NCBI GenBank assembly: GCA_964014165.1
Contig: CAXGZM010000003.1
Coordinates: 1-39,576 of the forward strand
Direction of reading: 5' to 3'
DNA length: 39,576 nt
From: an uncultured euryarchaeote
GTDB taxonomy: Archaea > Thermoplasmatota > Poseidoniia > Poseidoniales > Poseidoniaceae
Position numbers and translations under genes: made by a program. The notes below the pieces were generated by a model. It ran no database searches and was not told where the DNA came from. It was given only the letters and a program-made list of their open reading frames with translations. This document shows, in pieces, positions 1 to 39,576 of the stretch (the first letter of the stretch is position 1; every line of letters begins with the position of its first letter).

Positions 1-44
1 CACCCTATACCTCGTCGGCAGCGTCAGATGTGTATAAGAGACAG
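1..44 (+). other. Illumina Nextera i5/Read1 adapter contamination (not biological)
   Basis: 12-44 is an exact TCGTCGGCAGCGTCAGATGTGTATAAGAGACAG. It is preceded by CAC (end of the P5 primer) and an 8-nt index-like CCTATACC. On the minus strand it translates to the artefactual LSLIHI* tail. Confidence 0.98.
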
Positions 45-878
45 CAGGTGGTCTTCGAACACGGCAAACTTGCCAGGGTTTGGCAGCGCATAGCTCTCGC
101 CATATTCCTCCTGAAGGAAGGTGTGGACCTGAGCGGTGGTGAATTCGTGCGAATAGCCGCCCTGCACTTGCGCAATGACAGGGTCTCCGGGTTTCACACA
201 CTGACCGTCAGGTTGGCCGACCAGGTTGCGGCTGATGATGCGCTCTGCCATGGTCATCGGGCGTTGGCCGGTGTCAAGGGGCGCGAGGTCCAATTCGCTT
301 GCCTTGAGGGCCTTGGCGAAGGGGAACAGACCGCCGTACTCCACGATGAGTTGTGTGACCGGATCGTAGCGGCCGGTGAACTCCGCAAGAGGAATCGACT
401 CGCCGTTTTGCAAGCGCTCGAGCATGGCGTGGTCGCCCATCAGTTGGCCGAGGTTGATGTTGTTGCGCTCGTGAATGGGCGCAAAGGAGGCGGCGATGAC
501 GATGCCGATGCCAGCCCACCGTTCGCACTGCGCGGCCGTCTCTCGGCTTGAGCCGGTGCCTTTGCGCTGGCCAGAGACGATGACTTCGAAATTCCCGTCC
601 TTCAGCGCGTTCTCTCTGAACACCCGCAGACCGTTGTGCATGAGACCAGCGTAGGCATTTTTGGCAATCTCGGCCGGATCGTGGTCGAAGCAAACCCAAG
701 CCGGCGTCATGACGTCCGTGTTGATGTCGTCCAGCAGGTCGTCAACCGTCAAATCCTCCATGCGAAGGTTGAGCCCGTCGTAGAGCTGTTGCTTGATGAG
801 GTCCAAATCTTTGGTCAGGAACAGCACGCGTTTCCCCGGCGTCAGGGCGATGTGTTCCGGTGGTCGGTTGGCGCCCAT
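45..878 (-). CDS. Aconitase/isopropylmalate dehydratase family protein, swivel (LeuD-like) domain fused N-terminal to a LeuC-like domain; 3'-truncated at the contig end
   Basis: LeuD-like motifs DDINTDVMTP, GTGSSRE and AASFAPIHERN, followed by the LeuC-like start MTMAERII...VKPGD...SHEFT...VFEDH. The frame runs into the adapter. Confidence 0.85.
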
Positions 879-974
879 GATTCCCCCTCAATCCGGTTCA
901 CGCGTCACCCGTTCATAATCGGTTCGGGAACGCAGAGTGGCGTTGAGAACCCGACACGCATCACCGGTTGGTTC

Positions 975-1640
975 ATGTGGTTTGGTCCTCTAAGCCCGAC
1001 CGTGCTTGCCGACCTGCTGTGCATGTTGATGTTCTTCGGATTGGTCGTGTACTTTGGCTTGGTCCGCACCCGGCGGTTCCGAACCAACTACAACACCATG
1101 CTTCTCGGGTTTGCGCAGCAATTTGGATTTGAGTTCAACCCCAATCACGCATGGAACGGGACGGTCATGAGCGGCATGTTGGGCCCGTATCGATGCAACG
1201 TGTGGTTCGAAACGGTTCGACGTAGAAGCCGAAGAAACCGCTCGTCGACCTACATGCACGTCACTGTCGTCCGGCGCACCCCTCTCAATCTCGGGCTTTC
1301 CATCGCGCCGCAGGGGTTCCTCACCGAAGGCCTTCGGCTTCCCGACAGCATGACCGGAAACCAAGACTTGATCGTCGGGCATGACGCCTTCGACGCCACC
1401 TACCGAATCAAGGGGTTCAACGAAGCGGCGGTCCGGGCGTATTTGACGCCGCATCGCATCAATGCGATCATGCAGACGCAATCAGCGCTTGGACCCCTTC
1501 AACGCCTCTCCATCACCGACCAAGAGGTCGCCGTTCGATTCCCCGGGGTCATGAAGGAGTTGCAAATGGTCGCCAACTCGACCACGGCGCTGGGTTGGCT
1601 GCTGGAACAACTCGAAAGCGAAGCGACCTCATCTGCTTAA
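975..1640 (+). CDS. Hypothetical membrane-anchored protein
   Basis: N-terminal hydrophobic helix (LLCMLMFFGLVVYFGLV) then a soluble domain. ATG 975 chosen within ORF 636..1640 to avoid overlap with the divergent gene. Confidence 0.7.
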   Translation: MWFGPLSPTVLADLLCMLMFFGLVVYFGLVRTRRFRTNYNTMLLGFAQQFGFEFNPNHAWNGTVMSGMLGPYRCNVWFETVRRRSRRNRSSTYMHVTVVRRTPLNLGLSIAPQGFLTEGLRLPDSMTGNQDLIVGHDAFDATYRIKGFNEAAVRAYLTPHRINAIMQTQSALGPLQRLSITDQEVAVRFPGVMKELQMVANSTTALGWLLEQLESEATSSA

Positions 1641-1716
1641 TCAAGTGGTCGAGCAGAAAAACATCGAAACCCATCGACCGTGAAGATAGAATGAGGCGTT
1701 GAAATCAATCATCAAG

Positions 1717-1747
1717 TATAAATAGAAATTCCAAAAGGGGTTAAATA
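1717..1747 (+). promoter_or_regulatory. Archaeal TATA-box candidates upstream of tfb
   Basis: TATAAATA at 1717-1724, and TTAAATA at 1741-1747 preceded by the purine-rich BRE-like CCAAAAGGGG, in an AT-rich intergenic region. Confidence 0.6.
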
Positions 1748-1783
1748 GGTTCGCACAACGATGCGAACACGTGTGGGATAGAA

Positions 1784-2710
1784 ATGGATGATCAACAAGT
1801 CGAAGACATTGTCAAGTGCCCTGAATGTGGAAGCCGATCGCTCTCTCGAGACGAGACCCGTGGTGAGGTCGTCTGCGACGACTGTGGACTGGTGTTGGAA
1901 GACAACGTCATCGACCAGGGCGCCGAGTGGCGTGTCTTTTCTCCCGAGCAAGGCGACCAGCGCGCTCGTACCGGTGCGCCCATGACCGTGATGCTTCACG
2001 ACAAAGGGCTGTCCACCGACATCGACTGGCAAAACAAGGACTACTCCGGGAAGACCATCAATTCCCGTTACCGCTCGCAATTCTATCGCATGCGAAAGTG
2101 GCAGAAGCGCAGCCGTGTGAGCAACGCCACCGAGCGCAACCTCGCCATGGCTCTCGCTGAGTTGGACCGCATGGCCAGCCGCCTTGAGTTGCCCAAGTCC
2201 GTTCGTGAAGCAGCCGCTGTGAACTACAAGAAAGCCGTTGACAAGCGCCTGATTCGTGGTCGCTCCATCGAAGGCGTCGCTGCTGCCTCGCTCTACGCCG
2301 CTTGCCGCCAGTGTGGCGTACCCCGAACCCTTGACGAAATCGGTCAAGCCTCCCGAACCGGCCGCAAAGAAATCGGCCGAACCTACCGGTTCATGGTTCG
2401 TGAACTCAAGATGAAAATCATGCCCACCGGTCCTGAGGATTACATCTCCCGATTCTGTTCTGGACTCGGCCTCGACGCTGACGTGGAAGCCAAGGCCTAC
2501 GAACTCATCAAGGCCGCCCAGGAAAAGGAATTGACCAGCGGGCGCGGCCCCACCGGCATCGCTGCCTCCATCATTTACATCGCTTCGGTGCTGTGCGGAA
2601 AGCGCCGCACCCAACGTGAAGTGGCCGAGGTCGCCGGCGTGACCGAAGTCACCATCCGAAATCGATACAAGGAACTGATTCAGAACTTGAACATCGAACT
2701 TGACATCTGA
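1784..2710 (+). CDS. tfb: Transcription initiation factor IIB (TFB)
   Basis: Zn ribbon CPECG...CDDCG, B-reader EWRVF, and two cyclin repeats ([14 protein letters not shown]; [13 protein letters not shown]...[12 protein letters not shown]). Confidence 0.98.
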
Positions 2711-2740
2711 GTCCTCCGTTAAACGACGGGCGTCCACGAG

Positions 2741-4213
2741 GTGAACAGCGTGAGCAAGAGCCGAACCAAAATTTCCGACGAGGCCTTTGAGCGCGTCGCA
2801 ACCGGGTTGGTCGAAGCGCTCGAACGCGGCACGGAGGCGTGGCCTCTCCCCGAACCGCCCATGAGCGACCCGGATTTCCCTCCCATCCCGCCAACCTCGC
2901 CGCACCGTCTTTTCGAAGAGGGTCTGGGCATCCTGAACATCGACCGAGGCATGTTTGACCGCCACCTCAACACGGTGGTTGACCTCATCGTTCCGCACCG
3001 CATGAACCTCAGCGACGACCCGTTTGAAATTCATCAGAAGTGGTTGAGCCGGCGCATGGACGACGTTGCTCATCGCTTGCTCTTCCACATCGCCACCGAC
3101 TGGCTGGCCCAGGCCTTCGATCCCCATGCACCCAACACCGACCGCTGGTGGTTGAGCATCGCACTGCTCAACGGCTTGGCGACGGTGCCGTACGGTCAAC
3201 CGGTCCACCAAGGCTACCACCTCGTGGAATCCATCGCCCTGGCTGAACGTCCCGGTACCTGGCACACCCAACCGGATGCAGGCCCGCAGCACATGGACTG
3301 GAACCCGCACGCCGTGGTGCCTCGCATGTCCAGTGCAGTCGTGGCGCACGAGCGCGGTGTGGAAGCCGCACGGTGGGTGTTGGAACGTCTTGAGGACGGC
3401 GACCTGGACCGACGGTTGCTTCTGCTGGAATGGGTTCGCCTTCTGCTCGAGCGAGCACCGCTCATCGAGCCACTGGGTCTCAAGGACATTTTGCTTCGAA
3501 GGGCCTCGGATCCGGTGGCGGAAGTCGCCAACAAAGTCACGCTCTGCCTCGCCAAGGCCATTGAAGGTGACCGCGACTTCGGTCATCAACTCGCCTTGCG
3601 ACTCCACGAGCGGGAGGAGACGCTGGTTCGGCGAGCCATGGCCGACGTGCTCACTCGCTTGTTCCGTCGACTGACCTGGGATGCCCTCCCGCTCCTCGAC
3701 GACATGCTCACCTCGGAAGACGAAGGGGTGTTGGCGGCTGCCAGCGCCACGGTGGGCGACGTCAAGTACCTCGACAAAGATCAGTGGGCCGACCGTTTGC
3801 GACAACTGGCGGACCACCCACTGGCCATCGTTCGACGGAACCTTGTTCCGAACCTGCGCGAGTACATTGAATTCGACCCTGCCGACACCCGCGGGCTCTT
3901 CCACGAATTGTGGAAGGACGGAGATGAAGTCGTTCGAACACGCCTGCGCGAATTGATGTTGCGGATGGAAGAAGTTGCTCCGGACCGTTTTGCGGCCCAG
4001 GTCAAGGCCCTGCATGACGCCAATATCGATCTCGATCCGCTTTGGGAACCGCTGACCTTGCGCCGTTCGGAGCGAAGCAAAGCATGGCAGGCCTGGTTGG
4101 CTGGGAAGGGAGAACAACCCTCCGGCGATCAGCGACCCGTACACGTGTCCCAAATGGAGGCACCGGACGAGCTTCCAGAACTGGACGATGCCCTGCGTTC
4201 CCTTGACGAGTGA
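2741..4213 (+). CDS. Hypothetical protein with C-terminal HEAT/ARM-like repeats
   Basis: 490 aa, GTG start 30 nt after tfb. Repeating helical units such as ASDPVAEV, EETLVRRAMA, ADHPLAIVRR and KDGDEVVR. Confidence 0.75.
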   Translation: MNSVSKSRTKISDEAFERVATGLVEALERGTEAWPLPEPPMSDPDFPPIPPTSPHRLFEEGLGILNIDRGMFDRHLNTVVDLIVPHRMNLSDDPFEIHQKWLSRRMDDVAHRLLFHIATDWLAQAFDPHAPNTDRWWLSIALLNGLATVPYGQPVHQGYHLVESIALAERPGTWHTQPDAGPQHMDWNPHAVVPRMSSAVVAHERGVEAARWVLERLEDGDLDRRLLLLEWVRLLLERAPLIEPLGLKDILLRRASDPVAEVANKVTLCLAKAIEGDRDFGHQLALRLHEREETLVRRAMADVLTRLFRRLTWDALPLLDDMLTSEDEGVLAAASATVGDVKYLDKDQWADRLRQLADHPLAIVRRNLVPNLREYIEFDPADTRGLFHELWKDGDEVVRTRLRELMLRMEEVAPDRFAAQVKALHDANIDLDPLWEPLTLRRSERSKAWQAWLAGKGEQPSGDQRPVHVSQMEAPDELPELDDALRSLDE

Positions 4214-4214
4214 T

Positions 4215-4628
4215 TCATTCTTCCTCGTCCACCAGCGGGCCCATTGTAATCGCCCACACGTACAGTCCGTTCATGATGGCCATGATGCCGATCAGTGTGG
4301 TGAGCAAGCCCGCCGGTTCTGGCACCACGCCCTCATCGTCAAACATCCGAACGCCGCGCGTCACCACCAAACAAGCCAAGCCGAACACGACCACGCGAAT
4401 CCAGGTGGTTTTCGGCGAAGCCCATCGATCGACGGTGGGGGCAACGCCGAGGATGCCGAAGGTATGACCGAACCACGCCAGGTAAATCAGCACCAAACCG
4501 ATCAGGCCAAGGACGCCTCGAGAGAACGATGGCGAATCCCACGGACCGGCCGGGGCCAAACCGGTGAAGGATTGCGCCACGAGCAGAACACCCACGACGA
4601 GAAGACCCACCGTGCCTTTTCGTTCCAT
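4215..4628 (-). CDS. Hypothetical membrane protein (about 4 TM)
   Basis: Four hydrophobic segments starting at MERKGTVGLL; fills the gap between the flanking genes. Confidence 0.75.
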   Translation of the reverse strand: MERKGTVGLLVVGVLLVAQSFTGLAPAGPWDSPSFSRGVLGLIGLVLIYLAWFGHTFGILGVAPTVDRWASPKTTWIRVVVFGLACLVVTRGVRMFDDEGVVPEPAGLLTTLIGIMAIMNGLYVWAITMGPLVDEEE

Positions 4629-4680
4629 CACTTCGGGCTGAAGCGCCACGCTTGAAAGCCTGTGCCTTCTGTGGAGGGTC

Positions 4681-5544
4681 ATGGAGCCGGTTCGGGATGC
4701 TGTCCTCATCGCAGCCGGGCTCGGAACGCGAATGTTTCCAGCCAGTGCCTTCACGCCGAAGGAATCGCTCCCACTCCTTGACGTACCGCTGCTCACGCAC
4801 CTCATCTTGGAGGCCAAGGCTGCCGGCATCGAACGCCTTCACGTGGTGACTTCACCGACCAAATCCTTTGACGCCTTGCTGGAAGACCGAAGTTCACTTC
4901 ACGCACTCCGAGACCACCTCGACCCCGCACTGTTTCATGCTGCGAACGGCCTTGAGGTCATGACGCATCTTCAGCATGAGCCGAAAGGCGTGGGCAATGC
5001 ATTGCAGGCTGCGCTGGATGCGATTTCCGGACCGATGCTTGTCATGCTCGGCGACAATTTACTCATGGACACGCATGCGACATCGGTGGGTTATGCGGCG
5101 AGCCAGGCGTCAAAGCGGCTGGTTGAGGCCTTTGCTGGTACGGGCGAGGCGACCGTGGGCCTGATGGAGGTTGAAGCAGCCGCCGTGGCAAATTACGGCA
5201 TTGTTGCGATGAACGACGACCGCATCGTCGAGGTGGTCGAGAAGCCTGCACCCGAAGATGCACCCAGCCGGTTGGCCATGTGCGGCCGCTACGTGTTCCC
5301 TTCGGAGACGCAGACCTTGCTGAAGACCTACACGTACGAGGCTCACGGTGACCTTCAGAGCATCGCCCTTCAAGAGCACTGGATGCGAGCTGGGAAACTG
5401 CACGGCCTCGTGCTCGAGGACACGCAGTGGTACGATTCTGGTGCGCCGTTGCTGTGGTTGCAGGCGCAGGTTGACCATGCACTGCGTCGGGAAGACGTTC
5501 GTCAGCCCTTTGAGCAGTGGTTGAACCGTCGGCTTGGCCGTTAG
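4681..5544 (+). CDS. galU: UTP-glucose-1-phosphate uridylyltransferase-like sugar nucleotidyltransferase
   Basis: LIAAGLGTRMFP..PKE.LP, Q.EPKGVGNA, MLGDN, YGIV, VVEKP and WYDSG motifs. Confidence 0.8.
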   Translation: MEPVRDAVLIAAGLGTRMFPASAFTPKESLPLLDVPLLTHLILEAKAAGIERLHVVTSPTKSFDALLEDRSSLHALRDHLDPALFHAANGLEVMTHLQHEPKGVGNALQAALDAISGPMLVMLGDNLLMDTHATSVGYAASQASKRLVEAFAGTGEATVGLMEVEAAAVANYGIVAMNDDRIVEVVEKPAPEDAPSRLAMCGRYVFPSETQTLLKTYTYEAHGDLQSIALQEHWMRAGKLHGLVLEDTQWYDSGAPLLWLQAQVDHALRREDVRQPFEQWLNRRLGR

Positions 5545-6089
5545 CGCTGACCGGGCTTCCAAAACGTCAGGGGTTCGGGGAGTTCGCCCGATGCGTGCCG
5601 TGCCGCCAAGTGGTCAGCACGTTCGTTCCATCGATGGCCGCGGTGGGCTTTCACGTGCGCCCACGACAGTTCACGAAGCGCAGACACTTCCTCCCAGAGG
5701 GCTTGGACGTGAGCGACCAACTCTCGGTTTGCCTTGGCTTTCCATACGCCGCTCGCAAGGTTCCCGGCGTAGGTCGAATCCGCACGAATGACCGCCGGCT
5801 CGTCGCCACCCTCAATCAGCAACCATCGAAGAGCGGCTGCAAAACCGCTGAGTTCTGCCGTGTTGTTGGAACCAACCTCTGCACCGATGAAACCGTCTTG
5901 GTTTGGATCGGTAATGACCTTCCCTGCCGCTTCGTGATGGAGCTCACCCGAGCCTTTGCCGAGGCCTGAATCGCCGATGACCACCACCAAGCCCCATGCG
6001 GCTGGTGTGGACGCGTCGACGTTTTGGTTCCCCAAACACGACCCGTCAACGTACAGCATCAGGGCCGGTCGATCCGCCAATGAATTCAC
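5541..6089 (-). CDS. rnhA: Ribonuclease HI
   Basis: Catalytic motifs YVDGSC, SNNTAEL, IRADS.Y and HVKAH.G..WNERAD.LA. Confidence 0.92.
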   Translation of the reverse strand: MNSLADRPALMLYVDGSCLGNQNVDASTPAAWGLVVVIGDSGLGKGSGELHHEAAGKVITDPNQDGFIGAEVGSNNTAELSGFAAALRWLLIEGGDEPAVIRADSTYAGNLASGVWKAKANRELVAHVQALWEEVSALRELSWAHVKAHRGHRWNERADHLAARHASGELPEPLTFWKPGQR

Positions 6090-6469
6090 TCACCGATTTC
6101 GGCTTTGTAGGCAGCAGCGTCCATGAGGCCGGTGACTGCATCGGGGTTGTCAAGGGTCATCTTGACGATCCATCCGTCGCCGTACGGTGAGGAGTTCATG
6201 AGTTCAGGAGCATCTTCAAGCTCCTCGTTAACGGCGGTGATGGTGCCGGCCAGGGGAGCAAAGATGGGAGAAGCAGATTTGACGGATTCCACCACGGCGA
6301 ATTCGCCCATGTCGCCAACAGCGTCCCCTTCTTCTGGCAATTCGATGTAGACGATGTCCGTCAGCATGTCTTGTGCGTGGTCGGTGATACCGATGGTGAC
6401 CGTGTCGCCCTCAACTCGCATCCATTCGTGCTCTTTGGTGTAGTACAATCCTTCGGGGACTTCGCTCAT
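6086..6469 (-). CDS. gcvH: Glycine cleavage system H protein
   Basis: YTKEHEW, GITDHAQ, lipoyl-lysine motif VESVKSAS, and NSSPYGDGW. Confidence 0.97.
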   Translation of the reverse strand: MSEVPEGLYYTKEHEWMRVEGDTVTIGITDHAQDMLTDIVYIELPEEGDAVGDMGEFAVVESVKSASPIFAPLAGTITAVNEELEDAPELMNSSPYGDGWIVKMTLDNPDAVTGLMDAAAYKAEIGE

Positions 6470-6527
6470 GGTATCGCCTCTGAGCCAAACGAGGCAGCGA
6501 ACGCACATCAACCCTACGCTGTCGGAT

Positions 6528-6869
6528 TCAGGCCTCTTCACCGAGGTCTTGGCTGAGGACTTTTGCCTCCATGGCTGCCCACTTGGCGGTGACGTCCTCG
6601 GACCGGTGCATTTCCTCAACATCGGCACGGACACGTTTTGCCATGGCTTCCTCAGTTTCATGGGAGAACCATCGCGCCAGGGGTCCGGTGCCGTTTCCAA
6701 GCGTCCATGCCAGTCCAAAGCATACCACGGCGCCCACGAGAAGGAGTTCCAAGGCCGGAAATTGACCGCCCCAGGTTCGGCCTGATTGCAACCCGAATCC
6801 AGCGCCGAGCATCAAGCCCAAGCCAGTGCCATAGAGGAGGCGCTCCACGGCAACGTTGGGTGGGTGCAT
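6528..6869 (-). CDS. Hypothetical membrane protein (2 TM plus acidic tail)
   Basis: 113-aa ORF with two hydrophobic helices, co-directional with its neighbours; TTCATG element at -29. Confidence 0.7.
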   Translation of the reverse strand: MHPPNVAVERLLYGTGLGLMLGAGFGLQSGRTWGGQFPALELLLVGAVVCFGLAWTLGNGTGPLARWFSHETEEAMAKRVRADVEEMHRSEDVTAKWAAMEAKVLSQDLGEEA

Positions 6870-6922
6870 GCCACGGCCACCGCAGAGGGAACCATGAAGG
6901 AACCGATGGGGGAGGATGCGCC

Positions 6923-7504
6923 TCAGTAGGTCTCTCGCATCAGTTTGTGAATCTTGTAGGGCAAAAGTGCTCGATTCACCGGTGTGACTTCCAGGATACG
7001 ACCGTCATCCCGGCGGCGAATGTCTTGGAGCAGTGGGTGGCGACTTTTTTTGTGCAGGGTGAGCAAGGTTGGCATGTCAACCTCAAGTGCGCTTCGAACG
7101 GCTTGCACAAAGGCTTCGGACTCCACGGAGAACTTCCCGATCTCGTCAATTACGAGCACTTCGCAATGATGCTGGGCGTAATCGATCGCAGGCAAGGCCA
7201 CGCGATTCAATTCCTCGATGTCGATGCCGTAGCCGAGGACGCGAAGGCGTGAATCGATGTTCTTGTGAGCGATCGTGCCTTCTTCTCCCGAGACGATGTC
7301 GATGACCTTGTAGCCCATGCGCTCACCGTTTTCCAGCAGCGGTTCGGTTCGCAAACCCCCGAGGATGGGTTTCTCAGGGGAACCACCTCGCATGCTGATC
7401 TCGCGCTTGCGCTCGTCGAGCAACATGTCGAGGACCTTTTCCATCACGGCCGATTTCCCACTGCGTGGCAAGCCCGTGATGCCGATTTTTGGATGAACGC
7501 CCAT
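6923..7504 (-). CDS. THEP1/NTPase_1 family nucleoside triphosphatase
   Basis: Walker A GITGLPRSGKS and Walker B LVIDEIGK; GGAGG RBS-like sequence upstream of ATG 7504. Confidence 0.9.
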   Translation of the reverse strand: MGVHPKIGITGLPRSGKSAVMEKVLDMLLDERKREISMRGGSPEKPILGGLRTEPLLENGERMGYKVIDIVSGEEGTIAHKNIDSRLRVLGYGIDIEELNRVALPAIDYAQHHCEVLVIDEIGKFSVESEAFVQAVRSALEVDMPTLLTLHKKSRHPLLQDIRRRDDGRILEVTPVNRALLPYKIHKLMRETY

Positions 7505-7614
7505 TTTGTATTCATCCTCCGAACGGTTCGCAAGCCCAGCCACCCGCGAGGCTGCTATAAATTATCGTGTCCAAAACGCAGGTATTCGGAAATCCGCCCG
7601 GCGTATCTTCCACT

Positions 7615-9621
7615 TCAGCGGGTGAGAGTGCTGAATTGCGGAAACGATTCAGGAAGTTCGACCGGCAACATCTCCAACTCGTAATTGTTGACGTTGTTGT
7701 TGGCGGCCCAAGCACGAGCCCACTCGTCGAGGTCGTTGTTGTTGAGGTGGTCGCACAGCCACTGCAGCCCTGTTTCAACATCGGGGTGATCCTGCATCAG
7801 GCGAGTTTGAATGTCGTCGTGCAGTTCGATGTGGTTCACGCTGTTGCCCAGGACGCTGCCTTCTGGAATCACCGCCCATCGAAGGCGACGTTCTTGGTGA
7901 GCGTTCACGATGGCCTGGCAAGCGAGGCGGGGGCCGTAAGCCGGGTACTGCTCGCCCACCCACATCGCCAACTGCCGTTCGCTGGCTCGTGAGGGAATGT
8001 CGGTGCGGAACGCCGGGTGGCGAATGAACACCTGCCCGTCTTCGCTTTCCGAGAAGTGCACGCCGCGGATGAAGGGACGGCTTCGCTTACCTTTGACCCA
8101 CGTTTCGATGCTCTTGGCGTGGGCCGTTTGATCGATTTCACCCACGCGAACACGAACCTGACGTTGATTGGTCGTGAGGGGGTGCTCCTTGTCGCTCAGA
8201 CGAGGAAGTTGTGCAAGTCGGTCCAGAACCTTGAGCGTGTAGGAACGCTCCACTCGGTCGCGCGGAAGGCGAGGCACGGCCCACGTGTCGCGGGCCCATG
8301 CCGTCCATTGCTCGTGCTTGAGTTCAAATTGCGGGACGCGGGAAGACAACCCATCACCGTCTCGACGCAAATCAGCTCGAGTGATGGGGCCTTGGAGGTT
8401 GAGCATGGGCGCTTCACCTTTCGAGGTGATGCCGAGCACGACCACACCTTGTGTCATGCCGGGGAAGAGCAGGTTGGCCTCTTCGATGGCCCATGCATGC
8501 GTCCATCCGTGGTGCTTGACGAGCAACTCGCGAAGCGGGTGAGAGGATTGCTCGCGTAGCAAGCTGTCGGGGGCAATGATTCGAAGGCGCCCCCCATCGT
8601 TCAAAATCTGGAGGCTTCGCTCGATGAACAAGCGGTACAGGTTCACGTTGCCGCGCATCGTTGAGAAACGTGGGCGTCCGTTGTCGGTGAGGCCACGAAG
8701 GCGCTCGCCGAGCTCCTTGCGCAGTTGACTCCCGTCTTCCATGCCTCGGAATCGGTCCTTGATGCGAAGCCAGGGCGGGTTGGTTAACACCAGTTCAGGC
8801 GCTTGCTTCCAAGGCCAGTCGCCCTGAAGCGCATCGCCTTGCTGGACGCCGGCGTCGAGGAGAGATTCCATCTCTTTGCGAGATATTTTGCCGGGTGTTT
8901 CAGGGCCGAAACTCACGAGTTCATGGCGAATGGATTCGAGCAGAAGACGCGTTTTCGTGCTCTTGACCACGAGCGGGTCAATATCGAGGAGTTGGACGTT
9001 CGAGAACAAGCGGCGCGTGTCTTCCTTGCGCAGTTCAGGATCGGCGTCTTCGTGGGCGTCAGCATGGCGACGAATGAGGCGGGCGTGGAAGAGGCCTCCA
9101 CCGCAGGCGGTGTCGGCGACGGGAAGCGGAATACCGCTCAAAGTTCGGAGGTCGTTCTGCACGGCTGCGTGCTCGGCCTCGTCGTCAATTTCACCGTCTT
9201 GGGTGGCTTTCGGCAGGTTGAGTTGTTCAACGTGCTGGCGGAAACCCGGCGGAAGGTTACTCATCAGGAAGTTGGACTGTTGCACGGGTTTCTTGGGGTT
9301 GACCAGGCTTTCCTTCATCTCGGAGGAAAGAACCGCATCGGCGAGGCGAGGTGGCGTGGGGTGCGCCCCTCTCGGCGAGCGCCCGTCGGACTCCGCATCG
9401 TGGCGTGCAAGCAGGTGGTCGAGCACATGACCCGGGTCCGTGAGCAGGTTGGCTGGAAGGGTAGGCCAGTCTTCGGGAAGGAGGGCGGCGATGGGCTGGA
9501 AGGTCTTGAGGGACTGTTCCCACGTGGTCAACCAGATGTCGATTTGTTGTTCGCGGTTGTCAAGGCATCGGTCCAAGCGTGCGTACCAACCACTAACCCC
9601 GTTTTGCAATGTCCCCACCAA
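7615..9621 (-). CDS. N6-adenine DNA methyltransferase (gamma class, TaqI/Eco57I-like), orphan
   Basis: Motif X-like RGAHPTP, motif I ADTACGGGLF, GDAL, motif IV TNPPW, NLYRLFIERSL, and a C-terminal TRD-like region. Start codon (TTG 9621 or GTG 9618) is uncertain. Confidence 0.85.
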   Translation of the reverse strand: MVGTLQNGVSGWYARLDRCLDNREQQIDIWLTTWEQSLKTFQPIAALLPEDWPTLPANLLTDPGHVLDHLLARHDAESDGRSPRGAHPTPPRLADAVLSSEMKESLVNPKKPVQQSNFLMSNLPPGFRQHVEQLNLPKATQDGEIDDEAEHAAVQNDLRTLSGIPLPVADTACGGGLFHARLIRRHADAHEDADPELRKEDTRRLFSNVQLLDIDPLVVKSTKTRLLLESIRHELVSFGPETPGKISRKEMESLLDAGVQQGDALQGDWPWKQAPELVLTNPPWLRIKDRFRGMEDGSQLRKELGERLRGLTDNGRPRFSTMRGNVNLYRLFIERSLQILNDGGRLRIIAPDSLLREQSSHPLRELLVKHHGWTHAWAIEEANLLFPGMTQGVVVLGITSKGEAPMLNLQGPITRADLRRDGDGLSSRVPQFELKHEQWTAWARDTWAVPRLPRDRVERSYTLKVLDRLAQLPRLSDKEHPLTTNQRQVRVRVGEIDQTAHAKSIETWVKGKRSRPFIRGVHFSESEDGQVFIRHPAFRTDIPSRASERQLAMWVGEQYPAYGPRLACQAIVNAHQERRLRWAVIPEGSVLGNSVNHIELHDDIQTRLMQDHPDVETGLQWLCDHLNNNDLDEWARAWAANNNVNNYELEMLPVELPESFPQFSTLTR

Positions 9622-9682
9622 TCCGACGGGACGGCTTTCTCTCTTTGAAGATGTCTCTCAACCTACGGATGGAAAAGGCCCG

Positions 9683-10105
9683 TTACTGGCCCAAAAACAC
9701 ACCTGCTTTCTCGAACCAAAGCCACCCCTCTTTGACCCAATCCAAGAGGGCGGAGAGTTGGCTGTTTGAGGCGCCGGCGACCTTCGCAATCTTCCGAAGT
9801 GCCGTCAGTTCCTTTCGGTCGTAGTCGCCGTCAACGGCCGCCACCAACGCAGCATCACGCAGGATGATCTGAGCCAATACCGGGTCGAGGTCGGCGAGGG
9901 ATTGCTCAAGCGGAATGGGCTGTTCAAACCCGGCCCGTACGGTAATGCGAGACTCTGGATGAAGCATGGCCCGTCCCATCATCGCTTCGATCGTGGCGAT
10001 TTCCTCTCTCACCAGTTCGCCGTCGGCGGCAGCGATGTAAACGAGAATTTCAGCGTACCGTACCCGTTCTTGAGGCGAACGATGGCTGAGCCCATCGGGG
10101 AACAT
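9683..10105 (-). CDS. TerB-like (tellurite resistance family) protein
   Basis: Two TerB half-motifs: IAAADGELVREE and VAAVDGDYDRKE. Confidence 0.85.
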   Translation of the reverse strand: MFPDGLSHRSPQERVRYAEILVYIAAADGELVREEIATIEAMMGRAMLHPESRITVRAGFEQPIPLEQSLADLDPVLAQIILRDAALVAAVDGDYDRKELTALRKIAKVAGASNSQLSALLDWVKEGWLWFEKAGVFLGQ

Positions 10106-10111
10106 ATCGCT

Positions 10112-10543
10112 TCATTCCTCAAGCGTGTCAAGAAGTTCGTAGCCTTCTTTCATCCACTTGTAGCCCTTAACGGTCCAGTCAAGCAGTTGTTCAACGGCGT
10201 CTTCGCGCAGACCCAGGTGTTCCGAGATGTCTTCCAGCGCATCCCGCTCGTCCTCATCGACCGTACCGTCGGCTGCCGCCATCATCACGGCGTCTCGAAG
10301 CGCCAGCCGGCCGGCTTCGCCGGACAGTTCCTCGAGGCATTCCTCAAGGCTTGGCGGACTCTTCAGTGCGGCGCGAATGGCCTCTCGTTGCCCCGGCGAA
10401 AGGAGGGCTGTTCCGAGGCGTTGTTCGAACATGGCCATTTCATCGACGGTCAATTCGTTATCGATGCGGGCCATGTAAGCCAGCAGGCGAGCGTAGGCAA
10501 AGCGTTCTTCTCGAGGGAGTTTGTGAACGGTGTCGGGTAGCAT
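10112..10543 (-). CDS. TerB-like protein (paralog of the adjacent gene)
   Basis: MARIDNELTVDE and MAAADGTVDEDE motifs; LLDW near the C-terminus as in the neighbour. Confidence 0.85.
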   Translation of the reverse strand: MLPDTVHKLPREERFAYARLLAYMARIDNELTVDEMAMFEQRLGTALLSPGQREAIRAALKSPPSLEECLEELSGEAGRLALRDAVMMAAADGTVDEDERDALEDISEHLGLREDAVEQLLDWTVKGYKWMKEGYELLDTLEE

Positions 10544-10638
10544 TAGGCTAGCATGGCGCGCTTCTACCCAATGAACCCAACGGACAAAACCCCCCGCAAA
10601 ACCCCAATCTTGAAACCACCGTTTGATGGCCGAAAGGC

Positions 10639-10968
10639 ATGGCTGAGAGCACGGACGCGCCGGTTGTCGTGTGGACCGGACGAGGGTGTGGGGCATGCGT
10701 ACAAGCCAAGCGTCTGCTCGATGGAAAACGCGTGGCCTACAAGGAACGGCGCCTCAAAAACGACCCGGCCACACAACGCTCGTTCGCCCGTGCCACCGGC
10801 GGGGCGCGAACCGTGCCGCAAATCGTGGTGGGCGAACACCTGGTGGGTGGATTTGATGATTTGGTCAACCTCGATCGTTCCGGTGAATTGGACGTCTTGC
10901 TGGGCCGAGCAGAACCGCCTGCTCAGCAGAGCCTCTGGCAGCGTCTCAAATCCGGCTTGAGGGGCTGA
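10639..10968 (+). CDS. Glutaredoxin (Grx3-like)
   Basis: CGAC active site, RTVPQI and VGGFDDL. Confidence 0.9.
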   Translation: MAESTDAPVVVWTGRGCGACVQAKRLLDGKRVAYKERRLKNDPATQRSFARATGGARTVPQIVVGEHLVGGFDDLVNLDRSGELDVLLGRAEPPAQQSLWQRLKSGLRG

Positions 10969-11015
10969 GATTTCAACGAACAAGCGTTGATTAGGCGGCA
11001 CGCTTGGGTATCACC

Positions 11016-11378
11016 ATGCACCCCAGCGTCAACGTCCTCGGAACAAACCTCGAGCCCTGCTCGCAGGACCCGCTGACCGGATGGTACCGGGACGGTTGCT
11101 GTAACACCGATGACAACGACCACGGCTCCCATACCGTGTGCTGTGTTCTGAACGACGATTTCCTTGAATTCGCACGCGACATGGGCAACGATCTCATCAC
11201 GCCAGCACCGCGCTTCAACTTCCCGGGCCTGAAAGCAGGTGACTCATGGTGCGTTTGTGCACGAACATGGTTGTTGGCGGTGAACGCCGGCAAGGCCTGT
11301 CCGGTGGACCTTGAAGCCACGCACGAGCGTGCGCTGGACATCATCCCCCTGGACGTTCTTGAGACGCATGCGCTGTAG
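11016..11378 (+). CDS. DUF2237 family protein
   Basis: NVLG..L.PCS.DP.TGWYRDGCC, GNDLITP.P...FPGLK.GD.WCVC and L.ATHE.AL motifs. Confidence 0.88.
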   Translation: MHPSVNVLGTNLEPCSQDPLTGWYRDGCCNTDDNDHGSHTVCCVLNDDFLEFARDMGNDLITPAPRFNFPGLKAGDSWCVCARTWLLAVNAGKACPVDLEATHERALDIIPLDVLETHAL

Positions 11379-11793
11379 GTGAGTACTGGAAGACCAACAG
11401 ACGCAGCAACAACCAGAGCATGACCCCCCAGGCGACAAGGTTGACCATTCCTAAAACGCGCACGTCTCCGGAAAAGGAATCGTTCAGCCAACCAATGGTC
11501 AAGGTGGACCCTCCCAGACTGATGAAGTACACGGGTACGGCCGTGGAAAGTGTCCACGACACCGGCTTTCGGTCGTCAAACGTAAACCAGCGGTGAACGT
11601 AGTGGGCAAGAACGCTGGTTGTGCCCCAGCAGGCGGCCCACAGCAGGCGCACATCGCCACCGGCAAACATCGCAAGAAGCAACACCCAAATCAGATAGAA
11701 CACGATGCTGTTGAATCCACCTGCGATGCTGAATCGAATCAACGATCCGCGAGGAACCCGCTCGTCCAGCCACGTCATGGCATCAGTCATCAT
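11341..11793 (-). CDS. GtrA-like family membrane protein
   Basis: [16 protein letters not shown] and RLLVF patterns; four TM segments; downstream of sugar-nucleotide genes. Confidence 0.8.
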
Positions 11794-12625
11794 TGGTGAC
11801 CACGTCGCTGGGTTTCCCCGTCAGCATGCTCCGGAGCGCATCGTTGTCCGCCTGCATGGCGTCCATGATGGCGTACTTCACACCGAGCTCGTCCGCCAAA
11901 ACGCCAAGCGCAGAACTGTCCTTTGGCAGGCATTTACCACCGAACCCGCGGCGGAGGCCAAAGATAGGGTCGAGGTGCGAAGGCCCGATGGGTTGTGCTT
12001 GGTCTGCCGTGATGATGTCTCGGATGGCGTACCAGTCTTCGTCCATTCCCTGACAGATGTCGTACATCTGGTTGGCGAACGTCACTTTCAGTGCGTAAAA
12101 CGTGTTTTTGGTGTACTTCACCAACTCGGCTTGGGTGGGCGTGACCTGGTACACTTGCTCTTTTCGCAGCACGCCAGCTTCCCTGTGGTGTTGGAACACC
12201 AGTTCTGCCACGTCCGCGTGGTGGGTGCCCACCACCAGGATGTCCTGGTTCGCAAAATCTTCCAGACGCCGCCGCTCCACCAAAAACTCAGGCGAATAAG
12301 CGATTTTGAGATCGGCGTAGCGTTCGTGATAGGCCTGTGTTGTGCCAGGAACGACGGTGCTCTTGATGACGGCCGTGAAGCCCTTTGGGAGGGCGTCGAG
12401 GATGCCCTCCACAATCGTGGTGTCGCAGGCTCCCGTTTCGGGATGAGGGGGCGTCGGGACGGCAATGTAGGCCATGTCGACGTGATCAATGACATCGGCA
12501 AGGGATGTTCCACGAGCAGGGTCGTGAACAAACAACTCATGTGCGTGCCCGAAACAGTGCTCGATTGCTCCGCCGACCATGCCAGCTCCAATGATGCCTA
12601 CCTTCATGTTCATCGCTCCGTTCAT
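11783..12625 (-). CDS. UDP-glucose/GDP-mannose dehydrogenase family protein (short form)
   Basis: [45 protein letters not shown] and [14 protein letters not shown] overlap with the upstream gene supports the start at 12625. Confidence 0.9.
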
Positions 12626-13368
12626 CGGTGTGGCGTGGGGTCCAACTTTCCATCTTTCGCCATTTGAGAGGCCTGCAACAGCGAATCGGGTGTACCGCAG
12701 TCCACCCACGTCTCTTCACCCACGGACAGCACATCGGCTTGACCCGCCTTCACGTAGGTTCGAGTGATGTCAGAAATTGAGAACGAATCGCCGTGTTCAG
12801 CCACCGCTGCATCGAGGTGAGTCCAGAACATTTCGTCAAACATGTAGATGCCACCGATGGCGAGGTTTGACGGGGGCGTTACAGGCTTTTCCACGATGTC
12901 GCAGATGTTGCCATTCCCGTCAAATACAGCGACACCGAAGGCTTCGGGATGCGGCTCTTCACGTGCGATCAGCAAGCAGCCGGGCGGGTCTTTCGCGTCT
13001 TCAAACGAGGCGACGTGTTCTCCAAATTCGATGGTTGTGATGTTGTCCGAGAAATACACCATCAAGCGCGCATCGGTGTTGTAGGGGCGAGCCAAGTTGA
13101 GGGCGTGGGCAACGCCCAACGGCTCTTCTTCGATGACGTAATGAATGCGTTCTCCCGGCAAGCCCTGACCGACGTGTTTTGCGATTTGGCCGACGAATTG
13201 GTTTGAAATGATGGTGATGTCTTTGATGCCTGCCCGCCGGATGGTGCCCAGTGCATAGTCAATGACCGGTCGTTCGTGCAGCGGAAGCAGCGTTTTCTGC
13301 GTGTAGCGAGTAAAAGGGAGAAGACGAGAGCCATAGCCGCCCGCAACGAGGATGGCCTTGACCGTCAT
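12622..13368 (-). CDS. Glucose-1-phosphate thymidylyltransferase-like (RmlA/RfbA family) nucleotidyltransferase
   Basis: [14 protein letters not shown]...K.LLP, PLGVAHA, FGVA, IVEKP and [10 protein letters not shown]. Confidence 0.88.
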
Positions 13369-13403
13369 GCACTGCATGGCCATGAGGCGGCTTTAGAAGA
13401 TGC

Positions 13404-14117
13404 TCATTGGGAATCGCCGCCGCCCTTTGATTTCATCAACTCCTCGACGGCACCGTCCTTCGCGTTTCGCTCAAACCAGCCCGTGGCCACCAAGTCTCCC
13501 AATCGGCTGACACCCTCTTCGATGGTGTCCATGTCGCGGGCCTCGGCGATGTCCCACAGGCGTTGAGCCTCCTCGGCGTAGTGCTGGTTGGCTTCCTCTA
13601 CGAGTTGCTCGCTCACCCGTAATTCGCCTTCCAGTCCCGTGTAGTCTTCTTCATGCAGGGCGGGGTCCACGCGCTCGGCATCGGCGTTCACCGATGCGCT
13701 TGACGTGTCAAACGCAGGGCCCTTCTCGTCTTCGCCTCGTGTCCGAAGAAAGGTTTCGTTGGAGGAGACGCGCGCCACCGTTGCACTGAACGCCAGGTGG
13801 AGGTGGTCCGATTCTTCGCCGCTGAGGTCCAACCCGTGAAGTTCATCCCAACCGAATTCGATGCTGTCAAGCAAACCGCTCAAGCGATCCTGCAGGGATT
13901 TTTCCCGCTGCAGGCTCATCCACAGGAAGATCAGGACCAAGGCGCAAAACACCGCTAAACCCTGAGCGATGACGAACATCTCCAACCCGCTGAGGTATGC
14001 ACCGATGGCCCAGAGGTCAGCCAAACCGACCACGACCCAGACCGCAACAACCCAGCGGCGGCGGTGTTGACGCTCATCGACAAAGAATTGCTCGATCAAC
14101 TCTTTGTTCGTGATCAT
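13404..14117 (-). CDS. Hypothetical protein (2 N-terminal TM, acidic soluble domain)
   Basis: 237-aa ORF tightly packed in a minus-strand operon. Confidence 0.75.
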   Translation of the reverse strand: MITNKELIEQFFVDERQHRRRWVVAVWVVVGLADLWAIGAYLSGLEMFVIAQGLAVFCALVLIFLWMSLQREKSLQDRLSGLLDSIEFGWDELHGLDLSGEESDHLHLAFSATVARVSSNETFLRTRGEDEKGPAFDTSSASVNADAERVDPALHEEDYTGLEGELRVSEQLVEEANQHYAEEAQRLWDIAEARDMDTIEEGVSRLGDLVATGWFERNAKDGAVEELMKSKGGGDSQ

Positions 14118-14126
14118 GCTGCTCGC

Positions 14127-14438
14127 CTACGTGTTCGCAATGCGTTCAATCTTTGCCAGGGTGGCATCGTCAAGTTCGGTGTCGACGTCCCAACCCATCT
14201 CCTTGAGACCGTTGATGACACCTGCATCGAGGATGGTGGTCATGCGTTCCACCGCATACTGAAACAACAAGCCACAGAGCAGGACGGTAGCAAGGCCGAA
14301 TTCCCACCGCGTGAGCGCGGCCACAGCAATGCCAATGAGGAGAACCACGACGGCCACGGGAAGAAGTCGTTGTTTGACTTTCAAGCGTGAAGCGTGGGCG
14401 TCCAACACCCGCTGCGCCCCCTCTTTCTTGCTACCCAT
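14127..14438 (-). CDS. Hypothetical small membrane protein
   Basis: Two TM helices; operon packing; start chosen at MGSKKEG to avoid overlap. Confidence 0.7.
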   Translation of the reverse strand: MGSKKEGAQRVLDAHASRLKVKQRLLPVAVVVLLIGIAVAALTRWEFGLATVLLCGLLFQYAVERMTTILDAGVINGLKEMGWDVDTELDDATLAKIERIANT

Positions 14439-14457
14439 GTCCGGTGCACGGCGCCCC

Positions 14458-15060
14458 TCATGGTGAAGATACCGCTTCACGCGAGAGCCATTCGTTCAGC
14501 TCTGCAAAGGTCTCATCGAGCCCGGCGTTGCCTCGCTCTTGCACGAGCACGCTGTCGCTCATGGTGAAGTGCCCGCGGGGTTGCGAGATCAGATGCTGGA
14601 GCAAGCTCCCCATCGCTTGTTGCATGTTGGCAACTTGCTCAACCTGCATGTTGAGCAAGCGCTCCATGCTGTCAAACACCACGTCGTTTCGTTCTTGGCG
14701 CGCCTCGAGTGCGTTGGATGCCGCCGTCATGGCCTCTTCTTGTCGCTTCAACAACTCCCGCGCTGCTGGGCTGCCCACGGCATCCCTTCGTTGAAGTTCC
14801 TCAATGGCGGTGTTCAATTCAACGTGGCGCCGAGTCAGCGCCCGCTGCAAATTCTCCACCTGATCGTTTGCTTCGCTGAGCTGGGAGGCGAGCTGTCGAC
14901 CGTCTCGTCGCATTCGACTGAGTTGAGCACTGTGGTGCGCAGATTCGGACAGGAAGGCCACCACGATGGCGAGGCCGAGGGCCATCTCAGGATGCACCAT
15001 CATTGCTGTTGCTGAAAACCACGCCACACTTCCCCAAAAAACCGATCTCACTATTCCCAT
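14458..15060 (-). CDS. Hypothetical membrane-anchored coiled-coil protein
   Basis: Two N-terminal TM segments followed by a heptad-rich region (QLASQLSEANDQVENLQRAL...). Confidence 0.75.
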   Translation of the reverse strand: MGIVRSVFWGSVAWFSATAMMVHPEMALGLAIVVAFLSESAHHSAQLSRMRRDGRQLASQLSEANDQVENLQRALTRRHVELNTAIEELQRRDAVGSPAARELLKRQEEAMTAASNALEARQERNDVVFDSMERLLNMQVEQVANMQQAMGSLLQHLISQPRGHFTMSDSVLVQERGNAGLDETFAELNEWLSREAVSSP

Positions 15061-15117
15061 GATGTCACATGGAGTTCCGCTGGATAAAGTCGGTCGTTGG
15101 GACTGCCACGGGGTCCC

Positions 15118-15762
15118 TCACGAGGGAAGGAGAATGAAACAGTCGTCATCAACTTCGATGACCAGCCCGGTGGTCAGCAGATGGTCCAGGGCTTCGTCGG
15201 TCTCCTCGTCCTCGATGTTGGATGAGCGGGTGTGGTCGAAAATGGATTGAAGCGAGGCGACAGGTTCGCCGCGAGCCAGTTCAAGCTCGATGCTCATCAC
15301 GACGGACTGGCAAGCGATGGCCAACAGCGGATCGTCGGTGTTGGCATCAGGCATCAAATCAAGGAAAATGTTGGCGGGATGCGTTTCTTCGTTCGCAGGT
15401 GCAGCGACCGGTTCGGCCGAAGCGCGTTCACCTAGGCCCCGCAGGGCATGGGGCTCGTTCAAGTCAAAGCAGTCAAACAGGTTTCGCTGGTGCGGGTCAT
15501 TGACTTGTTCGGTGGCGGCGTCGGTTTCCAAGCGTCGGCCAAGGTCGTCAAGGCGCTGAAGTCGCTGATCGATCACGATCTTCTCCCGGAGGAGATCAAG
15601 GGCGAGCAAATCCATCGTCATGTTGGCCTGCTCGACGATCCAGTCGTGCACGTTCCAGTTTGGATTGACGCCCAACATGGCGTCGGAAAGTTGGCGCACC
15701 TCGGCTGGCATGTCCTCGACCGAGACACGGCGTTCCTGCTCGTTTTTGTGCTCGTCCGCCAT
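15118..15762 (-). CDS. Hypothetical protein with a possible C-terminal winged helix
   Basis: Start MADEHK with TTCATA at -30. The C-terminus EETDEALDHLLTTGLVIEVDDDCFILL resembles a wHTH wing. Confidence 0.7.
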   Translation of the reverse strand: MADEHKNEQERRVSVEDMPAEVRQLSDAMLGVNPNWNVHDWIVEQANMTMDLLALDLLREKIVIDQRLQRLDDLGRRLETDAATEQVNDPHQRNLFDCFDLNEPHALRGLGERASAEPVAAPANEETHPANIFLDLMPDANTDDPLLAIACQSVVMSIELELARGEPVASLQSIFDHTRSSNIEDEETDEALDHLLTTGLVIEVDDDCFILLPS

Positions 15763-15937
15763 GGTGATTCTTCCGGCTTGACAGCCTATGAAACATCCCC
15801 TCCCCCTTCGGTGCAAGGTGTCGTTTTTCACGAAAATGATGCAGCCTTCGTCAGCGCCGAAACCCTCCGAGTTCTCCCCTTCAGTTCTTCGTGGAGCGAG
15901 GGTCGCGTTCATGTAGAAGCGCCATGTGCGAGAAGGC

Positions 15938-17119
15938 ATGAGTGACCATCGCATCACGGTTCTGCCAGGCGACGGGACGGGACGAGAAGTGGCGTTGGAA
16001 GCCCAACGCATCTTGGACACCATTCAAGCGCACTCAAATCACGGATTTGACCAAACCGTCATTCCTTGCGGCGGTGAACACTACAAAGCCACGGGCGAGG
16101 AATGGGCCGAAGGCTCCTTCGACATCTGCAAGAACGAAACCGACGCTATTTTCCTCGGTGCCATCGGCTACCCCGGCGCCCGCCTGCCCAACGGCGATCT
16201 TGCAGGTGGTTCGGTCATTCTCGGTCTGCGCAGCGGCTTGGACCTCTACGCCAACGTGCGACCGATCAAACTCTACGAAGGTGTGCCGCACAAGATTCAC
16301 GGAGGTTTCCGCCAGATTTGGGAGCCCGGCATGGTTGACATGACCATTCTGCGAGAAAACACGGAAGGCCTCTACCACGCCTTGCTGCGACGGTCGGCCG
16401 ACCGAGCTCAAGGACGAGCAGAGTACGAGCCTGAGCCGATGACGTTCCCCGGCCTTGAAGGCGAAGTTGCCTACGACCCCCGTCCCATTTCCAAGAGCGG
16501 TTCTGAGCGCTTGATTCGCATGGGCTTCGAAATCGCTGAAACCCGAAACGGCGCGCCCGCCGATGGCGTCCGGCGCGTCTCGTGCATTGACAAGTCCAAC
16601 GTAACCCGAGGCTGCCAACTGTTCCGCTCCACGTTCGATGAGGTGGCTGCTGACTACCCCGGCACCGAGGCAGACTACGGCTACATCGACGCCTTCATGC
16701 AGTGGATCACTCGCTCTCCTGAGCACTACGACACCGTCGTGACCTCCAACATGTTTGGCGACATATCCACCGACCTCGGCGCCGTTCTCCAGGGCGGCAT
16801 GGGCATGGCAGCGTCGGGCAACATCGGTGACGAACATGCTTTCTTCGAGCCCGTTCACGGGTCCGCTCCGAAGCATGCTGGCCAAAACAAGGTCAACCCC
16901 ATCGCTTCCATCAACTCCATCCAGATGATGATGGATTACCTCGGTCGTAAAAACAACGACGACGACCTGGTCGCCATCGGTCGTCTCATTGACGACAGCG
17001 TGGCCGACCACCTCAAGGACGGCAAGATGCTGACGTACGACATCGGTGGAAGTGCATCCTGTTCGGACGTCGGCATCAGTATCGCTGACCGTCTGGCGTC
17101 CAAGCTCAAGGAACGCTGA
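15938..17119 (+). CDS. Isocitrate/isopropylmalate dehydrogenase family protein
   Basis: LPGDGTGREV, LRSGLDLYANVRP, RENTEGLY, DKSNV, SNMFGDISTDL and FEPVHGSAP. Confidence 0.95.
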   Translation: MSDHRITVLPGDGTGREVALEAQRILDTIQAHSNHGFDQTVIPCGGEHYKATGEEWAEGSFDICKNETDAIFLGAIGYPGARLPNGDLAGGSVILGLRSGLDLYANVRPIKLYEGVPHKIHGGFRQIWEPGMVDMTILRENTEGLYHALLRRSADRAQGRAEYEPEPMTFPGLEGEVAYDPRPISKSGSERLIRMGFEIAETRNGAPADGVRRVSCIDKSNVTRGCQLFRSTFDEVAADYPGTEADYGYIDAFMQWITRSPEHYDTVVTSNMFGDISTDLGAVLQGGMGMAASGNIGDEHAFFEPVHGSAPKHAGQNKVNPIASINSIQMMMDYLGRKNNDDDLVAIGRLIDDSVADHLKDGKMLTYDIGGSASCSDVGISIADRLASKLKER

Positions 17120-17141
17120 TTCCAAGCAGTGAGTTGAGTGC

Positions 17142-17507
17142 ATGAAACCGTATGGCTCTCTTTCCGAAGAGTCTGCTCGCGAAGAATACCAACCTGAAAG
17201 CGGTCAAAGATTCGCACCCGCTGTTGTTTTTGCGACCGGCGCAATGATTTCCATTCCCACGTTCATTGTTGGTCTCGAACAAGAGGGCTCTTGGCTCATT
17301 TCACAGATTGGCGCTATCTTGTTCTGTTTGACGGCCATTGTTGCATTCATGTTGGTCATCATGTCCGCGTCGAAGAAAGCGAAGTGGGATGCTGCACAAG
17401 GAAATTCAACCGTCCGTGCAAAAATATCCATCGCAATTTATTCCGTGTACGTGCTAACGTTTTCTCTTGCCATGGTGGCCGTCATTCTCACCATGATCAT
17501 CCACTAA
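17142..17507 (+). CDS. Hypothetical membrane protein (3 TM), lower GC
   Basis: 121-aa hydrophobic ORF directly after the dehydrogenase. Confidence 0.6.
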   Translation: MKPYGSLSEESAREEYQPESGQRFAPAVVFATGAMISIPTFIVGLEQEGSWLISQIGAILFCLTAIVAFMLVIMSASKKAKWDAAQGNSTVRAKISIAIYSVYVLTFSLAMVAVILTMIIH

Positions 17508-17564
17508 ACCGTGTGGACCCATGACCATGTCCACACGCGTGGCGTAGAGCGTTCGTATGCTGCA

Positions 17565-17747
17565 TCACTCTTCGAATTTCTTTCCGAGCAATCTCGCAGC
17601 TGTCTTGCGTCCAGCCGCCACGTCAACGTCTGGAAAGATCCCGTGAATCAACAACCGAACCGAACCGAGAAGGCAAACAAAAGCAAGTTTCCATGCTATT
17701 TTGAAGTGCGCAAACCACGACATCTGGATGTCCTCTAGATGGCCCAT
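17565..17747 (-). CDS. Small protein, DUF6356-like
   Basis: HL....MSWF.HF..AW...LLIHG.FP pattern; TTGAAA element at -28. Confidence 0.6.
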   Translation of the reverse strand: MGHLEDIQMSWFAHFKIAWKLAFVCLLGSVRLLIHGIFPDVDVAAGRKTAARLLGKKFEE

Positions 17748-17906
17748 GGTGGTCGGTACCTGTGGGTGGTTTCAACCTTGGGGAATTCGGTGCTGAACAC
17801 ATCGTGTCTTCTTCACAGCAGCGGTGCACCACGTCCGAAGCGAGAACCGGTCGCACCCAACACCTCGAGGAATGCCTGCGTTTGACCTGATTGATTGTCT
17901 CCTGTG

Positions 17907-18656
17907 CTAGGTTCTGTTCATGGCTGAAAGCATCTCGGCGAGTCCTTCGTTCAGCACCGCTTGGTGGTCGTAAGCCTCGTCAAGGTCTACGTTCCCTTCC
18001 TCTGCCGCCACGGCAAGCATGGTGTTGAGCGCCCTGGACAACTCATCGACAATGGTGATGCTGCCCTGTTGGGCTGAGCGTGAAAGCGGGTTCAGGTCGA
18101 TCACGATGACGGTTTTCCCCATCGTGACCAGGGCGTTGCAGCGGTCGCCGTCCTCCAGTGGAACGAGGATGACGTCACTTTCGAGAATGCCTTCACGATG
18201 GCACGCCGCCCTCGGGCCCTTCAACCCAGGAATGCGAGCATCGGGCGCATCGCCAAGAACGGGGACATCAAGCCCCAAGACCGTTTTTCGTTCGTTGATG
18301 TGGCCGAGGATCGCCTCCATTCGTTCGGGCGTCCGATAGAAGATGTTCACTTCCACCGGACACGACAGCACGCTGGCCAGGCGGAGCATTTCATCGCAGG
18401 CCAGCGCTGCCACGTTGCCGTTGATGCTCAACACCGGTCGGTCGGCCGCCTGCAGCGCCGCCAAAGCCTGACGGGATGCACGGAGCGCACTGTCCGTGGT
18501 TCGCTCCCCGAGGAGGTAGTCAAACGCTTCACCGCGGCCGTGGGCAATCATGGCGCTGGCGGCCAGCATCCCCTTTTCTGCAGCGACTTCCAACCGATGG
18601 CGCATCAGCAGGGAGGCATAACGGGGGTGGCTGGGGTCGGCCGCGATGTCGTCCAT
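17907..18656 (-). CDS. Archaeal 4-phosphopantoate--beta-alanine ligase (phosphopantothenate synthetase)
   Basis: HPRY.SL, IAHGRGEAFDYLLGERT, SINGN, EVNIFYRT, VPLEDGDR and IDLNPLSRS. Confidence 0.95.
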   Translation of the reverse strand: MDDIAADPSHPRYASLLMRHRLEVAAEKGMLAASAMIAHGRGEAFDYLLGERTTDSALRASRQALAALQAADRPVLSINGNVAALACDEMLRLASVLSCPVEVNIFYRTPERMEAILGHINERKTVLGLDVPVLGDAPDARIPGLKGPRAACHREGILESDVILVPLEDGDRCNALVTMGKTVIVIDLNPLSRSAQQGSITIVDELSRALNTMLAVAAEEGNVDLDEAYDHQAVLNEGLAEMLSAMNRT

Positions 18657-18665
18657 GCTATCGCC

Positions 18666-19610
18666 TCAAAGGCCCTTGACGAGCATGCTCATGTCGAGCG
18701 GAGCAACGCCGCGGTTGATCACGCTGGTGGACACGACGTCCAGACCGCACTCGTGCCACGATTTGAGGTCGTCAAACACGATGCCGCCGCTGGCCTCGAG
18801 GACCACGTGCTCGCGAACGCCTTGGTCTTCCATCTGTTCGCTGATGGTTTTGCACTCTTCGGGCGTGAAATTGTCAAGCATGATGACCAAGCGGTCAACG
18901 CCCTCTTCGGTGCGGCGTTGGGACCACACCATCGCCGCCATCACGGCTTCTTTTTCCGTTCGGGTTTCAACCTCCAAGAACGCACCCACGTCGGCAACGT
19001 CCACGTGTTGAAGGTACGTGACCAGACGTTCCACGTGCGTTTCCAATTCCTCGTGCATGCTTGCGAGGTCGTTTTCTTTGATCATCACGGCATCGTCCTT
19101 GGAAAGCCGGTGGGTCAAGCCTCCGCCCATATGGACGGCCCACTTGTCCAACAGCCCCCACACGGTTTTGCGGGTGCATGCGATCTGCTTGGGTGCAATG
19201 GCCGACCATCGTTTGGCTTCCGTTGCAATGCCCGAGAGTTGGCCCAAGGCATTGAGCGCCAAACGCTCCACGGCCAGGACATCGTCTCGAGCCCCGCTGA
19301 ACACGGCGATTTCATCACCGGAGGACACGCGCTTTCCGTCGCCGGCAAACCACGAAACGCGGACCGACGGTGCCCAAATTTGGAGAATGTAATCCACCAC
19401 GGCGCACCCGACGATCAACCCGTCTTGACGGGCAAAAACCGTGGCTTCAATCGACGGTCCAGACCCAGAAAGGGGCATGTCAATGCCGTCGTCGCCCACC
19501 ATGGCACTGACCCAGCGGTCAATGCTGCCGATCAACTTCCGGCTGGCGCCGTCTTCCATGGTCCACAGTTCATGCCCACGGTCGTGAGGCAGGAGCGGTG
19601 CATCGGCCAT
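18666..19610 (-). CDS. nadC: Nicotinate-nucleotide diphosphorylase (quinolinate phosphoribosyltransferase)
   Basis: ERLALN, SGIAT, CTRKT, HRL, IKEN, IMLDN and EASGGI. The start may be 19625 instead. Confidence 0.92.
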   Translation of the reverse strand: MADAPLLPHDRGHELWTMEDGASRKLIGSIDRWVSAMVGDDGIDMPLSGSGPSIEATVFARQDGLIVGCAVVDYILQIWAPSVRVSWFAGDGKRVSSGDEIAVFSGARDDVLAVERLALNALGQLSGIATEAKRWSAIAPKQIACTRKTVWGLLDKWAVHMGGGLTHRLSKDDAVMIKENDLASMHEELETHVERLVTYLQHVDVADVGAFLEVETRTEKEAVMAAMVWSQRRTEEGVDRLVIMLDNFTPEECKTISEQMEDQGVREHVVLEASGGIVFDDLKSWHECGLDVVSTSVINRGVAPLDMSMLVKGL

Positions 19611-19686
19611 GAAGGGCTGGAGCATGGATGACCACTTGAAGCCACCCCTTCCAACGACCTTTTCATTCGCAACCCCTCGCCGCCTT

Positions 19687-20772
19687 ATGGTTCGAGTGAC
19701 GGTCGTCGGCGCAGGCATCGCCGGGCTGACCACCGCACTCTACGCCGTAACGGCCGGCCACCACGTGGTGGTGCTGGATCGAACCGACCGAATCGGCGGC
19801 CGGGCGACCTCGCAAACCGTGGACGGCGCCCCCTTCGGCTACGGGCTGCATCTTCTCATGAAGCGGGGTCCGCTGATGAAGGTCGTGAAGAAGATCAGCC
19901 GCCTCCCCGTCGTGCTTGCCAGCCCACGAATGGACCGCCTCCACGTGGTCGGTGTTGGTCCGCTTCGCCCTCGAAACAACGTCCGTTTAGCCGCAGAACT
20001 CCGCCGCGAATTGAAGCGGGCAGACGGGGCTTCCACCGCGGCTGCTGCTGCCGCCTTGCTGGCAGGCTCGGGCGTTCCGAAGTTTGACGAACGGTACACG
20101 GCGCTCCAGAAACATCGGTTGGCCGTGGTGGGTGAAGGCTGGGCCGGCTTGGTCGGAAGAATGGCATCGGCCCTTGACGAAGTCGGTGTTCTCATCGAGG
20201 CCAATTGCAAGGTCAAAGCCGTGAACGGAGGGAACGTTTCGCTTGAAGACGGCCGCACGTTTGAGAGCGATGTCGTGGTTCTCGCCTGCGGCTACACGCA
20301 AGCAAAACGGTTGCTTCATTCCGTGGACGAACGGGCGCTCGAAGCGGTCCAACCCGTTCGCGCCAGCACCCTTGACGTCACCCTCTCGGCTCGACCGCTG
20401 GGCAATCTTCACGGCATTGTGGAGCCCGACGAAGGGGCTTACCTGCTCGATGTGGCGAACATCCAACCGAAATTGGGCCTTGACGGCGCTTTTCTCTCCG
20501 CTGTCATGGTTGAACGGGAAGGCGAATCGAAGGACGATCGCCTCCAGCGTTTGGAGCACGTGGTCGACCGTCACGCCAAAGGCTGGGCCAACCACGTGCT
20601 TCACGAACGTCGTCAACGCGACATCCTTGTGCAAACCGTCGGGTCCAAACCCGCGTACGACGCCTATGTCGAGAAAGGCATCCTGCTCGCAGGCGAATGG
20701 GTGAATTCCGAACATTCGCTGGCGGATGCCGCTGCGGCCACGGGGCGGTTGTGCGGACAAAACATCCGTTGA
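19687..20772 (+). CDS. FAD-dependent oxidoreductase (amine oxidase/phytoene dehydrogenase-like)
   Basis: VVGAGIAGL...DRIGGRA dinucleotide-binding motif and C-terminal LAGEW...LADAA..TG. Confidence 0.85.
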   Translation: MVRVTVVGAGIAGLTTALYAVTAGHHVVVLDRTDRIGGRATSQTVDGAPFGYGLHLLMKRGPLMKVVKKISRLPVVLASPRMDRLHVVGVGPLRPRNNVRLAAELRRELKRADGASTAAAAAALLAGSGVPKFDERYTALQKHRLAVVGEGWAGLVGRMASALDEVGVLIEANCKVKAVNGGNVSLEDGRTFESDVVVLACGYTQAKRLLHSVDERALEAVQPVRASTLDVTLSARPLGNLHGIVEPDEGAYLLDVANIQPKLGLDGAFLSAVMVEREGESKDDRLQRLEHVVDRHAKGWANHVLHERRQRDILVQTVGSKPAYDAYVEKGILLAGEWVNSEHSLADAAAATGRLCGQNIR

Positions 20773-20805
20773 ACCCTTATTCACCGCCGCAAACGACAGG
20801 CACCC

Positions 20806-21585
20806 ATGCGCTTTGTTTCTTGGAACGTGAACGGTCTTCGAGCTGCCATTCGCAAGGGCATTGACGCATATTTTGAGGAACTCAACGCCGACGTCGTGAT
20901 GCTTCAGGAAACCCGCACCCTGGAAGAACAACTCCCCAAGGGATGGTCGTGGCCCATCGGGTGGCAGGTTACGCTGCACCCTGCCGAAAAGAAAGGGTAT
21001 TCCGGGGTGGCCACGGGAACCACGCACGCTCACACGGTTCTCCAAACCGGGAAAGGAGGGGAGCTCGACCCGTCCGACCTTGAGGGACGCGTGTTGGTGA
21101 CCGAAGTCAACGGCGTGGTGTGCATCAACACCTACCTCCCCAGCGGTTCAAACAAGGACGAACGGCAGCGCTTCAAGGAAGGGTGGATGGAGGAATGGAG
21201 GTCGTTTATTCGGCCTTTCCTTAGCGATGAACGACCGGTCGTGGTGTGCGGGGATTTGAACATCGCTCACACGGAAGACGACATATGGAATCCAAAAGGC
21301 AACGCCAAGAGTTCAGGCTTTCTTCCCCACGAACGTTCCTGGTTCACCGATCTGCTGAACGACGGCTGGATGGATGCATTCCGTGCCAAGGCAGGTCCGG
21401 GCGAAAAAGTGTACTCGTGGTGGTCAAACCGAGGCCAGGCCCGAGCCAAAGACCGTGGCTGGCGCATCGACTACTTCCTGCTCAATCCAGTGGCAGCAGC
21501 GGGACTGGAAGACTGCACCATCGTTCGCCAGGGCGGCATCGATGTTTCCGACCATGCACCCGTGGTCCTCGATCTGAACCTCTAG
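20806..21585 (+). CDS. xth: Exodeoxyribonuclease III (AP endonuclease)
   Basis: SWNVNGLRA, LQET, GYSGVA, EGR, GDLNIAH, GWRIDY and SDHAP. Confidence 0.97.
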   Translation: MRFVSWNVNGLRAAIRKGIDAYFEELNADVVMLQETRTLEEQLPKGWSWPIGWQVTLHPAEKKGYSGVATGTTHAHTVLQTGKGGELDPSDLEGRVLVTEVNGVVCINTYLPSGSNKDERQRFKEGWMEEWRSFIRPFLSDERPVVVCGDLNIAHTEDDIWNPKGNAKSSGFLPHERSWFTDLLNDGWMDAFRAKAGPGEKVYSWWSNRGQARAKDRGWRIDYFLLNPVAAAGLEDCTIVRQGGIDVSDHAPVVLDLNL

Positions 21586-21941
21586 TCGTCCAGCCGCCCA
21601 AACCGGTGTCGCACCTTGGACACCATCCAGTAAACGCCGTCGCGCAACGGAAGCGGCACGAGCCAGGCCAACGGGTACCACATGGCGTAGTACCAACGCA
21701 TGGACAGCAGCAAGCGAATGGCGCCGGCGGAGCGAGCATAGGGCACCCCGTCTCGTACCACGTAGACGGTGTCCATGGCTTGCAATCGTGCGGGAAAGGT
21801 GGCAATGAGGGCTTGCCCCTCGTCGGTGTCAATGCCGTGGATCTCGAGTTGAGCGGAAGGTTTGGCCCTTTTTCGGAGGAAGCGAGCCAGCCCGTTACAC
21901 ATGACGCAGTGGGCATCGATGAGCACCGTGGTTTGGACCAT
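21582..21941 (-). CDS. DCC family thiol-disulfide oxidoreductase (DUF393)
   Basis: DxxCxxC (DAHCVMC), RSAGA and VPLPLRD.VY..V...RHRFG. Confidence 0.88.
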   Translation of the reverse strand: MVQTTVLIDAHCVMCNGLARFLRKRAKPSAQLEIHGIDTDEGQALIATFPARLQAMDTVYVVRDGVPYARSAGAIRLLLSMRWYYAMWYPLAWLVPLPLRDGVYWMVSKVRHRFGRLDD

Positions 21942-21945
21942 GCCT

Positions 21946-22173
21946 TCACCCGTTGTGTGTTTCTTCCAGAGCGCTGAACGCCACGAGGAGTTCGTCCACG
22001 CGGTCTCGAAGCGCCTGCAAGTCGCTGTCATCCACTTTGACGGTCAACGTCGCCTGACCGTCGTTGATGTCCAACCCGACCTCGTGCCCGTGCTGCTTGG
22101 CGACTTCCGCCATGGCACTTCCCAGCGAACCGTCACCCGACCAACGCACCTCCATGACGTGCATCTCGGTCAT
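21946..22173 (-). CDS. KEOPS subunit Pcc1-like small protein
   Basis: 75 aa. The C-terminal LTVKVDDSDLQALRDRVDELL matches the Pcc1 pattern (strand, then DL..LR..V...L). Confidence 0.55.
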   Translation of the reverse strand: MTEMHVMEVRWSGDGSLGSAMAEVAKQHGHEVGLDINDGQATLTVKVDDSDLQALRDRVDELLVAFSALEETHNG

Positions 22174-22222
22174 GATGAGGGCTTGAGGTGGGCTGATATG
22201 AGACTAACCATCCGGTCAACGC

Positions 22223-23602
22223 ATGGCACAGCCCCTCGATGACCCGTTCGTCGTGGCGGGCAGCGGCGGTGTGGTACTCGGAGAGGCACGGACCAACCAC
22301 GAAGGGCGGAAAGCACTCCTCTTGGTCAGGGGCACGGAGGACACGTCCGAACTTCGTGCCTTGGCCGAAACCATGGGCATCACCATCGTTGAAACGGTGC
22401 TGCAGTCGGGCCACGTCGATCCTCGTACTTACCTGGGCAAAGGGCGATTGGAAGACATTGCCGACGAGCGCAAGAGCACGCTTCCAGGCCATCCGTGGGA
22501 GGGGGTGGACCTGGCGATCATTCACACCAACGCCACGCCGCGACAACTCGTGGGCGTCAGCCAAGCCTTGGGCGTCGAGATCTGGGACCGAGTTCGACTT
22601 CTGCTCGCCCTGTTCACCGCCCACGCATCTTCGGTCGAAGCCAGAACGCAGGTTCGCATTGCTCAACTGCAGTCCGACCGTACCATTCTCAGGGAACTGG
22701 CCCAGCAGCAAACCACGGGCGAGCGCGCCGGGTACGGTGGTGGCGGTGTGACCGCCCTTCAGAACGTCATCTCCAACCTCAACCGAGAATTGACCAACCT
22801 TCGCCGCCGGCAGAAGAAGCACGCCAATGCACAACGGGAGCATCGTCGCCAACGGGTTCGCAGCGGGGCGATGACGGTGGGTTTTGTGGGCTACACCAAC
22901 GCGGGAAAGTCGTCACTGTTCCAACATTTATCGGGCAAAACGGTGCTCGTTGAGGACCAATTGTTCTCCACGCTGGAGACCACGGTGGGCAGGATGGAGA
23001 AAAGCCCGAGAATTCTTCTGGCTGACACCATTGGGTTTATTGATAACATACCAAACGCCACACTAGCAGCATTTAAAGCAACCATTGCTGAAGCAATAGA
23101 TGCTGATTTAACGTTGATTTTACTCGACACGTCCGACTCACTCCCCGAGGCACAACGAAAACTCGAGACGACGCGGCGAGAGGTGCTGGAGCGCCAAGAT
23201 CACGAAGCCGACGGCCTCGATGAGGTGCAAACCCCGCACGTGGTGTTGACCAAAGTCGATGCAACGACGGCTCAGCAACAACGCGCGGTCAGCGACTTGG
23301 TGATGGAACAAGGCTTTCCCGAGCCCGTGGCCATCTCCTCGCTGACGGGTGAAGGCATCGACAAGCTCCAACATTTCATCCGAGAGCAGTTGTTTGGTGC
23401 CCCGGTGTTCATGCACGTCCATCCGCCCACAACCGCCTCCGCAGACGCCAGCGAACGGATCATTTCGTCCATCTACGACCAAGGCATGGTCGAGAGCGTC
23501 GATCGCCTCGAGGGCGGCACCGTGGTGCTCAACGTGTGGATGACAGCGGCCTGCCAGGCTCAACTGCTGGCACGCTGGGGCGCTCGCATTGACATCAAGT
23601 AG
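22223..23602 (+). CDS. hflX: GTPase HflX
   Basis: YLGKGRL, WDR..L.L..F..HA.S.EA, G1 GYTNAGKS, G2 LFSTL, G3 DTIGFI, G4 TKVD and ISSLTGEG. Confidence 0.95.
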   Translation: MAQPLDDPFVVAGSGGVVLGEARTNHEGRKALLLVRGTEDTSELRALAETMGITIVETVLQSGHVDPRTYLGKGRLEDIADERKSTLPGHPWEGVDLAIIHTNATPRQLVGVSQALGVEIWDRVRLLLALFTAHASSVEARTQVRIAQLQSDRTILRELAQQQTTGERAGYGGGGVTALQNVISNLNRELTNLRRRQKKHANAQREHRRQRVRSGAMTVGFVGYTNAGKSSLFQHLSGKTVLVEDQLFSTLETTVGRMEKSPRILLADTIGFIDNIPNATLAAFKATIAEAIDADLTLILLDTSDSLPEAQRKLETTRREVLERQDHEADGLDEVQTPHVVLTKVDATTAQQQRAVSDLVMEQGFPEPVAISSLTGEGIDKLQHFIREQLFGAPVFMHVHPPTTASADASERIISSIYDQGMVESVDRLEGGTVVLNVWMTAACQAQLLARWGARIDIK

Positions 23603-23623
23603 GGCGCACGCTTCCGATGCATC

Positions 23624-24505
23624 ATGTCGGAGCAGACGGGAGAGGAGCCCACCTATCTCGACGACATGGTGGACGAGAACCCGGTCCTCTTTGCCTCCTC
23701 CGAAACGGTGTTGACCATCGAAGACCCCAATTTGCACCCGATGGGCAAAGCAACGGCAATTTTCTTGTTTTTCACCTGCATGCTCGGTTTTCTCAACGGC
23801 TTGGACTACGCCTCGCCCGACGACGGATTGGTCCGGCCCGACGAATTTGTCTATCGCCTTGCACTCACGGCACCCGACGACACCGCCACGTTCACCGGTA
23901 GCGTCGTCGACGCTCGCGGCAACCCGATGGTCAACGCCACCGTGTACCTCTCGTGGCTCGAGGATGCAACCGGGATGTGGGTTTCAGAAGAGAACCTCAC
24001 CGACGAGGCCGGTGCGTTTGGTTTTGAGCAACTCGATCCCGGGCTGATTCGGGTTGACATCATCGTCGAACGAGACGACCATCGTGACGTGTTTTCCAAT
24101 CGCGTGCTTCTCTCACCCCCCGCACTGATTGAACCGATTGGCTTCACGGCCATTGATTTTGAATTCCCGTCCCCCGAGGCCTTTGCGCAGCAGCCTTGCG
24201 GCGGCAACGTCTCAGAGTGTGAAATCCGAACCATCGACCGCACGCCATCACAGATGGATCATCCGCTGATGGACCCGAGCGCTGCGACCGGCTACGTGCT
24301 GGTGGGCTTTGCCTTCATGGGGCTGGCGCTGATCGCCGCAGGCTTTTCGCTGTGGGCGCTGAAAGCCGGCTCTGTGGTGTTGCTTCGAACGTCGTCCGTG
24401 TTGGCCTTTTTCACGATGGGGCACTACTACTCGGCTTGCATTTTCGGCCTCGTGGCGTTCGTGTTGAGCTTCGCCATCCCTCGCCGCCAAATTCCGTTGC
24501 AGTAG
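23624..24505 (+). CDS. Membrane protein with a carboxypeptidase-regulatory-like (transthyretin-fold) extracellular domain
   Basis: N-terminal TM; GSVVDARGNP..NATV...TDEAGAF.F..L.PG; C-terminal TM segments. Confidence 0.75.
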   Translation: MSEQTGEEPTYLDDMVDENPVLFASSETVLTIEDPNLHPMGKATAIFLFFTCMLGFLNGLDYASPDDGLVRPDEFVYRLALTAPDDTATFTGSVVDARGNPMVNATVYLSWLEDATGMWVSEENLTDEAGAFGFEQLDPGLIRVDIIVERDDHRDVFSNRVLLSPPALIEPIGFTAIDFEFPSPEAFAQQPCGGNVSECEIRTIDRTPSQMDHPLMDPSAATGYVLVGFAFMGLALIAAGFSLWALKAGSVVLLRTSSVLAFFTMGHYYSACIFGLVAFVLSFAIPRRQIPLQ

Positions 24506-24511
24506 CGCCGC

Positions 24512-24979
24512 TCACGCATCCGGTGTTGCCGGCATCGACGAATGGTGCACGTTGATGCGCACAGCACCCGCGTCGTCCTGAACATAACCAAAGGTGTACT
24601 CCACCTTCACTTCATCGCCTTCGGGCGACGTGAAGAAGTAGTTGCCCATGGCGATCGCCATCGTTTCACGAAGGACGGTTCCAGCATTCTCAAACCGCAC
24701 CTTGGTCCACCCTTTGATGGCGAACCCTTTGTCTTCCGGGCAAGCCTCGTTGGAGGCAACAAAGTACGAGAGCGCTTGGTCAAAGGTTGGACGGAACTGC
24801 TCAACAGCGGCCAGCGTGGGCTTGAACAGCACGTCGCTGATGCCGTAAGCGTAGAGGGTTTCCACGTGGCTTCGAGCACGTTCAACGTAGTCCTCACCGT
24901 TCTGGTGTGCGGTGGCGATGGCCACGATCCCCTCGCCCCACGCCTGTTGCGCTTTCTCGATGTCATGGTGCGTCATCAT
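24512..24979 (-). CDS. COG4337-like NTF2/SnoaL-fold protein, putative iota-type carbonic anhydrase
   Basis: AQ.AWG.GI, LY.Y, VLFKPT, ALSYF, EDKGFA, AMGNY.F, KVEYTFGY and the C-terminal HHSS.P signature. Confidence 0.75.
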   Translation of the reverse strand: MMTHHDIEKAQQAWGEGIVAIATAHQNGEDYVERARSHVETLYAYGISDVLFKPTLAAVEQFRPTFDQALSYFVASNEACPEDKGFAIKGWTKVRFENAGTVLRETMAIAMGNYFFTSPEGDEVKVEYTFGYVQDDAGAVRINVHHSSMPATPDA

Positions 24980-25114
24980 GGTTGATTCATCCTCAACGGC
25001 CGTCGTTGCCGAGAGCCTTTCTTTTTTGCTCGGTTGGTGAAGGCGACATCAAACCGCAACGAAGTTGACGCGTCGGAGCGACCCACTTATGGTGGTGAGC
25101 GCCATCATCGGCCC

Positions 25115-26188
25115 ATGGACCTGAACGGTGCGACGTGGATGGTTCGTCATTTGGACGAACCCGTCTCCACCGTTCACCTCGACGAACACCAGGGCGTGTT
25201 CGCAGGGGGTTGGGACGGACGCCTCACGCACTGGGACCAGGCCGGTGAACACGTTTGGACGTCCCAAACCAACGATCGCATCAGCGCCCTTGCGCTCAAC
25301 GAAACCACGGTGGTGGTCGCCAGCGGCTTGCACGTCGTTGCCCTTGACCGAGCCACGGGCGAGGAGCGGTGGTCAGCTGCGTTGGAAGGAAGCGCTGACG
25401 CCGTCGTATGGTGGCAGGGCGATGTCGTCGCCGTTTCGTCCGTGTACGATATTGAACACAACGACTTCATCGAGTCAGCGATTTGGCGGTTTTCAGCCGA
25501 CGGCTCCCTTCAGTGGGTGGAACGAATGGACGAGCGTCCGTGGACGCTGATCGAGGTGGACGACCGCCTCCTTGCGGGCCTTGGTCGACCTCGATGCGGG
25601 CATCTCGACGTGTCGGGCTCTCCCCCGTTCACGCACGTCCTACCCCCCTCCTCTTCACCGACCACCTGCGGCACGGGAGGGCGTACCCAAGGGCTCTTCG
25701 GGCAGACCGACGGAAACGTAGTCTCTCACGAGGGGGCAATTTTGTCGACCGAGGCGGGCGCCGTTGAGCACCTCACCTGCATGGTGAAAGGCTACGTGGC
25801 GACGACGGATGCTGGACTGGCCGTGGGCCGTACGGAAACCGGCGAGCAGTGTTGGTCTTCGGACGGTGCCCCGGTGTCAGCCCAAACCGAGGCCATGGAG
25901 CACGAGGGTGCATCCTTGCTTTGGTTGGCTCGTGATGAAGGCACGGGGAGCAGCGTCCGAGTATGGGCGACCAATCGCGGAGGCATGATGGCCGACGGCT
26001 CCTTTTCCAAAGTCCGGTCCATGCACGGGACCCATGAACGCATCGTCATCGGGTGCGAGGACGGCAGCCTTCACGTGTGGGAGCGCGAGATGCTCCACCG
26101 CCGTCTGAGCAGTGGCGCACCGCCGGCGGAAGAAGTCGACGAACGCACGTCGGCCCTTCAGGCAAAACTTCGGGCACTTCGCCGCTGA
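25115..26188 (+). CDS. PQQ-like/WD40 beta-propeller protein
   Basis: GGWDGRL, ALDRATGEERW and GCEDGSLHVW repeats; short C-terminal helix LQAKLRALRR. Confidence 0.8.
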   Translation: MDLNGATWMVRHLDEPVSTVHLDEHQGVFAGGWDGRLTHWDQAGEHVWTSQTNDRISALALNETTVVVASGLHVVALDRATGEERWSAALEGSADAVVWWQGDVVAVSSVYDIEHNDFIESAIWRFSADGSLQWVERMDERPWTLIEVDDRLLAGLGRPRCGHLDVSGSPPFTHVLPPSSSPTTCGTGGRTQGLFGQTDGNVVSHEGAILSTEAGAVEHLTCMVKGYVATTDAGLAVGRTETGEQCWSSDGAPVSAQTEAMEHEGASLLWLARDEGTGSSVRVWATNRGGMMADGSFSKVRSMHGTHERIVIGCEDGSLHVWEREMLHRRLSSGAPPAEEVDERTSALQAKLRALRR

Positions 26189-26189
26189 C

Positions 26190-27791
26190 TCATCCCTGCT
26201 TGGGGCCTGTCATTTGCTCGGGGCGCACCCACTCGTCGAATTCCTCGTTGGTCAGGTAGCCGAGCTCCAGCGCAGAGGCCCGCAGGGTCGTTCCCTTCTC
26301 GTGGGCGTTCTTGGCGATCTTGGCGGCTTTGTCGTAGCCGATGTGATTGTTGAGGGCGGTGACCAGCATCAACGAATTCTCGAGGTGGGACTGGATGTTG
26401 TCTTCCACGGCCACCAACCCTTCCACGCAGCGCGTTCGGAACGTGCGGCACGCATCGGTGAGCAGGTCCACGGAGTGAAGGAAGTTGTGAATCATCAGCG
26501 GCTTGAAGACGTTCAACTCAAAGTTGCCCTGGCTTCCGCCCACGGTAATGGCGGTGTGATTCCCCATGACCTGACAGCACACCATCGTCATCGCTTCCGA
26601 CTGGGTCGGGTTGACCTTCCCCGGCATGATGGAGGAGCCCGGTTCGTTGGCGGGCAGCGCCAGTTCGCCCAAACCGCAACGAGGCCCCGAGCCGAGCCAC
26701 CTGATGTCGTTGGCGATTTTCATCAGCGAGGCCGCCAGCGTGTTGAGTGCACCCGAGGCGGCCACGATGGCATCGTGAGCGGCCAGTTGGGCAAATTTGT
26801 TCTCGGCCGAACAGAAGGTCAGGCCGGTGATGTTGGCGATTTCATCGGCGACCATCTGGGCGAAGAGCGGATGTGCGTTGAGGCCCGTGCCCACAGCGGT
26901 ACCGCCCAGCGCAAGTTCGAACAAATCGTCCAGTGCAAAATCCAATCGGCGAAGGTCGGCGTCGAGTTGGGCGACCCAGCCCGAGGCTTCCTGCCCGAGG
27001 GTCAGCGGAACGGCGTCCATCAGGTGCGTACGACCGATCTTGACGATGTCAGCCCACTCGACGGCTTTGGCGTGAAGGGCGTCGCGCAGGGCGCGAACGC
27101 TCGGCAGGAGGCGATGGGTGAAGGCTTCGGCCGCGGCGATGTGCATGGCCGTGGGAAAGGTGTCGTTGGAGGATTGCGCTCGGTTGACGTGGTCGTTGGG
27201 GTGGACGGGTGTCTTGGAGCCCAGCACGCCACCGGCGAGCTCGATGGCCCGGTTGGCGATGACCTCGTTCGTGTTCATGTTGGACTGCGTCCCGCTTCCG
27301 GTCTGCCACACTCGGAGAGGGAAGTGGTCGTTGAGGTGACCGTCAATGACGTCCTGCGCAGCGGCGATGACGAGGTCGCCCACTTCAGGGTCGAGTTGCT
27401 TGAGGGCCACGTTGGTCTTCGCCGCAGCCTGCTTGAGAATACCAAATCCACGAATCACGCCCAGCGGCATGGTGTCGTGACCGATGTCGAAATTGAGCAA
27501 CGATCGGGCGGTTTGGCAACCGTAGTAGCGGTCGGCGGGGACCTCAAGTTCACCCATCGTGTCGGACTCGATGCGGACTTCGCCTTCCGGTGCTTCCGCT
27601 CGCAGGGACTGCGCTGGTGGAGCAGCCACGGCAGGCGATTGACCTTCGAGCCCCTGCTGAATCAGGCGAGCGATGGTGGCGGAGCGACCGTCAGCACGGC
27701 CTTTGCCGACTTTTCGGTCCAGCTTTTTCGCAAGGTCTTCGGGGATGCTGATGCTCATGATTCGGCGGTCGCCGGCGCGATGTTTGGCCAT
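26190..27791 (-). CDS. fumC: Class II fumarate hydratase with an N-terminal ribbon-helix-helix domain
   Basis: [47 protein letters not shown] and [11 protein letters not shown]. About 70 extra N-terminal residues are in frame. Confidence 0.96.
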
Positions 27792-27812
27792 GCTTCCAAG
27801 CCCGTAAAGGCG

Positions 27813-27834
27813 TTTAATAAATATGATTGAATCA
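27813..27834 (-). promoter_or_regulatory. fumC promoter: TATA box plus an adjacent 11-bp palindrome
   Basis: Minus-strand TATA-like ATTTATTAAA at 27822-27813, lying 22-31 nt upstream of the ATG. TGATT-G-AATCA at 27824-27834 occupies the BRE position. Confidence 0.6.
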
Positions 27835-27894
27835 AGACGAGAACACCAATCGCGCTCGAAAAAATTTTTCAAATTCATTCATACAGCATTCGCC

Positions 27895-28212
27895 ATGGAA
27901 AGGAAATCGTCGTGGTGGGAGCTGCTCCCATCCCTTTTCATTGTCTATCTCGGGATCAACGTCATCATCGAAATGACTCAACGCGCGCAGTATTTTTCAC
28001 AAGGCGGAGGCATTTTCCTTACCATCTTCTTCTGCTGTGGTGGGGCTGCTGGCTTCCTCACGGGAGGGTACATGATCTTCTACGGGTTTCGGTGGGCGAG
28101 AAAGGTCCTTCGTGGAGAACACACGGGCGCTGAATTTAATCTCAAGTTTACAGCGACGGTGGACAACGAAGATGAGGATCCGTATTCTACGCGTACGTCG
28201 GACGAACCCTAG
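27895..28212 (+). CDS. Hypothetical membrane protein (2 TM), lower GC
   Basis: Start MERKSSWW with TTTTCAAA at about -29; two hydrophobic helices. Confidence 0.6.
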   Translation: MERKSSWWELLPSLFIVYLGINVIIEMTQRAQYFSQGGGIFLTIFFCCGGAAGFLTGGYMIFYGFRWARKVLRGEHTGAEFNLKFTATVDNEDEDPYSTRTSDEP

Positions 28213-28261
28213 ATCCAATTCTGCAGAGGCCCCAAGAAGCAGCCGCCGACGCTCGTTCAAA

Positions 28262-29437
28262 TCATCCTTTGATGACCGACTTGAGAACGCGCAGCGTCGT
28301 GCTCTCGCCCGGGGTCATGTTCCCCATGGCTCGCATGTCCTCGAATTCAGCCCAAGCCTCACCCAAGCGCCCGTCGGCCCATGCGTCAAGGAACCACGGA
28401 TGAATGTAGGAAGAACGGCAGACGGTTCGGGTGTTGCCAAGGTTGGCAGCCACGGTGTCGATGACGGCCAGCATGGCCTTGTTGCGGCCGATGTCGGTCG
28501 TGGGAACGTCCCAGTCGCCTTCCGACCACAATTTGTCCATGGATTCCACCGAGGGAATGGATTTCAGCCATTTTTTCATTTCGGCGGCCGTTCGCTTCGA
28601 CGACAAAAACGCCAACCGCTCAGCACAGCGTGAGGTCGCAGCCCACGTTCTGAAGTTCTTGGCGGTGAAGCCCATGCCGCTTGAATCACGGATGTACTGG
28701 TTGATGTGTTCGGCCTTGAGGTCCACCTCGTTGCCGGCTTCGGAGATGTACATGAAGAGGTCAGCGTCTTTCGCTCCCAGGCGGTTGGTCTTGAGGATCA
28801 AATCCACCAGTTCGTCGTCTTCGATGGTGATGTGCCAGTCCTTGCCGGACTTCCCCGTGAAGGAGAACACGGCGTCGTGCCGACCTTCAGCATCGTCGCC
28901 TTTGAGGTGCTTGACGTGCATCGACTTGAGGGTGGTCAGCCCGTAGGATTCGTTGGCCTTGGCGTACTCGTCTGACCCCACACGAATGTTGTAGAGATCC
29001 ATCAGGCGCACGACCAGGGCGGCCACGGTGTTCAGCGTCATGCCACCTTCTCCGAGGTCCCGTATGACTTGACGTCGCAGACGAGGGAGTTGGGAGGCAA
29101 AATAGACCACGTCGTCGTACTTCATCTCGGTCGTGATCTCCGTCCAGTCGGGGTGGTAGCGGTACTGCAGCCGCCCTTTGACATCCCGACCCGTCGCTTG
29201 GATATGGCCTCGAGGGTTGGGGCAAATCCAAATGTCCACCCACGCCGGGGGGAGTCCCATGCTGTTCCACCGGGCAATGCGGTCTTCTTCCTCCACCGGT
29301 TCACCGTCGGGTGCCAGGTACTGCCATTCCACTTCACCCTCCTCGGTGGCGATGTTTTGTCGGGTGACGCCGCGCAGCGAAGGGTCGCTTCGAATCAGCG
29401 TTGCTCTGCGCAAGGCTTCATCGGCGTCAACCGGCAT
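28262..29437 (-). CDS. DNA topoisomerase IB, bacterial/viral short type
   Basis: PPAW.DIWI, GHIQATGRD.KGR.QYRYH, IRVG..EY...N.SYGLTTL, F.GKSGK, TAKNFRTW and LGNT..VCRSSYIHP; the catalytic R-K-R-N-Y set is intact. Confidence 0.95.
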   Translation of the reverse strand: MPVDADEALRRATLIRSDPSLRGVTRQNIATEEGEVEWQYLAPDGEPVEEEDRIARWNSMGLPPAWVDIWICPNPRGHIQATGRDVKGRLQYRYHPDWTEITTEMKYDDVVYFASQLPRLRRQVIRDLGEGGMTLNTVAALVVRLMDLYNIRVGSDEYAKANESYGLTTLKSMHVKHLKGDDAEGRHDAVFSFTGKSGKDWHITIEDDELVDLILKTNRLGAKDADLFMYISEAGNEVDLKAEHINQYIRDSSGMGFTAKNFRTWAATSRCAERLAFLSSKRTAAEMKKWLKSIPSVESMDKLWSEGDWDVPTTDIGRNKAMLAVIDTVAANLGNTRTVCRSSYIHPWFLDAWADGRLGEAWAEFEDMRAMGNMTPGESTTLRVLKSVIKG

Positions 29438-29478
29438 ACTGCGCCCCTTTCCTCAACAGGTCATGAACTTAGGGGCGT

Positions 29479-30429
29479 TTATGATTGAATGAAGTCCGGT
29501 CCAATGCCCACACGGACCGTTCCATCACGGTACAACCCGCGGTACATCAGCATGGTTTGGAAGGGCAGCACCACCTGGCCTTCGGTGTTCACGGCGATCA
29601 GACCGCCCCGTCCACCGTAGGGTGCCACCTCGTTGAGCACGCGTTCGGCAGCCTCATCCAAACCCGTGTGCTGATGGTGGACGGCGACCGAGTGGGCTGC
29701 GACGGTGCGAATGAAGGCCTCGCCCACACCGGTGCAGGAGACGGCCACCGTGGTGTCCGCCCACGTACCGGCTCCGATGATCGGCGTATCCCCTACACGG
29801 CCACGTGGTTTCCCGGTCATGCCGCCGGTGGAGGTGGCTGCAGCCACGTTACCGTGGACGTCCAAGGCTACAGCACCCACGGTCCCCCACCCGTCTTCCT
29901 CCCCGTCGTGATCGAGCAGCGCGTCCTCTTCGTCGGTGGCGCCGGGCCGGAGCCGTTGTTCCTTCCATTTCCTCCACTGTGCGTGGCGCAAATCGGTGGC
30001 GAACCAGGACCGTTCAACCTGTTCGAGCCCTTCTCGTTCGGCGTAATGGTCGCTCGCTTCTCCAGCGAGCATGACGGGCCAGCCGCGTTCCAAGAGTCGG
30101 TGGGCGGCTCGAATCGGATGCCGTGTGGTGCGCATGCCGACGACCGCACCGGCCGCTTGGTCCTGACCTCGCATGATGCTGGCGTCCATGGTGACCTTGC
30201 CGGTTTCGTCAAGGACCGAACCTTTCCCGGCGTTGAAGAGGGGTTCGTCTTCCATGGCTTCAACGGCGAGCGTCACCACCTCAAGCGCCGTGAGTTCACC
30301 GGCGTTGAGTCGACCTCCAAGGTCGTCGAGCAAGGATCTCATGCAGGCCACGCGTTGCGGGTCGGCGTCGGTCATGCCGCGCCACGGGCCGTCACCTCCT
30401 GCACCACCGTGCACGGCGAGGACGACCAC
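29479..30429 (-). CDS. iaaA: Isoaspartyl peptidase/L-asparaginase (Ntn hydrolase)
   Basis: HGGAG, FNAGKGS, MDASIM, autocleavage site GTVGAVA, AATSTGG, GRVGDTP and TGVGE. Confidence 0.92.
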   Translation of the reverse strand: MVVLAVHGGAGGDGPWRGMTDADPQRVACMRSLLDDLGGRLNAGELTALEVVTLAVEAMEDEPLFNAGKGSVLDETGKVTMDASIMRGQDQAAGAVVGMRTTRHPIRAAHRLLERGWPVMLAGEASDHYAEREGLEQVERSWFATDLRHAQWRKWKEQRLRPGATDEEDALLDHDGEEDGWGTVGAVALDVHGNVAAATSTGGMTGKPRGRVGDTPIIGAGTWADTTVAVSCTGVGEAFIRTVAAHSVAVHHQHTGLDEAAERVLNEVAPYGGRGGLIAVNTEGQVVLPFQTMLMYRGLYRDGTVRVGIGPDFIQS

Positions 30430-30438
30430 GTGTCCACC

Positions 30439-30921
30439 TCACTCGATGACGCTGCAGCGAATGATTTGCTGAGGTTCAGCGGGTCGGTCGCCAGGGAGCT
30501 TTCGGCAGCGCTCAATCGTGTGAACGACGTCCATGCCTTCACTCACGGCGCCAAAAACAGCGTGGTTGCCGTTGAGCCACGGGGTGGCCACGGTCGTGAG
30601 GAAGAATTGGGACCCACCGGTGTTGCGGCCGGCGTTGGCCATGGAGAGCACACCGGGCTTGTCGTGCTTGAGGGCGAGGGCAGAGGGCTCGCAGGGGATT
30701 TGCCAGCCAGGACCGCCGGTACCGGCTCGACGGGACATGGGGTCCTTGGAGTGGGGGCAGCCGCCTTGGATCATGAAGTCCTGAATGACGCGATGGAAGT
30801 GGAGTCCGTCGTAATGCCCCGAATTCACCAACTTGACGAAGTTGGCGACGGTGTCGGGAGCACTGCCGTGAAAGAGGTCGATGGTGATGTTGCCTGCGCT
30901 GGTTTCCATGAGAACTTGCAT
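30439..30921 (-). CDS. Cyclophilin-type peptidyl-prolyl cis-trans isomerase
   Basis: AP.TV.NF, FHRVIQDFMIQGG, LSMANAG.NTGGSQFF and HAVFG. Confidence 0.96.
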   Translation of the reverse strand: MQVLMETSAGNITIDLFHGSAPDTVANFVKLVNSGHYDGLHFHRVIQDFMIQGGCPHSKDPMSRRAGTGGPGWQIPCEPSALALKHDKPGVLSMANAGRNTGGSQFFLTTVATPWLNGNHAVFGAVSEGMDVVHTIERCRKLPGDRPAEPQQIIRCSVIE

Positions 30922-31008
30922 GCCACCACCACCGAGCGGCACTTGAAGAGGATTTGCCTCGTCTGCACGAATGCACAAGTTGATAATTCTCATGCCCAAA
31001 AATGTACC

Positions 31009-31461
31009 ATGAGCGACCTCATTGACATCCCCTTTGCAACCATGGACGGTGAAACCACCACACTCCGCGACCTCGGTGGAAGCCGATGGCTGGTCGTGAA
31101 CGTGGCCAGTGCCTGCGGGGCTACGCCTCAATATGCGGGATTGCAGTCACTTCACGAAGCACACGACGACCTGACCGTGGTTGGTTTCCCGTGCAATCAA
31201 TTTGGCGCGCAGGAGCCGGGGACGCACGCAGAAATCTGCGACTTTACCGCTTCGAAGTACAACGTGAGCTTTCCACTCATGGCCAAAGCGGACGTGAACG
31301 GTCCGGACCGTCAAGCGCTCTACGAAGCGCTGTGTCAGCACGCTGATGCCAGCGGCCATGCCGGCGACATCCGATGGAATTTTGAAAAATTCATCATCGA
31401 AAAAGACGGTGCCGTGAAGCGGTTTTCCAGCGGTGTCAAGCCCGACGCTTTGGGCCTGTGA
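31009..31461 (+). CDS. Glutathione peroxidase family protein (Cys type)
   Basis: NVASACG, GFPCNQFG.QEPG and WNFEKF. This is the real part of ORF 29485..31461. Confidence 0.93.
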   Translation: MSDLIDIPFATMDGETTTLRDLGGSRWLVVNVASACGATPQYAGLQSLHEAHDDLTVVGFPCNQFGAQEPGTHAEICDFTASKYNVSFPLMAKADVNGPDRQALYEALCQHADASGHAGDIRWNFEKFIIEKDGAVKRFSSGVKPDALGL

Positions 31462-32394
31462 TCAGGGCTTTTTGTAGCGCCGTTCCTTCAGGTCGTTCTG
31501 GTAGCGATCGCCAAACGATGCTCCGTGTTCAGCGATCCATTCCGAGAATTTCCGAGTACCCGTTGGGGGAGCATCCGACGCCATCAACCCCTGTCGCAAG
31601 CCCTTGATTTCGGCGCGCGTGATGACGTCGTCCTGCAACAACACCCCCAACACCCGGCCAAACAACCACGCAGCCATCGGTGGCATGGGGAGAATGACCC
31701 GTTTCAGCCCCATGGCCTTCACCATGTGACGGATGTAATCCTTGTAGCGGAACGTTTCGGGTCCGGTGACGTCGACCACGGTGTTTTCCTCGAGTTTTCC
31801 CTGTGCGATGGCGACTTCGGCAACGTCCTCAACATGAACCGGCTGAATGGGGTAGTTGCCAAATCCAAACACGCCAAACACAGGAAACCGTCGCAGCATC
31901 CAGGCGATGTTGTTGATGAGCACGTTTCGGTGCCCCCCAAACAGCACGGTCGGTCGTAAAATCGCATAAGAGAGACCTGATTTCTTGAGGAGCGCTTCCA
32001 CCTTGACTTTGCCTTCAAAGTACGTCCAGTTCGGGGCTTTGGTGGGGTTGGCCACCGAAAACTGCACCACGCGTTTGACGCCCGCCAGTTTTGCGGCCTC
32101 AAACAACCGTCGAGTGTTCTCCACCGCAGCGTTGTGGGCGAAGCGGTGCTCTTTCTTGTTGTAGCGAACCCAGTAGGTGTTGTACAACACCTCGGCACCG
32201 CGCAGCGAGTCCACCAGCCGGTCCATGTCGTCAAAGTCCAACCCGTGAACCTCAACACGCCCGCCGAAAGGGTCGTCCCTTCCCACCGCATTGGTCAGGG
32301 TTCGAACGTGAACATCCTCCTCGAGCAAGTGGTGAGCGACCCATCTGCCCGAGTAGCCGAACGCACCGGTCACAACGTGAAGCGGCCGGTCCAT
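31462..32394 (-). CDS. NAD(P)-dependent epimerase / NDUFA9-like atypical SDR
   Basis: VTGAFGYSG, Y..GK, ILRPTVLFG and QPVHVEDVA. Confidence 0.88.
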   Translation of the reverse strand: MDRPLHVVTGAFGYSGRWVAHHLLEEDVHVRTLTNAVGRDDPFGGRVEVHGLDFDDMDRLVDSLRGAEVLYNTYWVRYNKKEHRFAHNAAVENTRRLFEAAKLAGVKRVVQFSVANPTKAPNWTYFEGKVKVEALLKKSGLSYAILRPTVLFGGHRNVLINNIAWMLRRFPVFGVFGFGNYPIQPVHVEDVAEVAIAQGKLEENTVVDVTGPETFRYKDYIRHMVKAMGLKRVILPMPPMAAWLFGRVLGVLLQDDVITRAEIKGLRQGLMASDAPPTGTRKFSEWIAEHGASFGDRYQNDLKERRYKKP

Positions 32395-32573
32395 GCCCTC
32401 AACTCCTCCCTTAGAACAAGAAACCACGGGTCGGCTCGGACGGATGCTCAGCCGAATGCAGTGATTGTGGCCATGTCAACCCTCGGTGTTCATAACGAGT
32501 GGGCCGGGAGCCGCGCATGGAACGGTTGGTCCGCTGACGACGGTCGCGGGGTGTTCGTCCTTGAGGCAGCCAC

Positions 32574-34082
<1,509 letters not shown>

Positions 34083-34127
34083 CGTTGCGGCGCAAACATG
34101 ATGATTTGAGAGCGATTGATTCGGTGC

Positions 34128-35633
34128 ATGGGCTCCGTTTGGGTCGTTGATTCAAACTGTTTTATCCACCTCGGTCAGAAAGCCGAGGACGGTTTTGTTG
34201 AAGACTTGCAGGCTGTTTTGCGAGGCCGCCAGTTACTTATCACGCCGGGGGTCGAACAAGAGGTTGCCACCGTTGCTTTGCGCCGCTGCGAGGGACGCCC
34301 AAACCTGCTGAAAGCCCTTGATTCCATGCTTCACAGCGTCCCCGTTGACGAGGACGATGTTCGGTCCCTCGCCCAACGCATCGGGGAATCAGCCGCCCCT
34401 CAGGACGTGGACTTGTCGTTGATGGTGCTGGCCGATGGCTTGGGCGCTGAAAGCAGCGATGTCGTGTTGGTGTCGGACGATTTCAAAATGACCACCACCG
34501 CAGACCGCACCGATCTGCGCTTCGAAACATGCCCCCCCTCGACCTTTCTGCAACGCTTGGTGGCTGACGCACCCGATGCAAGCCGAGACGCCAGGTTCCG
34601 AAGCCTTTCGCGCCAGGTCCGTGCTGCAGAGATGAAGTACGCCATCAGCCGGCGCAGCGAGTACGACGTTCAGCGAAAACTGACCTGGATGGTTGATTCG
34701 TTGCTCTCCTCCAGCCACGCGCTGGCCAACGATGAGGAGCAGGACGCTGACCGAGTGGAACGTCGTCGAATTGCCGATTTGACCCGGGTGATTCGAGGCT
34801 ACAAGGTCAAACCAAAACGCTTGGAGGCATTGGGCGAACTGAAAGAGATTTGTGCCCCCGTCTCCAAGTTGGACAAGCACCTTTCGACCCTTCGGATGGA
34901 AGCGGACGAACGTCTTCACGACGCCATTGACGCCACGTCGACGCTGCTCACCAACGTGATGGAAGAGGTCGGCATGGGCCTCGCTCCTCTGGGAGAAGAA
35001 CAGGCTGAAATCGCTCATCGCGCCATGGCAGGGAGCCTGTTGCGCACCGAGTCAGCCCTCGGCTTGATGGCGCGTATGGCCGGCGACCATCAAAAAGCGC
35101 GGCGACATCTCGCCCGAGCGCTGCACTTGGCGACGCTGGTGGACGACGTGGGATCAGAATGCAAAGCCATGCGCCGGTTGGGCATGTTGGCGCTCCAGAG
35201 CGAGGATTATCCGCGTGCGCTCAACCTCTTCTCCACCGCTGCGAATCAACCGACCGTGCACGATGCTGATGCCGTCCCGTCCATGGTGCTCGCCGCCATC
35301 GCTTCGTCGTTGACCGGGGATGCCTCTACAGCAGAAACATGGGTCACCAACGCCTCCTCGCACCTCATGGCGGACCCTTCTGCGGGCTCCACCGTGCTTG
35401 AACGGGTTGGCAAGGCGTTGCTGGCCATCGATCGACCGGAATTGGCGATTGAGCTCTTTGACGAATCAATGGAATGTGCGACGATAGCGGGAGAAGAGGA
35501 ACGGCATGAGGTCCTCAGCACCTGCATGGTTCAAGCCGAATTGGCCCTCGATGACAGCGAGCGGGAAAACATCCCAATGCTTCGTCGTCTCCTGGACGGA
35601 CTCACGCCAGCGGCACAGGGGCAGCAGCGTTGA
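34128..35633 (+). CDS. PIN-domain ribonuclease fused to TPR-like repeats
   Basis: PIN acidic motifs VVDSN, V.QEV, DVD.SL and LVSDD; C-terminal TPR-like units (ARRHLARAL, LGMLA...YPRALNLF, VGKALL...AIELFDES). Confidence 0.8.
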   Translation: MGSVWVVDSNCFIHLGQKAEDGFVEDLQAVLRGRQLLITPGVEQEVATVALRRCEGRPNLLKALDSMLHSVPVDEDDVRSLAQRIGESAAPQDVDLSLMVLADGLGAESSDVVLVSDDFKMTTTADRTDLRFETCPPSTFLQRLVADAPDASRDARFRSLSRQVRAAEMKYAISRRSEYDVQRKLTWMVDSLLSSSHALANDEEQDADRVERRRIADLTRVIRGYKVKPKRLEALGELKEICAPVSKLDKHLSTLRMEADERLHDAIDATSTLLTNVMEEVGMGLAPLGEEQAEIAHRAMAGSLLRTESALGLMARMAGDHQKARRHLARALHLATLVDDVGSECKAMRRLGMLALQSEDYPRALNLFSTAANQPTVHDADAVPSMVLAAIASSLTGDASTAETWVTNASSHLMADPSAGSTVLERVGKALLAIDRPELAIELFDESMECATIAGEEERHEVLSTCMVQAELALDDSERENIPMLRRLLDGLTPAAQGQQR

Positions 35634-37245
35634 CGTCAGCTGAAACACCGGCTTCGTAGCGCTTGAAATTGTCCTTGAACATCGAGGCCAACTTGTCGGC
35701 GGTAGCGTCGTACGCCTCGCCGTCGGACCACGTTGTTTTTGGCTGAAGCACGTCGGCGGGGACGCCCGGACAGGAGGTCGGAATTTCGAAGCCGAATCGC
35801 TCGTCGGTGACGAATTCAACGTCGTTCAAATCGCCGTCAAGCGCAGCGTTCAGCATCGCTCGGGTGTACTTGATTTTCATTCGGCTCCCCTCGCCGTAAG
35901 CGCCGCCGGACCAACCGGTGTTGATGAGCCAGGCCGTGGAGCCGTGCTGGTCCATCTTGTCGGAGAGCAAATCAGCGTAGACGCCAGGGTGCATGGGCAT
36001 GAAAGGCTCGCCGAAGCAGGCGGAGAAGGTGGCTTGAGGTTCCTTCACACCGATTTCGGTACCGGCAACTTTGGCGGTGTAGCCGGAGATGAAGTGGTAG
36101 GCTGCTTGGGAGGGGGTGAGACGTGAAATCGGCGGGAGAACACCAAAGGCATCGCAGGTCAGGAAGATGACGTTTTGCGGATGGCCGCCCTTGGAATCAG
36201 CCGTTCGATTGTCGATGAATTCGATGGGGTAGGAGCCGCGTGTGTTCTGTGTCTTCGACGTGTCGTGGAAATCGGGCACGCCATCGCTGTCAAGAACGAT
36301 GTTTTCCAGCACCGTACCGCGCTTTCGCGTGGTGCCGAAAATGGCGGGCTCGTCTTCTTCGGAGAGATCGATGAGTTTGGCGTAGCAACCGCCTTCAAAG
36401 TTGAAGACACCGTTGGCGCCCCAGCCGTGCTCGTCGTCGCCGATGAGGGCGCGCTTCGGGTCGGCGGAAAGCGTGGTCTTGCCGGTGCCGGAGAGGCCGA
36501 AGAAGATGGCCGTGTTTTCGCCGTTGGTGTTGGCAGAGCAGTGCATGGGGAGAATGCCCTTCTTGGGCAGGATGAGGTTCATGACGGAGAAGATGGATTT
36601 CTTGATTTCACCAGCGTAGCGGGTGCCGCCGATGATGACTTCTTTGGCAGCGTAATTGACGATGACGAAACACTGGGAGTTGAGCCCGTCGCTCTCGGCG
36701 TCGGCTTCGAAGTGCGGTGCGTGGAGAACGGTAAATTCGGGCTCGTGCTCGGCCAGCTGTTCGGCGCCGGGCCGAATGAACATGTTTCGAGCGAAGGTGT
36801 TGTGCCAGGCGTTGTGGTTGACCACGCGGATGGGAAGGGCTTCGGAAAAGTCGGCGCCGCAGTACAAATCCTGGACGAAGAGCGCGTCTTGCTTGGACAG
36901 GAAATCGACGACCTTTGCTCGCATGCGGGTGAAGGTGTCCACGTCGGTGGAGACGTTGACGTCGCCCCAGTTGATGTCGTCGGAGATCGACGGCTCGTCA
37001 ACGATGTACTTGTCGTTGGGCGAGCGGCCGGTTCGCTCACCGGTTTCGGTGACCAGCGCCCCGTGGGCGCTCAAGACGCCTTCTCCACGCTGGATGGCCA
37101 TGTCGATGAGTGCTGTTGCCTCGAGGTTCCAGTAGACATCACCGCTGGGGGAGATGCCGTGCAAATCGAGGCTACCGGAGGGGGTGCCGTGGGTGCCGCC
37201 CATGTCAGCCGTTTCCGCCGCCCCTCTTTGTCCCTTTTGGCTCAT
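35602..37245 (-). CDS. pckA: Phosphoenolpyruvate carboxykinase (ATP)
   Basis: TGRSPNDK, YAGEIKK, MHCSAN, GLSGTGKTTLS, LIGDDEHGW, NFEGGCYAK and SACFG.PF. The start is 37245 or 37203. Confidence 0.97.
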   Translation of the reverse strand: MSQKGQRGAAETADMGGTHGTPSGSLDLHGISPSGDVYWNLEATALIDMAIQRGEGVLSAHGALVTETGERTGRSPNDKYIVDEPSISDDINWGDVNVSTDVDTFTRMRAKVVDFLSKQDALFVQDLYCGADFSEALPIRVVNHNAWHNTFARNMFIRPGAEQLAEHEPEFTVLHAPHFEADAESDGLNSQCFVIVNYAAKEVIIGGTRYAGEIKKSIFSVMNLILPKKGILPMHCSANTNGENTAIFFGLSGTGKTTLSADPKRALIGDDEHGWGANGVFNFEGGCYAKLIDLSEEDEPAIFGTTRKRGTVLENIVLDSDGVPDFHDTSKTQNTRGSYPIEFIDNRTADSKGGHPQNVIFLTCDAFGVLPPISRLTPSQAAYHFISGYTAKVAGTEIGVKEPQATFSACFGEPFMPMHPGVYADLLSDKMDQHGSTAWLINTGWSGGAYGEGSRMKIKYTRAMLNAALDGDLNDVEFVTDERFGFEIPTSCPGVPADVLQPKTTWSDGEAYDATADKLASMFKDNFKRYEAGVSADVNAAAPVPLA

Positions 37246-37376
37246 CAACAACTGCTTCACGGCGTTCAAGGGCGCTGCAAAGGGTACCGCTCTCCTGCGG
37301 AGAAAACCGGTCAAAATCGACGAGCATGGCCGTCCGTGGCGGACAAGTTCATGTCCAGCACGCCGTGGTGACAGGC

Positions 37377-39576
37377 ATGGAAGGGAACGACGGGGCCGCC
37401 GACGTCACGCCTTCCGAGGACGACGACGTGCTGCGGGAACAGTCGTTCAAGCGACCTCAAGGCCTCAACCTTGACTCGTTCATGGTGGCCACTCCACCGG
37501 TCGCCGACCCACCGGACAGCGAGGGCGCCGGTGAGGCAATTTCAGCTCCCGAGGGCCGCTCCACCGACTCAACCACGCAGACGACGGCTCACGGCAAACA
37601 AGCGGATGACAAAGACGCCGCCGTGGGCGATGTCAAAGCGCTCTTCACCATGGAACGCACCGAGGAGCGCCCCACCGACTCAACCACGCAGATGGCGGTC
37701 CACGGTGAGCAAACGATCGGCAAGGGCTTGGCCGTGGCCATGGTGGTGGTTTGGACGGCCATCGGCGCCTTGGTCGGAACGGTTCTTCCGCCCTTGCTGG
37801 GTGGTCTGGGTCTGCTGACCATGGCCATGGTCGGTCTTTGGCTTGGCGAGCGCTGGATTCGGCGCGATGCCATGCATTTGCTCGGTATTACGTGGGTCAT
37901 TATCTCGATGAAACTTCTGTACGGTTTGGCCCTTGACGCTTGGCGATGGGGGTGGCTGGAAGGTCTCGGTGTTCCAGAGAGCCAAGTGCTCGGCGGGTTG
38001 ATGCTGGCCCTTGTTGGCGTGAACGTCGCCCTGGCGTTCCGCCATGACGAAGACGCGATTGCCGCTCAATCGGCGCTCGTCTTGTTTGCCGTGGGAAGCT
38101 CAGCCGGCGCCGTCTACGGTGAGGTGGGCATTGCGGTGCTGATCGTCTTGGCCATGGCGCTGATGCACGGGTTGGCCTTGATTCGTTCATCAGGGAACCT
38201 GGCCAGTCTCGGGATTTCAATGTCGTACTTGTGGGTGGGCGTCCACGCCCTTTCCAACGATTGGACCGTGTTTTCCCTCACGTTGTTGCCCGTGGATAAC
38301 GACCTGACACTGTTCCTTCTCCTGAGCGTGGTGACGGCTGCAAACGCGTCCATGGCAGCAGCCTTTGTGCATCATGAAAATTGGCTGAGTCAAGCCGTTC
38401 ATGCGGTTGGTCTCGGCAAACCCGGTTTGTGGGCTGTGTCCGTCTCCCTCGGGATGGTGGGCGCGCTGATGACCATTGCTGCGCACCGAACAGAGACGGG
38501 GTATGCGCTTGCGCAACTGATGCTCTTGACATTGGCGTTCACGTCTTCGTACCTGGTGGTACGCGGTGTTCCGTGGACCAAACTGATGCCGTTCGTGCTC
38601 GCACCCATGCCGTTTCTCATCGCCGGCTTGGCCTTGCTCAATGCGGGCGTTCTCACCCTCACCTTCCCGCTCGAGTTGAGCGAATATTCCATGTTTGCGC
38701 TCGCAACGACAGGCCTGTGCATTGGGGTGTTGCTGACGCACCAAGCCAACGTGTCCGACCATGTCCTGTGGATGGGCGGGTTGGTCATCGTCCTCCTCCT
38801 GACCCTTCTCATCCCCGCCGAGGACGGTGGTCGCCAGGGTCGGCTTCTCTTGGTGTCGCAGGCCGCCGTTTGGCTCGGCTTGGGTGCCATCGCCGTGTTG
38901 CGCCATTCGCCGTCCATCGCCGGTGTTGCCGTTCTGGCCCCCTACCTCTGGTTGCTTGCATTTGCCACGGACGTCGAACAGCGCTTGGTCAACGCCGACC
39001 TTGTACCGATCGTGTTGTCCGAGGTGGATCTCGGTGTGTGGATGGTCCTGTTGATCGTTCAGCAAGTGGGTGTCAACCACCGTCTTGGTGATGCGAATCT
39101 CAACCTTGCCGGCGGCCTCGCAGGCTTCTCGGAGATGAGCTCCCGTGTTCGGGATTCAGAAATGCTCACGCTCTGGAACCTTGGTTTCCTGCTGGCTTGT
39201 CTCTCGTTCGTCGCCACCACTCGCCCTGCGGGGGTGACGGCCTTGGGTGCACTGGGTGGCATGGCCATCTTGTTGCTGGCGCACGCCGGCATGACCTGGT
39301 TGGGCCTCCATCGTGGTCGTCCACAGACGCTGGTCATCGTTTGGTCAATGGCCGCGCTTTCCATTGCGTGGAATTACGGCTTGGAGGCCGGCTGGGCGCT
39401 GGCCCTCACCCTCGGAAGCATCGTGCTCATTGCAGCAGCAGCTCAGCGCGTGGACGACGTGGAGGCGTCGCACGGCGATCCGACCGTTCGCACCCTCCCC
39501 GGGCGTCTGATGACGGTTCATCTCGGCATGATGACGGCGTTGTTCCTCGTGGTGGCGCTCGGCCCACAGCGAACGA
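37377..39576 (+). CDS. Large multi-pass membrane protein, 3'-truncated at the window end
   Basis: Open frame from ATG 37377 (MEGNDGAADV...) with an acidic N-terminus, then many TM helices (AMVVVWTAIGALVG, LLGITWVIISMKLLYG...). It is absent from the ORF track, apparently because no stop lies in the window. TTCATG at -29. Confidence 0.85.
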   Translation, partial: MEGNDGAADVTPSEDDDVLREQSFKRPQGLNLDSFMVATPPVADPPDSEGAGEAISAPEGRSTDSTTQTTAHGKQADDKDAAVGDVKALFTMERTEERPTDSTTQMAVHGEQTIGKGLAVAMVVVWTAIGALVGTVLPPLLGGLGLLTMAMVGLWLGERWIRRDAMHLLGITWVIISMKLLYGLALDAWRWGWLEGLGVPESQVLGGLMLALVGVNVALAFRHDEDAIAAQSALVLFAVGSSAGAVYGEVGIAVLIVLAMALMHGLALIRSSGNLASLGISMSYLWVGVHALSNDWTVFSLTLLPVDNDLTLFLLLSVVTAANASMAAAFVHHENWLSQAVHAVGLGKPGLWAVSVSLGMVGALMTIAAHRTETGYALAQLMLLTLAFTSSYLVVRGVPWTKLMPFVLAPMPFLIAGLALLNAGVLTLTFPLELSEYSMFALATTGLCIGVLLTHQANVSDHVLWMGGLVIVLLLTLLIPAEDGGRQGRLLLVSQAAVWLGLGAIAVLRHSPSIAGVAVLAPYLWLLAFATDVEQRLVNADLVPIVLSEVDLGVWMVLLIVQQVGVNHRLGDANLNLAGGLAGFSEMSSRVRDSEMLTLWNLGFLLACLSFVATTRPAGVTALGALGGMAILLLAHAGMTWLGLHRGRPQTLVIVWSMAALSIAWNYGLEAGWALALTLGSIVLIAAAAQRVDDVEASHGDPTVRTLPGRLMTVHLGMMTALFLVVALGPQRT
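37550..37712 (+). repeat. Direct repeat within the CDS (21-bp perfect core, about 50-bp imperfect, 111-bp period)
   Basis: CCACCGACTCAACCACGCAGA at 37561-37581 and 37672-37692, encoding EGRSTDSTTQTTAHGKQ and EERPTDSTTQMAVHGEQ. Confidence 0.85.

Follow-up and report, generated by a model that had tools for sequence, protein, structure and literature searches.

A class II fumarase fused to an N-terminal ribbon-helix-helix domain in Poseidoniales as a candidate regulator of its own promoter

Enzymes that double as transcription factors, known as trigger enzymes, are rare, and PutA, BirA, and RbkR are examples in which a DNA-binding domain is fused to the enzyme. Fused-domain trigger enzymes of this kind give the clearest view of the crosstalk between metabolism and transcription. 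In the ribbon-helix-helix (RHH) enzyme PutA, reduction of the flavin and attachment to the membrane provide the switch, and NikR is built as a tetramer that presents two RHH dimers. RHH domains as a rule recognise operators of a defined sequence, and their folds are obligate dimers that can also serve as interaction modules. Class II fumarase, FumC, is normally a homotetramer. RbkR, a riboflavin kinase with a DNA-binding domain, is reported to be an archaeal metabolic enzyme that controls its own pathway (PMC5397151). In the present study, we describe a gene of the archaeal order Poseidoniales that encodes FumC with an N-terminal, NikR-like RHH domain, and we propose that its product, RHH-FumC, probably also controls its own transcription. 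The gene lies in a 39,576-nucleotide stretch of DNA, hereafter the window. A preliminary description of it knew of no described RHH-FumC fusion, and our literature search likewise found none in print, as RHH or CopG and fumarase appeared together only in incidental co-mentions. The terms "fumarase" and "fumarate hydratase" have no occurrence in the main text of two Poseidoniales papers (PMC6461757, PMC9723583).

The preliminary description had reported a single uninterrupted reading frame, which we can confirm and assign to the minus strand (Table 1). The open frame extends over 26190..27878 and comprises 562 amino acids if counted from its first ATG; the ATG of MAKHRAGD... at 27791 gives a product of 533 amino acids. 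The M-A-K-H-R start is common to all fused relatives and the frame 5' of this ATG is not conserved, which identifies the ATG at 27791 as the true start of RHH-FumC. At two loci (L003, L005), the frame opens just one codon ahead of the ATG of the fusion gene. Close to where FumC begins, the protein has a single methionine, M79, which is conserved and belongs to the DTMG motif. The fused loci that we examined show no stop codon in frame on the way from the start of the RHH domain to the FumC core. One contig of RNA library run X1 spans 27533-27755 at 0 differences and reads from the RHH domain through the linker into FumC; the RNA evidence for the locus consists of assembled contigs only, and parts of the locus that they leave uncovered carry no meaning. 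Fused orthologues have a total length of 529-538 amino acids, with linkers of varying length. The gene is flanked by genes for topoisomerase IB, for a small ORF without family match, and for a PQQ-like beta-propeller. The domain is not a stand-alone small antitoxin, as it is fused to an enzyme of 464 residues and stands among these neighbours.

Table 1 Features of the RHH-FumC locus in the window
Feature	Position	Strand	Remarks
RHH-FumC fusion CDS	26190..27791	minus	533 aa, stop codon 26190-26192; start Met kept in fused relatives
RHH domain, residues 1-49	27645..27791	minus	Pfam RHH_1, AF2 model, PDB structural search, hhalign
Flexible Pro/Ala/Ser-rich linker, residues 50-69	27585..27644	minus	low identity, low pLDDT, variable length
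Class II fumarase (FumC) core, residues 70-533	26193..27584	minus	TIGR00979, Lyase_1, FumaraseC_C, 1fuo alignment
Fumarate-lyase signature loop, residues 385-395	26607..26639	minus	translated; 11/11 residues invariant in 31 fused orthologues
TTATTAA heptad, candidate RHH operator at TATA-box position	27814..27820	minus	5' end at -29 from ATG
Promoter/intergenic region, fumC ATG to divergent small ORF	27792..27894	.	contains 16-mer ATATTTATTAAACGCC

The fumarase part of the protein is full-length. TIGR00979 (fumC_II) is matched with 756 bits (cutoff 664.75), residues 72-528 covering model positions 1-457 of 458, Pfam places Lyase_1 at residues 80-410 (E 1.9e-111) and FumaraseC_C at 476-529, and residues 71-530 align to residues 3-462 of E. 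coli FumC (1fuo). None of the residues H256, S386/S387, K392, and N394 varies among 31 orthologues; we take the signature loop to follow the GSxxMxxKxN motif and these catalytic positions to be equivalent to those of E. coli FumC. As judged from these matches, the core is a complete class II fumarase, with predicted activity and a predicted tetramer, and the intact catalytic motifs noted in the preliminary description were recovered together with its Pro/Ala linker, for which the full-length model has a pLDDT below 50 at residues 50-59. A class I fumarase was not found in genome G000, in which RHH-FumC is the only fumarase detected. Homologues in the database have names that point to Poseidoniales, and their records carry no description beyond "class II fumarate hydratase" and list no RHH among the precomputed Pfam domains.

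Several lines of evidence agree on an RHH domain at the N-terminus, as had been proposed from the letters of the sequence. It comprises a basic N-terminal arm, a predicted beta-strand (IMSISIP), a helix at residues 18-28, the loop GKGRADG, and a second helix at residues 36-49. Pfam RHH_1 (PF01402) matches residues 13-49 with 18.4 bits in the whole protein, under the cutoff of 20.5, with 22.3-23.0 bits against the same cutoff if the N-terminus (residues 1-64) is scanned alone, and with 22.1 bits in a genome scan that places the match at 27645-27755; it matches all 31 of 31 orthologous N-termini at E <= 0.01. The AlphaFold modelling that had been suggested as a check gave an AF2 model of the RHH domain with a pLDDT of 82.3, in which both helices follow an extended N-terminal segment and the strand is not assigned as sheet in the monomer; in the full-length model, the pLDDT of the domain is about 50. 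In an exhaustive VIA-align search of 48,161 PDB chains/representatives, this model retrieved mostly RHH proteins (presumably about 40 of the best 50 matches, among which four titles name RHH explicitly), at Z scores that are low in absolute terms (top Z 5.0). VIA-align was used instead of Foldseek because the 53-residue model is too small for the latter, which returned no PDB match at E <= 0.001 and 16 at E <= 10. The RHH sequence profile found no solved chain in the PDB at E < 0.5, the best being RNase PH at E 0.54. Prediction of a complex of two copies of residues 1-53 scored 0.30 (mark 0.42), a result that we count neither for nor against dimerisation. In the alignment of the domain, 22 of 53 columns are invariant, including R9, R10, I11, S13, S15, and the GRSAT helix cap; we assume I11, S13, and S15 to be the DNA-facing residues, based on strand alternation and on alignment to the NikR strand. 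Sequence profiles and models together identify an RHH fold, from which we infer DNA binding.

The fusion is no peculiarity of the window. An N-terminal RHH domain in frame with the enzyme is present in 33 of 41 close relatives, absent from six, and cut by contig ends in two, and among 401 genomes sampled across the phylum strong matches occurred only in two families of the host order (f1, 23/58; f3, 34/36), with no fusion outside the order. The survey across Poseidoniales that the preliminary description had called for thus bears out both the fusion and the conservation of its N-terminus. When 1.84 billion representatives were searched with the profile, 43 matches were obtained in total, and the 18 of these that were inspected were the fusion or its fragments, plus one possible stand-alone protein of 85 amino acids (E 2e-4), so that this RHH subfamily appears tied to FumC. 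In comparisons between genera, the RHH domain and the FumC core both have an identity of 0.75, as against 0.15 in the linker, and within the genus (45 pairs) dN is 0.11 and dS 1.21, i.e., a dN/dS of about 0.09. By these comparisons, the fusion is ancient, order-wide, and under purifying selection. The RHH domain was nevertheless lost at least three times and is thus dispensable in some lineages. No stand-alone copy was found in five unfused genomes of the genus (completeness 82-94%), where the best match had an E of 0.63.

The promoter of the fusion gene carries an element that accompanies the RHH domain. The sequence TTTATTAA at 27814-27821, -30 to -23 from the fumC ATG, is TATA-like and lies as far from the start codon as the TATA box of a leaderless archaeal transcript should, in agreement with the TATA box originally noted ahead of the RHH ATG. 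The heptad TTATTAA/TTAATAA is present at -25 to -31 from the ATG in all 54 of 54 fused loci, in none of 12 unfused loci (positions -60 to -1), and, within the same interval, in one of the 546 further genes of G000 whose start is assigned with confidence. The surrounding 16-mer (27809-27824) occurs once in the genome even if three mismatches are allowed, and the 17-mer TTATTAATAASTAATTA (<= 2 mismatches) is unique in each of five genomes searched, at fumC in 5/5. At least two exact heptad copies are found in 26 of the 54 fused loci, a single one in the window's own promoter, and the 12 nucleotides after the heptad are moderately conserved (0.56 vs a background of 0.41-0.48). The 1.74-Mb genome G000 contains four heptads; besides the fumC site, these lie beside a tRNA gene (C45), inside a different TTAACGC repeat (C13), and in the katG TATA box (C182), at -29 from the katG ATG. 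The katG TATA box drifts within the genus, with an exact heptad in 4 of 22 katG promoters.

Other candidate signals were set aside. A co-regulon of katG and fumC was dropped, given the katG heptad in only 4/22 promoters of relatives. Genome-wide depletion of the heptad, as avoidance of spurious sites, was rejected because all AT-only 7-mers are rare at 58.5% GC (median 9 vs 4 for the heptad). An imperfect GCC-N6-GGC palindrome between TATA box and ATG in the subclade of the window is not distinctive, with 12 genome matches at <= 1 mismatch.

Co-occurrence of an invariant promoter heptad with the fusion favours autoregulation, and the explanation we prefer, held with about even confidence, is a bifunctional fumarase of NikR-like build that represses its own leaderless promoter. 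One gene would yield a housekeeping class II fumarase in which each subunit bears a NikR-like RHH domain on a flexible linker of about 20 residues. The RHH domains would pair as dimers at the ends of the FumC tetramer, which would take the place of the nickel-binding core of NikR. The RHH dimers would then bind one or more heptads located where the TATA box is expected and shortly downstream of it, and would compete with TBP/TFB or RNA polymerase, resulting in negative autoregulation of the fumarase level. Given its position, the heptad could also be merely an unusually canonical TATA box, and its lack from unfused loci may reflect replacement of the gene's 5' end along with the promoter.

It is tempting to go further and to regard RHH-FumC as a NikR-style tetrameric transcription factor with the fumarase itself as the sensor, such that fumarate or malate bound in the active site or in the B-site alters the engagement of TTATTAA heptads by the two RHH dimers and thereby sets how strongly fumC, and perhaps a small number of further genes, are transcribed. 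We consider this extension possible, if on the unlikely side. If true, TCA-cycle flux would directly set fumC transcription, and no TCA-cycle enzyme before RHH-FumC would have been found to have a sequence-specific DNA-binding domain built into it.

Among the alternatives to autoregulation, the RHH domain could tether fumarase to DNA or the nucleoid in a non-transcriptional role, e.g., for local production of malate or fumarate in DNA-damage responses, in which class II fumarases of B. subtilis and eukaryotes have a reported role; the heptad would then be just a TATA box. The topoisomerase IB gene directly upstream of the fusion gene in this genus would fit such a role, as would the AT-rich TATA boxes that katG shows at the same position in these genomes. 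However, the topoisomerase adjacency is not conserved, the upstream neighbour in family f3 being a cyclophilin-type isomerase as read from sequence, and the heptad at fumC stays the same throughout the order, unlike the drifting TATA box of katG. As RHH domains are, in addition, usually sequence-specific in their binding of operators, we regard tethering as unlikely.

A quite improbable possibility is that RHH-FumC regulates other genes in trans, in central carbon metabolism or oxidative stress, with binding to its own promoter absent or incidental. The second promoter-placed heptad of G000, at katG, points in this direction and recalls the link of E. coli FumC to oxidative stress. Yet none of the four heptads in G000 lies at another TCA gene, only 4 of 18 katG promoters in genomes with RHH-fumC have the exact heptad, and the 17-mer element is specific for fumC wherever it was searched.

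We assign a slightly lower, small probability to an RHH fold without DNA binding, which would act as an extra oligomerisation or docking module (e.g., in a metabolon or in larger assemblies of FumC) or attach to its own leaderless mRNA at the 5' end. RHH folds, being obligate dimers, are usable as interaction modules, and we infer rather than observe DNA binding by the fusion. Against this stand the invariant basic N-terminal arm and polar strand face, the homology to the DNA-binding domain of NikR-like regulators, and the specific promoter element that is co-conserved with the RHH domain. An artefact (wrong start codon, chimeric assembly, or read-through into fumC from a small RHH gene of its own) is effectively refuted, even though some database entries are chimeric or frameshifted fragments (P0121, P0122), by the same in-frame architecture in most relatives, the frame without stops from RHH start to FumC core, the low dN/dS, M79 as the sole methionine near the FumC N-terminus, and the RNA-library contig across the junction.

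In RHH-FumC, a core TCA-cycle enzyme bears a DNA-binding domain of this kind throughout a globally abundant, uncultured archaeal order. The fusion offers a concrete and testable regulatory circuit in organisms whose gene regulation is almost entirely unexplored, and natural knock-outs exist in the lineages that have lost the RHH domain along with the promoter element.

The same phylum contains the closest detectable relative of the fusion RHH domain, a NikR-like ORF to which hhalign aligns it without gaps over columns 10-44 (94.5%, E 7.4e-8), and solved NikR structures are among its fold matches (1q5v, Z 4.4; 2bj1; 2ca9). RHH-FumC would also share the build of NikR, with an N-terminal RHH domain, a linker, and a C-terminal tetramer domain that binds a small molecule. 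In NikR, however, the C-terminal domain binds nickel and has about 80 residues, as compared with the 464 residues of FumC; the ligand of the fusion, if any, would be a substrate or product, and its candidate operator is an AT-rich heptad and not NikR half-sites. NikR models score 11.6-12.5 bits on the fusion N-terminus against cutoffs of 83-175. At the level of sequence, the homology to NikR is confined to the RHH domain, and RHH-FumC does not belong to the NikR family. PutA (RHH-proline dehydrogenase-P5C dehydrogenase) likewise has an N-terminal RHH domain on an enzyme of catabolic or central metabolism and represses its own operon, and its RHH-operator complex 2rbf is a fold match to the fusion RHH domain (Z 4.2, rmsd 3.0, 44 residues). 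The enzyme domains, in contrast, are unrelated, as Lyase_1 and FumaraseC_C are the only Pfam domains that follow the RHH domain, with neither proline dehydrogenase nor P5C dehydrogenase, and no switch comparable to that of PutA is evident for FumC. By analogy, RHH-FumC may work like PutA, but it is not a member of the PutA family. Compared with canonical FumC (E. coli 1fuo, human FH), the core of the fusion is a full-length equivalog with an intact catalytic signature, to which 69 extra N-terminal residues have been added; the best matched stretch of solved fumarases begins at residue 60 or later of the fusion protein, and at residue 40 in one mitochondrial entry. RHH-FumC resembles RbkR in being an archaeal fusion of enzyme and regulator, with fumarase in place of a different enzyme.

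The uninterrupted frame that the preliminary description had reported for RHH-fumC, which encodes a class II fumarase with an N-terminal ribbon-helix-helix (RHH) domain, was recovered, though on the minus strand, where it is open from 27878 to 26190 and encodes 562 aa from its first ATG and 533 aa from the ATG at 27791. The latter is the true start, because the N-terminal pattern M-(A/S/V/G)-(K/R)-H/... opens every fused relative (fumC with RHH), translation 5' of this ATG is unconserved among them, and the frame opens just one codon ahead of it in two relatives (L003, L005). The enzyme itself is complete and has intact motifs, as had also been claimed. Pfam matched Lyase_1 (residues 80-410, E 1.9e-111) and FumaraseC_C (residues 476-529), the NCBIfam equivalog for class II fumarate hydratase, TIGR00979, scored 756 bits against a cutoff of 664.75 (residues 72-528, model positions 1-457 of 458), solved fumarases aligned end to end (e.g., query 71-530 with residues 3-462 of E. 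coli FumC, 1fuo), and the fumarase signature loop is intact. A complete enzyme has thus been extended by 69 N-terminal residues. RHH-FumC is the only fumarase detected in the window's own, 80%-complete genome (G000), in which no class I fumarase was detected and a second lyase-family match was distant (E 2e-8).

The RHH fold proposed for the N-terminus can be regarded as established from sequence profiles and predicted structure. Sequence evidence from any single protein is modest, yet consistent: Pfam RHH_1 matched residues 13-49 with 18.4 bits in the whole protein, under the cutoff of 20.5, with 22.3-23.0 bits when the domain was scanned alone and with 22.1 bits in the genome scan, and it matched 31/31 orthologous N-termini. 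A profile of these N-termini aligned gap-free over columns 10-44 (hhalign probability 94.5%, E 7.4e-8) with the RHH in a 128-aa NikR-like ORF, which comes from a different family within the phylum and has NikR models, all under cutoff, as its best NCBIfam matches. AlphaFold2 on the N-terminal alignment predicted two helices (18-28 and 36-49) preceded by an extended stretch at the N-terminus (pLDDT 82.3). Foldseek with this model returned nothing significant; exhaustive structural alignment against 48,161 PDB representatives gave a list almost purely of RHH proteins, namely the Rv0298 antitoxin (Z 5.0), AmrZ (4.8), ArtA (4.7), NikR (4.4), SvtR (4.3), the PutA RHH-operator complex (4.2), Arc (4.0) and further omega, ParG, ParD, RelB and FitA, with Z values low, as is inevitable for ~45 residues, so that the weight rests on the uniformity of the list. 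Roughly 40 of the best 50 matches are, as we judge them, RHH proteins, four of these 50 having RHH explicitly in their titles. A protein-language-model atlas likewise indicated RHH_1 clusters. Elsewhere in G000, RHH_1 was matched only at C178:1708-1818 and C143:679-777, in frames of 141 and 155 aa; these are of NikR size and might be kin of the domain's donor.

Fumarase is present in 41/41 sampled relatives, which span eleven genera in three families of a single order, with a match from residue 1 in 33 and from near residue 70 in six; fumC is cut by contig ends in the other two. Residues 1-80 searched against 5.8 billion proteins yielded 196 clusters at E <=0.001 among 725 candidates. Among the 120 matches listed, most are 528-544 aa long with Lyase_1 and FumaraseC_C, and those that have a name are called "class II fumarate hydratase" of Candidatus Poseidonia, Thalassarchaeum, Poseidoniales or Thermoplasmatota; none of the 120 is flagged as RHH, the database names ignoring the domain. 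In a phylum sample (401 genomes, 50 families), the genomes strongly matched by the RHH profile all belong to two families of this order, f1 (23/58) and f3 (34/36); elsewhere, three matches, all weak (E 4e-7 to 3e-6), lie in 134-150-aa frames, and the one examined is NikR-like. Only 43 of 1.84 billion cluster representatives matched the profile, and the 18 examined are the fusion itself or truncated, frameshifted or adapter-contaminated fragments, except for a more divergent, likewise FumC-fused clade (P0145, P0159) and an 85-aa protein that may stand alone (E 2e-4). From these database-wide matches, the RHH subfamily of RHH-FumC therefore appears to be found only on FumC. RHH and linker are followed by unrelated sequence in P0122 (133 aa) and P0121 (112 aa), probably through assembly chimerism or frameshifts, and several other short profile matches end in adapter-like peptides.

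FumC without RHH was found at 12 loci, each beginning 2-4 residues ahead of the conserved VRIE.DT. Maximum-likelihood trees of the enzyme core nest the unfused rows among the fused, with five changes on the best tree and at least two forced by well-supported branches (39 rows, careful method), or six and at least three, respectively (66 rows, 11 unfused, quick method). Because all deep branches carry RHH, homologous throughout, the simplest history is a single gain no later than the order's origin, then repeated loss. Two unfused loci (L019, L020) retain the upstream neighbour of their genus's fused loci, DNA topoisomerase IB (TopIB) ending ...TLRILK, and RHH was lost there in place; no stand-alone RHH copy was found in five unfused genomes (completeness 82-94%). 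One bin (G010) holds both a fused (L014, contig C9) and an unfused fumC (L039, contig C13). The latter groups with the g12-type loci L071 and L072 (SH-aLRT 92) and has a promoter closely like theirs; mis-binning or gene transfer could account for the pair.

TopIB lies directly upstream of RHH-fumC in the window's genus, family f3 having a cyclophilin-like gene instead. The intervening small ORF, probably a membrane protein, was seen only in the window and in L002 (genome G003), and at L003-L008 the TopIB stop codon is ~60-100 nt from the fumC TATA box. Stop codons of the beta-propeller gene and fumC are one base apart (26188 and 26190), and this pairing is the conserved part of the synteny because the convergent neighbour also occurs in family f3 (L030, positions 1-1050).

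RHH-fumC and its neighbours in the window
Feature	Coordinates	Strand	Remarks
PQQ_2-like beta-propeller gene	25034-26188	+	convergent on fumC
RHH-fumC	26190-27791	-	RHH, residues 1-49; linker, 50-69; FumC core, 70-533
Small ORF, 105 aa	27895-28212	+	no Pfam match; between TopIB and fumC promoter
TopIB, 391 aa	28262-29437	-	Pfam Topoisom_I (E 1.1e-26), bacterial Top1B N-terminal domain (E 3.2e-21)

Upstream of fumC in the window, TTTATTAA occupies -30 to -23 from the ATG, where an archaeal TATA box lies if the transcript is leaderless, in agreement with the spacing noted in the preliminary description. The heptad TTATTAA or its reverse complement TTAATAA begins at -25 to -31 at each of the 54 fused loci whose upstream sequence was usable, and neither occurs within -60 to -1 at any of the 12 unfused loci. 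G000 has 58.5% GC and an average promoter with a weak AT peak at -30 to -24 and enriched TTCATG/TTCAAA-type words; it contains the heptad four times in 1.74 Mb, and of 546 other genes whose start is confident, a single one has it in -60 to -1. A second copy occurs in many relatives, arranged in some as TTATTAA-N4-TTATTAA with an 11-bp period (e.g., L033, L063, L064), commonly in the form TTTATTAATAA(C/G)TAATTAA, or, in the divergent g14 clade, as TTAATAA-N13-TTAATAA or TTATTAA with a 20-bp period. The 17-mer TTATTAATAASTAATTA (<=2 mismatches) was unique in each of five genomes searched, always at fumC, against 1, 1, 7, 0 and 0 sites for a reversed-pattern control. A second AT-rich copy, some tens of nt further upstream than the promoter copy, in L066 (G268), L055 (G342) and L025 (G037) may be an extra operator site; TTTATTAATTACTAATT occurs twice upstream of fumC in L066. 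An imperfect GCC-N6-GGC palindrome between TATA box and ATG in the window's subclade (27800-27811, minus strand; perfect in L008, GCCGACGTCGGC) was dismissed as not distinctive genome-wide (12 matches at <=1 mismatch).

The only other promoter-placed heptad in G000, TTAATAA also at -29, precedes the catalase-peroxidase gene katG (contig C182, ATG 1678, minus strand, locus L076). Over 22 relatives' katG promoters the element varies (TTAATAA, TTAATAT, TTATATG, TTATATA, TTATAAG), the exact heptad occurring in 4/22, i.e., 4/18 RHH-fumC genomes and 0/4 unfused genomes, and because of this drift we read it as an ordinary TATA box. The fumC heptad, in contrast, is unchanged across three families, and since the katG TATA box tolerates change, this speaks for a constraint in addition to TBP binding, with three caveats. 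The heptad coincides exactly with the TATA position, the 12 nt after it are only moderately conserved (0.56 vs 0.41-0.48 background, 16 genus representatives), and heptad and RHH may have been co-lost simply because the 5' end of the gene was replaced along with its promoter. On contig C13 of G000 (~10350-10430), TTAACGC-like repeats (TTTAACGCC, AATTAACGC, ATTATTAACGCG, GCGTTAATC) directly upstream of a 455-aa ORF from 10431 might form an operator array for some other regulator. For a DNA-tethered fumarase working in damage response, B. subtilis offers a precedent (PMC5711358), but such a role would leave the invariant promoter heptad unexplained. Regulation of other genes in trans is not supported by the site counts: four heptads in G000, the 17-mer only at fumC in the five genomes, and the scarcity at katG.

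Among 31 aligned N-termini, 22/53 columns are invariant (M1, H4, R5, G7, R9, R10, I11, S13, S15, P17, E18, A21, L24, D25, V28, G29, G31, G35-T39). Across genera, both residues 1-49 and the enzyme core have an identity of 0.75, against 0.15 in the linker; codons 1-49 have a median dN of 0.11 and dS of 1.21 within the genus (45 pairs). The full-length model retains both helices, with a confidence of ~50 for RHH and below 50 for linker residues 50-59, and has no confident docking of RHH on the enzyme; the picture suggested is of a domain that is under selection, folds on its own and is flexibly tethered. Positions 11, 13 and 15, presumably equivalent to the DNA-contacting strand residues of NikR, alternate with hydrophobic, conservatively varying positions 12, 14 and 16, and invariance extends to the basic arm and to the GRSAT cap that opens helix 2; the invariant positions include those expected to face DNA. 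A module without DNA binding is hard to square with this basic arm, the polar strand face and the homology to NikR. An annotation artefact is excluded by the fusion in 33/41 relatives, the conserved start, the low dN relative to dS, and two contigs of metatranscriptome run X1 identical to the window (27213-27538 and 27533-27755), the second of which spans FumC start, linker and RHH; these contigs carry no information on starts, strand or level and may stem from DNA carry-over.

FumC is a homotetramer, and RHH domains bind DNA as dimers. In the E. coli structure, the N-terminal domains are paired at each end of the central helical bundle, and this pairing, together with linkers of 17-26 residues, makes two RHH dimers per tetramer plausible. 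We propose that RHH-FumC would bind the heptad, which coincides with or adjoins the TATA box, and block recruitment of TBP/TFB or polymerase, the usual mode of archaeal repressors. The outcome would be negative autoregulation of fumC and, if so, feedback control on a housekeeping enzyme of the TCA cycle. Full-text literature searches aimed at such a fusion found no RHH/CopG-fumarase fusion described, and fumarase is unmentioned in the main text of two Poseidoniales genomics/transcriptomics papers. NikR, whose like provided the closest RHH relative found, has the same plan of two RHH dimers per tetramer. PutA is a known RHH-enzyme trigger protein of the same kind, to which RHH-FumC would add the NikR-like layout.
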